Shown: piece after piece, positions 1 through 55,918 of the stretch
Layout of the letters: every line of letters starts with the position of its first letter
Numbering within the stretch: the first letter of the stretch is position 1
Assembly (NCBI GenBank): GCA_049976305.1
Contig: JBMFIM010000003.1
Coordinates: forward strand, 1 to 55,918
DNA length: 55,918 nt
From: Candidatus Micrarchaeia archaeon
GTDB lineage: Archaea > Micrarchaeota > Micrarchaeia > Micrarchaeales > CABMGC01
Direction of reading: 5' to 3'
Made by a program: the position numbers and the translations under genes
The notes under the pieces: generated by a model
Told to the model about the DNA's origin: nothing
Seen by the model: the letters and a program-made list of their open reading frames with translations, nothing else
Databases searched by the model: none

Positions 1-862
1 CTGCGAAGCTGCCAGATGAGTTTTTGTTTAACGCCCTGAGTACAAGCCACTCTCGCTCTGTAAGCGCGTTTGGCGGCTTCCTCGGAGTTTCCTTGGTCCT
101 GTGCCAGACCTTGCCTTTGAGCTCTTCAAAGAACTCATCGCGCAGTGGAACGAAGCCGTAGGCATAGGTTATGTAGGTTACATACCAGTCTGCCTTGTAA
201 GGCGCAAATGCAGGCGAAGACCTAATGTCATAAATTTTATTCTCTAGCGTCTGCGTGTTCTCTGCGAACATGTAGATTAGCAGGTCGTAGTCGCCCTTCA
301 GCAGCGCTGCAAACTGTATTGTAGGCTCTGCCTGCAGAACCTTCTTCATATCCTCTATTTTCGGCATTTCGTCTATGAACTTAACTAGGGCTATGTACCT
401 GAAGTAGCCGAAAGGCCTTGGCGCTATCTCTATGGTGTATCTTATGCCATATCTCTTCTCGAGGCTTTCTATCCTGCTTCTTGCCTGCGCTATGCCTATG
501 CCAAGCCTCTTTGCTATTTTCTTTACAGGTGTTCTCGCATCTGTGCTCAGCATCTCGAGTATTGCCAGGTCTATGCCGTCAGGATGCACCAGCTCCTCGA
601 TAGGGTTTGAAGGCCTTTCTACAAGCTCCTCGACGCTCAGCACGTTCTCATATAGCTTCTTCCTGTGCTTTCCCTTTACAAAAGTGCCGTCCTCATTTAT
701 CTTTCCCAAATAGAGCACTGCCACTTTCTTCTTTCCCTCTATTACCGTCGCCTTTTCCTCATAGGCGTAGTAGGCCCCGTGTATGCGCACAATGTGCAGC
801 TTATGGTTGAGCTCCTTCTCTAGCTCTTCCTTCGTCTTTTGCACTGCTTCTGGCAGCATCAT
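1..862 (-). CDS. Lrp/AsnC-family transcriptional regulator with N-terminal extension and a probable second HTH (partial, runs off window start)
   Basis: Not in ORF track. Manual translation MMLPEAVQKTKEELEKEL...DGIDLAILEMLSTDARTPVKKIAKRLGIGIAQARSRIESLEKRYGI (AsnC HTH)...LLKGDYDLLIY (RAM domain)...LTEREWLVLRALNKNS (start of a second HTH). Confidence 0.8.
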   Translation of the reverse strand, partial: MMLPEAVQKTKEELEKELNHKLHIVRIHGAYYAYEEKATVIEGKKKVAVLYLGKINEDGTFVKGKHRKKLYENVLSVEELVERPSNPIEELVHPDGIDLAILEMLSTDARTPVKKIAKRLGIGIAQARSRIESLEKRYGIRYTIEIAPRPFGYFRYIALVKFIDEMPKIEDMKKVLQAEPTIQFAALLKGDYDLLIYMFAENTQTLENKIYDIRSSPAFAPYKADWYVTYITYAYGFVPLRDEFFEELKGKVWHRTKETPRKPPNALTEREWLVLRALNKNSSGSFA

Positions 863-1062
863 ATGCTCATTATTTATCTTTGACCTGTTTGATTAATAAA
901 GATTGCCTTTTAAGATAGTTAAATTTTCCTTCTATGGCAAGCAAATTTTATAGTTAAATAAAACGATTTATTGATTTTTAATGGCATTCTTGGCAATTAT
1001 AAACTATATCTACGAGGGCACTCACGAGAGCGTTATATAAAAGGTTGTTTATAATAATATTA

Positions 1063-1162
1063 GCGTGGGGGAGAAAAGTGGTTGCAGAAAGCTATTTTGT
1101 TGCAGCTCCTTTTCTTGCAGACCAGGGTATCGCCCACCGCTACCCTTTTATCGCTCCCACGC
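1063..1162 (+). ncRNA. Putative structured sRNA or 5' leader
   Basis: TATA TTATATAAAA at 1033-1042; 9-bp terminal stem 1063-1071/1154-1162; internal hairpin AGGGTA/TACCCT with CCACC loop (1134-1138); pyrimidine tract follows. Confidence 0.4.
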
Positions 1163-1222
1163 CCTTCACCTTTACCTTTATGCTTCTGCTTTTGATTAAC
1201 TCTATTGGGCAATGGTGGGGAA

Positions 1223-1474
1223 ATGGGTACGCAAGGAAAAATCAGCGCAATAGCCAATAGCCTGTTCTTGGTAAAGCCGAAGCACGGTGCCAATCCGTAC
1301 AGGTTTGCAAGGAGCATAGCGGGCGTGCGAGGGGTAAGGCGCATATTAATCGGTGAAGGCAGCTACGGCATGGCCATAGAAGCCATTGCTGAGAATGGGG
1401 TAGAGGAGTTTCTCAGGAAAAACGGAATGGAGTTCGAGAAGCTCTCTTGCCTTTATGCTTTAAAAACAAGGTGA
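1223..1474 (+). CDS. Small protein resembling a stand-alone Lrp/AsnC ligand-binding (RAM) domain
   Basis: ATG 1223 preceded by SD-like GGTGGGG; LFLVKP...FARSIAGVRGVRRILIGEGSYGMAIEA matches the RAM pattern with the GxY turn. Confidence 0.5.
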   Translation: MGTQGKISAIANSLFLVKPKHGANPYRFARSIAGVRGVRRILIGEGSYGMAIEAIAENGVEEFLRKNGMEFEKLSCLYALKTR

Positions 1475-1478
1475 AACA

Positions 1479-1691
1479 ATGGAGTTTTGGATAGGGGACA
1501 AGAGAATAAAAAAGCCTAACACGCAGCTGTGGTATAGGCTTATGATGCTTCATTTGCCAGTGCTGCATGGCTACGCCCTGAGAAAGCTGGAGAAGTGGTA
1601 TTTCGAAGATGAACCTCTTCTATTTGAGCAGCAGAGGCTTGATGCTATTTCTCGCGCAAGGGCTAGCGCGGCAGAAAGGCCGAAATTCTGA
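1479..1691 (+). CDS. Hypothetical protein (70 aa)
   Basis: SD AGGTGA upstream of ATG; 4 nt after the previous stop, so likely co-transcribed. Confidence 0.55.
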   Translation: MEFWIGDKRIKKPNTQLWYRLMMLHLPVLHGYALRKLEKWYFEDEPLLFEQQRLDAISRARASAAERPKF

Positions 1692-2011
1692 TCCTCTTCA
1701 TTTTTCTGTTTTATTGTTTGAAAGAGTCGCGCGAGCTGGGAGGCGGCATCAGCCGCCTCGTGCTTTGAAAGCTGGTAAGTTATGCCTGTTGTGCTTATAT
1801 AGGCTTCTAGCTCGTACCAGGTGTCTTTGCCCATTTGCTTCTTTTCATCAACGAGCCTCATAAGCTCCCGCACTGTCTTGCAGAGCTGCGCAAAGTCCTT
1901 ATGCCTTTGCATTTGCAGCAGCTTCCTGTACTGTTTCGCCGCTCCAGTGCTGTAGCCGTTGTCCAGCTCCTCATCCACCTCATCCTCCAGCTCACGCTCA
2001 TCCTCTTTCAC
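1571..2011 (-). CDS. Hypothetical helical protein
   Basis: GTG start with SD GGTGGTG; charged helical composition; 3' end overlaps the convergent ORF by 121 nt. Confidence 0.55.
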   Translation of the reverse strand: MKEDERELEDEVDEELDNGYSTGAAKQYRKLLQMQRHKDFAQLCKTVRELMRLVDEKKQMGKDTWYELEAYISTTGITYQLSKHEAADAASQLARLFQTIKQKNEEDQNFGLSAALALAREIASSLCCSNRRGSSSKYHFSSFLRA

Positions 2012-2172
2012 GACACCACCAAGAATAAGCAGCTCCTCGCCGAGCCAATTTGTATGGCGCCTGGCCTGCGCAATTCCCTGATTATTTTTAGTTTAGTAAA
2101 TATTTATATATTTTACTACAAGATTGTGTAGCATTAGGAAATTTAATAAATCTTAGGCATGCAAATTTAATT

Positions 2173-2248
2173 GCCGCGAAAGCGGCCGACATCACCAGAA
2201 AAGCAGCCTTCGCTGCTTTGGGCGGCTTCGGCCGCCCTGTCGATTTTT
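2173..2248 (+). ncRNA. Unassigned, highly structured small RNA (~75 nt)
   Basis: GCCGC-GAAA-GCGGC; CGACA/TGTCG closing a 3-way junction with AAAGCAGC-CTTC-GCTGCTTT and GGGCGGC-TTCG-GCCGCCC; TATA-like TTTAATAAA at 2142-2150; T-tract 2244-2252. Confidence 0.65.
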
Positions 2249-2313
2249 GTTTGGCAATTGCCCGTGCGAGTGCGAGTGCATAGGCTTAAAAAATTCAGGT
2301 GCTAAATAGGATT

Positions 2314-3282
2314 ATGCAGAGCGCCGTTGCAGACCTTAGGCTCAGGATGTACTTGACTCTGTTCCTTGTATTGGCCATAGGCTTCGGCATACTCTTCGCA
2401 CTGCTCAGCCTTCTTGGCGTTTCGAGCATAGGCATACTCGTTTTCGTTGTAGCGTTCTTCCTTGTTCAATGGTATGTTTCGCCTTCATTGCTTGCATATG
2501 CTGCCAGGCTGAAGTATGTCAGCAAGCAGGAACAGCCTAAGCTTTACAGCATGGTTTCGGAGCTTGCAGAGCAGGCAAAGGTGCCGATGCCTAGGATTGC
2601 AATAAGCCCCTCCAGGGAGCCTAATGCATTCGTTTTCGGCAGAACGCGCAAAAGCGCCACGCTCGTAGTTCACCAGGGCCTTCTAAGTGCTGTCAACGAT
2701 GAAGAGCTGCGTGCTGTGCTGGCGCACGAGATAGGCCATTTGAAGCACAACGACGTAGTGGTTATGACCTTTGCCTCTTTCATTCCCATGCTCGCTTACT
2801 ACCTTGCCATAACCTTTCTTTTCGGCGGCTTCTCCAACAACAGGAATTCAGGCGCCTACGCTGCGCTCATAGGCTTCTTTGCCTTCGTGGTCTATTTCCT
2901 TTCAGAGCTTCTTCTTTACGCGCTTTCAAGGGCTAGGGAAGCCTATGCCGACGCTTACTCTGCGCAGGCTACAAACAAGCCAGAGCATCTTGCTAGTGCG
3001 CTCGCAAAGATAACTTATTCGCTTGCCTCTACAAAGCACGCAAATTCCGGAGCGATAAGGTCTTTCTACATAGCAGACAACCTCGCTGCAGGCAAGGATG
3101 CAAAGCTGCTAGACCGCTATATGGCTGAGATCAAGAAGGCCTTTCCAGAATTGGACGTTCGCAGGCTCAAGGAGGGCGAAGCTGCAAGCCCACTTTCCTT
3201 CTTTGCCTCCCTTTTCCTTACCCACCCGCCTACCTATAAGCGCATACTGCTGCTTGCGAGGATGAAGAACTCAGGCAAATAG
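2314..3282 (+). CDS. htpX: Zinc metalloprotease HtpX (M48)
   Basis: PNAFVFG, LAHEIGH, SRAREAYAD, THPP motifs; TM helices; start moved to ATG 2314. Confidence 0.93.
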   Translation: MQSAVADLRLRMYLTLFLVLAIGFGILFALLSLLGVSSIGILVFVVAFFLVQWYVSPSLLAYAARLKYVSKQEQPKLYSMVSELAEQAKVPMPRIAISPSREPNAFVFGRTRKSATLVVHQGLLSAVNDEELRAVLAHEIGHLKHNDVVVMTFASFIPMLAYYLAITFLFGGFSNNRNSGAYAALIGFFAFVVYFLSELLLYALSRAREAYADAYSAQATNKPEHLASALAKITYSLASTKHANSGAIRSFYIADNLAAGKDAKLLDRYMAEIKKAFPELDVRRLKEGEAASPLSFFASLFLTHPPTYKRILLLARMKNSGK

Positions 3283-3289
3283 GAGTAAA

Positions 3290-4270
3290 CTATTTCCTAA
3301 GCAGAATTGCAAACTCTTTGCTGGTTTCGATACCTTCATTGAGCTTCAATTCTTCAAGCGCGGCTCTCGCCGCGAAAACAGCATTTGTAAGTAGCTTTGC
3401 TATCCACTCTGTATCTGAAGAATGGTAGATGTGCTGAGGTATGCTTGCAAACATTGCATAGGTCTTGTCATATAGCTCAATGTCGCTGTGCTTGAGCCTT
3501 GGCTTGTTGGCGTTGAAAGGCTTTGTGTCTTTCCTGAGAAGCGAATAAAGGTCTCCTTCTATTGCCAGCCTTCCTAGCTCCTGGCTGAGCTTTACAGTGT
3601 TTTCGAGGCTGAGCTCCTTCCTCTTTGCTTGGTGGAGCTTGTATAGGGTATATGCAGGCACTATGTCGCTGTAGAGCTTGAAAGCGATTTCTACAGCCTT
3701 TTTTCTTTCTTTGTTGTTCTTGAATCCGTTGGTCGCAAATTCTTCTAGCCGCTCTAAGGAGCCCTCTATCTTTTTCCTCGTGTGGGCTGCAAACATGATA
3801 GATGCGATCTGGCTTGGTGCAAGGCCTGCCAACTTTCTTTCTTCGTCGCTTATGCGATATTCAGCATAATACTCGAAATAAGCTATGTTCAGCAACGCAA
3901 GCTCTATCCTAACCACATTTGTCATCTTGTGCATATTTACCTGCCTTCCAATCTCCATGTAATTTTGTATGTTTGACCAGTATGTTCGCCTTATAAGCTC
4001 AAGTGCGATGAAGGTGGTCAAAGCCTCAGTATCTTTGCAAACTTCTTTTGGGATTAGCAACGTGCCGTCAGGCTTCCAATAAGGATTATACCATCGATCA
4101 ACAGCGTGCCTTCTGCTTTCTATGATCTTTATCGCGTTAGCGCCTTCAAACCCGTATCTCTCCAAAGGCCCTTTCAGCCTATCATAGGCGGACATGTATG
4201 CATCTTCCACTTGCCGCCAAGCAAAGCCAAAGGCTTCAGCGCTTCCCACGAATACCTTGCAAATTCTCAA
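3290..4270 (-). CDS. Hypothetical protein, tandem paralog 1
   Basis: 326-aa ORF; end-to-end similarity to the adjacent 4325-5248 protein. Confidence 0.75.
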   Translation of the reverse strand: MRICKVFVGSAEAFGFAWRQVEDAYMSAYDRLKGPLERYGFEGANAIKIIESRRHAVDRWYNPYWKPDGTLLIPKEVCKDTEALTTFIALELIRRTYWSNIQNYMEIGRQVNMHKMTNVVRIELALLNIAYFEYYAEYRISDEERKLAGLAPSQIASIMFAAHTRKKIEGSLERLEEFATNGFKNNKERKKAVEIAFKLYSDIVPAYTLYKLHQAKRKELSLENTVKLSQELGRLAIEGDLYSLLRKDTKPFNANKPRLKHSDIELYDKTYAMFASIPQHIYHSSDTEWIAKLLTNAVFAARAALEELKLNEGIETSKEFAILLRK

Positions 4271-4324
4271 TTGTTGGCTTTATATTTCTTTTGTGCAAAT
4301 TTGCAGGCTTTGCCCTAGATAGAA

Positions 4325-5248
4325 TTACTTGCGCTTTATGCTCTTGCTTGGTAGGCTTATATGCCTTTCATACCTCTCAAGCTCCCCAGTTTCTATTTCC
4401 TTAACGATCCTTCTTGCCACAATTACTGCATTCGCCAGAGGCTCTGCCATCGCGTCAATGCGTAACGAAGGATATGCTGTGCTTGGAGTACTTTCAAACA
4501 GGGCCTTGAGCTTTTTCCTCAGCTCCTCTTCGTCTTTGCTCAACTCTGCCAGTTCTAGATTAAACATTGCAGCGCCTTCTTCAAGAAATCCTGGCAGGTC
4601 TTCCTCTTTTGCAAGCCTTTGAAGGTTGAATGCCAAGCCTATCGTGTTCTCTAGGTTTAACACCTTTCCACGCTTCTTGTGCAACTTGTAGAGGACATAT
4701 GCCGGTATTAGCGCTGCGTAAAGCTCGAAAGCAGCGCCGAAAGCGACTACTGCCGTTTCACCATCGCTGGGCACGTGCGCTTCAAGTGTCACAAACGTTT
4801 TTAGGGCTTCAGAAGTATCCACTTTTATCTTTGCTAATATTATGTTGTTTGCGAGAATTGCGTTCATCTGCCATGGGTTCCCACGCTCAATCTTGTATTC
4901 TATGTCTGTCAGCTCCAAAGCCCCGAAAGCTATTCTAAGCCTATCCATTGTTATGCCGTCTACGGGCTCGTCTCTATTCTCTGGGAGAATGTCCGACCAG
5001 AACATTCGCCTTAGAAGCTCCTGCGCTATAAACAGCTCAAGGTCTGCCTTTTTCTCGATTACTTCTCTTGGTATTAAGAGAGGCCCTTTGGGATTATTTG
5101 CCAGGTTGTTTTCGCTTGACACCTTTATTTCATCAACGCCCATAAGCCCGTATCTCTCAAGGCCTCTCGACATAAGTAGGTTGTATGCATCTAAGTATGC
5201 CCTTTCGACTCTGCTTTCAAGGTCACCTACTTTCTCCACCAAACTCAA
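4325..5248 (-). CDS. Hypothetical protein, tandem paralog 2
   Basis: 307-aa ORF; shares LERYG, LLIP[KR]EV, FIAxELxRRxxWSxI, PAYxLYKLH, LENT and LxNAVxxAR blocks with paralog 1. Confidence 0.75.
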   Translation of the reverse strand: MSLVEKVGDLESRVERAYLDAYNLLMSRGLERYGLMGVDEIKVSSENNLANNPKGPLLIPREVIEKKADLELFIAQELLRRMFWSDILPENRDEPVDGITMDRLRIAFGALELTDIEYKIERGNPWQMNAILANNIILAKIKVDTSEALKTFVTLEAHVPSDGETAVVAFGAAFELYAALIPAYVLYKLHKKRGKVLNLENTIGLAFNLQRLAKEEDLPGFLEEGAAMFNLELAELSKDEEELRKKLKALFESTPSTAYPSLRIDAMAEPLANAVIVARRIVKEIETGELERYERHISLPSKSIKRK

Positions 5249-5337
5249 AAAGTTTTTTCTTCTCTTACCTTTTTAATCCTTCTGTCCAAAACTTTGCAAT
5301 AGAATTGTTTATTAAGCCAGTTTCAAAAATTATAAAC

Positions 5338-6024
5338 ATGAAATTCAATGAGAGGCAGCCAAGCATAAGCCAAGAAGATGCCAAGCGTCTGATGTTTGCT
5401 CTGGAAGGAATAGAAAATGTGCTCCGTAGGCTCTCAGCAGGAAAGCTAAGCGTGGAAGAGGCCGAGGAAAATTTCAGAATACATGTTGCCGTGCTTGACA
5501 GGCTTCCTTCTGTGCTGTTCGAAAGTGCTTCAGAGGCCGTTGCCAAAATGCTCAGGCAATACCGTCTGCGCTTCACCGGTGCAGATTTCAACCCTCTTTT
5601 CCGGATTCTCGAAGAAAACGCAAGGGAGATGTCCGGAGACGAAGGCCTTGCCAAAAGGCTGGTAACTGCATACCTTGCGCCGATGAGTGAGGAGGAGAGA
5701 AAGGAGGAGGGTATAGTAGCCGACATAACCAATTTCATCAACGAGCTTGAGCACATGGCAGCTTACGAAAAGGTGAAGGAAGGCAGAGGCTTCGAAGACA
5801 AGATCGCAGAGAGCTTTGATAGGCTCCTCGCCCGCTCATACAAGCTTCCATTGCCGATGGCGCAGGAGGTGCTCGACTCGGCATTCGCTGCGCTTATCTT
5901 GGCTAAGGAGCTCCTCTACGCCAATAACAAAGAAATGTCTGGCCTGCTTGACAAGCTATTTGGCATTGTTATCAAAAGGCATGACACGCTAAGAGAAGAG
6001 CTGGGCAATGCTGCAAGGGATTAG
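5338..6024 (+). CDS. Hypothetical all-helical protein
   Basis: ATG 5338 after an AT-rich promoter region; long ORF with natural composition. Confidence 0.7.
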   Translation: MKFNERQPSISQEDAKRLMFALEGIENVLRRLSAGKLSVEEAEENFRIHVAVLDRLPSVLFESASEAVAKMLRQYRLRFTGADFNPLFRILEENAREMSGDEGLAKRLVTAYLAPMSEEERKEEGIVADITNFINELEHMAAYEKVKEGRGFEDKIAESFDRLLARSYKLPLPMAQEVLDSAFAALILAKELLYANNKEMSGLLDKLFGIVIKRHDTLREELGNAARD

Positions 6025-6121
6025 AGCAAGCAAAAGGTTAAAAATGCTAAATGCTAAAAACGGAAATATCGAACAGCTTATAAATTTTGAGTTTTTATAA
6101 CTCTGTTATATTGGTGGATTT

Positions 6122-7924
6122 ATGGATCGTAGGGACAGAGAGGCTGAATACAAGCAAAACGCCGAGCAGGAAGCCGTAAGGCTTCAGATGCCGGAAAACA
6201 TGCAGGTCAATGTAACCGATCCTTTGCTAGCTCCTTATCACAGGACAATGGAAGAAATAGAGAAAATGCCTGTGCTAGAGAAGACAAAGACTGTTTGCCC
6301 AGTCTGCAAGCTTATCATAGACGGCATAATCTACAAGGATGGCGACAACGTAATGATAAGGAAGTACTGTCCAGAGCACGGCTGGTTCATTGAGAAATAT
6401 TGGGAAGACTACGAAATGTACATGGCGATGCGTGGCTATTCCTACTTCGGCAGGGGTTTTGACAATCCTGATTACCTAACAGCTGGCGAGAACTGCCCGT
6501 TCGATTGCGGAATATGCGAAAGGCACAAGTCCCACACGGCTCTTGCCAACGTAGTAGTGACAAACCGCTGCCACCTTTCATGCTGGTACTGCTTCTTCTA
6601 CGCAAAGGAGAACGACCCGGTTTATGAGCCTAGCCTACAGGAGCTAGACATACTTTTCAAGAAGCTTAGAAGCCAAAAGCCAATTCCTGCAAACGCCATA
6701 CAGATAACAGGCGGCGAGCCCACAATAAGGAGCGACATAGTTGACATAATAAAGCTTGCAAAAGAAGCCGGCTTTGACCAGATTCAGCTCAACACAACGG
6801 GCATAAACCTGGGCTTGAACCCAGAGCTGCTAGTAAAGCTTAGGCATGCAGGCTTGAGCACGCTGTACATGAGCTTCGACGGCGTGAGCAAGCGGGCAAA
6901 CCCTAAGAACCACTGGGAAATACCTTTGATACTCGACGCTGCGAGAAAAGCAGGCGTAGGAATAGTGCTCGTGCCTACTGTGATTAGAGGCGTAAACGAC
7001 GGCGAGCTTGGAAGCATGATAAACTTCGCTCTAAACAACATAGACATCGTAAGGGCTGTCAACTTCCAGCCAGTCTCGCTTGTTGGAAGAATGCCAGACA
7101 GGCTTAGGGAGAGGCAGCGCATAACAATACCTGGCGCAATAAAGCTGATAGAGGAGCAGACTGGCGGGGTTGTTGCCAAAGAGGATTGGTTCTCTGTGCC
7201 TTATGTTGGCGGGCTTTCCAAGTTCATAGAGGCACTTACCGGCTCTTATTCTTATGACCTCTCCATACACTTTGCATGCGGCGCAGGCACATACCTGTTC
7301 TTGGACAAGGACAACAGAGTAATCCCAATAACCAGATTCCTCGATGCCCGCGGACTTATGGAGTACTTGCAGCATGTTGTTGATGAGATGGAGGGCAAGA
7401 GCAGGCTGGAGAGGCATCTAATGGCTTTGAAGGCCCTTCTCAACCTCAAGAAGTTCATAGACAAGGAGAAGCAGCCTAAGAGCGTCAACTTTGCAAAGCT
7501 TCTTGGCAGCATACTGCTCAAGCACGACTTCTCAAGCGTAGGCGCCTTCCAGATGAAGACCCTGTTCCTCGGAATGATGCACTTCCAGGACGAGTATACC
7601 TATGATATTGCGAGGGTTGAGAAGTGCGACATACACTACTCTCTGCCCGATGGCAGGGTAATTCCGTTCTGCACGTTCAACGTCTTTCCAGAGATATACA
7701 GGGACAAGGTCCAGAGGCAGTATGCAGTGCCAGCAGAGGAATGGCAGAAGCAGCATCCTGGATGGACCTATGCATCTGACAAGTACAGAAGGAACATAAA
7801 GGAGCTTGAAGCGAATCCGCTCTATGAAAAGACATACGGGCACCTTGTTAACTTCTTCGAGCTTCCTGTGAACAGGGCTGCGAAGGAAGCCGAGAAGGCA
7901 GTGGCAAGCGAGGGAGCAAAATGA
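6122..7924 (+). CDS. tes: Tetraether lipid synthase (Tes / GDGT-MAS, MJ0619 family radical SAM enzyme)
   Basis: N-terminal CPVC...CPEH metal site, CPFDCGIC cluster, radical SAM CHLSCWYC, TGGEP, C-terminal HFACG and CDIHY...IPFCTFN; SD GGTGG. Confidence 0.85.
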   Translation: MDRRDREAEYKQNAEQEAVRLQMPENMQVNVTDPLLAPYHRTMEEIEKMPVLEKTKTVCPVCKLIIDGIIYKDGDNVMIRKYCPEHGWFIEKYWEDYEMYMAMRGYSYFGRGFDNPDYLTAGENCPFDCGICERHKSHTALANVVVTNRCHLSCWYCFFYAKENDPVYEPSLQELDILFKKLRSQKPIPANAIQITGGEPTIRSDIVDIIKLAKEAGFDQIQLNTTGINLGLNPELLVKLRHAGLSTLYMSFDGVSKRANPKNHWEIPLILDAARKAGVGIVLVPTVIRGVNDGELGSMINFALNNIDIVRAVNFQPVSLVGRMPDRLRERQRITIPGAIKLIEEQTGGVVAKEDWFSVPYVGGLSKFIEALTGSYSYDLSIHFACGAGTYLFLDKDNRVIPITRFLDARGLMEYLQHVVDEMEGKSRLERHLMALKALLNLKKFIDKEKQPKSVNFAKLLGSILLKHDFSSVGAFQMKTLFLGMMHFQDEYTYDIARVEKCDIHYSLPDGRVIPFCTFNVFPEIYRDKVQRQYAVPAEEWQKQHPGWTYASDKYRRNIKELEANPLYEKTYGHLVNFFELPVNRAAKEAEKAVASEGAK

Positions 7925-8475
7925 ATGCAAATGAAGGTATTATAGAGGAAGATGGCAAGTACTATGCTGTGGAAAACGGAGAGCGTTACAGGCTGCCTTA
8001 CAAAACAGTTAAGGAGATTGTTTTCAACAACGTGAGCAAGCAGGAGCTTGTGGACTTGCAGCACGCAGCAAGGCTACAGTACAAGCTTCTTCTCAACGAA
8101 GCGATACTGAGAGCAAAGGTGGAGTTTGTAAAGCAGAGGATAAGCATAGTTTACAATCCACCAGGATATAACAAGGGCAAGCCTGAGATAAGCCCAGAGG
8201 ACATAGCAGCATTGATAAGGCAAGAAGGCGTGCACGTAGATTTGGCAAGCGCAGAGCAAAGGGATGTGGACTATTATGCGGAGATATGGCGCGCGCAGTT
8301 TCATCCACCAACGATAAGGGAGCACCCTCCTTATGGCTACACCCTAGAGGAATGGAAGAAGCTAAAGGCCAAGTACGAGCAGAAGGTCAAGCAGGCTAGG
8401 GAGAAAAAGCTAGAGGAGTTTCACGAATGGCAGAAAAAATATGAGAAGGAACATCCTGAGCTTGCATCAAGCTGA
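7921..8475 (+). CDS. Hypothetical protein with HMA-like (ferredoxin-fold) domain lacking CxxC
   Basis: ATGA overlap with tes; LQYKLLLNEAILRAKVEFVKQRISIVYNP...ISPEDIAALIRQEG resembles the HMA pattern. Confidence 0.7.
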   Translation: MNANEGIIEEDGKYYAVENGERYRLPYKTVKEIVFNNVSKQELVDLQHAARLQYKLLLNEAILRAKVEFVKQRISIVYNPPGYNKGKPEISPEDIAALIRQEGVHVDLASAEQRDVDYYAEIWRAQFHPPTIREHPPYGYTLEEWKKLKAKYEQKVKQAREKKLEEFHEWQKKYEKEHPELASS

Positions 8476-9816
8476 CTATGCAATTCCCTTCAGCTCCTCA
8501 ATAAGCTTGCCAAGCACAGGCTTTTTGTTTCCTTCTTTTGCAAGCTTTATGCTTGCAGCAGACATGTGGCCGCCTGCAGATTCTACAAGGCTAGGGTAGT
8601 AGCTCTTTACCTTTTCAAGCACCTCAAGCAGGTTTATTCCTTTAAGCCCAGATCCTAGCCTTAGCGAAATGTAGGAGCCGTAATGCAGGACAACGAGCGC
8701 TTTGGCGTTGCCCGATTCCTCTATTTTTTCCATGAGCTTAGATGCGAAGCGCCCTGGCAAAGGATACCTCTCTTCATCGCTTCTTATCTTTTCAAAGTCT
8801 GCAACGTATATGCTTGAAGACTTGCCCTTGTAGACCTTTAATCCTGAGACAGCGCTGTCCAGCAGCTCTACAAGCCTGTTTTCGCCGTAGGCTATGATTT
8901 CTGTTACTTTACTTTCATCGCGCATTATATTCTCCACAGCCTCAGGAGTTACATTGCCGGTGTGGGAGCCGACGAGCTTTGCATCGCTTGATACTATGTC
9001 AAGAAGCATTGCAACCCTTTTTGCCTGCGCACTCGGCTTTGCATACGCGCTGTAGTCGCCTATGAGCGAAGCGTAGACAAGGTCTTTGGTCTGAGCCCCG
9101 AAGCATGAAGCAAAAACGCCGGCGAGAAGCCCTGCTGTGAAGTTTGAATCGCCGCCGAAGTTCCACGGGTTTATGTAATGATCGAGCTTCGCCCAGCCAA
9201 ACCCTTGGCTTATAGGATGATGATCAAGCCATATTATGTCAAATCTCTCCTTCGCAGCCTCTATTCCGTCATTGCTGTCTGGGGAGGTGCCGAAGTCTAT
9301 TAGTACAAGAAGCGGCTTTTCGATACTTTCATATGCGTTTGCTATCAGTATGTCGTTTTCGGCATCAGATTTAGCATATGCTACGCTCTTGTGCATTTCC
9401 CATATTGCATTCTCGTAGCCATGCATAGCCCTATGCAAAGCTATAGCCCCGCTAAGTCCGTCTGCATCGTTGTGATAGCGTACTACTATGGGCGCGCTCA
9501 TATACTCCTTTTTTGCCAGTAGCCGTGCAGCTTCTTCCAAACTTTGCCTCATTCTTCCAACGAGTGCTTCAGCGTCATCGTTTATTCTTTCACCGAAATT
9601 GCATGAAATCTTCTTGCAATTTTTGTCAATTTCTTCTTCTATCTTTTTCGCGAAAAGTTCATCAGCATAGGCCCTGCCAGCATCAAAGTCTATAGTCTCC
9701 CCCAATTTTGCGAACATCGCCCTATTCGCATCGGCCTGGCCTCTCCTCAGGCCTTCATACGTTATGAAATACACCGGCTCCTTTTCGTGCTTTATGGCAG
9801 TAAGCAGGCCCTTCAT
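8476..9816 (-). CDS. DHH-family phosphoesterase (RecJ-like, DHH + DHHA1)
   Basis: HNDADG, LIDFG, LDHH, SAGGHxxAAS motifs. Confidence 0.85.
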   Translation of the reverse strand: MKGLLTAIKHEKEPVYFITYEGLRRGQADANRAMFAKLGETIDFDAGRAYADELFAKKIEEEIDKNCKKISCNFGERINDDAEALVGRMRQSLEEAARLLAKKEYMSAPIVVRYHNDADGLSGAIALHRAMHGYENAIWEMHKSVAYAKSDAENDILIANAYESIEKPLLVLIDFGTSPDSNDGIEAAKERFDIIWLDHHPISQGFGWAKLDHYINPWNFGGDSNFTAGLLAGVFASCFGAQTKDLVYASLIGDYSAYAKPSAQAKRVAMLLDIVSSDAKLVGSHTGNVTPEAVENIMRDESKVTEIIAYGENRLVELLDSAVSGLKVYKGKSSSIYVADFEKIRSDEERYPLPGRFASKLMEKIEESGNAKALVVLHYGSYISLRLGSGLKGINLLEVLEKVKSYYPSLVESAGGHMSAASIKLAKEGNKKPVLGKLIEELKGIA

Positions 9817-9820
9817 AATA

Positions 9821-10855
9821 TTACGTTATGTAGCTGCTTGCATTTAACGCTATCGCTTCTTTGCACGCACCCGCGAGCGTAGAGTTTGTTATTAGGTTGC
9901 AAATGCTTGCGTTTTTCTCAGCCATTGCAACATAGGAATAGCAGGCATTCTCCTCACTTCCCTGCAGGTTTGTGCAATAAGTTGCGTTTTTATTTTTTAT
10001 CGCAAACGCAGTTGTAACCGCCTGCTGGCAGAGTGCACTGTATTGCCCAAGAGACTGGCAATATGACATTTGGGTTGTATAGTTCAATGCAGAGCTCGGC
10101 ATTTGTATTTGTGAGGTTTGTGCCAAGCATGCCGACTGAAGAGGAGAAGGTGCCATAAAGTAGCATATGCTGCTGTTCCTTGTTAAGTAAGCATCTGCAA
10201 AAAAGCAGAAGTCCCTAGCAGTGTAGGTTTGGTTCGGCATCATGAGGTAGCCGCTAAACAACGTGGTTTCATTTTCAAGCTGCTGCGTGCTAGCATTCTC
10301 AAGCACCATTCCTATCTGTGTTTTGTTTGTTAACTCTGGAACTTCATTGCAGTATGGCGATTTGCCTGTAAGCAAAGCAAGCTTTGTATAGACAATGGCG
10401 AGGCAGGTGTCTGTAGAGTTGCCAGCTGAATAGCACAGGCTTGCATTCAGAGTCTTGTTTGCAAACTTTGTATAGCACGCCCCGCTGTAAGCGCCTTCAA
10501 GCCCGCATATGCTTGTATTGCCTGTAGAAATTGCAATTTCAGATTCGCATGCAACCTGCATCGAGATGTTGCTTATTTGCTTACAAAGCCCAACGCTCTT
10601 TGTTTTTGCGGCAAGCATAGAATAGCAGCTGTATTGGTAATAGCCGGCAAGCTGGGAGCATATGCTAGAATTTTCTGTGGCATTTGCGATAGAAATTAGG
10701 CATGAATATCTCGCTCCAGGGATTTGTATGGAGTTGCACTTCTGCAATGGTGATTCATGTGAGTAAAAAAACAGCATCAAGAAAGATGCAAGAAAAATTA
10801 GGAGCAAAAAGCCCAAATAAACTGCTATTACCCTTTTTGTGTTTGTAGCCTGCAT
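9821..10855 (-). CDS. Membrane-anchored cysteine-rich repeat surface protein
   Basis: N-terminal TM helix; ~10 C-x(9-11)-C repeats of ~25 aa; many NxS/T sequons. Confidence 0.8.
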   Translation of the reverse strand: MQATNTKRVIAVYLGFLLLIFLASFLMLFFYSHESPLQKCNSIQIPGARYSCLISIANATENSSICSQLAGYYQYSCYSMLAAKTKSVGLCKQISNISMQVACESEIAISTGNTSICGLEGAYSGACYTKFANKTLNASLCYSAGNSTDTCLAIVYTKLALLTGKSPYCNEVPELTNKTQIGMVLENASTQQLENETTLFSGYLMMPNQTYTARDFCFFADAYLTRNSSICYFMAPSPLQSACLAQTSQIQMPSSALNYTTQMSYCQSLGQYSALCQQAVTTAFAIKNKNATYCTNLQGSEENACYSYVAMAEKNASICNLITNSTLAGACKEAIALNASSYIT

Positions 10856-10869
10856 TGCATTATCCCGGT

Positions 10870-11589
10870 TTAGAGGTTTTCCTCTCCGGCTATTACATTG
10901 AAACCGTCGGGCGTTATCTCATAAGGCGTAATGGAGAAGCTGTGGTTAGAGCCTCGCATTTTCAGCACTTCCATAGCCAGTGCACGCCTGTCTTCTTTTC
11001 CAGCTTCGTACATCACTATGACGCCATCAAATATGAAGAATTCAGGCCTCAGCTCTTGCCCCAGGCTTTCTGGATTTGCAAGCTCGCAAGTAAGCAGCGA
11101 TGTCACATGGAGCCTTCTGAAGTTGCTTATCAGCGATACCAAAGACCTCCTGTATACTGCAGGATCGCCAAGCAGCATCTCCATAACACTCAGCGAGTCT
11201 ATTACCGCCCTGTTGGCCTTGTATGTTGTTATCAGAGACTCTATGTCTGCTATAAGCTTTCCAAATTCGTAGGTGTCTGTGCCGCCAGACCTTATGACTG
11301 TAGCAGGGTCTTCTCCGTCAACAATCAGCTTTTTGCTTTCTATAAGTTGGTCTATGTCTTTGAAGTTTGCAAATGCTTCTTTGGCGTTTTCAACCACTCT
11401 TTCTGGCTCTTCCTCCATTGCGAAGAACACAGAGGTATTGCCCTCCTTTGCATTGTGATATGCATATTCAAATCCTAGCAGGGTTTTCCCTGCGCCAGGC
11501 CCTCCGGCAACTATTACCTGGTTGCCTTCTGGTATGCCCCCATACAGCATGGTATCGAGGCCTTCTATGCCCGTCTTTACCCTGTTCAT
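10870..11589 (-). CDS. KaiC/RAD55-family ATPase (single domain)
   Basis: RVKTGIEGLD...GGIP, Walker A GGPGAGKT, VIDSL, LKMRG; start moved to ATG 11589. Confidence 0.9.
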   Translation of the reverse strand: MNRVKTGIEGLDTMLYGGIPEGNQVIVAGGPGAGKTLLGFEYAYHNAKEGNTSVFFAMEEEPERVVENAKEAFANFKDIDQLIESKKLIVDGEDPATVIRSGGTDTYEFGKLIADIESLITTYKANRAVIDSLSVMEMLLGDPAVYRRSLVSLISNFRRLHVTSLLTCELANPESLGQELRPEFFIFDGVIVMYEAGKEDRRALAMEVLKMRGSNHSFSITPYEITPDGFNVIAGEENL

Positions 11590-11641
11590 CCGGTCAACCT
11601 CAATATTAATAACTATGCAATATATAAAAATACTTGGTAGG

Positions 11642-12364
11642 ATGAACAAGAGGGTTTTTCTCATAGGCCTTTTGCTTCTGCTGCTTGGCATAGTAATTTC
11701 TGGAGGAGCGGTATACACTACCTTGCCTTCAGCTTCCGAGGTTCTAACCCAATCCAAGAATCTAAGTATAGGCGCTGGAACCTATGGGTACTTGCCTATG
11801 CCTCTTAACCAGACATCAGGCCTATATGTGTTTTTCAATTCAACCCAGCCAGTTACTTTCATATTCGCCAACTCCTCAGCCTTCTACAATCTTTCAAGCG
11901 TTCCGCTGTCCGAGATGTTTGGCAAAGCTGAAGAGCAGGAAGGAAAAGGATTGCTAGAAATCTTTAACGGCACTGCCGGCTCTTTCCCCTATTCCTCAGT
12001 AGAGAAAGGAATTGCTGTCTACATTGCCAATGTTACCTTTCTTCCTGCAGGGGACTACTTTCTTGTTTTTATTAACCATGGCAGCCTACCTGCAAGAGTA
12101 GAATTAAGGTCAGCCCAGGTGCTTGTGGCAAGCATAGCTACCAAGGCCTATTCTAACTTGCCAACTGTGAGCGCTATGGCGATGGTAGGCTCTTTTATGG
12201 CGCTGATCGGCATCATTTTAATGGTGGCATCATTGTTTATGCATGGAAAGAAGAAAGAGCAGCAGATGCTGCCCAGCGAGGTAGAGCAGATGTATGAGAA
12301 GATTGAGAAGTCTGCTAAAAGAGGTGTAAGGCATGATTCCAAACATAGATCCAAGAGCTCTTAA
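11642..12364 (+). CDS. Hypothetical membrane protein (N- and C-terminal TM, extracellular beta domain)
   Basis: Two hydrophobic segments; start moved to ATG 11642. Confidence 0.75.
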   Translation: MNKRVFLIGLLLLLLGIVISGGAVYTTLPSASEVLTQSKNLSIGAGTYGYLPMPLNQTSGLYVFFNSTQPVTFIFANSSAFYNLSSVPLSEMFGKAEEQEGKGLLEIFNGTAGSFPYSSVEKGIAVYIANVTFLPAGDYFLVFINHGSLPARVELRSAQVLVASIATKAYSNLPTVSAMAMVGSFMALIGIILMVASLFMHGKKKEQQMLPSEVEQMYEKIEKSAKRGVRHDSKHRSKSS

Positions 12365-12680
12365 GAGCATGATGGACAAGCTTGGCATAAAAAGCGAGGA
12401 AATAAAGGCAGTAAAGGTAACGATTGAGCTTCCAGACAAGATGCTTGTAATAGACAACCCTGAGGTGGTAAGCGTTGAAATGCAGGGCAAGCAGATGTTT
12501 CAAGTTGGCGGGGAAGTAAGAGAGGTGGAAAAGCAAGTAAGCATTGAAATAAGCGAAGAGGATGTTAGGCTTGTTATGGAAAAAAGCGGAGTAAGCGACG
12601 AGGAAAGGGCGAGAAAGGCCCTGCAGGAGTCAAACGGCAACATAGCAGAAGCAATACTAAGGCTAAAGTCAGGTTCATGA
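12333..12680 (+). CDS. nac: Nascent polypeptide-associated complex protein
   Basis: DPRxLKxMMxKLGI, NAC barrel, C-terminal UBA (ARKALQESNGNIAEAI). Confidence 0.95.
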   Translation: MIPNIDPRALKSMMDKLGIKSEEIKAVKVTIELPDKMLVIDNPEVVSVEMQGKQMFQVGGEVREVEKQVSIEISEEDVRLVMEKSGVSDEERARKALQESNGNIAEAILRLKSGS

Positions 12681-12992
12681 CACTGAATAAAGATGTACAA
12701 AAGGAACCTGCTGGATGCGCATGACCTCCTCTTCTTTCACAATGCCCATTTTTATCAGCACGCCTACCGCCCTTTCTCCTACAACGTTTGCCGAGTAAAT
12801 CTTAGCTTTTGAAACAATTTCCTCAACCTCCTTCTCGCTCTTCTTTTCTCCTACGTAGAATTTTGAGTATGTTTTCAAGTCCATAATCCTAGCTCCTTCC
12901 TTCAGCTGCATGCCTATAAGCTCTTCATCGCACATCGCCAGCATGGTGCCTTGCTGCATCTCGTAAACTTTTACGTATATTTTGTTAGCCAT
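12675..12992 (-). CDS. DUF424-family protein
   Basis: LAMCDEELIG, FYVG, ANVVGERAV, IQQVPFV pattern; start at ATG 12992. Confidence 0.85.
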   Translation of the reverse strand: MANKIYVKVYEMQQGTMLAMCDEELIGMQLKEGARIMDLKTYSKFYVGEKKSEKEVEEIVSKAKIYSANVVGERAVGVLIKMGIVKEEEVMRIQQVPFVHLYSVS

Positions 12993-14530
12993 TAGCCATA
13001 CCTGTAGAAAAATATAAAAGTGGAGGAATAGAGAAAGCTGTACCATACAAGCCAAAGTGCGCCTGTAATGTTTGCTGTTAGCACTGCAAAGGCCCCTGCA
13101 ATGAAAAGCACTATTGAAAAGGCAACCTCAAGCACAGAGTTCTTCAAAGCTGCGATGAGCCTGCCGCGAAGCGTAATGCCCTTGACCCAGCCAGTCACAG
13201 GAGAGCGGTTAAGCAACGCTGCAAATGCAGCTTTTAGCCTTATGAATGCAAGTGCAAAGTTAAGCACGAAAATCATGAAGCCTTTCGAGATAGAGTTGAA
13301 GTAAAGCTTTGTTATCGCAATTGGCACAAGTATTGAAAGCAGGAAGGCATTGAGCCCAAACAGCTCAAAGTTTAGCGGCGGCATTTCGAAATGTGCAAGC
13401 TTTGAGAGCGTTGCGTAGGTTATAGGTGCCGAAGCAAAGACTGAAATTAGGGAGATTAGTGTAAACATTATTAGTATTACTGACAGGTAGTTTAGCCCAA
13501 GCCCGTGGAGCGCATAGTCTATCTTTGAAAGTGCAGAAACGGTGCGCCTTTTATGTGCTCTCAGGTTTTGGATAAGGTGGAGCAGGAACTGTGTATCCCC
13601 ATAGTTATATCGCCATTGCTGCTTAGAAAGGGCTGTAAAAGAAGTTATGGGCGCGCCTAGAGCATACACTTTTGGTATGTAAAGGCTCCTATAGCCTTTC
13701 ATATCCGACTCAAAGCTGAAAAATGTATCTTCGATTATATATTCTGGAAATCCGCCTATGTCATCAAGTGCGCTTCTTCTTATTATGCCGCAGGAGCCAG
13801 CAAATATTGCAGTGTTGTTGAGGGCCCTAGACGGCTGTATGAATTTGAAGAAGAAGGCATCAAACAGATCGACGCAGCTGGAGAAAAAGTTGCCTTTTGC
13901 ATACCTCTTCTCAGTCTGCACGAAAGATAGCTTGGTATCTTGGAAATAAGGCAGCAGGTCCTTTAGGAATCTTCCATCTACAAGCCTCTCGTCAGCATCA
14001 AACACAGCAATAAACTCTTCGTTCGAATACCTCAGGAAGTTGTTGAGGGCGCCGGCTTTGAAACCTTGCCTGTTGTCTCTGTGCAAATATGCTATTCCCT
14101 CTTTTTTGCAGAATGCTTCTAGCCTGCTTTTTATTTCTGGTTTAGTCGAGTCATCCAGCAGGTAAATCTTCATTTTCTTCGCATCATAGTCCATCTTCTT
14201 CATGCTTAGCAAGGTTCTTTCAACGAGCTTAGGATCCTCGTTGTAGGTTGGCACTGCAATGGCAACAGTAGGCCACTTCTTCATCGGCTTTAGCTTTCTT
14301 GTTATGCTTTCTAGGTAGCGGTCATAGAAGTAGGAGCGATAGTAGGAATAGGCAGAGGTGACATTGAATATGCCAGATATAACGGAAAGTAGCAAAAAGG
14401 CAATTGCCAGCCAGAAAAGCAGAGGGGTTTTTGCAGTAACCACAAGATAGTAGGATATTCCAACGCCTACTACGCTCATAAGGGCAAAAATTCCAACGCT
14501 CGACAGCCTTAGAGCGAAATCCTTGTCCAT
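12992..14530 (-). CDS. GT2 processive glycosyltransferase, cellulose synthase (BcsA)-like
   Basis: PTYNED, LLDDS, KAGALN, FDAD, IED, QQWRY (QxxRW-like) motifs; multiple TMs. Confidence 0.88.
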   Translation of the reverse strand: MDKDFALRLSSVGIFALMSVVGVGISYYLVVTAKTPLLFWLAIAFLLLSVISGIFNVTSAYSYYRSYFYDRYLESITRKLKPMKKWPTVAIAVPTYNEDPKLVERTLLSMKKMDYDAKKMKIYLLDDSTKPEIKSRLEAFCKKEGIAYLHRDNRQGFKAGALNNFLRYSNEEFIAVFDADERLVDGRFLKDLLPYFQDTKLSFVQTEKRYAKGNFFSSCVDLFDAFFFKFIQPSRALNNTAIFAGSCGIIRRSALDDIGGFPEYIIEDTFFSFESDMKGYRSLYIPKVYALGAPITSFTALSKQQWRYNYGDTQFLLHLIQNLRAHKRRTVSALSKIDYALHGLGLNYLSVILIMFTLISLISVFASAPITYATLSKLAHFEMPPLNFELFGLNAFLLSILVPIAITKLYFNSISKGFMIFVLNFALAFIRLKAAFAALLNRSPVTGWVKGITLRGRLIAALKNSVLEVAFSIVLFIAGAFAVLTANITGALWLVWYSFLYSSTFIFFYRYG

Positions 14531-14633
14531 AGCAATACCTAGAATTGAGAAGCATATAACTTGCAACTTATAAATTTTTAACCATGCTAGCTGCTAGCAG
14601 GCTTTTATAGCTGTTATGTCATAATTTAAACAA

Positions 14634-14730
14634 GCCGGGATGGCGGAACCAGGTAACGCGCCAGTATTTTGGCGAAACTCGAGATCTGGTTGCCCTTCGG
14701 GCATTTAGGGTTCAAATCCCTATCCCGGCG
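14634..14730 (+). tRNA. tRNA-Ser(CGA) with 12-nt intron (14665-14676) at position 30/31
   Basis: GCCGGGA/TCCCGGC acceptor; after removing TATTTTGGCGAA the anticodon arm is CCAGA-CTCGAGA-TCTGG; long variable arm; BHB helix CGCC/GGCG. Confidence 0.92.
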
Positions 14731-15005
14731 CATATCCTGGAGTCTAGTCTAAAGCTCCGATTTCTTAGTATAAACGCCATAACATTGGCTAATTTTTGTA
14801 CAGATTGTGTGCTAAATTTTCAAAAGAATTTTTAGCTAGTGATTTTTCGAAAAGCCACTCCGTGCTTGTTCGTAAGCGCGTAGCTGCTGATAGAGATGAG
14901 CTCTAGGCTTCTTCTCTTCACTGCAATCTGTTCCTTGAGAAAGATATCTTGCTAAAAGCGGCAGAAGCAATAAAGAAAAGCAAAGACGATATTGCTGCGA
15001 TCTAA

Positions 15006-15410
15006 TTAAATCTCGTTTCCTCTATCTGCGTACCAGCTCTTGACCTTCTGTGGGTTTAGCTTGGAAACAACGTACTTGAAAGTAGCTTCCGGCTTTGATT
15101 CGCTTCCGCACGAGTAGACATCCAATGTCGCATATTCGCTTTCAGGCCAGGTGTGCAAAGCGATGTGGCTTTCCTGTATTATTGCAATCACTGATACGCC
15201 TCCAGGTATGCCATTTATGTCGCTGAATTTTCTAGTTAGAAGCTCCAGTATGTGCAGATTTCCTTCCTTAGCCCCATCTACCACTACCTTTACGAGCCAG
15301 TCAAGATCTGAGAGCTTGCTTACTTCAATTCCGTAAAGATTTCCGTATACGTGCTTTCCCTCAACCTTAGGCAATTGCTTTTCAACAGCCTGAGAAATTT
15401 GTCTTGCCAT
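15006..15410 (-). CDS. speH: Pyruvoyl-dependent S-adenosylmethionine (or arginine) decarboxylase proenzyme
   Basis: GKHVYGNLY, GGVS, ESHIALHTWPE self-cleavage motif, DVYSCG; start ATG 15410. Confidence 0.88.
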   Translation of the reverse strand: MARQISQAVEKQLPKVEGKHVYGNLYGIEVSKLSDLDWLVKVVVDGAKEGNLHILELLTRKFSDINGIPGGVSVIAIIQESHIALHTWPESEYATLDVYSCGSESKPEATFKYVVSKLNPQKVKSWYADRGNEI

Positions 15411-15568
15411 TTTTATCGATATTAATTTTAATAAAAATAAATAAAAATTTTTGCTATCGAAATTGATTTGTCGTCGTAAAAATTTTTTATTTTTGGAAAT
15501 TTTCGAGGTATTTTTTATACTCAAAAATAAAATTGCAGTTGAATCGCCTCTGAATGATTGCTGAACTG

Positions 15569-16558
15569 CTATGGGCTGCTTTCTCTATAAGCCTGCAAGA
15601 AAGTATACCACGCAAGGTTTGGAGTTCCGTTTGAAGGATTAGTAAGATTGAGCAAGCCGTAATCGTTGCCTAATGCGCCATCGGAGAGTCCCCAGAGATC
15701 ATACCAGTATACTTGCTTTATGTATGGAAGCGAACTGAACGTGTCTAAGCCTTCTTCCATAAATTCCATTTGCGATTTTTGACTATACCCTGGTATTAGT
15801 TTTGAGCTTGCCGGAAATCCAAATTCAGTAATGAATATTGGCTTATGGGTAAGGTTCTCATACGCATTAAGATATTGAGTCCATTCATCGGAGAAATTTA
15901 TGACAATAGGGCTTGGCAAATAGGCATGAACCGATACTGCATTGCAATACTTCCATGCGCCATAAGACCATACTTCGGCATACCACTCAAATATCTGCGG
16001 GCTTCCTATTGGCGCGCCTCCAAAGCAGACTATTGTAGCATTGGGCTCCAAGCTTCTTATTGTGTTCGCAGCTGCTTTTATGATAAGAAAGTAATTGTAG
16101 GCACTGCCATTTACCATGCCTGTCTGGAACTGTTTCACCCACGGCTCATTCCAAATCTCCCATTCGTTTATCCAAGGATATGCCTCAACAGCAGCTTTTA
16201 CGCTTTCATTCCACATGCCCAAGCTCCAGTTCTTGTCTTGGGAGCCTCCTGGCAATGTATCATAGTCAAGTATTCCTAGATAGCTTGCGTTGTAATGCTC
16301 GTGCTCGTAATTCATCAGCTGGATTTGAGAAGCGGAGAGCGTAATGTCTGTTCTGAAATGCCTAACGCCAGCTTTAAGTGCAGTAATTTCTGAGCTTTCG
16401 TTCCCATGAGTGCAAACGCCAAGTGTGAAGTTGAAATGTCTGCTTTTTATCTGCATAGTTGTTGAACGTTCTGCAAGAAGCAATACGATTGCTGTTACTA
16501 TGATAAGCAAAAGCACAAGCGCCAAAGCGATCTTGGTCTTAGCTTTCATATGCATCAC
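15569..16558 (-). CDS. Membrane-anchored clan GH-A glycoside hydrolase (GH39/GH5-like)
   Basis: WEIWNEP acid/base and FITEFG nucleophile motifs, SVHAY, YWY; N-terminal anchor. Confidence 0.82.
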   Translation of the reverse strand: MMHMKAKTKIALALVLLLIIVTAIVLLLAERSTTMQIKSRHFNFTLGVCTHGNESSEITALKAGVRHFRTDITLSASQIQLMNYEHEHYNASYLGILDYDTLPGGSQDKNWSLGMWNESVKAAVEAYPWINEWEIWNEPWVKQFQTGMVNGSAYNYFLIIKAAANTIRSLEPNATIVCFGGAPIGSPQIFEWYAEVWSYGAWKYCNAVSVHAYLPSPIVINFSDEWTQYLNAYENLTHKPIFITEFGFPASSKLIPGYSQKSQMEFMEEGLDTFSSLPYIKQVYWYDLWGLSDGALGNDYGLLNLTNPSNGTPNLAWYTFLQAYRESSP

Positions 16559-17759
16559 TTTCTTCTTTTGTAATCTCCCTCAAAAATACTGTGGCGTAGG
16601 AGCCGGCTGGAAGTGAAAATTTAAGTTCCACGTCGCTGCCTATTTGCCCAAGCTCTATGCCAATCGCTTTTATGATAAGAGGTCTGAAAGAGCCCTTCAT
16701 GCTCAGCTCCGGCATCCATTTGATCTTGAAGTCTTCTTTTGTTATGCCCAGCTTTTCCAAAATTTTATTCTCATAATCGTTGAGCTTTTCAGTACCATAG
16801 CCGACGATGTTCGAGACTGGAAATTCGCCGCTATTGCTGAGGTTAAGCATGTCTGGAAAGCCTAAGGGGCTTGATGGCGCATAAATTTCTGAAGAAAAAT
16901 CACCTGCTGAAATCCTTTCTTCAAGCTCCATGTTGAATATCAGCGATTGCACCGCGTGTATGAACATGATGAGGATTCCTCTAGGCAGGCGCCTGAAGGC
17001 GTTCGCATAGTCTTTGCCAAACTTTGCTAGATAGGCGAGCATCTGCCTTTCTGGTTTAAGGTATTTCGGAAAGTTTTCAAGCGCCCTTTTGAAGTCGCCT
17101 GTCTCTGCCAGCTCCCTTCTTGCCTCTCTTGCATTCTCATTTCTCTCCCCGTCAATGTCAGATAGGAACTTCATCGCCGCCTCCTCCAATTCGCCCTTGA
17201 TTATCAATAAGCCTATCTCGGCATTGTTCCCCCGCATGCCAAAGCGCTGCTTGTCAAAGTAGTTTGCAACTCTGCCTTCAAGTTCCTGCAGAACCTTTTC
17301 TGCATTCTCCGGCCTTTTGCACTGGCTTATTCTCACCTCGAACCTATTGCCTATGTTGCTGCCAAGCTCGACTCTCTGGCCTAGCCACGCCCCATTTATG
17401 CTTATGTCTTTTATTTTTACCCTTTCCAGCTCCTCAGGCTTTATGCCGTATATGCTTGCAAGCTGCACTGTTATCGCAACCCTGTCTTTGGTGCCCGCGT
17501 AGCTGATTGACTTCTTGCCTCTTTGCAAACGCTTTGCTATGGCTATGAGTGCTTGGACCGTATTCCAATTCCTCTTTTGCAAAACAAAGGTTGTGAATTT
17601 GCTGCTTGGGGCAGGCACCAGGCCCAGATCCTCTGCTTGGTAATGCCTGTTTGGCATGAGCACTGTGCCGTTGCTGAGAATCTCCTCTACTACAAAGCTC
17701 TCAGGCGTTTCCTTTATTTTGCCCCCTGTGCCTTCGTGCTTTGAAAGGTAGATTGGCAT
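16539..17759 (-). CDS. truD: tRNA pseudouridine(13) synthase
   Basis: FVVEE, AGTKDRVAITVQ, GNRFEV, NYFDKQRFG, FSLPAGSYAT. Confidence 0.95.
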   Translation of the reverse strand: MPIYLSKHEGTGGKIKETPESFVVEEILSNGTVLMPNRHYQAEDLGLVPAPSSKFTTFVLQKRNWNTVQALIAIAKRLQRGKKSISYAGTKDRVAITVQLASIYGIKPEELERVKIKDISINGAWLGQRVELGSNIGNRFEVRISQCKRPENAEKVLQELEGRVANYFDKQRFGMRGNNAEIGLLIIKGELEEAAMKFLSDIDGERNENAREARRELAETGDFKRALENFPKYLKPERQMLAYLAKFGKDYANAFRRLPRGILIMFIHAVQSLIFNMELEERISAGDFSSEIYAPSSPLGFPDMLNLSNSGEFPVSNIVGYGTEKLNDYENKILEKLGITKEDFKIKWMPELSMKGSFRPLIIKAIGIELGQIGSDVELKFSLPAGSYATVFLREITKEESDAYES

Positions 17760-17818
17760 TATCAAACCTTTGATAGCAATATTTTATACTTTACAGTTTC
17801 CAATTTTAACGTGATGCT

Positions 17819-18622
17819 TTGCACGATTCATTGCTTGAGAAGGTTATTTACAAGATAGTGAAAAGGCACATAGCCGGCACCACTATCTCCTCAGCGATAA
17901 AAAAGGTAAGAGAGCTGAACGCCAGGGGCTTGCCGGCTACTGTTACCTTCTTGAGCAATAGCGTCAACGACCTTGCAAAGGCAAGGTATGTCGCCTCTAC
18001 CTATTCCCAGCTTGTCCAGCAGATAGGAAGATCGGGCCTTAAGGCCACAGTGCACGTACCGCTTAACGACATAGGCTTTTCTATTTCAGAAAGCCAGGCT
18101 TTGAACTATCTTCAAAGCATAATCCAGCTAAGCAACAAGTTCGGGGTTTTTGTCTGGGGCGAACTTCCAGAGGAATCTGATGCTTCTTTGCTAGACGGCT
18201 TGGCTAGGCGTGGGCTTGGCTTAGCAGTGAATGCAGAAAAATGGGAAACCCTGCTTCGGACAAGCCTGCCAGCTAAGCTTGTCTTCAAAACAAACAATTC
18301 TCACGATGACAAAAAAGCACTGGAGAAGAGGCTTGTTGGCATTGAAAAGCTTCTGAAAAGGGGCCAACTCGTACTTAGCTTTCCAGATGAGGGGCTTACC
18401 CACGCGCTGACAAAAAATGCCAAGTACAAAAGCTCTTTAATCTTTGAGTTCCAATTAGGCTATGCCAATAAGGAGCTTAACAGGCTAGCCCAGAAGGGCT
18501 GGAAGGTAAGCGTTTATGTTCCGTTTGGCAAAGGTTGGGCAAACTTCGCCCTTACGCGCATACAAGGCAAGTATACCCATCTTATTGCAAAGAAGCTGTT
18601 AGAAAGGGGGAAATATGCATGA
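17819..18622 (+). CDS. Proline dehydrogenase-like protein, catalytically degenerate
   Basis: RHIAGTTISSAI...LNARG, FEFQLG, VYVPFG resemble monofunctional ProDH; active-site motifs altered. Confidence 0.65.
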   Translation: MHDSLLEKVIYKIVKRHIAGTTISSAIKKVRELNARGLPATVTFLSNSVNDLAKARYVASTYSQLVQQIGRSGLKATVHVPLNDIGFSISESQALNYLQSIIQLSNKFGVFVWGELPEESDASLLDGLARRGLGLAVNAEKWETLLRTSLPAKLVFKTNNSHDDKKALEKRLVGIEKLLKRGQLVLSFPDEGLTHALTKNAKYKSSLIFEFQLGYANKELNRLAQKGWKVSVYVPFGKGWANFALTRIQGKYTHLIAKKLLERGKYA

Positions 18623-19568
18623 AAAAGGCACTATATGCATTACCGGCGGCAGCGGCAGGCTAGCAAGGACGCTTTCTCCTGCTTTGCTAAATTTGGGCTA
18701 CACTGTTAAAGCGCTAGTAAAGCAGAAGGAGGATATGCAAAGGCTTCCTGCAGGCGTAATCCCTTTTGTCGGCAGCATTGACAATCTGAATGTGCTGAGG
18801 GAGTGCGTAGAGGGGGCTGATTTAGTAATACACGCCGCAGCAATAGTGAAGGAAGCGGGTACAACTACGAAGGAGATAATGCATGTCAATTTTGAAGGCA
18901 CAGAGCTCTTGCTCAACGCCTGCAAGCTTGAAGGTTGCAAGCGCATTATGTTTACAAGCACCATAGATGTTTATGGAAGAGAAAGGAAGGAGGTGCTTAA
19001 CGAAGAAAGCATACCAAAACCCACAGACAGATATGGCTACAGTAAGCTCATGGCCGAGCAGGCGATAATAGAGAGTGGAATAGACTATACGATTTTCAGG
19101 ATTGCAACAATATACGGGCCTGGGTTTGAGCACTACTTTTTCAAGATGTTCAAAGCCATAGTGGAAGGCAAGGTGGCGATAATAGGAGATGGCCAGAACC
19201 ATCTTGCAATGATACACGCGAGGGATGTTGCCGAAGCATTTTTGCTTGCAATCCAGAACAAGTCAAGCATAAGAAAAATTTATGTGCTTGGCGACGGCGT
19301 GCCATATACCCAGGAAGGCTTAATTCGAAAAGCAGCGGAGCTTCTGCGAGTGCCGCCCCCAGAAAAGCATGTAAACAAAAGCCTTGCATTGCTGCTTGCA
19401 AAGAAGCGAGGTCTTGAAAGCGACGAATTGCGTTTCCTCATTTCTAACAGGGTGCTTGACATAAGCAAGATCAAGAGAGAGCTTGGTTTCGAGCCAAAGG
19501 TAAGCATCGATGAAGGCGGCAAGGAGCTTGTTGACATGTTTATCTCTTCAGAGAGGCTGGTGAGATGA
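18615..19568 (+). CDS. NAD-dependent epimerase/dehydratase (extended SDR)
   Basis: TGGSGRLA, HAAA, STIDVYG, YGYSK. Confidence 0.9.
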   Translation: MHEKGTICITGGSGRLARTLSPALLNLGYTVKALVKQKEDMQRLPAGVIPFVGSIDNLNVLRECVEGADLVIHAAAIVKEAGTTTKEIMHVNFEGTELLLNACKLEGCKRIMFTSTIDVYGRERKEVLNEESIPKPTDRYGYSKLMAEQAIIESGIDYTIFRIATIYGPGFEHYFFKMFKAIVEGKVAIIGDGQNHLAMIHARDVAEAFLLAIQNKSSIRKIYVLGDGVPYTQEGLIRKAAELLRVPPPEKHVNKSLALLLAKKRGLESDELRFLISNRVLDISKIKRELGFEPKVSIDEGGKELVDMFISSERLVR

Positions 19569-20365
19569 AGATAGGAAAAGTCGAGAGAGAAATAAACGAG
19601 ATGTTGGAAGAAAAAGGGGCGCTCATGTTCTTGCTGATAGACCCTGTGGACTATGAAAGCGAGGACGCCGCAGTCAAGGCGGGCAGAGAAGCAATAGAGA
19701 ACGGCGCTGACTGCCTGCTTATTGGCGGAAGCACAGGCGCACAAGGAGAACTGCTTGAAACAGTGACCAAGAGGGTAAAGGAGGAAACCCATGGAGCAAA
19801 GCCCATAATACTGTTTCCCGGGAACATTGCCACTATAACGCGGTATGCAGACGCCATATACTTTATGTCTCTTCTCAATGCAAGGAATCCTTATTGGCTA
19901 ATACAGGCTCAATTGCTTAGCGCTCCAGTAATAAAGCAGATGGGCATAGAGCCTCTGCCAGTTGGCTACATAGTAGTAGTGCCAGGAGGTACAGTGGGCT
20001 GGGTAGGCGACGCTAACCTCGTGCCTAGGGAAAAGCCGAAGATAGCGGCTTCCTTGGCGCTTGCTGGCGAATTCTTGGGAAACAGGTTCATCGTAACCGA
20101 TACTGGCTCTAATCCGAGGCTCCAGGGCTACGGCCCTGTGCCGCCAGAAATGATAAAGGCAGTGAAGAGTGTAATAGACGTGCCGTACATAGTTGCAGGG
20201 GGCATACTGACCGTAGAGGACATAAGGACTGCTTTGCGTGCAGGCGCCGACATATTGCAAATAGGGACTGCTTTGGAAAAAAGCTCAGACGTCAAAAAGA
20301 TTGTAAGCAAGTTCGCTGAGGTAGTGAAGGAAGAGGGCGCGCTGAAGAAGAAAGGAAATGCGTAG
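19565..20365 (+). CDS. Geranylgeranylglyceryl phosphate synthase family protein (group II-like)
   Basis: LIDP, IGGS, LFPG, SLLN, GYIVVxPG, AGGI, GAD..IGT TIM-barrel motifs. Confidence 0.9.
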   Translation: MKIGKVEREINEMLEEKGALMFLLIDPVDYESEDAAVKAGREAIENGADCLLIGGSTGAQGELLETVTKRVKEETHGAKPIILFPGNIATITRYADAIYFMSLLNARNPYWLIQAQLLSAPVIKQMGIEPLPVGYIVVVPGGTVGWVGDANLVPREKPKIAASLALAGEFLGNRFIVTDTGSNPRLQGYGPVPPEMIKAVKSVIDVPYIVAGGILTVEDIRTALRAGADILQIGTALEKSSDVKKIVSKFAEVVKEEGALKKKGNA

Positions 20366-20377
20366 CAGGTCATATGC

Positions 20378-21472
20378 ATGAGGGACATAGCTGCTTCTGA
20401 GCTTTTCGTGGCAGTGCAGGAGCTGAAAAGGCTTATCGAGGGCAAGCGCCTTAACAACTTCTACGACTTGTCAGGCAACGCCTTCAGGCTAGACTTCGAG
20501 GAAAACGCTGTTTATGTAAGATTGGGCAAGACCATCAACGCCACAAGATTCAAGGAGGAAGCAGGCCAGGCTTCGCAATTTGCAATAGCTATAAGGAAAT
20601 ATGTAAAGGGCGCTAGGCTGGAAGCAATAAAACAAAGAGGGATGGACAGGCTGGTATTCCTCAAGTTTTCAAGAGGAATAGAAAAATACTGGCTAATATT
20701 TGAGATGTTCGCAAAGGGCAACGCAGTGCTTGTTGACTCAGAGAGGAAAATCCTCCAGGTATTTGCCAAAAGGGAATTCAAAGATCGATCGCTAACTGTG
20801 AGCTCTAAGTACGTGCTACCAAAAGGCTCGAGTTTCAACCTTGCCAAGGCTGATGCGGAAACCTTGGAGGAAAAGATCAAAGAATCTTGTGCAGAAAGCA
20901 ATGACAAGCTTATACGCACGCTTTCATTCATCAACATAGGGCCTTTGTACCTTGACGAGCTTATAAGGCAAGCAGGCCTTGATCCTAATATGCCTGCAAA
21001 GGAGGCCTTGCCTAGCATGCATTCTCTTCTTAGCAAGCTCATAGAATTCAAGCAGGTGCTTGAAAGCCCTAAGCCGGTGGCGTACTTATCAAACAACCAG
21101 GTTGTAGATTACTCCATAATGCCCCTCTCCAAATACTCTGATCTCAAGCCCATGCCTTTCAATTCAATGAACGAGCTTCTTGACTTCGTATATGCGCAGG
21201 AGAGAGTTGAGATAAAGAACGAGGAAAAGAAGGAAAAGATTGAGGAAATAGAGAAGAGCATAGAGAAGCAGAAGCAGCTTCACAAGGAGTATGCGAGCAA
21301 GGCAGTCACCTACAGGGAAATTGCCAACAAAATATTTCAGAACATGCAGCAGCTGAACGAAGTCATTGCTTTGGCATCGTCCAACAAGGCTGAGAAGGCA
21401 CAGGCCAGTGGAGGCTTTCGCATAGTCAAGATAGACAAGCAGAATAAAAGGATTGTAGTAGAAATAGATTAG
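20378..21472 (+). CDS. NFACT/Rqc2 (aRqcH)-family protein, N-terminal half only
   Basis: FAIAIRK, QRGMDR, EMFAKGNAVLVD, HhH IGPLY, coiled coil; no NFACT-R domain. Confidence 0.8.
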   Translation: MRDIAASELFVAVQELKRLIEGKRLNNFYDLSGNAFRLDFEENAVYVRLGKTINATRFKEEAGQASQFAIAIRKYVKGARLEAIKQRGMDRLVFLKFSRGIEKYWLIFEMFAKGNAVLVDSERKILQVFAKREFKDRSLTVSSKYVLPKGSSFNLAKADAETLEEKIKESCAESNDKLIRTLSFINIGPLYLDELIRQAGLDPNMPAKEALPSMHSLLSKLIEFKQVLESPKPVAYLSNNQVVDYSIMPLSKYSDLKPMPFNSMNELLDFVYAQERVEIKNEEKKEKIEEIEKSIEKQKQLHKEYASKAVTYREIANKIFQNMQQLNEVIALASSNKAEKAQASGGFRIVKIDKQNKRIVVEID

Positions 21473-21486
21473 ATAAAGGGAAATCT

Positions 21487-22380
21487 ATGCTAGATATAGT
21501 CGCTTTGGGCACTTCGGGCTCGACGCCTACTAAGGAGAGGAACCTGCCGAGCTTCGCGATAATCTACGAGGGCGATATCCTGCTTTTCGACTGCGGCGAA
21601 GGCACGCAGATGCAGATGCTCAAGTTCGGCATAAACCCGGTGAAGGTAAAAGCAATTTTCCTGAGTCACACCCATGGCGACCACGTGATAGGCGTGGCAG
21701 GGCTTGTAAGGACTATGTCGATGGCAGGCAGGCAGGATCCGCTGCTCATATTCGTGCCCAGAGGCTACGAAGGCACGGTAAACAACCTTCTAGTGTTTGA
21801 CAAGGCATTGCTTAGATTTCCGATAGTTATAAAAGGGGTGAAGAAGGGAAAGGTCTACGAAGCAAAGTCCTATGCCGTTTATGCCTTCAGGCTCAACCAC
21901 ACAATTCCCACTTATGGCTATGTCTTCAAGGAGAACGACAGGCTCCACTTTGTTGCCGAGAAGGCAAAAAGGCTTGGAATAAAGGGCCCTATGTTTTCAG
22001 AGCTTCAAAGGAAGAAAAGGCTCAAAGTAGGAGGGCGCATGGTCAGGCTAGAGGAAGTGAGCTGGATAGAGCCCGGAAAGAAGGTCGTTTATGCCACAGA
22101 TACAAGGCCTTCAAAAGAAACGATCAAGGCAGCAATGAATGCCGACTTGCTGATACACGAAGCCGCATATGCATCTAGCGAGAAGAAGCTGGCAAGAGAG
22201 AGGAAGCACTCGACAGCTGAGGAGGCTGCGAGCATAGCAAAGCAGGCAAAGGCCAAGATGCTTGTGCTAACTCATATCAGTGCAAGGCATAGGGAAGCCA
22301 GCGTTCTGGAAAAGGAAGCAAGGAAAGTATTCAAGAATGCACGCATAGCCTATGACGGGATGAAAATCCACATAAGATAA
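21487..22380 (+). CDS. rnz: Ribonuclease Z
   Basis: LGTSG..PT..R, DCGEG, HTHGDH, DTRP, HEA, HST, THIS.R. Confidence 0.96.
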   Translation: MLDIVALGTSGSTPTKERNLPSFAIIYEGDILLFDCGEGTQMQMLKFGINPVKVKAIFLSHTHGDHVIGVAGLVRTMSMAGRQDPLLIFVPRGYEGTVNNLLVFDKALLRFPIVIKGVKKGKVYEAKSYAVYAFRLNHTIPTYGYVFKENDRLHFVAEKAKRLGIKGPMFSELQRKKRLKVGGRMVRLEEVSWIEPGKKVVYATDTRPSKETIKAAMNADLLIHEAAYASSEKKLARERKHSTAEEAASIAKQAKAKMLVLTHISARHREASVLEKEARKVFKNARIAYDGMKIHIR

Positions 22381-22413
22381 AATATTTAAACCTCGTAAAA
22401 ACAAAAAGTAATT

Positions 22414-22749
22414 ATGGAATTCAAACAGGTAGCGACTAAGTATGCTATAGCCGCGGCAAAACGCGCAGATTCCTTTGTTGGGCTGCTCAATACAAAGGCT
22501 AATAGGCTGCTTTTAGCGGTTTTCGAAGCAGAGTTGGCCTCGCCTGCAGCTATTTCGGCTACTGTTGAAACGATAAACCAGTTTGGGCCTGTGGTAGAAA
22601 GCGACGCAATGCATGCACTATTTGCTGGCTTGATGATAAGCTTTGCAGTAGCTGTGCCGCTGCTCTATGGAATGGTGACCGGCGAGCTAAAAGGTGCCGA
22701 TTTCGCCCTGAAGAAAATTCTTGAGCACTTAGAAAGAAAACAGGAATAA
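22414..22749 (+). CDS. Hypothetical membrane protein
   Basis: 111-aa ORF with one TM, preceded by TATA TTTAAA. Confidence 0.6.
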   Translation: MEFKQVATKYAIAAAKRADSFVGLLNTKANRLLLAVFEAELASPAAISATVETINQFGPVVESDAMHALFAGLMISFAVAVPLLYGMVTGELKGADFALKKILEHLERKQE

Positions 22750-22867
22750 GGCTAGCAAACTCATACTAATCAACTAATCAAGTCTTAGCCCACTAATAAA
22801 GATAATGATATAAATATTCAAATTTACAAAAGCTCAATAAGATTGCCATTTTGAAAAGCAGAAGCTT

Positions 22868-22938
22868 GGAGGCATCGTCTAGTGGTAGGACGGCAGATTG
22901 ACATTCTGCAGGCAGGAGTCCGATTCTCCTTGCCTCCA
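22868..22938 (+). tRNA. tRNA-Val(GAC)
   Basis: GGAGGCA/TGCCTCC acceptor; GCAGA-TTGACAT-TCTGC; T-loop reads TCCGATT. Confidence 0.9.
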
Positions 22939-23631
22939 TCAGAGGCCCTTGAGTATCTCCGGATAGTCGGAGGCTATGCCGTCTACTCCTTTCTTTGCAT
23001 ACTCCTCAGCTTCTTCCCTGGTATTTATGGTCCAAACTATTACCTTTAGCCCGTTTCTGTGTGCGTCTTCAACGTTCTTTGTGTGGGTGAATCTGTATAA
23101 AGGAAGCACATAGCTTGCTTTTAGCGCAAGCGCAGCTTCTATCGGGTTCCTGTACTTGCCCTTATATGTCGCATAGATGAGCCCTGTCTGAATTTTGCTG
23201 TCAAGCTTCCTAACATTTTCCAGCGCATCCTCGTGGAACGAGACAATGATTGCCCTGTCTTCGAGTTTTCTCTTTTTAACTTCCTTTAGCACAGCCTCTT
23301 CGCTTCCTGGCTCCTTTATCTCCAGCAGTATCCTTTCTACTTTTGCATCTATGAAATCTAGTGCTTCTTCAAGCGTTGGCACGTGCTCTTTGCTGCCAAG
23401 TATGTTGAAGCCGAGGAGCTGCTTTAGCGTGTAATCGCCTACTGTGCCTGGCTGGCCTGCCAGCCTCTCAAGCTTTTCATCGTGGAAAACGACAAGCTTT
23501 TTGTCTTTTGTTTGTCTTATGTCAAGCTCTATAGCATTCACTCCTGCCTTTATGGCCTCCTCAAAGCTTCTTAGCGTGTTCTCTGGAGCCTCCTTTCCTG
23601 CTCCTCTATGCCCTATCTTTAGCTCTAGCAT
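22939..23631 (-). CDS. Glycerophosphodiester phosphodiesterase
   Basis: GHRG...PENT, ELDI..TKD..LVVFHD, EIK, WTIN, GIASDYP. Confidence 0.95.
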   Translation of the reverse strand: MLELKIGHRGAGKEAPENTLRSFEEAIKAGVNAIELDIRQTKDKKLVVFHDEKLERLAGQPGTVGDYTLKQLLGFNILGSKEHVPTLEEALDFIDAKVERILLEIKEPGSEEAVLKEVKKRKLEDRAIIVSFHEDALENVRKLDSKIQTGLIYATYKGKYRNPIEAALALKASYVLPLYRFTHTKNVEDAHRNGLKVIVWTINTREEAEEYAKKGVDGIASDYPEILKGL

Positions 23632-23724
23632 AATGCTATACCAACGGTAAGATTTAAACTTCTTTATGGTTTATTTGCTTGCATCTAGCAAACTTTTTAT
23701 AAAGCAAGTGCCAATTAATAACAT

Positions 23725-23796
23725 GGGCTCTTAGCGCAACGGTAGAGCGCTCGCTTTGCAGGCGAGAGGTTGCGGGTTCGAATCCCGCAGAGTCCA
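23725..23796 (+). tRNA. tRNA-Ala(TGC)
   Basis: Cloverleaf with G3:U70; CTCGC-TTTGCAG-GCGAG. Confidence 0.96.
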
Positions 23797-24780
23797 CTAC
23801 TGTTTTTGGTTATTTTCGTGCGCCTTTTTGAGCAGATAGTTCTCATATTTTATCGAGTTCTTCATTAGTTCTTTGAACCTTGCCCTCGCTTCTGAAAGCT
23901 TAAGGTGCACTATGTGCTCGCTTTTTTCGTTTATTATGTTGAAAGGCGGCATTTTGTATGCATTTAGCTCGTCAAACATGAATCTCTCATGCTGCTTTGT
24001 TGCGTCTTCTTCGGACATTACATAGAGATTGAGCTGCACGCCTCTGCTCGACAGCTCCTTTTTAAGGTTTGCAAGGTTTGTTCCAAAACTAGAGTCGAAG
24101 TATTCTGGAGAGGTTACTATGTTTATTTCCTTTATTGTGTTGCTGTCTGCTATTAGCCTGTATAGGTTTTCGAGTGCTGTAGAGTTGAAATGCTTATCAA
24201 CTATGCTTACCTGGCTTCCAAGCTTTGAGAATATCTCGTCTTTTAGCTTGAGCAAGTTGCCAAACGGCATGCCAGGTACTATCTCCAAGCTCCTGCTTTG
24301 CTGCATGCGCCTTGTTTTGGTTTTGAAGAAATAGGCATCTATGGCGATCGCCACCGCTATTGCCAAATAGACAAAGAGATTGACGGACAAGTTTGTTTCG
24401 AAATAGAAGAACAGCACATACCACAGCAATCCAAACACTATGCTTGTAATTAGGTGAACTGCCGCATACTGCCTCTTTGATCTAAACAAGTAAATCGCGG
24501 AAGCGAAGAAAACAGCAATAATGCCTACTAGCATAAGGACAAAAGCTTCGCGGAGGGCCCTGTGCAACGAGGTGAGCTCTGTCACTGTTGTATTAAGGAT
24601 CTGCGCTACCTGTGTGTTGTCAGCCTTACTTTGTATTATGGCTCCGGCCCCAACGCCATAGTTTATCGCAAGTATGTCAGACGCGTACATAGTGCTGAAC
24701 ACCATGGCGATAGACGCTAGCAAAAGGGCCGCTACTAAATAAGAGGAAAAGTCAGAGACTCCTTTTTGTTGTTCCTGCAT
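23797..24780 (-). CDS. Membrane protein with C-terminal PLD-like domain
   Basis: ~4 N-terminal TMs; C-terminal IVDKHF...HERFMFD resembles the HDRF-type PLD-like fold. Confidence 0.65.
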   Translation of the reverse strand: MQEQQKGVSDFSSYLVAALLLASIAMVFSTMYASDILAINYGVGAGAIIQSKADNTQVAQILNTTVTELTSLHRALREAFVLMLVGIIAVFFASAIYLFRSKRQYAAVHLITSIVFGLLWYVLFFYFETNLSVNLFVYLAIAVAIAIDAYFFKTKTRRMQQSRSLEIVPGMPFGNLLKLKDEIFSKLGSQVSIVDKHFNSTALENLYRLIADSNTIKEINIVTSPEYFDSSFGTNLANLKKELSSRGVQLNLYVMSEEDATKQHERFMFDELNAYKMPPFNIINEKSEHIVHLKLSEARARFKELMKNSIKYENYLLKKAHENNQKQ

Positions 24781-25827
24781 CTAACCATTTTCAATATACT
24801 CACTCAATCTTTTTAATGCATGGTACTTCTCATCTTTTGGTATATTTGTCCTGTCCACTATCGCCTCCATGTCCTCTATTAGCAAGTCATACTCTTTCCT
24901 GTTTATTCTGAATGGTATACCATCTTTGCCTCCTATATTGTAGGCATAAGCTACTGGATCCCTGTATGCGAGTTCCTTGCCGTATATTAGGCTAGCAACA
25001 AATGCAAGAGACCTTAGCGTCTTCCTTCCCACGCCTTTGATGAGCATAAGCTCGGTGTAGTCTTTAGGTTCAAGCTCGCTCGCTTTCTTTATAAGTTCTA
25101 TCCCCTTTTTGCCAATGTCCATCTTCATAATTATCTCATGCCTTCTTGGATACTCCTTTACTGCGCTTTCAAAATTTTCCAACGCGTCTACTAATCCTTT
25201 CCTTGCCCATGTATTGCTCTCTGCAGTCAAGTCAAGTGTTGTTTGGTGAATATCTGCGCTTATTCCGCTGTGTGGTTCCTTTGCAAAGTCTTTCGCATCT
25301 ATGCCGTCGCTGAACCACTGAAATCTTATGGCGTTTCTTGAGCCGTATTCCATTGCCTGCTGAATAACCGCCCACTTTCTGTTTTTTGAAAAAACGAACG
25401 CGTGCTCGTATATGCCTATGTTATCGTAAACCATGGCAGCGTCGGTCTTTGCAGCAAGCCTGCTATATGCTATAAACTCGTCTGGATTTGGCAGTGAAAG
25501 CCTGTCCGCTCCAGCAAGTATGTCGTTTGGCGTGTTTGTACCTGCTTTTCCCTTGCCTCCGGCAATTGCGATCTCGCTATCTTCTTTTAAGGCTTCCTTG
25601 AGGGCAGCTACTGTAACTGTTGTAGTGCCACTGCTGTGCCAGTCGTAGCCTATCGTGCATGCAAACGCTTGGAACCAGTTTGTATCGCTGAGCCTTCTCA
25701 CGAGCTCATCAGGCCCAAACTCCTCGATAACGACATCGGCGATTTTGCCGCCAAGCTTTACCATCCTCTCAAACAGCCATCTTGGCGCACGGCCACCGTG
25801 AAGAGGAAGCCTTGTTAAAGTATGCAT
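24781..25827 (-). CDS. DUF763-domain protein
   Basis: LPLHGGRAPRWLF, WFQAF, GYDWHSSGTTT, GGKG, GGKDGIP. Confidence 0.92.
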   Translation of the reverse strand: MHTLTRLPLHGGRAPRWLFERMVKLGGKIADVVIEEFGPDELVRRLSDTNWFQAFACTIGYDWHSSGTTTVTVAALKEALKEDSEIAIAGGKGKAGTNTPNDILAGADRLSLPNPDEFIAYSRLAAKTDAAMVYDNIGIYEHAFVFSKNRKWAVIQQAMEYGSRNAIRFQWFSDGIDAKDFAKEPHSGISADIHQTTLDLTAESNTWARKGLVDALENFESAVKEYPRRHEIIMKMDIGKKGIELIKKASELEPKDYTELMLIKGVGRKTLRSLAFVASLIYGKELAYRDPVAYAYNIGGKDGIPFRINRKEYDLLIEDMEAIVDRTNIPKDEKYHALKRLSEYIENG

Positions 25828-25862
25828 ACTTCTATCTTTGCTTCAAGATAAAAATATTTTTG

Positions 25863-27398
25863 CTAAGCGCTAACATTGCGTATTCGATATATCGCAACAG
25901 CTTCGTAGAACCCTTTGCCGAAAGAAAAGGTATATGACGTAAGCCGTACTGCCGTACAGTTGCTCCCGAGCCAGCTGTGAAATGCATTTTGTTCACTGTC
26001 GTAATCGAAATTGTTAAAAACATTTATTAGCAATGAGCCTACATCTGAACTTTTGCAAATTTCTGTTGCTGGAGTAAAATTGTATTCGTAGCTAGATACA
26101 AAATTCAAGTACTGCGAATCTAGATATGGGTTTTGACTATTTACTATTGCGTTGTTCGTACTTGTCTTGCTCACATACGCGGCTGCCTGCTGGAAAATGC
26201 AATTGTAGCCTCTTATGCCTAACAGGTAGTAATAAAAGCCCCTGTAAGTTTCAAAGTTTGTAGCCACGGCAAATACCACCACAAGTGCAACAATTAGGCG
26301 CGCCGCTTGAGTATTCAGCCTTTTGATGCTTTTATAAAATTCAAATAGCGCGTATGTGGCAACGATGGCGATCGGCGCCGCCACGATGTCAAAATATCGC
26401 TCAACTACTGCTATAGGTATATAAGAAAACAGCGATTTACTACCGAAGAATGCGTAAAGAAGCACTGCTGCGAATGTAATGGAAAGCAACACAATATGCA
26501 GTTTTTTTCTTATGGTGCTTATAACCATTCCGGCGATCGCGAGTGAGGCTACAAGCCCCAATGGATATATGTCCGGTCCGTAATTTTGTATCCCGAAAAA
26601 GTACATGAGGAAAATCGGATTTAAGGAAATATTGAACTGGTTTAGGTTTGCGTTAAATGTTGTTGGGGAGAGCAGCTTGAAGGCTGAATAAACGTGAAGA
26701 TTGAATAATGGGTCTTCAGTCATAAAAAAGAAATACAAGAGCATCACAGCCATAGGCGATGCAATCCCAAGTATTCCGTAAGTAGCCTGTTTCCTTTTGC
26801 GCTTTTTGGTCACGAAATATGTAAAATACAAGGCAAACAGCGCAGGGATTATGAGCCCGGCTGTTTTGACGAGCATCGTAAGTGATGCGAAAAAGCCAGA
26901 GAGGAAAAATCCCTTTTTCGAATTTAGCTCTATCGCGTCATACAGATAGTATATCGCGATTGCAACTGTTAGACCTGTGAAAATGTCGGGCAGGGCCCTT
27001 GTAACGTAGCCGATGACAAACGGGGCTGTTTCAAACAAGACAGAGGCAATTGTAGCGAAATATTTGCCAAACATCCTTCTTGCCAATAGGAAAACTAAGG
27101 CTATAGTCAGGAGATACTCCAACAAAGATGGCATCGATGCCTGCAGAATTCCGTAGCCAAACAAAAGGAAAGAAATAGCAAGGCTTGCATCTGTCAAGGT
27201 TTCGACGCTGTAGGGTATGCCGTTTGGTCTGAAATTACCATTCAGCATCTGGTGTGCAAAGAGTATGTAGTAGTTGTCGTCATAATAGGTGAAAGGTCCT
27301 GTGTACAGAAGATATGAAAGAAGCACTCCCAGCAAGATTGTCAATGCTAAAAGTAAAATGCTTACTTTATCGACCCTGCTAAACTTGCTTTTCCTCAT
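25863..27398 (-). CDS. GT-C (GT39/ArnT/PMT-like) membrane glycosyltransferase
   Basis: DD after the first TM (YYDDNYY), LPD, VK, ERY motifs; >10 TMs. Confidence 0.85.
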   Translation of the reverse strand: MRKSKFSRVDKVSILLLALTILLGVLLSYLLYTGPFTYYDDNYYILFAHQMLNGNFRPNGIPYSVETLTDASLAISFLLFGYGILQASMPSLLEYLLTIALVFLLARRMFGKYFATIASVLFETAPFVIGYVTRALPDIFTGLTVAIAIYYLYDAIELNSKKGFFLSGFFASLTMLVKTAGLIIPALFALYFTYFVTKKRKRKQATYGILGIASPMAVMLLYFFFMTEDPLFNLHVYSAFKLLSPTTFNANLNQFNISLNPIFLMYFFGIQNYGPDIYPLGLVASLAIAGMVISTIRKKLHIVLLSITFAAVLLYAFFGSKSLFSYIPIAVVERYFDIVAAPIAIVATYALFEFYKSIKRLNTQAARLIVALVVVFAVATNFETYRGFYYYLLGIRGYNCIFQQAAAYVSKTSTNNAIVNSQNPYLDSQYLNFVSSYEYNFTPATEICKSSDVGSLLINVFNNFDYDSEQNAFHSWLGSNCTAVRLTSYTFSFGKGFYEAVAIYRIRNVSA

Positions 27399-27446
27399 TT
27401 TTTCAGAGTAGTATGAGCAAAAAAGATTTAAACTTCTTTGTTTGCT

Positions 27447-28436
27447 TCAGCACTTTTCAGTCAATTGCAGCTGAAACTGCCCACTGTGGCTATGGGCTCT
27501 GTGAGAGCCCATGCTTATTGCGTTGTAACCCAATCTAATAAGCCTTTTCGCAAACGTTTCGGCGCCATCGCCAACCGGGACTATTGTTCTCGGATTTACA
27601 GCAGAGATGTATTCTAATGCTTGTTTGAAATCCGCATGGTCGCTTAATGCAAACTGAACGCTTGTGCCGAACTTGAAGATCTTCGCCCAGCCAGTGGCTA
27701 CAGCAGTGAAGTACCTTCGAAAGTTGTGCGACATGCTGTTTGCTATCTTTTTCACGTCTTTGTTTGTGAATATGCCTACAAAGTTTCCCTTCAGTTCATC
27801 ACCTGGCAGGTATTGGAAGTAGTAAAGATTTGCTCCATGCCTTGCATAAACCTCGCTTATTTTTGCTATCTCTTCGCTTACCGTTGGCACTATCCCGATT
27901 TCATTCATAATTTTTATCAATTCCTGCGCCTTGCCGAAGGCGTATGCTGTAAAGAGTATGCTGCCGAAATTTACCTTTTGCCTCACATAATGCTGTATCG
28001 CTGTTATCGTTTCGTTTTTGTCGTCAAAATTTATGCCCAACGAGGAATATGTAGAGTCTATTAAGAGCACGTCTGCTTCTACCGTTTCTATCTTGTTGCC
28101 GAGGATTGGCGATGTCATTTGGTAATCGCCAGAGTAAAGGATGCTTGCTCCGTCTAAGCTTGCATAAAGCTGTTTTGACCCGAGCACGTGCCCCGCATCC
28201 AACATTCTGAACTCATTGCCAAGGTTTTCCAGTGATAGTCCTATCTTGCCTCTTGCTTCCATTACTTCTTTTGTCTCTTCGCTTGCAGCAATTTTGGAAT
28301 AGTTTCTTACCTTTCGGTAATGGTCGGAATGGGCGTGCGATACAAAGTTCAAGTCCGGCAACATTTGCGAGAATATGCTGGGGGCTATGCCTGAATCAAC
28401 GTACATCTGGTCGCCAAGGCTACTTAGGAAGTTCAT
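27447..28436 (-). CDS. MBL-fold beta-CASP nuclease
   Basis: SHAHSDH, AGHVLGS, YSGD, IDSTY, GKAQEL, LSDHADF. Confidence 0.9.
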   Translation of the reverse strand: MNFLSSLGDQMYVDSGIAPSIFSQMLPDLNFVSHAHSDHYRKVRNYSKIAASEETKEVMEARGKIGLSLENLGNEFRMLDAGHVLGSKQLYASLDGASILYSGDYQMTSPILGNKIETVEADVLLIDSTYSSLGINFDDKNETITAIQHYVRQKVNFGSILFTAYAFGKAQELIKIMNEIGIVPTVSEEIAKISEVYARHGANLYYFQYLPGDELKGNFVGIFTNKDVKKIANSMSHNFRRYFTAVATGWAKIFKFGTSVQFALSDHADFKQALEYISAVNPRTIVPVGDGAETFAKRLIRLGYNAISMGSHRAHSHSGQFQLQLTEKC

Positions 28437-28531
28437 TTATTAAAACATATCTTTGCTTTTTGAATTGTGTTTGCCTTTCAGTTTTCCATCTACCTGAAAG
28501 GATTAAATAAATGAATTGGTAAAAAATTATT

Positions 28532-29482
28532 ATGGTAGAAAAAATAATCATAATAGGATCTGGTCCTGCTGGACTTAGCGCCGCGATTTATGCAGGTAGG
28601 GACGGTTTTCAGCCTTTGGTAATAAGCGGATATGCAAAAGGTGGCCAGCTGGAGCTTACCACTACTGTTGAAAACTTTCCTGGCTTTCCTGACGGTGTTC
28701 AGGGGCCAGAGCTCATAGAGCTGATGCGCAGACAGGCAGAGAAGTTTGGGGCAAGATTCATAGACAAGGATGTAACAGCTGTGGACCTAAAATCCAGGCC
28801 CTTCAAAATAACAGTCGAGAATGAGGTTTATGAGGCAGATGTGGTAATAATAGCGACTGGTGCAAATGCAAAGTGGCTGGGCTTGGAGTCTGAGCAGAAG
28901 TTCATAGGCAAGGGTGTGAGCAGCTGCGCAACATGCGACGCTCCATTTTTCAAGGGCAAGAAGGTCATTGTAGTGGGCGGAGGGGACACTGCAATGGAAG
29001 ATGCAATCTACCTTACCAACTTTGCTGAGAAGGTAACAATTGTGCACAGGCGCGACGCGTTCAGGGCCAGCAAGATCATGCAGGAACGTGCCCTTTCAAA
29101 TCCTAAAATAGACGTTATTTGGAATAGTGTCGTGCAGGAGATAAAGGGCGACAAAAAGGTAACGAGCGTGGTGCTGAAAAACGTTGTGACAGGTGAAGTC
29201 AAGGAAATGCCCATTGATGGGGTGTTTGTAGCAATAGGCTACGCACCCAACACTAAGCTTTTCCAAGGTCAATTACCGCTTGACGAGCAGGGCTACATCA
29301 TTACGCATGACGAGGTAAAGACAGACATACCAGGAGTTTTTGTAGCTGGAGACGTTGCAGACAAGGTGTACAGGCAAGCCTCTACTGCTGCGGCTAGCGG
29401 GGTAAAGGCTGCTTTGGAAGCAAGGGCATATTTGGGCGAGCTGGAATACTCCAGAAATAAGGCAGGCCAGTCTAGCCAGTGA
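28532..29482 (+). CDS. trxB: Thioredoxin-disulfide reductase
   Basis: GSGPAG, ENFPGF, CATCD, GGGDTA, HRRD, AGD. Confidence 0.97.
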   Translation: MVEKIIIIGSGPAGLSAAIYAGRDGFQPLVISGYAKGGQLELTTTVENFPGFPDGVQGPELIELMRRQAEKFGARFIDKDVTAVDLKSRPFKITVENEVYEADVVIIATGANAKWLGLESEQKFIGKGVSSCATCDAPFFKGKKVIVVGGGDTAMEDAIYLTNFAEKVTIVHRRDAFRASKIMQERALSNPKIDVIWNSVVQEIKGDKKVTSVVLKNVVTGEVKEMPIDGVFVAIGYAPNTKLFQGQLPLDEQGYIITHDEVKTDIPGVFVAGDVADKVYRQASTAAASGVKAALEARAYLGELEYSRNKAGQSSQ

Positions 29483-30545
29483 ATTCGCTAAGCCTTTTTT
29501 GGCCTTTAAACTTCTTCAAGCCAGAAACCCTAACTCCTACTTTTCTGACAAGCTCGTCCCCATGGTAGTACTCGTGCAGCAGCTGCTTTGCGAGCCTTGC
29601 TATTTCTTCGCTCGAGCTCGCCGCATAGTTTATGCTCGTTGATTTCAAATGCTCGTCGAAGTTTGCAAATCTAAGCTTTAGCGTGACTGTAGAAAATGCG
29701 AGGCCCTGTGACTTTACCTCAGCCTCTATCTCCTTTGCCATCTTCTCTATCGCCCTCTCCATCTTCTCAGTGTCTTCGGTGTCGTTCTCGAAGGTTGTCT
29801 CCCTTCCTATGGACTTCACCTCATAGCTTTCCTCTACCTCGCCGTCATCTATTGCGTTTGCGTATTTGTATATCTCAGCGCCGTAGCTGCCAAACATGTC
29901 CATTAGCTTCATAGGGCTTGTGTTCGCGATGTCTTTCACAGTGGCGAAGCCTGCCTGCTTTAGCTTCTCTGCCGTTTTCTTGCCGACGCCGTAGAGCTTT
30001 TCTATGGGCATGTTTTGTATGAACTCCTTTGCTTCGTCTTCCTTTACCAGCTTTATGCCGTTTGGCTTTGCTGCTTCGCATGCCATCTTTGCTATTAGCT
30101 TGTTTGGCCCTATGCCTATGGAGCACGGCAAGCCCGTCTTCTCGGCTATTTCCTGCTTTATCCTTTTTGCAAGCTCAAATGCCTCTTCATAGTCCCTAGC
30201 CCTTTGAGACACGTCTATGAATGCCTCGTCTATGCTTGCCTGCTCAAAGCGGTCTGCAAACATCTTCACGATCTCCATTACCCTGCTCGACATCTGCTCA
30301 TAGTACTTCTCGTCCACTGGCAAAAACACTGCGTCAGGCTTAAGCCTATAAGCCATTGAAATGGGCATGCCGCTGTGTATGCCATATCTCCTCGCCACAT
30401 AGTTGCACGTGCTCACTACGCCCCTTCCTTTCCCTTTCTTTGGATCAGCACCAACAACAACAGGCTTGTCCTTGAGCTCTGGCCTTCTAAGCTCCTCGCA
30501 CGCGGCAAAGAAGTAATCCATGTCTATTAGCATTATAACTCTCAT
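29472..30545 (-). CDS. dinB: DNA polymerase IV (Y family)
   Basis: IDMDYFFA, CNYVAR, SIDEAF, KxxAKMA...KPNG, little-finger SIGRETTF; start ATG 30545. Confidence 0.96.
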   Translation of the reverse strand: MRVIMLIDMDYFFAACEELRRPELKDKPVVVGADPKKGKGRGVVSTCNYVARRYGIHSGMPISMAYRLKPDAVFLPVDEKYYEQMSSRVMEIVKMFADRFEQASIDEAFIDVSQRARDYEEAFELAKRIKQEIAEKTGLPCSIGIGPNKLIAKMACEAAKPNGIKLVKEDEAKEFIQNMPIEKLYGVGKKTAEKLKQAGFATVKDIANTSPMKLMDMFGSYGAEIYKYANAIDDGEVEESYEVKSIGRETTFENDTEDTEKMERAIEKMAKEIEAEVKSQGLAFSTVTLKLRFANFDEHLKSTSINYAASSSEEIARLAKQLLHEYYHGDELVRKVGVRVSGLKKFKGQKRLSEFTG

Positions 30546-30591
30546 TTGCCCACTTGCCTGTTTATAATTCAAGGCTGAGATTAAAAATAGG

Positions 30592-31212
30592 TTATATCTT
30601 GCCCAGGTCTACTTCTTCCACTTCTCCGTTTGGCTCTTTCTCCCTGAAGACTTGGGTAGAGAACTTGTATAGGCTTACATTCGGCCTTCTCCACGTATCT
30701 GTTGGCAGGCCTGCCTTTATACAGACATTGTCAAGGAATTGGCGCGCGTCCCATTTCTCCTCCACTGCCACAATCGGCAAAAGCAAGCCGCTGTGGAAGC
30801 CGTATTCAATAATAAGCCCATCCTCGCCTATTTTTATGCTTTTCTCAATCTCATAAGGCGCGCCCTTTATCCTTTCGGGCGTTGAGAGAATGCTCACTTC
30901 CACGATCAAGTGTTCAAGCTCCCTCTTTGATACTGGCTCGAACCTCGGGTCTTCGGTTGCAGCCGCAATCGCAGCTTGAGGAAGAAGCTTTTTAACAGAG
31001 TCTATCGGCTGTGGGAAGCCTATGCAGCCCCTAAGGTTCAGCTTCGGCAGGTGCGTATATAGGGTGACAAAAATCCCGTGCTTGTCTTCAAAGCCATCAA
31101 GCTGCCTTTCAATAAGCGAGTCCGAGTAATGAGGTGAGGTAAGGAAAAGCTCAATGGCATTGCGAGCTGCCCTTACAAGCTTTTTGCCCTGTTCTAGCGT
31201 GTAGAAGCGCAT
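30592..31212 (-). CDS. AMMECR1-domain protein
   Basis: GIFVTL, LRGCIG, EDPRF, EVSIL, GLLLPxV, CxKAGL. Confidence 0.93.
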   Translation of the reverse strand: MRFYTLEQGKKLVRAARNAIELFLTSPHYSDSLIERQLDGFEDKHGIFVTLYTHLPKLNLRGCIGFPQPIDSVKKLLPQAAIAAATEDPRFEPVSKRELEHLIVEVSILSTPERIKGAPYEIEKSIKIGEDGLIIEYGFHSGLLLPIVAVEEKWDARQFLDNVCIKAGLPTDTWRRPNVSLYKFSTQVFREKEPNGEVEEVDLGKI

Positions 31213-31249
31213 GCAACCAAGAAGCATTAGCATGTGAAATTTATATTGC

Positions 31250-32011
31250 TTATTCAAGATTTGATTCGTATTCCTGTATGCGCTTTTCCAGAGGCAGCGC
31301 AATGAGCGAGTTTGGCACTAGCTTTTTGAACTTGGCAAGGGCTTGTTTTGCCTTGCTAAGCTTGCCGTTTTTTGCGAAGTACTTTGCAAGGTAATAGCTT
31401 GCATTCGCCTCCTTCTCAAGCAATGGCTTTATTGCTTTTTCAGCCTGCTTGGCATTGGCCTCTACCTGGCAAAGCATGTTTGCGTATGCATAAGCCTTGC
31501 CCTTTTTGTCTAGCCTTTCTAGCATTGCCTTAGCCTCAGCAAGCCTGCCGAGCTTTACTAGCGAAACAAGCTCTAGGTAAACAAGCGGCTCGCTTTTTGG
31601 CTCTGGCGCCTTTTCAACTTCATAGACCACTCTGTAAAATCTTTCCCTGCTCAGGCCTTCTAGCTTTAGCGATCTTTCTCTGTTTTCCGCATTTTGTTCC
31701 ATAAACCCTTTTAGAGCATAGTCGATGCTGAAGTAGTAAAAGTCTGAGCAATATTTGTAGATAATTCCCGCAACGTAATTTACAAATGGATCCTTGCTGT
31801 TGCTTGTAGAGTCTGCAAGTTTGCACGCGCCCTCAAAATTGCCGTTTTCTACCATCTCCCTTGCTTGCAAGATGCTCTGCCTTTCTGCATTTGTCATGTT
31901 AAGCTCGTGTGGCGGTATGTTTGCTATATAGCCTTCGCAAAAGCGGCATACGCCTTCACTCTCCTTAAATGAATTGCTGGCGCCACAATAAACGCAGGCT
32001 ATATCGGGCAT
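31250..32011 (-). CDS. Hypothetical protein with N-terminal Zn ribbon and TPR-like helices
   Basis: CVYCG...CRFC; helical Ala/Tyr-rich repeats. Confidence 0.7.
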   Translation of the reverse strand: MPDIACVYCGASNSFKESEGVCRFCEGYIANIPPHELNMTNAERQSILQAREMVENGNFEGACKLADSTSNSKDPFVNYVAGIIYKYCSDFYYFSIDYALKGFMEQNAENRERSLKLEGLSRERFYRVVYEVEKAPEPKSEPLVYLELVSLVKLGRLAEAKAMLERLDKKGKAYAYANMLCQVEANAKQAEKAIKPLLEKEANASYYLAKYFAKNGKLSKAKQALAKFKKLVPNSLIALPLEKRIQEYESNLE

Positions 32012-32057
32012 TTAATCATAGAAGATTTCAACGCAAATATTTCTATCTCTTTTCCAT

Positions 32058-32717
32058 TCATTTCTTTTTCAGCACTACGAAAAGGTGAAGAAGAGAATAA
32101 GGAGAGATATCTATCGCTTCGACAAGGTCGAAAACATTTGCTACTTGGCTTACGAATTCCTTGTAGACCTCTTCTGGTTTTCTTCCAGTGTCTATGCTTT
32201 GGGATTTTATGGCTACGTAGGCATAGCCCCCGCTCTTTAGCAGCTTTGCATTCCTCAGCAATATCTCTGCCTGCATTCTAGATGAAACGTCCTGGTATAT
32301 TATGTCGCAATTGCCTACCTCTTTCTCATACGCTTCAACGTTCATTGCGTCTTGCAGTATTGGCAACATGTTGTCCCTCTGCTCACAAACCTTTACCAAA
32401 TCCCTCATGCTCCTCTCTGAGATTTCTACGCAAAATACTGCGCCTTCTTTGCCGACTATGTCACTTACATGGCTACAGGTAGTGCCGGTAGCGGCGCCTA
32501 GGTAAAGAACGGCATTGCCCTTTCTTATTTTCATGTTTTTCATTCCTTTGATTATTGCAGCAGCCAGCTTGCTCCTGTAAGGGTTCCAAAGCCTGTACTC
32601 CTTTCCTTCTATATTTACCAGCTCTTCTCCATAAACCTTCGTTCCTGGCACAAGGTTGAGCGTAGCAAGCTTGCCGTCTATTCTGTATACGCCCTCAAAA
32701 ATCTCTTCGATCTTCAT
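32058..32717 (-). CDS. flpA: Fibrillarin rRNA/tRNA 2'-O-methyltransferase
   Basis: VYGE, WNPYRSKLAA, LYLGAATGTT.SHVSD, YQDV; start ATG 32717. Confidence 0.96.
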   Translation of the reverse strand: MKIEEIFEGVYRIDGKLATLNLVPGTKVYGEELVNIEGKEYRLWNPYRSKLAAAIIKGMKNMKIRKGNAVLYLGAATGTTCSHVSDIVGKEGAVFCVEISERSMRDLVKVCEQRDNMLPILQDAMNVEAYEKEVGNCDIIYQDVSSRMQAEILLRNAKLLKSGGYAYVAIKSQSIDTGRKPEEVYKEFVSQVANVFDLVEAIDISPYSLLHLFVVLKKK

Positions 32718-32761
32718 GTTATGCTTATTTATTTGCTTATTTTTAATTATTATCGATATTG

Positions 32762-34933
32762 ATGCAGGATTCTGAGCTTTTTGCAAGGCTTCTAGAGATT
32801 GCACCCAGGTCTTCAAATTCTGAAGAGTTTCTGAAAGCTCTACAATCAGAGCTGGTAGGTTTTTTCAACGCCGATGTGGTTATAGCGAAGCCTGGCCAAA
32901 ATCCTGCTTCGCAGTTTTACGAATACTTAGCAAATACAAAAAGCCCTTATCTTGATAATTCGCTGAGCAATTACTCTTCTTTTTCTGAACTTATAAACTA
33001 TTATAACACTGGCTACAAGAGCTGCCTCAGCATACCCGTAGTTGTAGACGGCAAAGTTGCCCTTATTGTTAGCCTACTTTCAAAAAAAGAAAATGCATTT
33101 AACGAGGAAGATGTAAAAAACGCAGAGAAGTTTTGCACATTTTCCGGTTACATATTTTCCAGCAAGGCCGAACGGGAAAGGAGTATAGAGCTTGCTCAGT
33201 TGTTTGATGCCGTATTCGACAATCGGCTTCCGCAGGCAGTTGTAAAAGACAATGGGCAGATAGTAAGAACCAACAAAGCCTTCCTTGAGGAATTTGGCAA
33301 GGTGCAAAAGGAGGTGGAGGGCCAGCTGCTTGGTTCTTTCTTCTCATTATCAAAAGAAAAGCTTGATGAGGGCGCTGTTGAAGCTTTGGCTAAGAATGGC
33401 AATTTCTTCAGCGTTATCATAAGCAGGATAAGGTCTACTCTGCTCCATGTAACTGCGATCAACATAACAGATGCAAAGAGGCTCGAAGCCATAGCAGATG
33501 CAATGGGCGGCGCTGAAAAGGAATTTTATCTGCTTTTGGATCCTCAACTTGCAATAATATGGTGTAGCAACAACGCCAGCAAGCTTGTTGGCGTATCTCC
33601 GGATGCTCTCCTGGGCAAGAAGCTTAATGTGTTTGCAAAAGATCTTAGTCCATGCACATCTTTTCCGTGTCAGCAGACTGTGAATTTTGATTTTGGAAAC
33701 GGAGTAAGCGCGACGCTCAGACTCGTAATCCAGAAAAGTCTAGTTGGCTATGTATGCATTGCCTCAGACAGCAGCTTCGAGAAGTATGCAAACAACATAA
33801 GGAGTTATCTGCAAAGGCTTTCTGACGCGACCTCAGACGGCATTCTCTCTATAGATTCCCTAGGCTACGTTGCAAGTGCAAACAAGCAGTTTGAAAGGCT
33901 TACGGGCTATTCGGGCGAAGAGCTGAAAGGCTCTTTGCTTAGCAACCTCTATGCAGACGAGGATTCTGTAAAGGCCTTCAATACAGCAATAGACTTGGCA
34001 AACGAAAGGGAGCTTGTGGACAATTTGTTTGTCAATTTCAAGACGAAATCGAACGAGGCATTGCCGTGCGAGCAGGCAATGCTCAGGCTTGTCGATGAGC
34101 ACAACAAAACCGCAGGCTACCTTGTAGTGGTCAAAGAGCTCGCAACAAAACGGCTTATAGAAAAGCTTGAAGAGGATTTGGATAGGGCAGAGAAACAGGC
34201 TTCCAACTACAAGTCCGAGAGCGATCTTAAAACACAATTTATCTACAACATATCTCACGACCTCAAGACGCCGCTTACCAACATAAACGGCTTTGCCAAG
34301 CTTCTCAGTGAAGGATACTTTGGTGAGCTAAATCCTGAGCAAAAGGAGCACTTGAGCATCATAATAAGCGAGGCCGACAGGCTCATGCAACTTATTCAGC
34401 AAATGCTCGATGTGGCCAAGCTTACATCTGGAAGGATAAAGCTGGACCTGCAGAAGGTTAACATTGCAGACTTGAGCGACAACCCAAGCATAAAATCTCT
34501 GGCTGAGGTGGCGCAGAAGAAAGGCCTGGCATTTGAGTGGATCGTCGACTACAACGTGCCAGAGATCATTGCCGATCCAAATAGGCTTATACAGGTGTTG
34601 GTCAACTTGCTCAGCAACGCCATAAAGTTCACAGAGCACGGTGGCATAAAAGTGCATGCGCTTAGGAAAGGAAAGAATGTAAGAATAGAAGTGACGGACA
34701 CAGGCATAGGCATAAGCAAGGAAGACAAAGCAAAACTTTTCAGGAAGTTTTCACAGCTTCATAAAGGCCTAGTTAAGCAGGAAGGGTCAGGTACAGGCCT
34801 TGGTCTAGTCATAGCCAAGGAAATAGTGAATCTTCACGGCGGTAAGATCGGCGTAGTCTCGGAGTTGGGCAAAGGCAGCACCTTTTGGTTCACAATTCCT
34901 ATATTTGGTCCTAAATCAAAAGCAAAAGCATAA
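32762..34933 (+). CDS. Soluble GAF/PAS sensor histidine kinase
   Basis: SHDLKTPL H-box, NLLSNAIKF, DTGIG, GTGLGL; PAS-like repeats; no TM. Confidence 0.93.
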   Translation: MQDSELFARLLEIAPRSSNSEEFLKALQSELVGFFNADVVIAKPGQNPASQFYEYLANTKSPYLDNSLSNYSSFSELINYYNTGYKSCLSIPVVVDGKVALIVSLLSKKENAFNEEDVKNAEKFCTFSGYIFSSKAERERSIELAQLFDAVFDNRLPQAVVKDNGQIVRTNKAFLEEFGKVQKEVEGQLLGSFFSLSKEKLDEGAVEALAKNGNFFSVIISRIRSTLLHVTAINITDAKRLEAIADAMGGAEKEFYLLLDPQLAIIWCSNNASKLVGVSPDALLGKKLNVFAKDLSPCTSFPCQQTVNFDFGNGVSATLRLVIQKSLVGYVCIASDSSFEKYANNIRSYLQRLSDATSDGILSIDSLGYVASANKQFERLTGYSGEELKGSLLSNLYADEDSVKAFNTAIDLANERELVDNLFVNFKTKSNEALPCEQAMLRLVDEHNKTAGYLVVVKELATKRLIEKLEEDLDRAEKQASNYKSESDLKTQFIYNISHDLKTPLTNINGFAKLLSEGYFGELNPEQKEHLSIIISEADRLMQLIQQMLDVAKLTSGRIKLDLQKVNIADLSDNPSIKSLAEVAQKKGLAFEWIVDYNVPEIIADPNRLIQVLVNLLSNAIKFTEHGGIKVHALRKGKNVRIEVTDTGIGISKEDKAKLFRKFSQLHKGLVKQEGSGTGLGLVIAKEIVNLHGGKIGVVSELGKGSTFWFTIPIFGPKSKAKA

Positions 34934-34992
34934 TAGTGAATTATTGCCAGCTGCCTTTAGCCATACTTTGCTTTTGCTTGCTTTTGCCCAAT

Positions 34993-35054
34993 AGGCTTTG
35001 TTGATTCGGTAGACTTTATCAACAATTTTAGTACTTGCTTTTTCAACAAAGCCT
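34993..35054. repeat. 12-bp inverted repeat with a third internal half-site
   Basis: AGGCTTTGTTGA (34993-35004) / TCAACAAAGCCT (35043-35054); additional ATCAACAA at 35018-35025. Confidence 0.6.
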
Positions 35055-35120
35055 GCTCAATAGAAAGGTTTAAATACTAAGAGGGCATATGTTTAGCAGA
35101 ACTTTACAGAAGGAACTTCA

Positions 35121-35396
35121 ATGAAAGGAGAAAACAACGCAGGATTTGGTGGAGAAAGAAGGGGGCTAAACCCTAACTACTTCTTGCCAAAGCCTGTAAA
35201 AGTCGGAGACGTAGTAGAGGTAACCATAGAAGGCACAGCCTCGCGCGGCGACGGGCTTGCAAAAGTCAACGGGTTTGTCGTCTTTGTGAAAGGCACAAAA
35301 CCTGGAGACAAGCTGCAAGTAAAAATCGTCGAAGTGCGAACGAAGTTCGCCATAGGCGAACCTGTATCAGCAGCAGCTTCCGCGGCAAGCGCGTAA
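35121..35396 (+). CDS. Single TRAM-domain RNA-binding protein
   Basis: PVKVGD..EVTIE....GDGLAKVNGFVVFV..TKPGD. Confidence 0.92.
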   Translation: MKGENNAGFGGERRGLNPNYFLPKPVKVGDVVEVTIEGTASRGDGLAKVNGFVVFVKGTKPGDKLQVKIVEVRTKFAIGEPVSAAASAASA

Positions 35397-35486
35397 GCAT
35401 GCCCTGAAGCGTGCCTTAGCAGTTTACGGTATTTGAATTTTTTTCTTTTTCTGCTTTTTCTTTTAACCTAGTTTGAAGCATGAAAG

Positions 35487-35570
35487 CGCTGGGTGCGAGA
35501 ATCGAACTCGCGGAGGCCTTTCGGCCAAACAGCTTAGCAGGCTGCCGCCCTACCACTAGGCGAACCCAGC
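35487..35570 (-). tRNA. tRNA-Ser(GCT)
   Basis: GCTGGGT/ACCCAGC acceptor; GCAGC-CTGCTAA-GCTGT; long variable arm GGCC-GAAA-GGCC. Confidence 0.95.
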
Positions 35571-35866
35571 ATGCAGCAGAGCGTGCACTGCACCATGCCT
35601 TCTCCAAAGTTGGCTGCACTAAGGCTCTGCCCTGTATCTTTAGAGCATGGCTGTTTGTACGCAGCCAAGCACATGCTTGGCAGCTGTATACTTAGGGTTG
35701 CTCCTTCCGGCCTAGCCCGGTTTGTATGCACAGCCACCACTAAAGGCAGGGCTTCTTCGCTTTCGTGCAGGCTTTGGAAAAGCACATGGCACTCCGCACG
35801 CATGAGGCTCGCCGAGCAGGGATTTGCGACGTAGGGAAACCCTGAGCTTCCCGCCTTCTGCTGCAT
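35571..35866 (-). ncRNA. ffs: Archaeal SRP (7S) RNA
   Basis: ~296 nt; 10-bp terminal helix ATGCAGCAGA/TCTGCTGCAT; helix-8 motif GGGCTAGGCCGGAAGGAGCAACCC (35695-35718); TATA ~25 nt upstream. Confidence 0.9.
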
Positions 35867-35942
35867 TATTGTATCTCAAACAGGATTATTAAAATTTTCT
35901 TTGTAGTTTGCTTCGCTTTCTTTGTTGTTTTGCTTTTTGTTA

Positions 35943-36470
35943 TCAGCTATACCTCAGGTTTAAGGATGCGACTTGCTGTGTTATCTTGCCATATGAGGGT
36001 ACTGTGTAGTTAAGCCAGAGATAGCCTATAAAGGAGCCGCCTACATAACCCTTTGCGACGCCACCACTGTTGTAGCAGTATAGATTGAAAGTTTGTGCTG
36101 CACCTGGATACAAGATTATGCCTGTGCCTGGAGAGTTGCTTGGCGGGTAATAGGCTATGCTGTTTGTAACATATATGTTGCCATAAGCCGGCTTGTTGCC
36201 GGTAGTGTTTGGCAGAGAAGAGCAGGCTAAGCCCTGTATGTCTATAGGCGTGCCCGTATCCTGTGCAAGGCTAATAGTAAGAATTCCGTTTGTGCTTATG
36301 GCATAATACTGGCATGCAAAGCCAGGCTGCGGCGTACACGTCGAGATTGCCAAAGTCGGCGTCAAAAACATGAGCTTGATCATCACTGCTATGGCTATAG
36401 ATACTATTATGAGAGCTATGCCGTAAGCCATCAGAAAGTCAACAGCGGCTTGTAGTCTCATGCTAAGCAC
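35943..36470 (-). CDS. Type IV pilin-like protein (class III signal peptide)
   Basis: MRL-QAAVDFLMAYG followed by a hydrophobic helix; C-x5-F-x-C motif. Confidence 0.75.
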   Translation of the reverse strand: MLSMRLQAAVDFLMAYGIALIIVSIAIAVMIKLMFLTPTLAISTCTPQPGFACQYYAISTNGILTISLAQDTGTPIDIQGLACSSLPNTTGNKPAYGNIYVTNSIAYYPPSNSPGTGIILYPGAAQTFNLYCYNSGGVAKGYVGGSFIGYLWLNYTVPSYGKITQQVASLNLRYS

Positions 36471-36473
36471 TTG

Positions 36474-37055
36474 CTAAGCTAGATCGTTATACATAGAATT
36501 GTTAAATTCATAAGCAGAGATGTTCTTGCCCTGCTCTATGCCAAGGCTTTTCAGCATATCCTCCTTTGTGTTGAATACATAAGCTCCATCATCTATGTCG
36601 AAATAAGCAAGCTTGCCGTTGTATTCGCAATATACTCCTATCTTCCTCTCCTCATCGTCGGTCTTTATTATCACCTTTGCAGTTACATTGCCAAGTGCTA
36701 TCAGCTCGCTGCAAAGGAGTGTGGCCTTGTCCATCAGGTCTCCGGCTCCTACTGCCAAGGTTTCGCTTGGCATGAGCCAGAATTGGAGAGGCAGGCTCAT
36801 TGTAGCTATGCTCTCCTTTATGTGTTTGTGCAGCATTAGCGCCGCTTCATAGAAGTTTTTATCATATGAGAAGCTTTCAAACTTATTTTTTATGCTGTTT
36901 GCAAAAGCGGCAATCTGCGGATCGTTCGGGGTTATGAGCTTTGGCAGCTCGGCCACGTTGAGGCTTTCGTTTTCCTCTATGTAGTCTTTGTAGCGCATCA
37001 GTATAGTTAGGTAAAGCTTGCTATTTCTTTCGAGCTCCTTGCAGTCGTCTTCCAC
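36474..37055 (-). CDS. Transglutaminase-like domain protein, catalytic Cys absent
   Basis: FWLMPSETL..GAGDLMDKATLLCS compared with canonical WxxPxETLxxxxGDCED.A.LL. Confidence 0.7.
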   Translation of the reverse strand: MEDDCKELERNSKLYLTILMRYKDYIEENESLNVAELPKLITPNDPQIAAFANSIKNKFESFSYDKNFYEAALMLHKHIKESIATMSLPLQFWLMPSETLAVGAGDLMDKATLLCSELIALGNVTAKVIIKTDDEERKIGVYCEYNGKLAYFDIDDGAYVFNTKEDMLKSLGIEQGKNISAYEFNNSMYNDLA

Positions 37056-37098
37056 AAGATTTATTAAAGCATAAGAATTATTACTGTTTTCCTAGCGT

Positions 37099-37767
37099 TC
37101 ATGCTAGGCTGTCAAGAAACTCTTCAACCTTTTTGTGCGCATTGCCGATTATGGGCCCGCCGTGGCCCGGGAACAGATTGTCAAAATCCAGCGCCCTGAG
37201 CTTTTGCAAAGAGCGCTTGATTAGAGCGGTGTTGAGATTGTATCTTTCTGGTGGCAGGGCAAGAACGCCCTTCTCTGTGCTTATTGAATCGCCCACAAAA
37301 AGAGATTTTGTTCGCTCATGCAGGTATGCGCAGCTTCCTTCTGTATGGCCGGGTATGTGCACAACCTTGAATTCCCCAATTTTCTCGCCGCCTTTTAGCA
37401 GCAAGTCTGGCTTTGTTTTGGTAAATATGAAAGGCCTGATAATTCTGAGCATAATGCCCTGAATTCCTTTCGGAAGCGCAAATTTCTTCTCCCTGGTGAG
37501 GTATGGAGCGTCAAGCTCGTGGATTGCAAGTTTTGCATTTGTAATGTCCTTTATCTCTTTTGCGCTTCCTGTGTGGTCCAAATGGGCATGGGTGAGCAAG
37601 ATAAGCTTAACGTCTTTAGGCGAAAGCCCTGCTTCCTCTGCCGCCTTCATTATCTTTTTCGCGCTGTGCGGCATGCCGCAGTCTATTATGGCAGGATCCT
37701 TTCCAATGACTATGTAGGAATTTGCCACAACGCCTTCAGCTTTGAAAATGCCATCTACTATTTTCAT
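37099..37767 (-). CDS. MBL-fold metallo-hydrolase
   Basis: IDCG, THAHLDH, PGHTEG, FVGD, PGHG. Confidence 0.92.
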   Translation of the reverse strand: MKIVDGIFKAEGVVANSYIVIGKDPAIIDCGMPHSAKKIMKAAEEAGLSPKDVKLILLTHAHLDHTGSAKEIKDITNAKLAIHELDAPYLTREKKFALPKGIQGIMLRIIRPFIFTKTKPDLLLKGGEKIGEFKVVHIPGHTEGSCAYLHERTKSLFVGDSISTEKGVLALPPERYNLNTALIKRSLQKLRALDFDNLFPGHGGPIIGNAHKKVEEFLDSLA

Positions 37768-37771
37768 GAAG

Positions 37772-39211
37772 CTAGCCCTTTACTACAAGTATTGGCACGT
37801 TCCTTACTACTATCTTTGACAAGCCTGCCTTTTCTACAGTGCCAACAACCTCGTCGACATTCTTGTATGCCCACTCAGCCTCTTCGCTTATGAGGTTTTT
37901 GCTTTTGACCCTGAGCTCTATTCCTTTCTCCTTTAGCGAGCTCAATGTCTTGCTTGCAGGTATCTCCCTTATCGCTTGGTGCCTTGACATTACCCTTCCA
38001 GAGCCGTGGCATGTAGTTCCAAAGCTTTCCTGCATTGAACCGGGCATGCCGCAGAGTATGTAGCTTGCGGTGCCCATGCTTCCTGGTATGAGCACAGGCT
38101 GGCCTATGTCCCTGTAAGGCTTTGGCACTTCGCTTCTTCCTTTTGGAAATGCGCGCGTTGCCCCTTTTCTGTGCACATAAACTTTTACCTTTCTCCCTTC
38201 TACCTCGTGCTCTTCAAGCTTTGCTATGTTGTGCGCAACGTCGTAGAGTGTTTCCATTCCAAGCTCGTCAGCGCTTTTGCCGAATGCCTGCTCAAAGCTC
38301 TTTCTTACTGCGTGCGCTATAAGCTCCCTGTTTGCAAAAGCATAGTTAACCGCGCATCTCATTGCAGCAAGGTAGTTTTGGGCTTCTTTGTCCTTTACAT
38401 ATGCATAGCTTAGCTCTTTGTCTACAAGCCTTATCCCTTTTCTAGCCTGGTACTCGTTAAGCTCTCTGAGATAGTCGCTTGCGATCTGGTGGCCGAAGCC
38501 CCTAGAGCCTGTATGCACCATTACCACTACCTGGTCTTTCTCAAGCCCGTATGCCTTTGCAATTTGATCGTCGAAAACTCTCTCTACCTTCTGCACTTCT
38601 AGGAAATGGTTGCCTGCGCCAAGAGTGCCAAGCTCGTTTAGTCCTCTCGACTTTGCCTCTTTGCTTACCTTGCTGAAGTCGGCTCCCTGCATCGCCCCGT
38701 TCTCCTCTATGCGCTCTATGTCTTCGCTTATCCCGAAACCTTTTGATACCAAGTAGGGCACGCCTTCCTCTGCTATTCTCTCCAGATCCCCTTGGCTTAG
38801 GCCAAGGTTTATCCTGCTTCCGACTCCGCTTGGCACATTCTTGAAAAGCAGGTCTCCAAGCTGCTTGAGCTTAGGCCTTACCTCTTTTTCGGTAAGGTTT
38901 GTCTTTATCACCTTTATCCCGCAGTTTATGTCAAATCCTATTGCACCGGGAGATATTATGCCTTCGTCAGCATCGAAAGCTGCAACCCCACCTACAGGAA
39001 AGCCGTATCCTTCGTGGCCATCTGGCATTACCAGCACATTGCCAACAAGCCCTGGAAGAGTTGTGGCATTAGCTGCCTGCTGCAGGGTTCTGTCTTTTTT
39101 CATGTTGTTCAGCAGGGCTTCAGTAGCGTAAATGCGCACATCAGTAAGCATGCCAAGCGCAGGATCTTTCTTGATCTTGAACCTTATCTCGTCTATCCTT
39201 TCTATCTCCAT
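37772..39211 (-). CDS. rtcB: tRNA-splicing ligase RtcB
   Basis: MPDGHEGYGFPVG, DINCG, GTLGAGNHFLE, HTGSRG, HN, HRKGAT, PGSMG, CHGSGR. Confidence 0.97.
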   Translation of the reverse strand: MEIERIDEIRFKIKKDPALGMLTDVRIYATEALLNNMKKDRTLQQAANATTLPGLVGNVLVMPDGHEGYGFPVGGVAAFDADEGIISPGAIGFDINCGIKVIKTNLTEKEVRPKLKQLGDLLFKNVPSGVGSRINLGLSQGDLERIAEEGVPYLVSKGFGISEDIERIEENGAMQGADFSKVSKEAKSRGLNELGTLGAGNHFLEVQKVERVFDDQIAKAYGLEKDQVVVMVHTGSRGFGHQIASDYLRELNEYQARKGIRLVDKELSYAYVKDKEAQNYLAAMRCAVNYAFANRELIAHAVRKSFEQAFGKSADELGMETLYDVAHNIAKLEEHEVEGRKVKVYVHRKGATRAFPKGRSEVPKPYRDIGQPVLIPGSMGTASYILCGMPGSMQESFGTTCHGSGRVMSRHQAIREIPASKTLSSLKEKGIELRVKSKNLISEEAEWAYKNVDEVVGTVEKAGLSKIVVRNVPILVVKG

Positions 39212-39331
39212 TTTATCGGAAAAATAATAGCAAAGAATAAATATAAGTTTAACATAATATGTTCAAGCGCGTGGTGGAAATCGCGTGGCGATGGTGAAGA
39301 AATATTAATGTTTAACAAATAATTACATCGT

Positions 39332-39429
39332 GCAGGGATGGCGGAGCTTGGTCAAACGCGACAGACTCAAGATCTGTTGGCCTTAGGCCTGCGGGAGTTC
39401 AAAAGCGTGAACAAATCTCCCTCCCTGCA
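39332..39429 (+). tRNA. tRNA-Leu(CAA) with 12-nt T-loop intron (39403-39414) at position 58/59
   Basis: GCAGGGA/TCCCTGC acceptor; ACAGA-CTCAAGA-TCTGT; removing AAGCGTGAACAA restores GGGAG-TTCAAAT-CTCCC; BHB helix GTTC/GAAC. Confidence 0.93.
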
Positions 39430-39457
39430 CAAGTGATGCTTAAAAAGGCGTGATAAA

Positions 39458-40195
39458 ATGGTTGCAAAAGTTTCAAAGTCAAAATCCAAGTCAAAGGCTA
39501 AGGAGCCTAAAAGGGCAAAGGAGAAATCATCGGGCAAGCTGGCTAGGATAAAGAAGGCCCACATTAAGGAGAAAGTACTGCTTGACATTCCTCTTTATGC
39601 CCAGACAGAGGATTTCACCAGCTCTGCTGCCGCAGCGATGATGGTGCTTAAGACTCTCAACAAGAACTTCAAGCTCAAGAAGGACGTGGAGGAGAAGATA
39701 TGGCAAGAGGCAGTAAACGGGAGCGTATGGTACGGCTCTAAGTACGGCCTTGCCTATGCGCTTGCCAAGAGAGGCGCAGAAGTAGCAATTATGAGCAACA
39801 CAAAAGACGAGGGCTACGAAAAGACAATGGCTGTTTACGAGAACATAAACCTTGACACTCTTAGCGCTTCCTTTTCCGAGATAAAGCAGAAGGCACTTGG
39901 CATGGGAGTAGAGGAGGAGTACATACCAAGCGCAAACCTGCAGCTTATAAAGAAAGCCCTTTCTTCAAACTACATTCCTATAATACTGATAGACATAAGG
40001 GCGATACTCGGCACTGAGAAGAGCGAGGAAATGGAATCTTTGCCGCACTGGGTAGTTGTGAAGGGCTACGACAAGGACAATTTCTACATAAACGATCCAT
40101 ACTCATATCACACAATAGCACTTGATCCTGAATCCCTGAAGGCGGCACTAGGCTACGAGAACGACTTCCACATGATTCTTGTAAAGAAGAAATAA
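39458..40195 (+). CDS. Peptidase C39-like protein with Cys-to-Ser substitution and basic N-terminal tail
   Basis: PLYAQTEDFTSSAAAAMMVL, HWVVVKGYD, YINDP. Confidence 0.8.
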   Translation: MVAKVSKSKSKSKAKEPKRAKEKSSGKLARIKKAHIKEKVLLDIPLYAQTEDFTSSAAAAMMVLKTLNKNFKLKKDVEEKIWQEAVNGSVWYGSKYGLAYALAKRGAEVAIMSNTKDEGYEKTMAVYENINLDTLSASFSEIKQKALGMGVEEEYIPSANLQLIKKALSSNYIPIILIDIRAILGTEKSEEMESLPHWVVVKGYDKDNFYINDPYSYHTIALDPESLKAALGYENDFHMILVKKK

Positions 40196-40202
40196 TTGTC
40201 CT

Positions 40203-40925
40203 TTACCCTTCTCCCCACATTTCTGTTTTTATGTTTGATTGCTCAACGCCCATGCTTGCCATTAGATCCTTCATCGCTTTTACAAAGTTCAAAGGCCCGC
40301 AAATATAGCATATTCTTTCCCTGAAGTCTGGCACATACTTGCTTATCATTTCCTCGTTTATGTGGCCTGTTGGGCCCTGCCAGTTGTCATTCGGTTGAGG
40401 CCTTGTTATTGTGATGGTAGTTTTGACCTTCGGCGCTTCCAGACCTTCGAAGCTTTCAAGCTGATCCCTGGCAAGTATGTAGCTTGGGTATTTCACGCTG
40501 TATATCATGCTAATGTCGGCGCTTAGCCTGTTCTTTATAGCGTATTTTATCATGGAAAGGAATGGCGCTAGGCCTGTACCGCCTGCAAGGAACAGGTATT
40601 TGCCCTTAGAAGCGTCGAATTTGAAGGCGCCATACGGCGCTGAGATGTAGTAGACATCTCCAACTTTTGCCTGCTCCAGCTTGCTTGTGAGCTTGCCATG
40701 CACAAGCTCTATCAAGAACTCCACATAGCTGTTTCCTGGCTCGCTAGCTATGGAATAGGCCCTGCCGATCTCCTCTCCAGTCTGAGGATCCTTGTAGTAA
40801 AGCATCGCAAACATGCCAGGGGTAAAGTCCAGAATGGAGTTGTCCTGGAACCTGAAACGATACAAGTTTATGTTTTCGGCCTGGGGTATTATGGCCTCCA
40901 ACACGCTTGGCTTTTTAACAAACAT
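40203..40925 (-). CDS. Ferredoxin-NAD(P)+ reductase-like FAD oxidoreductase
   Basis: FTPGMF, RAYSIAS, GKLTS, PYGAF, AGGTGLAP, YICGP. Confidence 0.92.
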   Translation of the reverse strand: MFVKKPSVLEAIIPQAENINLYRFRFQDNSILDFTPGMFAMLYYKDPQTGEEIGRAYSIASEPGNSYVEFLIELVHGKLTSKLEQAKVGDVYYISAPYGAFKFDASKGKYLFLAGGTGLAPFLSMIKYAIKNRLSADISMIYSVKYPSYILARDQLESFEGLEAPKVKTTITITRPQPNDNWQGPTGHINEEMISKYVPDFRERICYICGPLNFVKAMKDLMASMGVEQSNIKTEMWGEG

Positions 40926-40943
40926 GCAATCAAAACTGCAAAA

Positions 40944-41279
40944 CTACTGTTTGCTTTTCTTTGTGTTAATCGCCTGCTCAGCTATTTTTTCCAGCTTTTC
41001 GGCTTCTTTTATCACATTTTTTATCTTTTCGTTTATGCTGTAGCCCAAGTCGTAGCCCCTTTCAGTCCTTATGTGCGTGGGCTGCAGGATGTTGTAGTTT
41101 ATTGACAATGTCCTGAGCGCTATTATCAGAGTTTTTCTTGTGAACTGCTTGCCCAGAATAGTGTAAAGCTCGTGCGTGGTCCTAGGCGATTTGGAAAGGA
41201 GAAGCTTGAGCACGGCATAGTTCGGCCTGCTAAGCACCTTTCTGAGAAGCCACAGCTCATCCTCTTCTTGCTTAGGCAT
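40944..41279 (-). CDS. Small winged-helix DNA-binding protein, divergent from pilus operon
   Basis: HTH-like VLKLL...TTHELY...TRKTLIIALRTL followed by beta-wing GYSI. Confidence 0.65.
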   Translation of the reverse strand: MPKQEEDELWLLRKVLSRPNYAVLKLLLSKSPRTTHELYTILGKQFTRKTLIIALRTLSINYNILQPTHIRTERGYDLGYSINEKIKNVIKEAEKLEKIAEQAINTKKSKQ

Positions 41280-41373
41280 ATTTGTAAATTTCAAATTAAG
41301 GTTTATAAAGGTGCCTATGGCCTTGGCATAAACAGCAAGCTATATAAATCTTATACTTATATCAATATTAAAC

Positions 41374-42882
41374 ATGTTTTATCAAAGTAAAAGATTATTT
41401 ACCTTTTTCCATAAATCAAACCTTGCCTCCAAAGCTGAGGCCAAAAGGCTGCCGCTAAGCTTCGAGATTCTTGATGCAGAAGGGGCGCTGATTAAAGAAG
41501 AAGGCCCTTACCACCATTTGGTAAAGGCAGGCAATACAAGCTATTTTGTAGTGGGCATCGGCAAGGGGCTGAGCGCTTACGACATGAATGTTGCGGCAGA
41601 GGTCAAGGCAAAGGTTGTGGATTGGATTTTAGGCTCTGGAATTAGCGTGGAGATTGATGAGGTTGAGAAAGTCAAGCAGTTTGCGCTTTCGCTGCTCAAT
41701 GAGAAGACAGATGCAGAAACAGCTGGCTTCCTTGCGTATCTCATAGCGCACGACACTGTGGGCTACGGGCCTTTGAGTATGCTCCTTGATGCAAGCAAGG
41801 ACCTTGAAGAAATAGAAGTCAATGCGCCTACTCTGCCCATACGGGTCTATGATACCGAATTTGGCGATTGCCAAACAAACCTGAGATTTGTTAGCGAGCA
41901 GGCGTTTAGGCTTAGCATAAACAAGCTAGTATACAAAGCAGAGAAGGAGCTTGGCACATCGATGCCGGTAGTAGATGCGCAGGTCGAGAATGCAAGGGTA
42001 CATGCACAAATAAAGCCTTATGCTCAATCCGGTGGCGTTGCTACAATAAGGCTGAGAAAAAAGAAGATCCTCGGTTTGCCGGAGCTTTTGCAAAGCGGTA
42101 CGGTGGGCCCAGATACCCTGGCCTATGCCTGGCTTGCAGTAGAATGCGGAATGAATATACTTGTTTCAGGGGCGCCAGCAAGCGGAAAGACTACTTTGTT
42201 GAACACCCTTCTTTCTTTTGTTCCATTTCACCACAGGACTGTGGTGATAGAGGAAGATGTAAACGAGATCGATGCCGGCAACAGCCTAAACAACATAGTG
42301 GCGCTCTACGGCGCTAAGTTCGGCAAGCTCTCTGTCAGAGACCAGGCCATAAATGCCTTAAGGCTGAGGCCAGACAGGCTTGTTGTTGGGGAGCTGAGGG
42401 GCGAGGAAGCGAAGGAGATATTTGCTAGTGCAAATCTCGGCATTCCTTTCATGGCAACAATGCACAGCAATGAAGGCGCTTATACAGTACTCAAAAAACT
42501 GGCTGTAAAGCCGATGGCTGTGGATATCAAGTCTTTGAGCATGCTTGACATCGCGTTCTACATGAAGCAGACAGGGATTACTGAAAGAAAGCTCTATGCA
42601 GGCTATGAGTTCAGATGGCTAAGCAGAGGCGAGACCGATAGCGGAATTGAGATAGCAGGCGTTGACAAGGTCGGCGTTTTCGAGCCTATAAAGCTGGGAA
42701 GCCTTGATGCCGAGTACATTCCACATTCAAAGGTCATAGAGGCGTATGCCAAGAAAAATGACATAAGCGTAAAGTCGGCGCTTAAGGAGCTCGCCAAAAG
42801 GCAGAAGTTTTTGGAATCTTTGACAAAAGAGCAAGAAGACAGCGTGTACTCCAAAATACAAAGCTATAGGGCGATGTTTTGA
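41374..42882 (+). CDS. Type IV pilus assembly ATPase (VirB11/CpaF/ArlI-like)
   Basis: GYGPL..LL, GAPASGKTT, IEE, LRLRPDRLVVGE.RG, TMHS. Confidence 0.93.
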   Translation: MFYQSKRLFTFFHKSNLASKAEAKRLPLSFEILDAEGALIKEEGPYHHLVKAGNTSYFVVGIGKGLSAYDMNVAAEVKAKVVDWILGSGISVEIDEVEKVKQFALSLLNEKTDAETAGFLAYLIAHDTVGYGPLSMLLDASKDLEEIEVNAPTLPIRVYDTEFGDCQTNLRFVSEQAFRLSINKLVYKAEKELGTSMPVVDAQVENARVHAQIKPYAQSGGVATIRLRKKKILGLPELLQSGTVGPDTLAYAWLAVECGMNILVSGAPASGKTTLLNTLLSFVPFHHRTVVIEEDVNEIDAGNSLNNIVALYGAKFGKLSVRDQAINALRLRPDRLVVGELRGEEAKEIFASANLGIPFMATMHSNEGAYTVLKKLAVKPMAVDIKSLSMLDIAFYMKQTGITERKLYAGYEFRWLSRGETDSGIEIAGVDKVGVFEPIKLGSLDAEYIPHSKVIEAYAKKNDISVKSALKELAKRQKFLESLTKEQEDSVYSKIQSYRAMF

Positions 42883-43430
42883 ACGTAGCAATTTTGCTTT
42901 TTGTTGCCTCCTCCGCTGCAGTTTCCTATTTTCTATACCGCATAATCTTATTCAACAAGCTGATGTATAGGCAAAAGGCAATAAGCGAAATGGTTTTTGC
43001 TGACTTGGAAAACGCTTTGGGATTTGTGGAAGAGGGATTGCCTGTTTTGCAGTCTGTCAACCTTGTTAGTGAGCAAGAGGCAGACGAAAACGCAAGGACC
43101 AGGCTTTCCAAGCTTGTAGCAGAGCACAAACTGGGCATGGGCCACTTGACCAAAGAGGCGTTGGAAAACAGGCTCCAGCTATACAGGGAGAAGGAGGAGA
43201 GGGCGAGAAGTGTGGCTGAAGGTACAATACAGACTTACTCTACTCTGAGAATGTTTGTGGCAGCTGTTGCACCTGCATTCATACTTTTTGCATTTATAGG
43301 GAGCCAAGTGCTTGAAAGCGCGAGCATGAGCTCATGGCTTTTTGCTTCCTTGCTGTTGTTCCTTTTGCCTTCAGTCTTCGCTCTTATCGGCACTATCATG
43401 AATAGGCGTGTATATGGCACATCAGAATGA
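42879..43430 (+). CDS. Pilus membrane platform protein (TadB-like)
   Basis: 3 TMs, coupled to the ATPase by a TTGA overlap. Confidence 0.65.
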   Translation: MNVAILLFVASSAAVSYFLYRIILFNKLMYRQKAISEMVFADLENALGFVEEGLPVLQSVNLVSEQEADENARTRLSKLVAEHKLGMGHLTKEALENRLQLYREKEERARSVAEGTIQTYSTLRMFVAAVAPAFILFAFIGSQVLESASMSSWLFASLLLFLLPSVFALIGTIMNRRVYGTSE

Positions 43431-43998
43431 TCTGCTTTATTGGCTTAGGTCTTTGCGTTACAGGCTTGCGTACGAGCCTTTGCCCATGGCTATTGTGCAT
43501 TCCGCAGGCGAAGGCAAGTACGGAGCCGAGTTTTTGCAAATCTATAGGCAATATCTCCTTGGAGTTAGTAGGTTTAGCATTGATGGCGATAGGCAGGAAA
43601 GAATCATAGCCAACGTGATTTGGTTCTCTTTGCTTAACGGAATAAAGCCTGAGCGCCTTGTCGACTATGCTATAAGAAAACTGGATAGCGAGCTTGCCTT
43701 TGCAAACAGGCTTAGGTCTAGGATAAGCAGCAACAGCCTTGTTGCATATGCGGGAATAGTTTACTTCTTCCCCATGTTTGCAGGCATAAGCATGTCGTTG
43801 CTTCAAACCGCAAGCCCTGTGTCATTGGTGCTCGTAAGCGCTTTACTAGCTTACCCGTTCATCATGCTTTTTATAGAGCAAGCACTGAGCTCGGTAGAAA
43901 AGCCTATGAGAAAAGTCCTCTTTGGCGTGTTGCCCTATTACATGCTTTCGGTTGCGATTTTCCTGCTTGCACGCTTGCTTACCAATTCAATATTATAG
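43408..43998 (+). CDS. Pilus membrane platform protein (TadC-like)
   Basis: Cytoplasmic helical domain followed by TMs; operon position. Confidence 0.6.
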   Translation: MYMAHQNDLLYWLRSLRYRLAYEPLPMAIVHSAGEGKYGAEFLQIYRQYLLGVSRFSIDGDRQERIIANVIWFSLLNGIKPERLVDYAIRKLDSELAFANRLRSRISSNSLVAYAGIVYFFPMFAGISMSLLQTASPVSLVLVSALLAYPFIMLFIEQALSSVEKPMRKVLFGVLPYYMLSVAIFLLARLLTNSIL

Positions 43999-44006
43999 GT
44001 GAGAAC

Positions 44007-44258
44007 ATGGAAGCCAAAAGACTGGTGCCAATAACGGCATACGCCTTCCTTGCAATTGCAAGGAGCAAAAGGGCGCAGAGCTCGCTCGAGTACGTGATGA
44101 TGATAGCGGCAGCGAGCATAGTAATAGTATTGGCAATAGCAATGGTGGTAAAGCTGAAAGGTGCAGTAGTAACGAGCGTCAATGTAAACGGAACAAGCAT
44201 GAGCATATCGCAGGCAATCTCCAAAGAGCTCGGCGCATTGACTTCTAACGGGGTTTGA
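44007..44258 (+). CDS. Type IV pilin (likely major pilin)
   Basis: SD AGGTGA; KRA-QSSLEY class III signal (Q+1, E+5); short mature chain. Confidence 0.85.
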   Translation: MEAKRLVPITAYAFLAIARSKRAQSSLEYVMMIAAASIVIVLAIAMVVKLKGAVVTSVNVNGTSMSISQAISKELGALTSNGV

Positions 44259-44617
44259 TGAAGGCCCAACTTTCGCTGGAGCTGCTGATATACCTTTCTT
44301 TGGCGTCTTCAGCAGCTCTGGCGTCAATGGTTGCTTTCTCTAAGATGTTGTCAGATGCAAGCAGCATTGCAAGCGCATATGCTATAGAGGAGTTTGTCTC
44401 CTCTTTAAATTCAGCCTTAATTTTTGGGAATAAAAGCGCAAGCCTTTACATACCAAAAGGCATGTGCACCGCAAAGATAAGCGGCCAGTCAATCATAATT
44501 GGCAATTCAACCTACGCCCTTGTAGAGCCTATTCAAGGCAATGCCTTTTGCCCTGACGGAATTGAGGCTACGCTTAACATAACCTACTTCAACGGCTATG
44601 CCCTAATCAGGCGATAA
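44255..44617 (+). CDS. Minor pilin
   Basis: MKA-QLSLE signal followed by a hydrophobic helix. Confidence 0.8.
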   Translation: MMKAQLSLELLIYLSLASSAALASMVAFSKMLSDASSIASAYAIEEFVSSLNSALIFGNKSASLYIPKGMCTAKISGQSIIIGNSTYALVEPIQGNAFCPDGIEATLNITYFNGYALIRR

Positions 44618-44618
44618 A

Positions 44619-44732
44619 ATGAAGCTTCAAATACTGGTCGAAGCCATTGTCAACATTGTTATTGCATTGTCAATCTCTACCGCAGTATTAGGAGTGGCGC
44701 TTATGCTGATAAGGCCGGAGGTAGTGATATAA
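44619..44732 (+). CDS. 37-aa micro-pilin (below the ORF-track cutoff)
   Basis: MKL-QILVEAIVNIVIALSISTAVLGVALMLIRPEVVI*; fills the operon gap exactly; its TAA overlaps the next ATG. Confidence 0.7.
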   Translation: MKLQILVEAIVNIVIALSISTAVLGVALMLIRPEVVI

Positions 44733-45070
44733 TGCTGGATTCGGCAATTGCAGCTTCGATAGCTGGGATCGGCATGACCTTTCTCTTGACAACGCTCCTT
44801 GTTCTTTCGCACAATTCAGAAATAGTAGCATATGAAAACAAAAGCATTGTGCTGTTCGGATGGTCTCAGGCAGTCTATGCCAACTTGTCACGGCTAAGTG
44901 TCGCAGGCATAGATAGGTTAGGCAGCGTGTGCAATGGGAAAATGTGCTTCAGGCTACTTCCTTTAAGCAATGCCGAACCTTGCAGCTTGCAAGAAGTTTG
45001 CAGGATACTAAGCACGCCTAATGCCTCTTACGAATTGGTGTTCTACTATGAGAATTCAAGCCTCTCTTGA
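44732..45070 (+). CDS. Pilus-operon membrane-anchored protein (minor pilin-like)
   Basis: N-terminal hydrophobic helix, Cys pairs, SD GGAGGT. Confidence 0.65.
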   Translation: MLDSAIAASIAGIGMTFLLTTLLVLSHNSEIVAYENKSIVLFGWSQAVYANLSRLSVAGIDRLGSVCNGKMCFRLLPLSNAEPCSLQEVCRILSTPNASYELVFYYENSSLS

Positions 45071-46304
45071 GTTTTTGGTATTGGCATCGGTTGTTGCATT
45101 GCTCGCGCTAACAGTTATTTCCTACTACCTCCCCATTTACAGAAGCGAAAGCAAAATAGAAGGCATCGCCTTTTCCATCAATGCTTCTGCCAATTCCCGA
45201 GCCCAACGCCCGTTGTTGCAGGCATATCCTAAAGCAGAGCTGTTTTTGGGGAATGTTTCTTACCTTGGCAAGATCGGCTACCTTCAGATGCTTGTTGAAG
45301 ATTGCGACGGCTACGCTGTGCTTAATGCATCTTCGAGCAAGCTGGTTCTTCTCTCCAATTCGTCCAATTTGAGCGTAGATGGATTGGGAGTAATCTCCCT
45401 TCCATATTTTCCAACTGCCGCCGGTTTGGCAAATGTGCATGCAAGCTACAACCTGCATTGTGGAAATGAAACTTATTCCAATTCAACAAACCTGAGTACT
45501 TATGTCTTATCAACCGCCAATAGCTCAACTCCTATTTATGCTAGGCTTGATCCTGCTAAAGAAGACATAGCCTACCAGCTTGCGAATCCTGTTCCTGTAG
45601 TATATACTACGCAATCAACCCGCTGCACCCTTACAAACTTTTTCTACCAGCCATTGCCCTTGCAAGACCAGTGCGGCACACCAAATGTATGGGGCTACGA
45701 ACAATTTTCCATATGGTGCTATTACAACGTTGGCGGCACAACGACCACTACAACATGCATATACCCTCACAACACTACCTATGCAACAAGCAACATAACT
45801 AGTGCATTGCCAATCTATTCATTTCTGCTCCGCATCTATACGCCTTTCGGAGTGCTCAACTCCTCGCTAAACACCACAGCTAGCGCCCCTGTTTATCTCG
45901 GGCTTAGAGAAGTAGGGACTGCGCATGTAGAAAATGTGACCTTCTTTCCTAACACAAGCATTTTAGAGAGTGGGGTAGTTTGGAGAAATGCTGTAGGCTT
46001 CCTGGCAAAGCCAGCAGCGTTCAAAGCATATGTCAATGCCCAGCGCAGCATGTACTCTACACTTGCCTACTATAATTCGACGCTTACTTATTCCCCAAAC
46101 ATCTACCAGGCAATATCTGATTATGAAGATGCTGCAAAATCGCTGTTAAATTCTAGCATAAATGCTTCATGCAATGTGGCTGCAAATTCAGTAGTGTGCG
46201 GCGCAAGCATGCCTTTCGAATATCTCATAAACGTGCATCTGCACGGAATAAACTTAAACACAAGCCTGCAGTATCTAGGCTCTGAAATAAATATAATAGG
46301 GTAG
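45048..46304 (+). CDS. Large pilin-like protein / putative adhesin
   Basis: MRI-QASLEF class III signal; S/T/N-rich beta domains with Cys pairs. Confidence 0.8.
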   Translation: MRIQASLEFLVLASVVALLALTVISYYLPIYRSESKIEGIAFSINASANSRAQRPLLQAYPKAELFLGNVSYLGKIGYLQMLVEDCDGYAVLNASSSKLVLLSNSSNLSVDGLGVISLPYFPTAAGLANVHASYNLHCGNETYSNSTNLSTYVLSTANSSTPIYARLDPAKEDIAYQLANPVPVVYTTQSTRCTLTNFFYQPLPLQDQCGTPNVWGYEQFSIWCYYNVGGTTTTTTCIYPHNTTYATSNITSALPIYSFLLRIYTPFGVLNSSLNTTASAPVYLGLREVGTAHVENVTFFPNTSILESGVVWRNAVGFLAKPAAFKAYVNAQRSMYSTLAYYNSTLTYSPNIYQAISDYEDAAKSLLNSSINASCNVAANSVVCGASMPFEYLINVHLHGINLNTSLQYLGSEINIIG

Positions 46305-46307
46305 CAT

Positions 46308-46649
46308 ATGAAAGCACAACTTGCCACGTTCGAAACGGCAATAGGAGTAGGCGTGTTTTTAGCAGTAGCTGCGTATGTTTGGAGCAATGCCTACGCCCTA
46401 GCAGAAGGCACAATTTCGAGTGCTGCCACACTCGATAACGAGGCCGTTGCTTATGATGTGTTTAATTTTCTCAGGCATAACGCCACAGCGCAGATGTGTT
46501 TGAACCAGCTCAATGAAGCTTGCATTACGCGGCTGCTCATTCCTTTCAGTGCGATATACTTTCGGCATTTCAGCATAGTCCTCAACGGCACTATTGCTAA
46601 TGGTGCCTGCGATCTGATCGATGGAAAGATTGTTTGCCTAAGTGTGTGA
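46308..46649 (+). CDS. Minor pilin
   Basis: MKA-QLATFE signal followed by a hydrophobic helix. Confidence 0.75.
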   Translation: MKAQLATFETAIGVGVFLAVAAYVWSNAYALAEGTISSAATLDNEAVAYDVFNFLRHNATAQMCLNQLNEACITRLLIPFSAIYFRHFSIVLNGTIANGACDLIDGKIVCLSV

Positions 46650-46650
46650 A

Positions 46651-46914
46651 ATGTCCTTTTACGGATTTGTGCTGATATCTTTTGCCATTGCTTCTCTGCT
46701 TGCGTTTTCGACGCTCTTGCACTTGCAAAGCGCTGCCCTGCAGGCAATTCAGCATGCAAATTACGAAAGCGAATATTTAAGGTGCCTTGTTGCAGGCGGA
46801 GCGCGTTCAAGCCAGCTGGCATTACTATATGGCTTATACTTCAATTGTACAAGCAACCTGTGCTTAGCCTGCGATAAGTCGAGGCTAGTCTGCGCTTCTT
46901 TTGTCAATTCTTAA
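46651..46914 (+). CDS. Small membrane-anchored Cys-rich pilus-operon protein
   Basis: Hydrophobic N-terminus; ATG 1 nt after the previous stop. Confidence 0.55.
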   Translation: MSFYGFVLISFAIASLLAFSTLLHLQSAALQAIQHANYESEYLRCLVAGGARSSQLALLYGLYFNCTSNLCLACDKSRLVCASFVNS

Positions 46915-46937
46915 AATACTTTTCAGCGCAAGAAGAT

Positions 46938-47411
46938 ATGATTAGCATGGCAAAAAGGAAGTGTGTGTTCTGCGACATTGTGGCTGGAAAGGTGAAGGCA
47001 TACATAGTCTATGAAGACAACGATGTGCTTGCATTTTTGCACAAAAACGCATATTCAGAAGGCCATACTGTTATAATTCCAAAAAAGCATTATGAAACAA
47101 TCTACGATTTGCCGGAAGAGTTATTCTGCAAGATAGTCAGCGTTGCGCAAAAGCTTGCCACATTTTACAAGAAGGAGCTTAAGTGCGAGAGCGTCAACCT
47201 CTTGCATGCATCAGGCAAGCTGGCTGGGCAAAGTGTTATGCACTTTCACCTTCACCTAGTTCCAAGATACAAGAAAGATCAACTTGGCAGCCTTTGGTAT
47301 GCGCCAAAAGACCGGTGCATAAACAATCTGCTGGTATATGGCAGGCTGACAACCTCCAAGTACTACAAGTCCCTTGGCAGCAAAGCAAAGCCTAAGTTTC
47401 AGACCGCCTAG
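46938..47411 (+). CDS. HIT-family hydrolase
   Basis: CVFC, GHTVIIPKKH, AGQSVMHFHLHLVPR. Confidence 0.93.
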   Translation: MISMAKRKCVFCDIVAGKVKAYIVYEDNDVLAFLHKNAYSEGHTVIIPKKHYETIYDLPEELFCKIVSVAQKLATFYKKELKCESVNLLHASGKLAGQSVMHFHLHLVPRYKKDQLGSLWYAPKDRCINNLLVYGRLTTSKYYKSLGSKAKPKFQTA

Positions 47412-47482
47412 CTCTCTTCATAGCAAATGCTCAGCGATCACCTATATCATCACGTTTTAAATATGAGAGGCAAAGTTATTAT

Positions 47483-48130
47483 ATGCAAAGCCTTCTTAGC
47501 AAGTACAAGCTTTTCGTGTTCGATTGGGACAACACGCTCGTAAGCACTAATTTCCTAATAAATGTCTCCCATCTTTTCAAGCCAAGATACATAAAATACT
47601 CCAAGATGCCTAGCTATCAAGCCGGCATCCAAGCAAAGCCGGTGAAAATAGACGAGAAGGCTTTGGAAGTTGAGAGCAAGGTTTATTCGAAGCTTTTTGA
47701 CATTTACCTCATGTTTTTCAAGCCAAAGCCTAAGCCTTATGCCAAGGATGTGCTTCGTCTGCTTAAAAGTGCGGGCAAAAAACTGGCAGTTTTTAGCGAT
47801 GGCAAAGGCTACAGGGTAATAAATGAAGCAAGGCTTCAAGGCCTGCTGAATTACTTCGACATTATTTTGAGCGCGGACATGGTAAACGCATATAAGCCCA
47901 ACCCAGCTCCCATCTTGGCTTTGGCTGAGAGATTCCACGTAAGCAGAAAGGAACTGCTCTATGTAGGTGATATGGTCATAGACATAGCTACCGCAAGATC
48001 CGCAGGCGTCGATGTTTGTGCAATAGCAGACGGGCTCAGCCCTTACACTGCGCTAAAACAGGCGAGGCCCACTTACCTTATAGGCTCTTTGGAATCGCTG
48101 TTCCGCCTTCTAGAAAAGCAAAAAGATTAA
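47483..48130 (+). CDS. HAD-family hydrolase
   Basis: FDWDNTL, KPNP, YVGDMxxD. Confidence 0.9.
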   Translation: MQSLLSKYKLFVFDWDNTLVSTNFLINVSHLFKPRYIKYSKMPSYQAGIQAKPVKIDEKALEVESKVYSKLFDIYLMFFKPKPKPYAKDVLRLLKSAGKKLAVFSDGKGYRVINEARLQGLLNYFDIILSADMVNAYKPNPAPILALAERFHVSRKELLYVGDMVIDIATARSAGVDVCAIADGLSPYTALKQARPTYLIGSLESLFRLLEKQKD

Positions 48131-48155
48131 TTTGTTGATTCTCAAGTATTAAGCG

Positions 48156-49199
48156 ATGCGCGCACAGTCTTCTATCGAGTTCCTAAGCGTATACGGTTTC
48201 ATGTTCATAGTTATAGCAATAGTAATCGCAATCCTGGCGTTCATAACTGTCTCGCCGCTTGTTTACTCTCCTTCCCAATGCAACGCTTTCTCGGGCCCTT
48301 ACTGTGCATTTGTGCAGATTTACTCAAACTCCTCCGGCCATTTTTCTCTTTATACCTTCGTATTAACTAACACGCAGAGCGTGCCCATAAACATAACAAG
48401 CTTCAATGTAACAGTGCACGGCGTTTCCTCTTCATCAGCCACATGCACGCCAAGCTACCTTGTTCCAGGGCAAAGCGCAGATTGCGTGGCTTTCTTTCAC
48501 GCCTCGCCACCGCTCGCTACTTATGTGCAGGGGTTCTATTATGCCAATGCAACATACTGCAACTCTGGCTTGAATGGCGTGGCTAACTCAAATTGTGTTT
48601 TTGTCAAAACAAACTACAGCGGCTCTTTTGCGGCGCCCGCCGAGCCCTCGCTGGTAATACCGGTAACTATGTTTGCATTGCAAGGTCCTAAGAATGTACA
48701 GCTCGCACCCTATTCCACAGTGCCAATTTTGCCTAATTATCAAGTAATCCAAAGCGGCTTCCTATCGATGAACCTTTCAAACAAGGTTTTTGAATACGCC
48801 TTTGGAACGCCAGGTTATATAGGCAACATATACCTCGGCCTAAAGGTAGCTCCTTTTCCTAGTTCTGTAAACTCACTGAATAACCTTTTAGCGTGCGGTT
48901 ATCCATTCGACTCTACATATTCTATCTTTGCTACAACCTTGTATTTGGCAAGCCCAGCCAGGCTCAATGTCTCCATAGTCACCGATGACGCAATGGAAGT
49001 CTACTATAAGCCTTCTACTGCCTTGTCTTGGTCGTCAGCTTTCAAGGGTGGCGCATGGCACGGGCAAGGCGCAACACAATATACCAACAACGGCGTAGTA
49101 GTAGGTAGCGGCTTGTACAATTTAGAGATATTGTGGAGTAATGATTGCGGGCCTGGCGTGCAGGTGTTGAAAATATCAAACTTCTCATCAAGCGTTTAG
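48156..49199 (+). CDS. Pilin-like protein with C-terminal PA14-like domain
   Basis: MRA-QSSIEF class III signal; IVTDDAMEVY and GLYNLEILWSNDCGPG resemble PA14 motifs. Confidence 0.75.
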   Translation: MRAQSSIEFLSVYGFMFIVIAIVIAILAFITVSPLVYSPSQCNAFSGPYCAFVQIYSNSSGHFSLYTFVLTNTQSVPINITSFNVTVHGVSSSSATCTPSYLVPGQSADCVAFFHASPPLATYVQGFYYANATYCNSGLNGVANSNCVFVKTNYSGSFAAPAEPSLVIPVTMFALQGPKNVQLAPYSTVPILPNYQVIQSGFLSMNLSNKVFEYAFGTPGYIGNIYLGLKVAPFPSSVNSLNNLLACGYPFDSTYSIFATTLYLASPARLNVSIVTDDAMEVYYKPSTALSWSSAFKGGAWHGQGATQYTNNGVVVGSGLYNLEILWSNDCGPGVQVLKISNFSSSV

Positions 49200-50242
49200 T
49201 TGTTTTGTGCAACAAGCTGCTTTCCTATCGCTGCTATGTTGCCAAAGCTTTTTAGCTGCATGCCTGCATCATCTTCTGAATTGAATATCTTTATAGGAAC
49301 CTTGTTTACATAGGCTTCTTTGAGAACTTGCTTGATATCTTCTTCGTTTATCACGCTGTCATTGACAAGCACTACCCCTGCTTGATAGCTCTCTATGGCT
49401 TGCCTTACCTTTTCTACCCCTGAAAAAGAAGCTCCGAACGTCAGGCCCTTTAGGAAGAGGTTTATGTAATCAAACTCCTCCTTGACCTTTTCCTTTTCAA
49501 GAAACTTGCCAAGCTCCTCGCTCCCTAAGGCCTCTTTTATGCCGCTTATTTCGGTATCGCTGGCATTCACCCAAAAAAGCTTCTTGCCCAATTCAAGCCT
49601 GCTTGCTTGCATGTATGCTTTCAAGTCTTCCTTTGTGAACCCGGGCCCTGCAACCACTACCGTGTCAACTTTCATGTCCTTTATCTTCTGCGCAACCTGC
49701 TGCAAAAATTTTGCCTTTTCTTTTTCATATTCGCTCTGCTTCATCTTTTTGCTGAGCTTGCTGTAGATCTCTGCGGCTATGCTTATTCCATAACCTTTCA
49801 CATATGCAAAAACTGCCTTCTCGTCGTCTATTGCCACGACCCCGAGCCTGGGCCTTTTGCTAGCTTCCACAGCGTCGCGTATCATGGCTCTCAGATAATC
49901 AGGCCATTCCTGTTTTGCTATTGCTATGCGCTCTCCGGTTTGCAGGTTCAGCGTGTGATAGCTTCCTATTGCGACGTACTGCTCCGGCTTGCCTCTTGTT
50001 ATTTTTCCAGTAAGCCTGAGCCTCTCTGCATTCTTGTCAAGCTCTATCTTTTCCACGCTTATTTCTACAACTACCTCTTTCTGCTCGCCCTCGTCGCTTT
50101 CGCTTGGTCTGTAGCGCCTGTAGCTTTTTGCCTCTACTTTGTCGCCAGGCGAGATTATCCTTGCCAGCAGATAGAGGTCGTCTAGCGTGTCAGCCACTAT
50201 AGATAGCGTGTTTGTGGCCTCGTTGAAGTTTATTACTCTCAT
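49196..50242 (-). CDS. pelA: Pelota (Dom34) ribosome rescue factor
   Basis: DDLY.L..II..GD, LRLTGKI, GSYHTL, AGPGFTK, GMQLKSFG.IAA. Confidence 0.95.
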   Translation of the reverse strand: MRVINFNEATNTLSIVADTLDDLYLLARIISPGDKVEAKSYRRYRPSESDEGEQKEVVVEISVEKIELDKNAERLRLTGKITRGKPEQYVAIGSYHTLNLQTGERIAIAKQEWPDYLRAMIRDAVEASKRPRLGVVAIDDEKAVFAYVKGYGISIAAEIYSKLSKKMKQSEYEKEKAKFLQQVAQKIKDMKVDTVVVAGPGFTKEDLKAYMQASRLELGKKLFWVNASDTEISGIKEALGSEELGKFLEKEKVKEEFDYINLFLKGLTFGASFSGVEKVRQAIESYQAGVVLVNDSVINEEDIKQVLKEAYVNKVPIKIFNSEDDAGMQLKSFGNIAAIGKQLVAQNN

Positions 50243-50259
50243 TTTCCTCCTCTTCGGTT

Positions 50260-50940
50260 ATGCCATCAAAATTAATAAAACAAATGCAAAATTATAGCAT
50301 GTATTTCCTGCTATCGCTTCTCAGCCTCTTCCATCTTTCCTATTCGTTACTTGCTGGCCTCATTTCAAAATATGGCTACCTTGCCCTTTTCGGGCTTCTC
50401 ATTTTGGAAGCAGCTTCTTTTCCTGTGCCCAGCGAGGTGATATTGCCCCTTACAGGCTATTTTATCTATTCTAAGCTTCTAAACCCATTCATTGCTTTCG
50501 CTGCAATAATTCTTGGAGGAATTGTGGGCATGGCTTTGGATTACTATCTTGCATATTTCATAGGCAAGGATGTTGTGTACAGGCACCTTGCCATATTTCA
50601 CATAAGCAGGGAAAAGCTCGATGCATTTGACAGGTGGTTTGCAAAGAACGGCCCGTTTACTGTCTTTGCGTCAAGGCTTATGCCATTGATAAGAGGCTTG
50701 ATAAACTTCCCGGCCGGCTTCGCGCTTATGTCCCAAAGGAAGTTCTTTTCATATTCTATAGCAGGCACTGTAATATGGGATGTTTTCCTAATTTCCTTCG
50801 GCTATTTCGTTAGCAAGTACGAGCTTGGCATAAGCAACTTTTATCTTCTCTTCAGCATTGTGGGTTTGAGCATAGGCCTTCTTGCCATACTGCTGTTTCT
50901 CATATACCGCTATGCAATGAGGAGAATCTCCTCTTCCTGA
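50260..50940 (+). CDS. DedA-family membrane protein
   Basis: LE...FPVPSEVILP..G, F..R..P..R, PAG motifs. Confidence 0.92.
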   Translation: MPSKLIKQMQNYSMYFLLSLLSLFHLSYSLLAGLISKYGYLALFGLLILEAASFPVPSEVILPLTGYFIYSKLLNPFIAFAAIILGGIVGMALDYYLAYFIGKDVVYRHLAIFHISREKLDAFDRWFAKNGPFTVFASRLMPLIRGLINFPAGFALMSQRKFFSYSIAGTVIWDVFLISFGYFVSKYELGISNFYLLFSIVGLSIGLLAILLFLIYRYAMRRISSS

Positions 50941-50942
50941 GT

Positions 50943-51275
50943 TCAGCTTTCGCCTTTGCTCCCTTCTTGCGAAGGACCTAGCGTGTAGTGCCTTACTACC
51001 TTTATGACCTGCTCTATTGCCTTCTTTATCTCGCTGTTAGTCTTTGCCCCGGTGCAGATTATCTTTCCGTTCTTGAAAAGCAGCAATGCGACCTTTGGGT
51101 TGTGGATCTTGTAGATTGCGCCTGGGAACTGCTCAGGCTCATAGTCGACGTCGGGCGAGGCCTTGGCTATTGCATACAGATCCAGCTCTACGCCAAGGTC
51201 AGCGCTTGCTACTATGTTTTCCACCTTGAAATTAGGCTTTAATACAGGGGTCTTAGACTTTGCCTCTTTTGCCAT
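50943..51275 (-). CDS. TATA-binding-protein homolog comprising only one TBP repeat (110 aa)
   Basis: ENIVAS..L...LDL...A......YEPEQFPG.IY....PK...LLFKNGKIICTGAK occurs once; ATG 51275 with TATATAAA upstream (51310-51317, minus strand). Confidence 0.88.
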   Translation of the reverse strand: MAKEAKSKTPVLKPNFKVENIVASADLGVELDLYAIAKASPDVDYEPEQFPGAIYKIHNPKVALLLFKNGKIICTGAKTNSEIKKAIEQVIKVVRHYTLGPSQEGSKGES

Positions 51276-51373
51276 TTTACCACTTAGCACAACAATTTTA
51301 ACTGCATACTTTATATACCTGCTAGAAAGAAATATATTTGCTTCTTTATAAATCTTACTCAAAGGTGTTTTAG

Positions 51374-51724
51374 ATGGAAAGATCGCATGGCCTATTTTCA
51401 GGAAGGACCAGGCACTTGGCAAGGCATCACAAGCCTTCTAAACTGGGATTGACAAAGCTTGTAAAGAGCTTTGAAATAGGAGACAAGGTTGCCATAGTCC
51501 CGAAAGGCAATTTCAGGAATATACCGCACCCCAGGTATAGGGGCAAGGTTGGCGTTATAAAGGGCAAGCGCGGCGATGCTTACGAGGTAGAAATTTGGGT
51601 ATCGAAGACTACAAGGCGCTTGCTTATTGTGCCGCAAGAGCACCTTGAGCCTGTAAGCAGCAAAAAAGAAACATCGAAAGAGCCTGCAAAAGTAACAGAG
51701 CAGGTTCCTATGAAGCAGCAATAG
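51374..51724 (+). CDS. rpl21e: 50S ribosomal protein L21e
   Basis: RSHG...RTR, F.IGDKV.I, PHPRYRGKVG.I, EHL. Confidence 0.95.
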   Translation: MERSHGLFSGRTRHLARHHKPSKLGLTKLVKSFEIGDKVAIVPKGNFRNIPHPRYRGKVGVIKGKRGDAYEVEIWVSKTTRRLLIVPQEHLEPVSSKKETSKEPAKVTEQVPMKQQ

Positions 51725-51794
51725 TCCCGGTCGGATTCGAACCGGCGTAGCAGGCTCCAAAGGCCTGCGTCCTTGGCCACTAGACGACGGGACT
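51722..51794 (-). tRNA. tRNA-Gln(TTG)
   Basis: AGTCCCG/CGGGACT acceptor (A1-U72); CAGGC-CTTTGGA-GCCTG; one T-stem mismatch. Confidence 0.93.
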
Positions 51795-51849
51795 ATACTA
51801 TTATATTTTGCGCAGCAGCCTTAAAATTTTATCTGCTTTAATCTTTCCC

Positions 51850-52566
51850 ATGACGCAGCTTTTGTATCTTGACGACCCGTATCTGAAGGAGATAGATGCC
51901 CAAATAGTAAAAGCAGATGGCAACAAGGTAGTGCTCGACAAAACTATATTCTATCCAGGCGGAGGCGGCCAGCCAGCAGATACAGGCACTATTCTCATTG
52001 AGGGAAAGGCGATGAAGGTATTGGGCATGGAGAAGGCAGATGGCGAAGTGTTCCATGTCCTCGAAGCGCCTTTGGAAGAAGGCACAAAAGTGCATTGTGC
52101 TATAGACTGGGAAAAGCGGTACAAGTACATGCGCTACCACACAGCAATCCACATAATCGACGGAGTAATGGTGAAGGAATACGGTGCGGGCCTCTCTACC
52201 GGCGGTCAAATCTTTGAGGATAGGGCAAGGGTGGATTTTGACATGCCTCAGCTAAACAGGCAGTTGGCTGAGGAGATTATCGTAAAGGCCAACAGGGTAG
52301 TGGAGCAGGGGCTGAGCGTAAAGATAAGGTATCTAACAAAGGATGAGGCTTTGAAGGTTGAAAACTTGGCAAGGACCGAGCCTGGAAGAAAGCTCATAGA
52401 AAGCTTGGACAAGGTAAGAATAATCGATATAGAGGGTCTGGACTTTCAAGCAGATGGCGGCTGCCATGTGGCAAATACCAAGGAAGTGGGCAAAATAGCC
52501 TTGCTGGGATTTGAGAACAAAGGAAGCCACCACAAGAGAATTGAGATAAAGCTTGAAGGAACTTGA
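51850..52566 (+). CDS. alaXM: Alanyl-tRNA editing protein AlaX-M
   Basis: LYLDD, FYPGGGGQPAD, HTAIH, ADGGCHV. Confidence 0.92.
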   Translation: MTQLLYLDDPYLKEIDAQIVKADGNKVVLDKTIFYPGGGGQPADTGTILIEGKAMKVLGMEKADGEVFHVLEAPLEEGTKVHCAIDWEKRYKYMRYHTAIHIIDGVMVKEYGAGLSTGGQIFEDRARVDFDMPQLNRQLAEEIIVKANRVVEQGLSVKIRYLTKDEALKVENLARTEPGRKLIESLDKVRIIDIEGLDFQADGGCHVANTKEVGKIALLGFENKGSHHKRIEIKLEGT

Positions 52567-52573
52567 GTAAAGT

Positions 52574-52975
52574 TTAAAGCTCTTTTGTTTCTCTGTCTAC
52601 TTCCTTGTTCTCAAAAGCGAGGACTGCTTTTTTGAGTGCTCTCAAGGAAAGGGTCGCACAATGGAGCCTTGCCGGGCCGGGCTCTATCCCTATGATCTTG
52701 AAAAGATCTTCCTTGCCCATCTTCTCTATATTGCTAAGGCTTTTCCCCTTTATCTCTTCAAGCAGCAAATCTGCTGAGCCCATCGATATTATGCAGCCAT
52801 TGCCCTCGAATTTTGCATCCTCTATTTTGCCATCTTTTATCTTCAGGTAGACTGTGATTGTGTCTCCGCACGATACGTTTTCTTCATGCATGCTTATGCT
52901 TGCATTATTGAGCTTGCCTTTCTCATGCGGATGCTCATACCTGCTTATCAGCTCCTCGCCGTAAATATCAAGCAT
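52574..52975 (-). CDS. Fe-S cluster scaffold IscU/SufU (NifU-N)
   Basis: N.SCGD, F.G.GC.IS, R.HCA. Confidence 0.92.
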   Translation of the reverse strand: MLDIYGEELISRYEHPHEKGKLNNASISMHEENVSCGDTITVYLKIKDGKIEDAKFEGNGCIISMGSADLLLEEIKGKSLSNIEKMGKEDLFKIIGIEPGPARLHCATLSLRALKKAVLAFENKEVDRETKEL

Positions 52976-53533
52976 TCAATCCACCTTCATCCAACGCTTG
53001 AGGAAAGGAAGAATCCTTATTCCAAGTTTTGCAAATGCGTTCCTGTAAGCATATATGAAATAGGAGATTATTAAGCTGATCGTTGCCCCCGCAATTATGT
53101 CGGTGAAGTAGTGTAAGCCAAGGTAGATTCTGCCGAACAGTATTGCAACGAGCCATATGATATAGGCGATTCTCACGTACTTGTACTTGCCCATGAAGAG
53201 AGCAAGGCCTGTCAGCACAGATGCGTGGTTTGAGGGAAATGAATAGCTGCTTTCGCAATAAGGAGCATTTATCCAGGAAAGCTCTGGCACGTTGCAAGGC
53301 CTTGGCTCCTTTACTATGAATTTCACCGTGTCGCTAACAATGTAAAGCAGAATGCCAGCCGCAACGAGCGCAAACACATTTGTGTCTTTCTTGAGAAGCA
53401 TGTAGATGACTATGAGAGGCAGCACGAGCAGGAAGCTTTCCGTAAGCACGTGCATTGCAGTGTTCATAGCTGGGCTAGCCACAGAGTCTGCAAGCTTGAA
53501 CGCCTCTATGTTTAATTGAGCGATTATGCCCAT
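52976..53533 (-). CDS. PAP2-family membrane phosphatase
   Basis: KxxxxxxRP, SFPSNH, RIYLGLHYFTD. Confidence 0.92.
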   Translation of the reverse strand: MGIIAQLNIEAFKLADSVASPAMNTAMHVLTESFLLVLPLIVIYMLLKKDTNVFALVAAGILLYIVSDTVKFIVKEPRPCNVPELSWINAPYCESSYSFPSNHASVLTGLALFMGKYKYVRIAYIIWLVAILFGRIYLGLHYFTDIIAGATISLIISYFIYAYRNAFAKLGIRILPFLKRWMKVD

Positions 53534-53566
53534 CGAATCTTAATACTTATCTTGCTAAATCTTATT

Positions 53567-53932
53567 ATGCTTCGCGTTTACGTTGACACGAGCTCGCTGC
53601 TTTTCGGGTTCAGAAACAAGCACAATCCGATCGATGCAATATCCGACGAGTTCTACGGTGCGAAGATTGTGGTTTCCGAGGGGGTAGTTGAGGAGCTCAA
53701 AAAGCTGGCAGAGAGCAAAAAAGCAATCGCCTCAGCGGCGAGGGTCGCGCTAAACGCCCTTCAAGACAGCGGCGTAGAGATAGAGAAAAATAGAGAAATG
53801 CCTGACAAGTGGCTTCTCAAGCTGAAAGGCAGGTTTGTTGTCGTATGCACCAACGATGCAAAGCTCAAGGAGCAGCTTAGGAAGAAGGGCATCAGAGTTG
53901 TAAGCATGGCAAGATCGGGCAATATAAGATAG
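53567..53932 (+). CDS. PIN-domain protein (Fcf1/Utp24-like)
   Basis: VDTS, VVEEL, D, CTND..LK; position before rpoE1 matches conserved archaeal context. Confidence 0.88.
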   Translation: MLRVYVDTSSLLFGFRNKHNPIDAISDEFYGAKIVVSEGVVEELKKLAESKKAIASAARVALNALQDSGVEIEKNREMPDKWLLKLKGRFVVVCTNDAKLKEQLRKKGIRVVSMARSGNIR

Positions 53933-54038
53933 TAAGCAGAGCCTTAGTTTACAAAATCACAAAAATTAATGAGAAAATTGAAATAAAAACGATCATATAT
54001 AAATCTGGAGCTGCACAATAAATATTGCTTGTTTTGGT

Positions 54039-54075
54039 GCAAAGCCCACCACCCACCACCGCTTTGCCCTTTTTC
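54039..54075 (+). ncRNA. Hairpin with C-rich loop followed by U-tract (putative sRNA)
   Basis: GCAAAGC-CCACCACCCACCACC-GCTTTGC, then T-rich 54070-54099; TATA ATATATAAA at 53995-54003. Confidence 0.4.
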
Positions 54076-54217
54076 TTTTCTGTTTTTGTGTTTTGTTTTC
54101 CCGCTCAGGTTGTAAGCACCTAATTTAAGCTTGAACTGCGCTCCACAGCAGGTCTTTGGGTTATCTATTTATATACTTATTTTTGTTAATTTAGGTATGC
54201 TTATTTTAGGTGGTTAG

Positions 54218-54793
54218 TTGTATTATGTAACAACCGTAAAAGACAGCGTAAGTGTGCCACCGAAGTATGTAGGCAAGGAGATTGTTGATTCTGTCACTGA
54301 CATACTTCGCAGCAAGTACGAGAGGACAATAGACAAGGGCTTGGGCCTTATACTTGTAGTCTTCAATGTGCGCGACGTAAGCGAAGGCTACATATTGCCT
54401 GAAGACCCAAACATACACTACCATGTAACGTTTGATGTTTTGTCATTCAGCGCTAGCGTAGAGGAGGTCTTCGCCGGCGAGGTTTCTGAACTTGCAGAGT
54501 ACGGCGCATTTGTAAGGATAGGCCCGATGGACGCCCTGGTTCACCTTTCCCAAATTACTACTGACTTTGTCAGCTTTGACAGGAAAGCAGGCGTTCTTAT
54601 ATCAAAAGCCACTAAGAAGACGCTGAAAAAGGGCGATGTGGTATATGCAAAGGTTTCTACTGTAAGCTTTGGCAATACGCCGCAATCTGTAAAGATAGCA
54701 TTGACAATGAGGCCAGAGGGCCTAGGCAAGCTTGAATGGCTTACTGAAGCTCCTGAAAAGGAGAAGGCCAAGGCGAAGAAACAGAAGAAGTGA
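54218..54793 (+). CDS. rpoE1: DNA-directed RNA polymerase subunit E' (Rpo7)
   Basis: D.V.VPP, S1 domain YGAFVRIGPMDALVHLSQI, LTMRPEGLGK; TTG start with SD AGGTGG. Confidence 0.95.
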   Translation: MYYVTTVKDSVSVPPKYVGKEIVDSVTDILRSKYERTIDKGLGLILVVFNVRDVSEGYILPEDPNIHYHVTFDVLSFSASVEEVFAGEVSELAEYGAFVRIGPMDALVHLSQITTDFVSFDRKAGVLISKATKKTLKKGDVVYAKVSTVSFGNTPQSVKIALTMRPEGLGKLEWLTEAPEKEKAKAKKQKK

Positions 54794-54797
54794 TTAA

Positions 54798-54992
54798 ATG
54801 GCAGAGAAAGCGTGTTTGAACTGTAAGCACATCATTTCGCAGGGCGATGTATGCCCAATCTGCGGCGGCACAAAATTCACTACCAAGTGGAGCGGATACG
54901 TGATAATAATCAATGCGGAGAAATCAGAGCTAGCAAAGAAACTGGGGATAAAGGTAAACGGAGTATATGCGCTGAACGTTGAGGAAGGCTAG
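54798..54992 (+). CDS. spt4: Transcription elongation factor Spt4 (RpoE'')
   Basis: ACLNC...CPICG...WSG..III....S.LA. Confidence 0.95.
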   Translation: MAEKACLNCKHIISQGDVCPICGGTKFTTKWSGYVIIINAEKSELAKKLGIKVNGVYALNVEEG

Positions 54993-55008
54993 CTTTCTTT
55001 TTCTTCTT

Positions 55009-55704
55009 CTACTTCTGCTCCTCTTTCTTTGGCCTGGTATAGGTATCTTTGATTTCTACTTTTTCTATAGAGTCCATGTATGTAAATACGTAAGTCGGCA
55101 ATGAGCTTTTCTTTGCCTCATACTCAGCGGTTTTCTCTTGCGTGTTGAATTCTATTTTTGCTGTTTTTGTTGCAGGATCAATGCTAACGCTGCTTGGCGT
55201 TATCCCTAGCTTTTCGGCTATCGCCTTTATTTTGTCTTCGTCTTTGTCAAGCTTTTCTGTAACTTTTATCTTGTACTTGAGCGATTCGCCAGCAAGCGGA
55301 TTGTTTTCATCAACAATGACCCTGCCAGAGTTAACGCTTTTTACCACCGCCTCCACGCCGTCCAAGCTTATCACCATGCCCGGATATGGGTCTATGTCCC
55401 TTTTCCTAAACTCAGAAAGTGCGATGACCTTTACCAGCGACGGGTCCCTTTCGCCGAAGGCGTCTTTAGGCTCCACTACTATCTCCTTTTCCTCGTTTAC
55501 GTTCATTTTCTTAAGGGCCTCATCGACGCCCTTTACAACATCCCTTTTGCCCACTACCACCAAAACCGGCACATACTTGGTGCCTTCGCTGTATATTCCG
55601 TTTTCCTTTGCCAGTTGCTCATTCGTAGTTTCCAACAGCTGGTTGTCTGCGACTCTCCAGACGCTGTAGTCTATCTTTACAAAGTCTCCATCAGATAATG
55701 CCAA
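55009..55704 (-). CDS. slyD: FKBP-type peptidyl-prolyl isomerase (long SlyD type)
   Basis: GDFVKIDY, ETT, AFGERD, GRV.VD.NNPLAG; TTG start with SD AGGTGA. Confidence 0.92.
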   Translation of the reverse strand: MALSDGDFVKIDYSVWRVADNQLLETTNEQLAKENGIYSEGTKYVPVLVVVGKRDVVKGVDEALKKMNVNEEKEIVVEPKDAFGERDPSLVKVIALSEFRKRDIDPYPGMVISLDGVEAVVKSVNSGRVIVDENNPLAGESLKYKIKVTEKLDKDEDKIKAIAEKLGITPSSVSIDPATKTAKIEFNTQEKTAEYEAKKSSLPTYVFTYMDSIEKVEIKDTYTRPKKEEQK

Positions 55705-55741
55705 ATAACTCACCTGCTTTTATTTTGTGCTTTATATTTAT

Positions 55742-55918
55742 AAAAGTGAGCGGGAAAACCCATGATTTCGATCGTGGGATGAAAGCGAACAGAAGAATAT
55801 ATAGACTTTTACAGTGCAATAAATATGTCGCCATGAGAACAGCATATAAATATCGTGCGTATCCTTCAATGAAGCAGAAAGAAACACTGAACAAGCAGAT
55901 GTATCTTGCAAAGGAACT
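55742..55918 (+). mobile_element. IS200/IS605-family element (IS1341-type, tnpB only), left end; partial
   Basis: Subterminal hairpin CCCATGAT-TTCG-ATCGTGGG (55759-55778) in a GGAAAACCCA...GTGGGATGAAAGCGAAC context, followed directly by tnpB; exact left boundary is approximate. Confidence 0.8.
55833..55918 (+). CDS. tnpB: RNA-guided endonuclease TnpB (N-terminus, partial)
   Basis: MRTAYKYRAYPSMKQKETLNKQMYLAKE matches the IS605 OrfB HTH start (AYKYRxYPxxxQxxxL). Confidence 0.85.
   Translation, partial: MRTAYKYRAYPSMKQKETLNKQMYLAKE

Follow-up and report, generated by a model that had tools for sequence, protein, structure and literature searches.

The window analyzed here comprises 55,918 nt of the genome of a Micrarchaeia archaeon (labeled G000 in our set). 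Near its left end lie two genes placed back to back: what is likely a small structured RNA gene with a predicted promoter of its own on the forward strand and, on the reverse strand, an ORF preceded by a conserved leader (Table 1).

Table 1. Features of the divergent sRNA-mRNA locus, with the basis of each assignment
Feature	Position	Strand	Basis
Divergent ORF, 146 codons; conserved core residues 1–84 (2011–1760), remainder an unconserved run-on	1571..2011	−	homologs
GC hairpin adjoining the end of the protein core, with no stop codon ahead of it here; likely 3′-end element of the mRNA	1740..1759	−	z = −3.3
Predicted sRNA target: first base of the GUG start codon, SD GGUGGU (2020–2015) and some 20 nt lying upstream of the SD	2011..2042	−	best genome window
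Conserved mRNA leader, about 69 nt: 5′ GCG..CGC hairpin, YAUACAAA motif, target site	2012..2080	−	homologs
Predicted divergent mRNA promoter: BRE 2117–2111, TATA 2110–2103; predicted start near 2080	2103..2117	−	sequence
Predicted archaeal sRNA promoter: purine-rich BRE 2137–2141, TATA box 2142–2150	2137..2150	+	sequence
sRNA gene, about 71 nt (family about 50–75 nt)	2173..2243	+	fold, homologs, model R3
5′ hairpin, GAAA loop	2173..2186	+	stem kept with compensatory changes, loop free
Antisense (guide) region; 2192–2199 is the exposed toehold with the anti-SD	2187..2215	+	computed pairing
Middle hairpin, lineage-specific; 5′ strand part of the guide, opened in the predicted duplex	2200..2219	+	folds
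3′ hairpin GGGCGGC-UUCG-GCCGCCC, most invariant element of the family	2220..2237	+	alignment
T-tract, predicted terminator	2244..2252	+	sequence

Organization of the divergent locus

The segment 2173–2248 (+) folds into helices of 5, 5, 8 and 7 bp with GAAA and cUUCGg loops, leaving residues 2192–2199 unpaired; its MFE structure (−41.9 kcal/mol, z = −5.32) is also the centroid and was equaled by none of 200 shuffles. The minus strand of the same segment gave a good fold as well (z = −4.86), its centroid being unlike its MFE structure. A compact four-helix RNA lying between a TATA-like box and a T-tract was what the sequence-only reading of this DNA had proposed, and both the coordinates and the structure obtained here match that proposal (z = −5.3, MFE and centroid agreeing), with the box (2142–2150) and the T-tract each present in the sequence. 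The TATA-like box lies 31 nt before the 5′ G of the sRNA in G000 and 27–31 nt before it in 59 of 71 homologs, and with the adjoining BRE we take it to be the promoter, assuming the customary archaeal promoter geometry.

No Rfam match at the gathering score was obtained for the sRNA, and a scan in E-value mode returned PhrS (17.3 against 37 bits) and Pyrobac-1 (14.8 against 40 bits) as the best overlaps with the sRNA. What the sRNA has in common with Rfam tRNA, RNase P, SRP, 5S, Pyrobac-1 (RF01722) and PhrS is only a GC hairpin with a UUCG-type loop, far below the gathering score; nothing came out at or near threshold, in keeping with the earlier reading, which recognized no tRNA, C/D or H/ACA guide or ribozyme in it. 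Other identities were considered and rejected: a stand-in for RNase P, SRP or 5S RNA (all three are encoded elsewhere in the genome), a piece of a split or truncated 16S rRNA lacking its anti-SD (the 16S ends in the family are intact) and a cis-element of htpX, a gene that lies downstream only in genus g1, is separated by intervening genes in G003 and G004 and is no conserved neighbor of the sRNA. In the congener G004 the sRNA is identical over 71/71 nt, the divergent ORF having a dS of 0.56; the promoter region differs from that of G000, and the DNA downstream of the sRNA is unrelated. The insert that separates the sRNA from htpX in G004 (L002:1014–1500) is about 490 nt of such unrelated DNA and contains a 90-codon ORF as well as a short tandem repeat.

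On the opposite strand, the leader at 2012–2080 shows one substitution relative to G004. Most homologs likewise have a TATA-like box ahead of the leader, with comparable spacing, and across the family the leader ends in an UUCUGGGUGAU-like SD sequence followed by the start codon. Its hairpin is present as GCG/CGC in 58 of 70 loci, with a compensatory GUG/CAC in G074 and G075.

A hairpin of −8 kcal/mol or better at the place of the one that follows the protein core occurs in 83 of 94 loci, compared with 60 of 94 for a control window. Up to the end of this hairpin an in-frame stop codon is absent in 66 of the 94 loci and is located before or inside it in the other 28; of the near relatives, G003 and G005 have their stop immediately ahead of the hairpin, unlike G000 and G004. 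Before its next stop the reading frame runs for a median of 24.5 codons, no shorter than the other frames (14.5), and the tails beyond the core are unconserved. If the hairpin is the transcript end, most partner mRNAs would be left without a stop codon, in the manner of arfA and brfA. The mRNA 3′ hairpin (1742–1757) and the sRNA 3′ hairpin (2221–2236) are 88% identical, and the two may be bound by the same 3′-end factor or share a common origin.

Distribution of the sRNA and protein families

A one-sequence model combined with a pattern search yielded ten further loci, and model R2 was built from ten of them. R2 had matches in 74 of 118 family genomes, which represent 25 of 30 genera, and failed to detect G000 and G004, both of which carry an extra hairpin; its second helix had been set one column off and was scored there as a sequence profile. 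The corrected model, R3, built without G000, placed 2173–2241 first in the G000 genome (E 0.005). Reading covered 70 of the 80 listed R2 matches together with G000 and G004, 72 loci that include one false match (L210) and, as with all the family counts given here, come from related genomes that are non-independent samples. The sequence-only reading had allowed that the element might be a dispersed repeat (MITE); it is single-copy in G000, and 68 of the 74 positive genomes gave a single match. R3 matched 21 of 129 sister-family genomes, some of these matches being weak or due to chance, and outside the order it returned 7 weak matches in 5 of 75 genomes, beside none of which was the leader or the protein found. 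An exact 18-mer scan of genome contigs yielded 57 stretches, one from Micrarchaeota and 56 from unrelated taxa that we take as chance. Viral contigs gave no match to the consensus pattern, and in a metagenome pattern scan the cassette layout was seen in 1 of the 80 loci examined, out of 119 matches.

The family core consists of the TATA box, a 5-bp GCC..GGC hairpin, a single-stranded CACCYAGAA and a GGCGGC..GCCGCC hairpin. Over 71 distinct sequences, 95.5% of the cells were paired and 74 cells had changed on both sides; slid controls were 33–57% paired and none of 500 shuffles was as good. Both family hairpins covary. All 5 pairs of the 5′ hairpin show double-sided changes (94% of cells paired), this helix having formed part of the model used for alignment. 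In the 3′ hairpin 96% of cells are paired and 2 of 7 pairs show double-sided changes, a count that is not fitted because the helix was out of register in the aligning model. The CGACA/UGUCG helix that closes the three-way junction was found in G000 and G004 only; the additional hairpin in the middle is confined to G024 and genus g1. The three-way junction described in the sequence-only reading is therefore present here but is no family feature, the core being a single strand flanked by two hairpins. Pairing with the target would not require a 3′ hairpin as invariant as the one seen, and binding of a protein by this hairpin is possible.

A divergent ORF encoding a protein of 82–108 aa starts about 180 nt from the sRNA in 70 of the 72 loci read, and all true loci with enough flanking DNA carry one; the exception to linkage is G226, whose sRNA gene has an unrelated gene next to it on a separate contig. 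In comparisons within genera, 28 of 28 pairs had a dN/dS under 1, with a median of 0.25; the partner protein is real and under purifying selection. Profile searches recovered it in 85 of 117 family genomes and 30 of 129 sister-family genomes, and a wider profile in 57 of 82 and 48 of 94, respectively, and in none of 224 sampled genomes of the phylum outside the order. A profile of the first ten members had just 14 matches among 1.84 billion representatives.

The protein diverges rapidly (mean column identity 17–20%; pI 4.8–9.4). Its core is predicted to be helix-helix-strand-strand, and the two AlphaFold models obtained both have this arrangement, with pLDDT values of 87 and 84. It corresponds to no Pfam, NCBIfam, PADLOC or PHROGs family and gave no meaningful PDB sequence match and no ESM Atlas feature match. 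Fold searches returned VIA Z ≤ 4.9 and Foldseek E ≥ 0.25, the rows to TFIIA-gamma, HU/IHF and histone folds being weak and at noise level, and PF02268 and PF00216 found nothing in the G000 genome at E ≤ 10. When transmembrane segments were sought with a 19-residue hydropathy window, 1 of 73 proteins rose above 1.6. Both the sRNA family and the protein family are thus unannotated in the libraries searched, and no report of such an RNA or protein in Micrarchaeota was found among the mainly openly available papers searched.

A protein tree of 96 rows (14 weak-scoring ORFs were left out) required 33 changes when compared with the genera, against a minimum of 31 and a shuffled value of 77.5. The neighbors differ from genus to genus and, in the 31 loci scanned, included housekeeping, not mobile, genes. 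The tree follows the genera with few exceptions while the neighbors change; the cassette thus moves as a unit, staying for the most part single-copy.

Several loci depart from the usual layout. G055 contains two complete, diverged cassettes (L169, L207), G104 two near-identical copies (L300, L301), and G113 (L302, L303) a second ORF with a leader and without a linked sRNA. In five genomes of three genera (G066, G068, G095, G016 and G060; L151, L159, L194, L198 and L200) a distinct protein variant, unscored by the main protein profile, stands behind a normal leader and sRNA. The partner ORF is in frame with a downstream AP-endonuclease-2 (endonuclease IV-like) gene at L238 and L240 (g18) and at L272, L274, L276 and L277 (g17), giving open frames of 386–414 codons (protein P0008); in near relatives, G046 among them, the two genes do not share a frame. 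In g53 there are three frames of about 700 codons. In g5, g12, g15 and g36 a gene matching the GGDEF domain (E 2e-10) is located downstream of the partner ORF (L172:120–917 and six similar loci). GGDEF domains are uncommon in archaea.

Predicted pairing of the sRNA with the divergent leader

In G000, residues 2187–2215 are predicted to pair with 2011–2042 (−) in a duplex of 29 bp that includes three G-U pairs and three 1-nt bulges. With the complement of the sRNA gene itself set aside, the leader ranked as the best trans target among 48,126 genome windows, at −44.9 kcal/mol versus −31.7 for the next (mean −12.9, sd 3.7). Net binding after the unfolding of both RNAs amounted to −16.9 kcal/mol, compared with −2.6 ± 2.2 for 200 shuffled leaders, the best of which reached −11.3. 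Among start regions led by GGUGR, the next-best in the genome scored −21.7 kcal/mol against −43.6 for the divergent ORF. The idea of an independent sRNA able to mask ribosome-binding sites, put forward in the earlier reading, has thereby gained one predicted target, the SD region of the divergent ORF 2011–1571 (−), which is the best trans site and lies before a gene that went unmentioned in that reading. The CGACA helix and the middle hairpin each have a 3′ strand similar to the target, so the free sRNA exposes only an 8-nt toehold, and binding would go by strand displacement.

Across the family, pairing with the divergent strand reached −25 kcal/mol or better in 57 of 72 loci, whereas control regions did so in 6/72, 5/71 and 7/71; the 15 loci with weaker pairing include three with mis-anchored guides and the false locus L210. 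Nine core positions pair in 58–70 of 70 loci, one position occurring as C-G, U-G, U-A and A-U and a second one as G-C, G-U and A-U, and the SD is covered by the duplex in 68–70 of 70. Cognate pairing was stronger than the other-genus mean in 52 of 70 loci (19 of 22 with one locus per genus) and worse in 18 of 70; it was the best of all in only 10 of 22 genera, a partial specificity that follows from the shared core. At loci found via the protein alone (36 of 40 scored), the divergent strand beat the control strand in 35 of 36, the control being a weak one in that 18 of the 36 control strands also reach −25, owing to the self-complementary hairpin arms.

Changes in the target are accompanied by changes in the RNA. 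The SD of g17 is GAGGCGAU and the corresponding RNA motif AUCGCCUC, while the 16S rRNA there still ends in GAUCACCUC; g53 has switched to UUCCAGGUG/CACCUGGAA, and other guide-target pairs occur in G167, G014 and G193. In G226, the unlinked sRNA keeps an 18-bp ungapped match to the leader. Such cases speak for pairing between two RNAs more than for a repeat in the DNA, and for one dedicated target more than for mimicry of 16S rRNA. Leaders with two tandem sRNA target sites were observed at L195, L197, L203, L206 and L209 (g40) and at L253, L254, L257 and L259 in the sister family.

Proposed control of the divergent gene and related systems

We conclude that the locus represents a new and real sRNA-mRNA cassette of the Micrarchaeales, for which antisense translational control is predicted. 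In the model that we propose, the back-to-back TATA boxes, conserved as signals, would drive transcription of the sRNA (+) and of the leadered mRNA (−). According to the computed structures, the unpaired UCACCAGA toehold would seed on the exposed SD, and strand displacement would open the CGACA helix and the middle hairpin, giving a 29-bp duplex that covers the SD and reaches base 1 of the start codon, with the outer hairpins (5′ and 3′) left intact. Binding of the 30S subunit through the family's 16S tail, GAUCACCUC, would then be blocked, and no protein would be made until the level of the sRNA falls. Taken jointly, transcription, formation of the duplex in the cell and translational repression of the divergent gene appear to us probable. 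A look-up of RNA runs for the locus listed none, an outcome neutral as to expression.

As to why a dedicated silencer should be kept, the leading candidate reason, suggested by the layout, is that the protein may be a growth-arrest or toxic factor. A toxin role like that in type I toxin-antitoxin loci is plausible and held tentatively, and the lack of a transmembrane segment, the single copy, the genus-following tree and the housekeeping neighbors count against this step. More speculatively, the 3′ hairpin that usually precedes any stop codon might provide a second brake via non-stop mRNA. In its most far-reaching form, which is conceivable yet doubtful, the cassette would be a type I toxin-antitoxin system, the first from archaea, serving the host-dependent Micrarchaeales throughout the order as a module for dormancy or addiction. 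Its toxin would be soluble and of a new fold, and would be restrained twice over, once by the divergent anti-SD RNA and once by the lack of a stop in the mRNA, through which toxin release would depend on ribosome-rescue capacity. Because the duplex overlaps the SD, no membrane peptide is encoded and the single copy is inherited mostly vertically, we have not filed the cassette as type I toxin-antitoxin.

The same antisense switch could instead serve a non-toxic regulator, a small dimeric protein binding DNA or a transcription factor, with its dose buffered by the sRNA. Single-copy, mostly vertical inheritance within one order would suit such a protein nearly as well as a toxin, as would the helix-helix-strand-strand model and the recurring, weak rows to TFIIA-gamma, HU/IHF and histone folds; these rows are, however, all at noise level (best Foldseek E 0.83; VIA Z ≤ 4.9), neither PF02268 nor PF00216 found anything in the G000 genome at E ≤ 10, and a mean column identity of 17–20% with a pI range of 4.8–9.4 is unlike a conserved DNA-binding protein. 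We consider this reading rather unlikely. An improbable explanation, in our estimate, is that the mRNA is deliberately stop-less, its product reporting ribosome-rescue capacity and the sRNA acting as a second control. It draws on the 66 of 94 loci without an in-frame stop before the hairpin end and their unconserved tails, on a next-stop distance no shorter in frame than in other frames (24.5 versus 14.5 codons), on the presence of Pelota and an NFACT-domain gene in the genome and on arfA and brfA, described as having a stem-loop or terminator before the stop codon (PMC8012679). Nevertheless, in 28 of 94 loci, those of the near relatives G003 and G005 among them, the frame is closed ahead of the hairpin or within it, the tails may merely be tolerated, the hairpin as transcript end is a prediction, and no library match ties the protein to a rescue factor.

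With its hairpin followed by AUCACC, the sRNA also recalls the 3′ end of 16S rRNA, the family pre-16S having GAUCACCUC often followed by GAA, which is close to AUCACCUAGAA; a likeness of this kind is accounted for by the target being itself an SD. That the sRNA, as a mimic of the 16S tail, acts as a general SD blocker or as a decoy for small-subunit maturation factors is very improbable, given a 5′ stem that varies freely with compensation, an unconserved loop, a variable AU in AUCACC, a g17 motif that changes with the leader while the 16S rRNA does not, and pairing of −21.7 kcal/mol or weaker with all other GGUGR-led start regions. No more credit is due to the view that pairing activates translation or stabilizes the mRNA by opening a leader fold: one leader MFE structure does pair the 5′ end with bases beside the SD, but shuffled sequences fold just as well (z = +0.9, with an empty centroid), and the SD itself lies inside the duplex in nearly all loci. 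Least credible of all is that the resemblance of RNA and leader is a DNA-level repeat (a paired operator, a duplication or a MITE remnant) with terminators as its hairpins. The two sites do form a near-direct repeat on the plus strand, and the GC hairpin with the T-tract is terminator-like; against this, the mismatches between the copies are mostly those that preserve G-U pairs, complementarity persists in the unlinked G226, and the sRNA is single-copy with its own TATA box and no plus-strand gene ending just upstream.

Type I toxins are usually short hydrophobic membrane peptides, SymE and RalR being exceptions. The arrangement of our predicted antisense switch is nonetheless closest in layout to tisB/istR-1, shoB/ohsC and zor/orz as well as dinQ/agrB of E. 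coli as these are outlined in PMC4147584, where sRNA and mRNA are divergent and non-overlapping, the sRNA is complementary to the 5′ leader of one dedicated target and the product is a small protein. The toxins of those divergent loci are short membrane peptides according to the same source, whereas here a soluble alpha/beta protein of 82–108 aa is encoded, the toxicity of which is putative; the host here is archaeal and the cassette single-copy and order-wide. Coverage of the SD by the duplex is also unlike that divergent class and resembles the action of SymR or Sib. The symE/symR pair, with a soluble protein of about 100 aa and an antisense RNA over the ribosome-binding site and start codon, is similar in these respects, but SymR is described as encoded opposite symE (PMC4147584), in contrast to the separate genes and imperfect pairing here, and no library match of the partner protein to SymE was obtained.

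Masking of a ribosome-binding site by an archaeal sRNA is already known from sRNA162 of Methanosarcina mazei (PMC3510493), which likewise places a single-stranded linker over the site, such binding being predicted in our case. The account of sRNA162 gives it a trans-encoded bicistronic target and a cis-encoded second target (PMC3510493); for the present RNA, of 50–75 nt, a single strong target is predicted, and the two travel together as a cassette. The comparison for homology with sRNA162, made via Rfam, gave no match. As described in PMC8012679, arfA and brfA encode small proteins, have a stem-loop ahead of the stop codon and carry a tail that can be dispensed with, an arrangement that the partner gene may share at 66 of 94 loci; they are tmRNA-controlled, with no antisense partner described there, and the partner gene has no sequence match to them and a stop before or in the hairpin in 30% of loci.

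Most members of the order keep the sRNA, the structured leader and the fast-evolving protein together through repeated chromosomal moves. Micrarchaeota genomes are only 0.5–1.2 Mb in size, and retention in such small genomes points to a core regulatory switch. No described regulatory RNA was found for this lineage in the literature searched, and the cassette offers a covariation-backed sRNA-target pair for the study of SD-led translation repression in archaea. Type I toxin-antitoxin systems, which a 2025 source lists for three bacterial phyla only (PMC12390103), would extend to archaea if the protein is toxic.

Other features of the window and of related genomes were recorded. An SRP RNA at 35571–35866 (−), scoring 76 against 96.5 bits and hence below the Rfam gathering cut-off, directly abuts a tRNA-Ser gene, suggesting a joint transcript. 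Two tRNA calls of 98 nt, one at 39332–39429 (+) made by Rfam only and one for Pro at 14634–14731 (+) made by ARAGORN only, are both probably intron-containing. Many 16S genes of the family (L117–L136) have AAGUCAUAACAAGG in place of AAGUCGUAACAAGG near the 3′ end; no 16S 3′-end site was found in G000, and its 16S gene is therefore probably unassembled. The window also holds a Pelota gene at 49223–50227 (−) and an NFACT-domain gene at 20414–21385 (+). Finally, the segment 1020–1260, located between an Lrp/AsnC gene and small unannotated ORFs (1205–1474 and 1479–1691), is almost unchanged in G004.

Follow-up and report, generated by a model that had tools for sequence, protein, structure and literature searches.

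The window, a stretch of 55,918 nucleotides from a Candidatus Micrarchaeia archaeon, is contig 3 of an assembly of 723,366 bases in 34 contigs, which is 93.7% complete and 0.17% contaminated. Near its right end lies a gene for a TATA-binding protein (TBP) with a single lobe, between a gene for a membrane protein and the gene for ribosomal protein L21e (Table 1). Canonical TBP is a tandem duplication of about 180 residues, in which the same repeat occurs twice. The protein encoded here has 110 residues and one match to the TBP family PF00352 (residues 15–96, E 1.3e-30, 105.4 bits against a cut-off of 22.9), which covers all but one position of the family model. The repeat contains the motifs ENIVAS, YEPEQFPG, and LLFKNGKIICTGAK and is flanked by a basic N-terminal tail of 14 residues and a C-terminal tail of the same length.

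Table 1. Positions of the one-lobe TBP gene and its surroundings in the window
Feature	Position	Strand	Basis or remark
One-lobe TBP gene (type A), 110 aa, stop included	50943..51275	-	Stop-free translation
Single TBP repeat, PF00352 positions 1-84 of 85	50988..51233	-	Pfam and phmmer
VTT/DedA-type membrane protein gene, convergent neighbour	50260..50940	+	PF09335, E 1.2e-18
Ribosomal protein L21e gene (rpl21e), divergent neighbour, synteny anchor	51374..51724	+	PF01157, E 1e-14
Candidate TATA box of the TBP gene (TATATAAA), ATG 35 nt downstream	51310..51317	-	Read from sequence
TTTATAAA, perfect palindrome, candidate TATA box of rpl21e, 22 nt before the ATG	51345..51352	+	Read from sequence
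tRNA-Gln gene, anticodon TTG	51721-51795	-	Shares 4 nt with the end of rpl21e, opposite strand
eRF1/Pelota-type protein (eRF1 domains 1 and 2)	49196-50242	-	Ordinary housekeeping neighbour
AlaX-like editing-domain protein (tRNA_SAD)	51808-52566	+	Ordinary housekeeping neighbour
NifU-N/IscU-type protein	52574-52975	-	Ordinary housekeeping neighbour

There is no space for a second repeat at this locus. The stop codon of the TBP gene is 2 nt from that of the convergent VTT/DedA gene, and its ATG is 98 nt from the divergent rpl21e. The reading frame can be extended upstream to a TTG at 51422; the extension overlaps rpl21e, and Pfam gave no additional TBP match in it. The "MAK..." start (ATG at 51275) is kept in orthologues, and the frame of some of them opens at the same Met. 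The gene also has a candidate TATA box of its own. The reading of the locus in the original prediction, namely one complete repeat, no space for another, an upstream extension unlike TBP, and a separate TATA box, is thus borne out at each point.

A second TBP repeat was not found in the assembly. Only one match to PF00352 was obtained at E ≤ 10, which is the repeat described here. A six-frame search of the assembly (hmmsearch --max, all filters off) with a profile of 78 repeats from relatives gave the same single match at E 4.5e-45, and the next best hit reached only E 4.3. The one-lobe gene is a real, conserved gene and the sole TBP gene of its assembly, which is 93.7% complete. The genome carries one TFB gene, whose product of 354 residues consists of a Zn ribbon and two cyclin repeats. 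Two of the roles that had been suggested for the protein fare poorly in the light of these searches. Action as a competitor or as an alternative promoter-selectivity factor is not supported, because it requires a full-length TBP and the genome contains none. Pairing with another half-TBP likewise finds no partner; no second repeat is present in the assembly, in the four genomes with a match among the five others of the same genus, or in the single-contig genomes G022 and G124. Such pairing may well apply in the relatives that carry two different lobe genes, which are described below.

The sequence of the repeat is close to those of canonical archaeal TBPs of known structure (1mp9, 2z8u, and 1pcz/1ais), with E values from 8.4e-44 (phmmer, 1mp9_A) to 2e-41. 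Asn20, Phe50, Phe67, and Thr75 are present, and 1mp9 and 2z8u have identical residues at the aligned positions. Alignments with the solved archaeal TBPs place the Asn, the two Phe, and the TGAK motif at the same positions. We take Asn20 (the Asn of strand S1), Phe50, Phe67, and Thr75 (the Thr of strand S5) to be the DNA-contact residues seen in crystal structures of TBP bound to DNA. In 101 one-lobe sequences, the stirrup from Tyr45 to Ile54 (YEPEQFPGAI), Phe50, Phe67, Gly70, Ile73, Cys74, and Gly76 are invariant, and Asn20 is kept in at least 90%, in agreement with the earlier claim that the Asn and the two Phe are retained. In these alignments, the C-lobe stirrups of 1mp9, 2z8u, and 1pcz have the same YEPEQFPG segment. 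The C-lobe stirrup of TBP is the part that binds TFB or TFIIB. Despite this similarity, none of the ten NCBIfam TBP models recognizes the protein, which reaches 75–99 bits where the cut-offs are 181–347, and a homologue of 107 residues that is 90% identical carries the name "hypothetical protein" in the public record. Presence and absence surveys of TBP would therefore miss or misread such genes.

The protein was folded as two copies with the 101-row alignment. The predicted homodimer had ipSAE values of 0.70, 0.71, and 0.70 in three runs, while the best of three controls had 0.00. At least 80% of the contacts were common to the runs, and the partner pLDDT was at least 83. In the calibration, 20 of 30 proteins whose structures are pairs of the same chain came up to this mark, as did one of 23 solved as single chains. 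The predicted interface is two-fold symmetric. Residues 14–27 of the two copies run antiparallel (21:21, 18:22, and 23:17), and residues 72–74 and 80–100 also take part. The pairs S1/S1' and H2/H2', which join the two lobes of a normal TBP, occupy the same places in the predicted interface. The score indicates likeness rather than binding, because the interface copies the intramolecular packing between the lobes of solved TBPs, and the pass may rest on memory of those structures. With this reading, the model supports dimerization of the one-lobe TBP and, together with the invariant contact and stirrup residues and the strong purifying selection, favors the homodimer among the options that had been put forward.

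The one-lobe architecture is general in the order to which the organism belongs. A TBP match was obtained in 40 of 41 genomes of the order (the source genome, G000, included), and none of these has two full repeats in one frame; a full-length TBP is thus absent from the source assembly and from the order genomes with a match. In the family of the window, for which 24 genomes besides G000 were scored, ten have one repeat and twelve have two unlinked one-repeat genes. The remaining two are a genome without a match, which is 83% complete, and G023, in which a full repeat follows a partial copy. All 15 genomes of the sister family f3 have two unlinked one-repeat genes. In the class as a whole, a TBP match was obtained in 146 of 151 sampled genomes, and exactly one repeat was counted by hand in 68 of the 151. 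Ordinary two-repeat genes (frames of about 190–220 residues) occur in families f5, f10, f13, f14, f16, and f20 among the matches listed, which are 150 of 229. The tallies for the order, and one locus in the synteny count given below, include an unpublished genome (G038) on which no claim rests.

The repeats of the order split into two groups, which we labeled A and B. Type A reads ENIVASADLGVELDLY...ALLLFKNGKIICTG, whereas type B reads QNIVVSADLHATIDLY...AVIILFKNGKLICTG, and the two proteins of the same genome are 44–54% identical. The gene rpl21e adjoins type A in 35 of 39 loci and type B in none of 22. It also adjoins the two-repeat TBP gene in 15 of 30 loci, a number that includes outgroups without the rpl21e linkage. 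The VTT/DedA-type gene is kept beside type A in many relatives. Therefore, type A corresponds in position to the main TBP gene. The gene of the window is of this type. The number of lobe genes per genome ranges from one to three or more.

Some genomes have type A only. They are those of the window's genus (four of the five other genomes, which are those with a match; the fifth, without any TBP match, is 83% complete), G008 (3 contigs, 97% complete, with one repeat), G024, and the single-contig G022 and G124. Together with one further metagenome-assembled genome (MAG), they form a single clade of nine rows in the repeat tree (SH-aLRT 97). A single loss of B thus fits better than scattered assembly gaps, and the topology points to a loss in one event in the clade of the window.

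All nine rows of the A-only clade read GAIYKI and PKVALLLF (codons of Tyr55 at 51111-51113 and Val62 at 51090-51092). Where a genome of this family has B as well, its type A protein reads GAICKI and mostly PKTALLLF or PKAALLLF. A Tyr at the position of Tyr55 in strand S3 is also the residue in the C lobes of 1mp9, 2z8u, and 1pcz. Both Tyr55 and Val62 lie outside the predicted dimer interface.

The gene is under strong purifying selection. Between pairs within the genus, compared over 85 codons, there are 35.5–42.7 synonymous against 3.3–5.5 non-synonymous differences. For the pairs in which it could be computed, the dN/dS ratio is 0.006–0.021 inside the genus and does not exceed 0.094 in comparisons with other genera; dS is above 1 or saturated in the within-genus pairs. 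A ratio near 1, which the original prediction named as an outcome against it, was found in no computable pair. The assembly of the locus is also sound. Logan contigs from a second study (runs X2 and X3; 1332 and 1327 nt) span 50444-51775 with 92 substitutions and no gaps, and a piece of 697 nt from run X1 spans 50596-51292 with two differences. The comparison of syntenic orthologues that had been proposed found one-repeat genes throughout the order and two-repeat genes at the same site only in more distant families of the class. Every run containing the locus is labeled as a hot-spring metagenome, and the listing of such runs included no RNA run. The depth of the metagenome contigs peaks at 51725-51785 because of the conserved tRNA-Gln gene located there.

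The promoters of the genome contain TATA-like and BRE-like elements. An EM search found the motif AA-n2-TTTWWAWA upstream of 211 of 412 gene starts, which were crude starts with an intergenic leader. The TATA core of the motif begins mostly 40–26 nt before the ATG, and GGTGA peaks at -10 to -6 of the gene starts. TATATAAA stands before the TBP gene at a distance where TATA-like sites are most frequent across the genome (-40 to -26). [quoted passage not shown] 1999), and that TFB is needed for a TBP-DNA complex to be stable in many archaea (PMC7289017). The "AA" of the motif lies upstream at the distance of a BRE and could lend a symmetric TBP its polarity.

The symmetry of the TATA core was considered as a mark of a symmetric TBP and was rejected. 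When the core is correlated with its own reverse complement, two A-only genomes give r values of 0.97 and 0.95, one two-lobe genome gives 0.95, and one genome with A and B gives 0.77. This test does not discriminate because the value of the two-lobe genome equals that of an A-only genome; each state is represented by one or two genomes. The genome with the lowest value (G032, first 400 kb, L173-L192) has TTTAAATA as its TATA core, a result from a single genome with crude gene calls.

Taken together, the protein shares with canonical TBP its repeat, its stirrup, and the positions of the Asn, Phe, and Thr. It also shares the gene neighborhood with the canonical TBPs of other Micrarchaeia families, and the expected partners, TFB and a TATA/BRE-like promoter motif, are present in the genome. 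It differs from canonical TBP, which has two PF00352 repeats in about 180–200 residues, in having one repeat per chain and none elsewhere in the assembly, so that the saddle would be intermolecular and formed by a perfectly symmetric dimer. We consider it probable that the protein is a homodimeric general TBP that works with TFB, with the direction of transcription set by TFB and the BRE. From the model we infer dimerization of the one-lobe TBP, which would also bind DNA and TFB and serve as the general factor. Two copies, related by a two-fold axis, would join by their S1 strands and H2 helices and rebuild the ten-stranded DNA-binding saddle that is otherwise formed by two fused lobes. The symmetric dimer would then bind and bend an A/T-rich TATA box. 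TFB could dock on either side, because both stirrups would carry the identical YEPEQFPG loop, and direction would be imposed on the symmetric TBP by TFB and the BRE.

It is unlikely that the protein is not a general factor at all and has another DNA- or RNA-binding or regulatory role, with initiation carried out by TFB alone or by an unrecognized protein. Lone TBP-domain proteins have been described in some archaea, according to the accessible text of Brindefalk et al. 2013 (PMC3597702). There, the halobacterial TbpA is described as dispensable and as closely resembling the full TBPs found in the same species (PMC3597702), and a divergent euryarchaeal or Thermococcales group of lone domains (P. 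furiosus NP_578195) is distinct from TBP proper and of unknown function (PMC3597702). As far as that text goes, these proteins are accessory, which lends the alternative some weight. "Single lobe versions" are also mentioned in the accessible part of Ravarani et al. 2020 (PMC7221094). Like all of these, as described in those texts, the window protein is a free-standing single TBP domain. However, TbpA and the lone proteins of Thermococcales coexist with full-length TBPs according to the same source, whereas the lobe of the window is the only TBP of its genome. Its gene, unlike those of the accessory proteins, is orthologous by position to the main TBP gene, at the site where other families keep a two-lobe gene. 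The protein is also as near to canonical TBPs as those are to each other (1mp9_A, E 8.4e-44), its stirrup and both Phe are invariant, and a TATA-like element stands at the usual distance in the promoters.

The protein might also act as a monomer, with one lobe placed on half a TATA box and stabilized by TFB, so that no saddle is formed. The dimer is a predicted one, and the requirement of many archaea for TFB in a stable TBP-DNA complex, in the portion of PMC7289017 available, would suit such an arrangement. However, the S1 edge strand and the H2 face, which are packed against the other lobe in a normal TBP, would be exposed, and the model puts the second copy exactly at this S1/H2 face with high confidence. 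We regard a monomeric mode of action as quite improbable.

A heterodimer with a missed lobe, of type B or of another kind, would place the partner gene in the unassembled part of the genome, about 6%, as in the relatives with A and B. The window protein resembles the A proteins of these relatives, being of type A and encoded at the same rpl21e-linked locus. It differs from them in that they have a second, unlinked lobe gene, while its own clade is without B. A heterodimer of two chains is likely in the relatives with both genes, because a second, unlinked lobe gene exists there. Unlinked A and B genes occur in 12 of the 23 genomes with a match in the same family (24 scored besides G000) and in 15 of 15 in the sister family, and an assembly of 34 contigs at 93.7% completeness could lack such a gene. 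However, B is also missing from the four matching genomes among the five others of the genus and from the single-contig G022 and G124, and the A-only genomes form one clade, which makes a missed lobe in the window's organism very unlikely. The heteromeric saddle is the commoner state in the order, because many relatives keep the divergent second lobe gene, and an A-only organism might need a partner that is unrecognizable by sequence.

The chance that the gene is an artefact, derived from a two-repeat gene by recent truncation, a frameshift, decay into a pseudogene, or misassembly, is negligible: elsewhere in the class, other families do have a two-repeat TBP at the rpl21e-linked site (15 of the 30 two-repeat loci), but the lack of space on both sides (2 nt downstream and 98 nt to rpl21e upstream), the same one-repeat architecture across the order, dN/dS below 0.1 with saturated synonymous sites, and the collinear, gapless contigs of another study refute this reading.

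The origin of TBP from a homodimeric one-lobe ancestor is a standard and long-proposed hypothesis. The original prediction saw in the present protein a likeness to the ancestor before the duplication. The likeness stands for the form of the protein; for its ancestry, the tree and the AU tests do not separate an ancestral from a secondary state. In a maximum likelihood tree of 170 repeats and 87 columns, with Thermoplasmatota and two small bins as outgroups, A and B are sisters with an SH-aLRT support of 89 (81.9 with 60 rows). With 60 rows, a tree constrained to group B with the C lobes is 14.8 log-likelihood units worse (p-AU 0.241), and one constrained to group A with the N lobes is 14.5 units worse (p-AU 0.253); neither topology is rejected. 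When A and B are scored against the separate N and C halves of solved TBPs and of NCBIfam models, the bits give a mixed picture, as do the signature positions.

In the repeat tree, the N and C lobes of one lineage tend to lie close together, apart from their counterparts elsewhere. The N and C lobes within a protein are 54–78% identical in 29 two-lobe proteins (two-repeat loci L051-L058 and L087-L132 without the four Thermoplasmatota, almost all titled Micrarchaeota), compared with 45–51% in the four Thermoplasmatota. This high identity suggests young duplications or gene conversion between the lobes. The one-lobe state may be a secondary reduction, a relic, or a phase of repeated fission and fusion. 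Secondary reduction is favored as the default, because two-lobe TBP is, to our knowledge, otherwise general in archaea and eukaryotes.

A bolder proposal is that a symmetric one-lobe homodimer is the sole general TBP of a free-replicating lineage and, at the same time, that the fusion of lobes in Micrarchaeia is reversible and recurrent, such that the two-lobe genes would be in-place re-duplications of one-lobe genes and not heirs of the ancient duplication. Hints of recurrent fusion are the clustering of the N and C lobes of one family in the repeat tree, the high identity between the lobes of the 29 proteins, and the tandem of G023 described below. We put this forward only tentatively and hold it to be rather doubtful. 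If it were true, the duplication that made TBP could be watched in both directions in living organisms.

In G023, a single frame (L014, 1483-1896, minus strand) encodes the last 34 residues of a type A lobe, a linker of 13 residues, and a full type A lobe. The duplicated part comprises 102 nt, of which 99 are identical, and the contig breaks off within the upstream copy. This tandem is either a very recent in-frame duplication, from one lobe to two, or a product of assembly at a repeat.

In the literature searched, which included few subscription journals, no paper credited Micrarchaeota or other DPANN archaea with a one-lobe protein as their only TBP. Two comparative papers on DPANN list TBP merely as present in the parts accessible. 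What appears to be new here is one lobe as the only TBP of a lineage, since the lone archaeal lobes described in the accessible texts are only accessory. The protein would offer a natural means of testing whether promoters can be recognized by a symmetric saddle, in what way direction is given (by TFB and the BRE alone), and what was gained when the lobes fused and later became asymmetric. It would thereby give direct experimental access to the question of the homodimeric ancestor of TBP.

Other arrangements of lobe genes were also observed. A MAG titled Candidatus Iainarchaeum (G174; L092 and L115) has two unlinked one-lobe genes and no two-lobe gene. G065, a genome of family f8 in two contigs, has three one-lobe genes (L068-L070), two of which are nearly identical. 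TBP contigs of the Micrarchaeota type also occur in bins titled Methanothrix sp., Candidatus Acidoferrum sp., and Methanobacteriota (L149 of G171, L089, and L140 of G170). The Methanothrix sp. bin comprises only about 700 kb with one TBP repeat, the Methanobacteriota bin comprises about 400 kb, and Acidoferrum is a bacterial label. These bins are probably mislabeled or contaminated.
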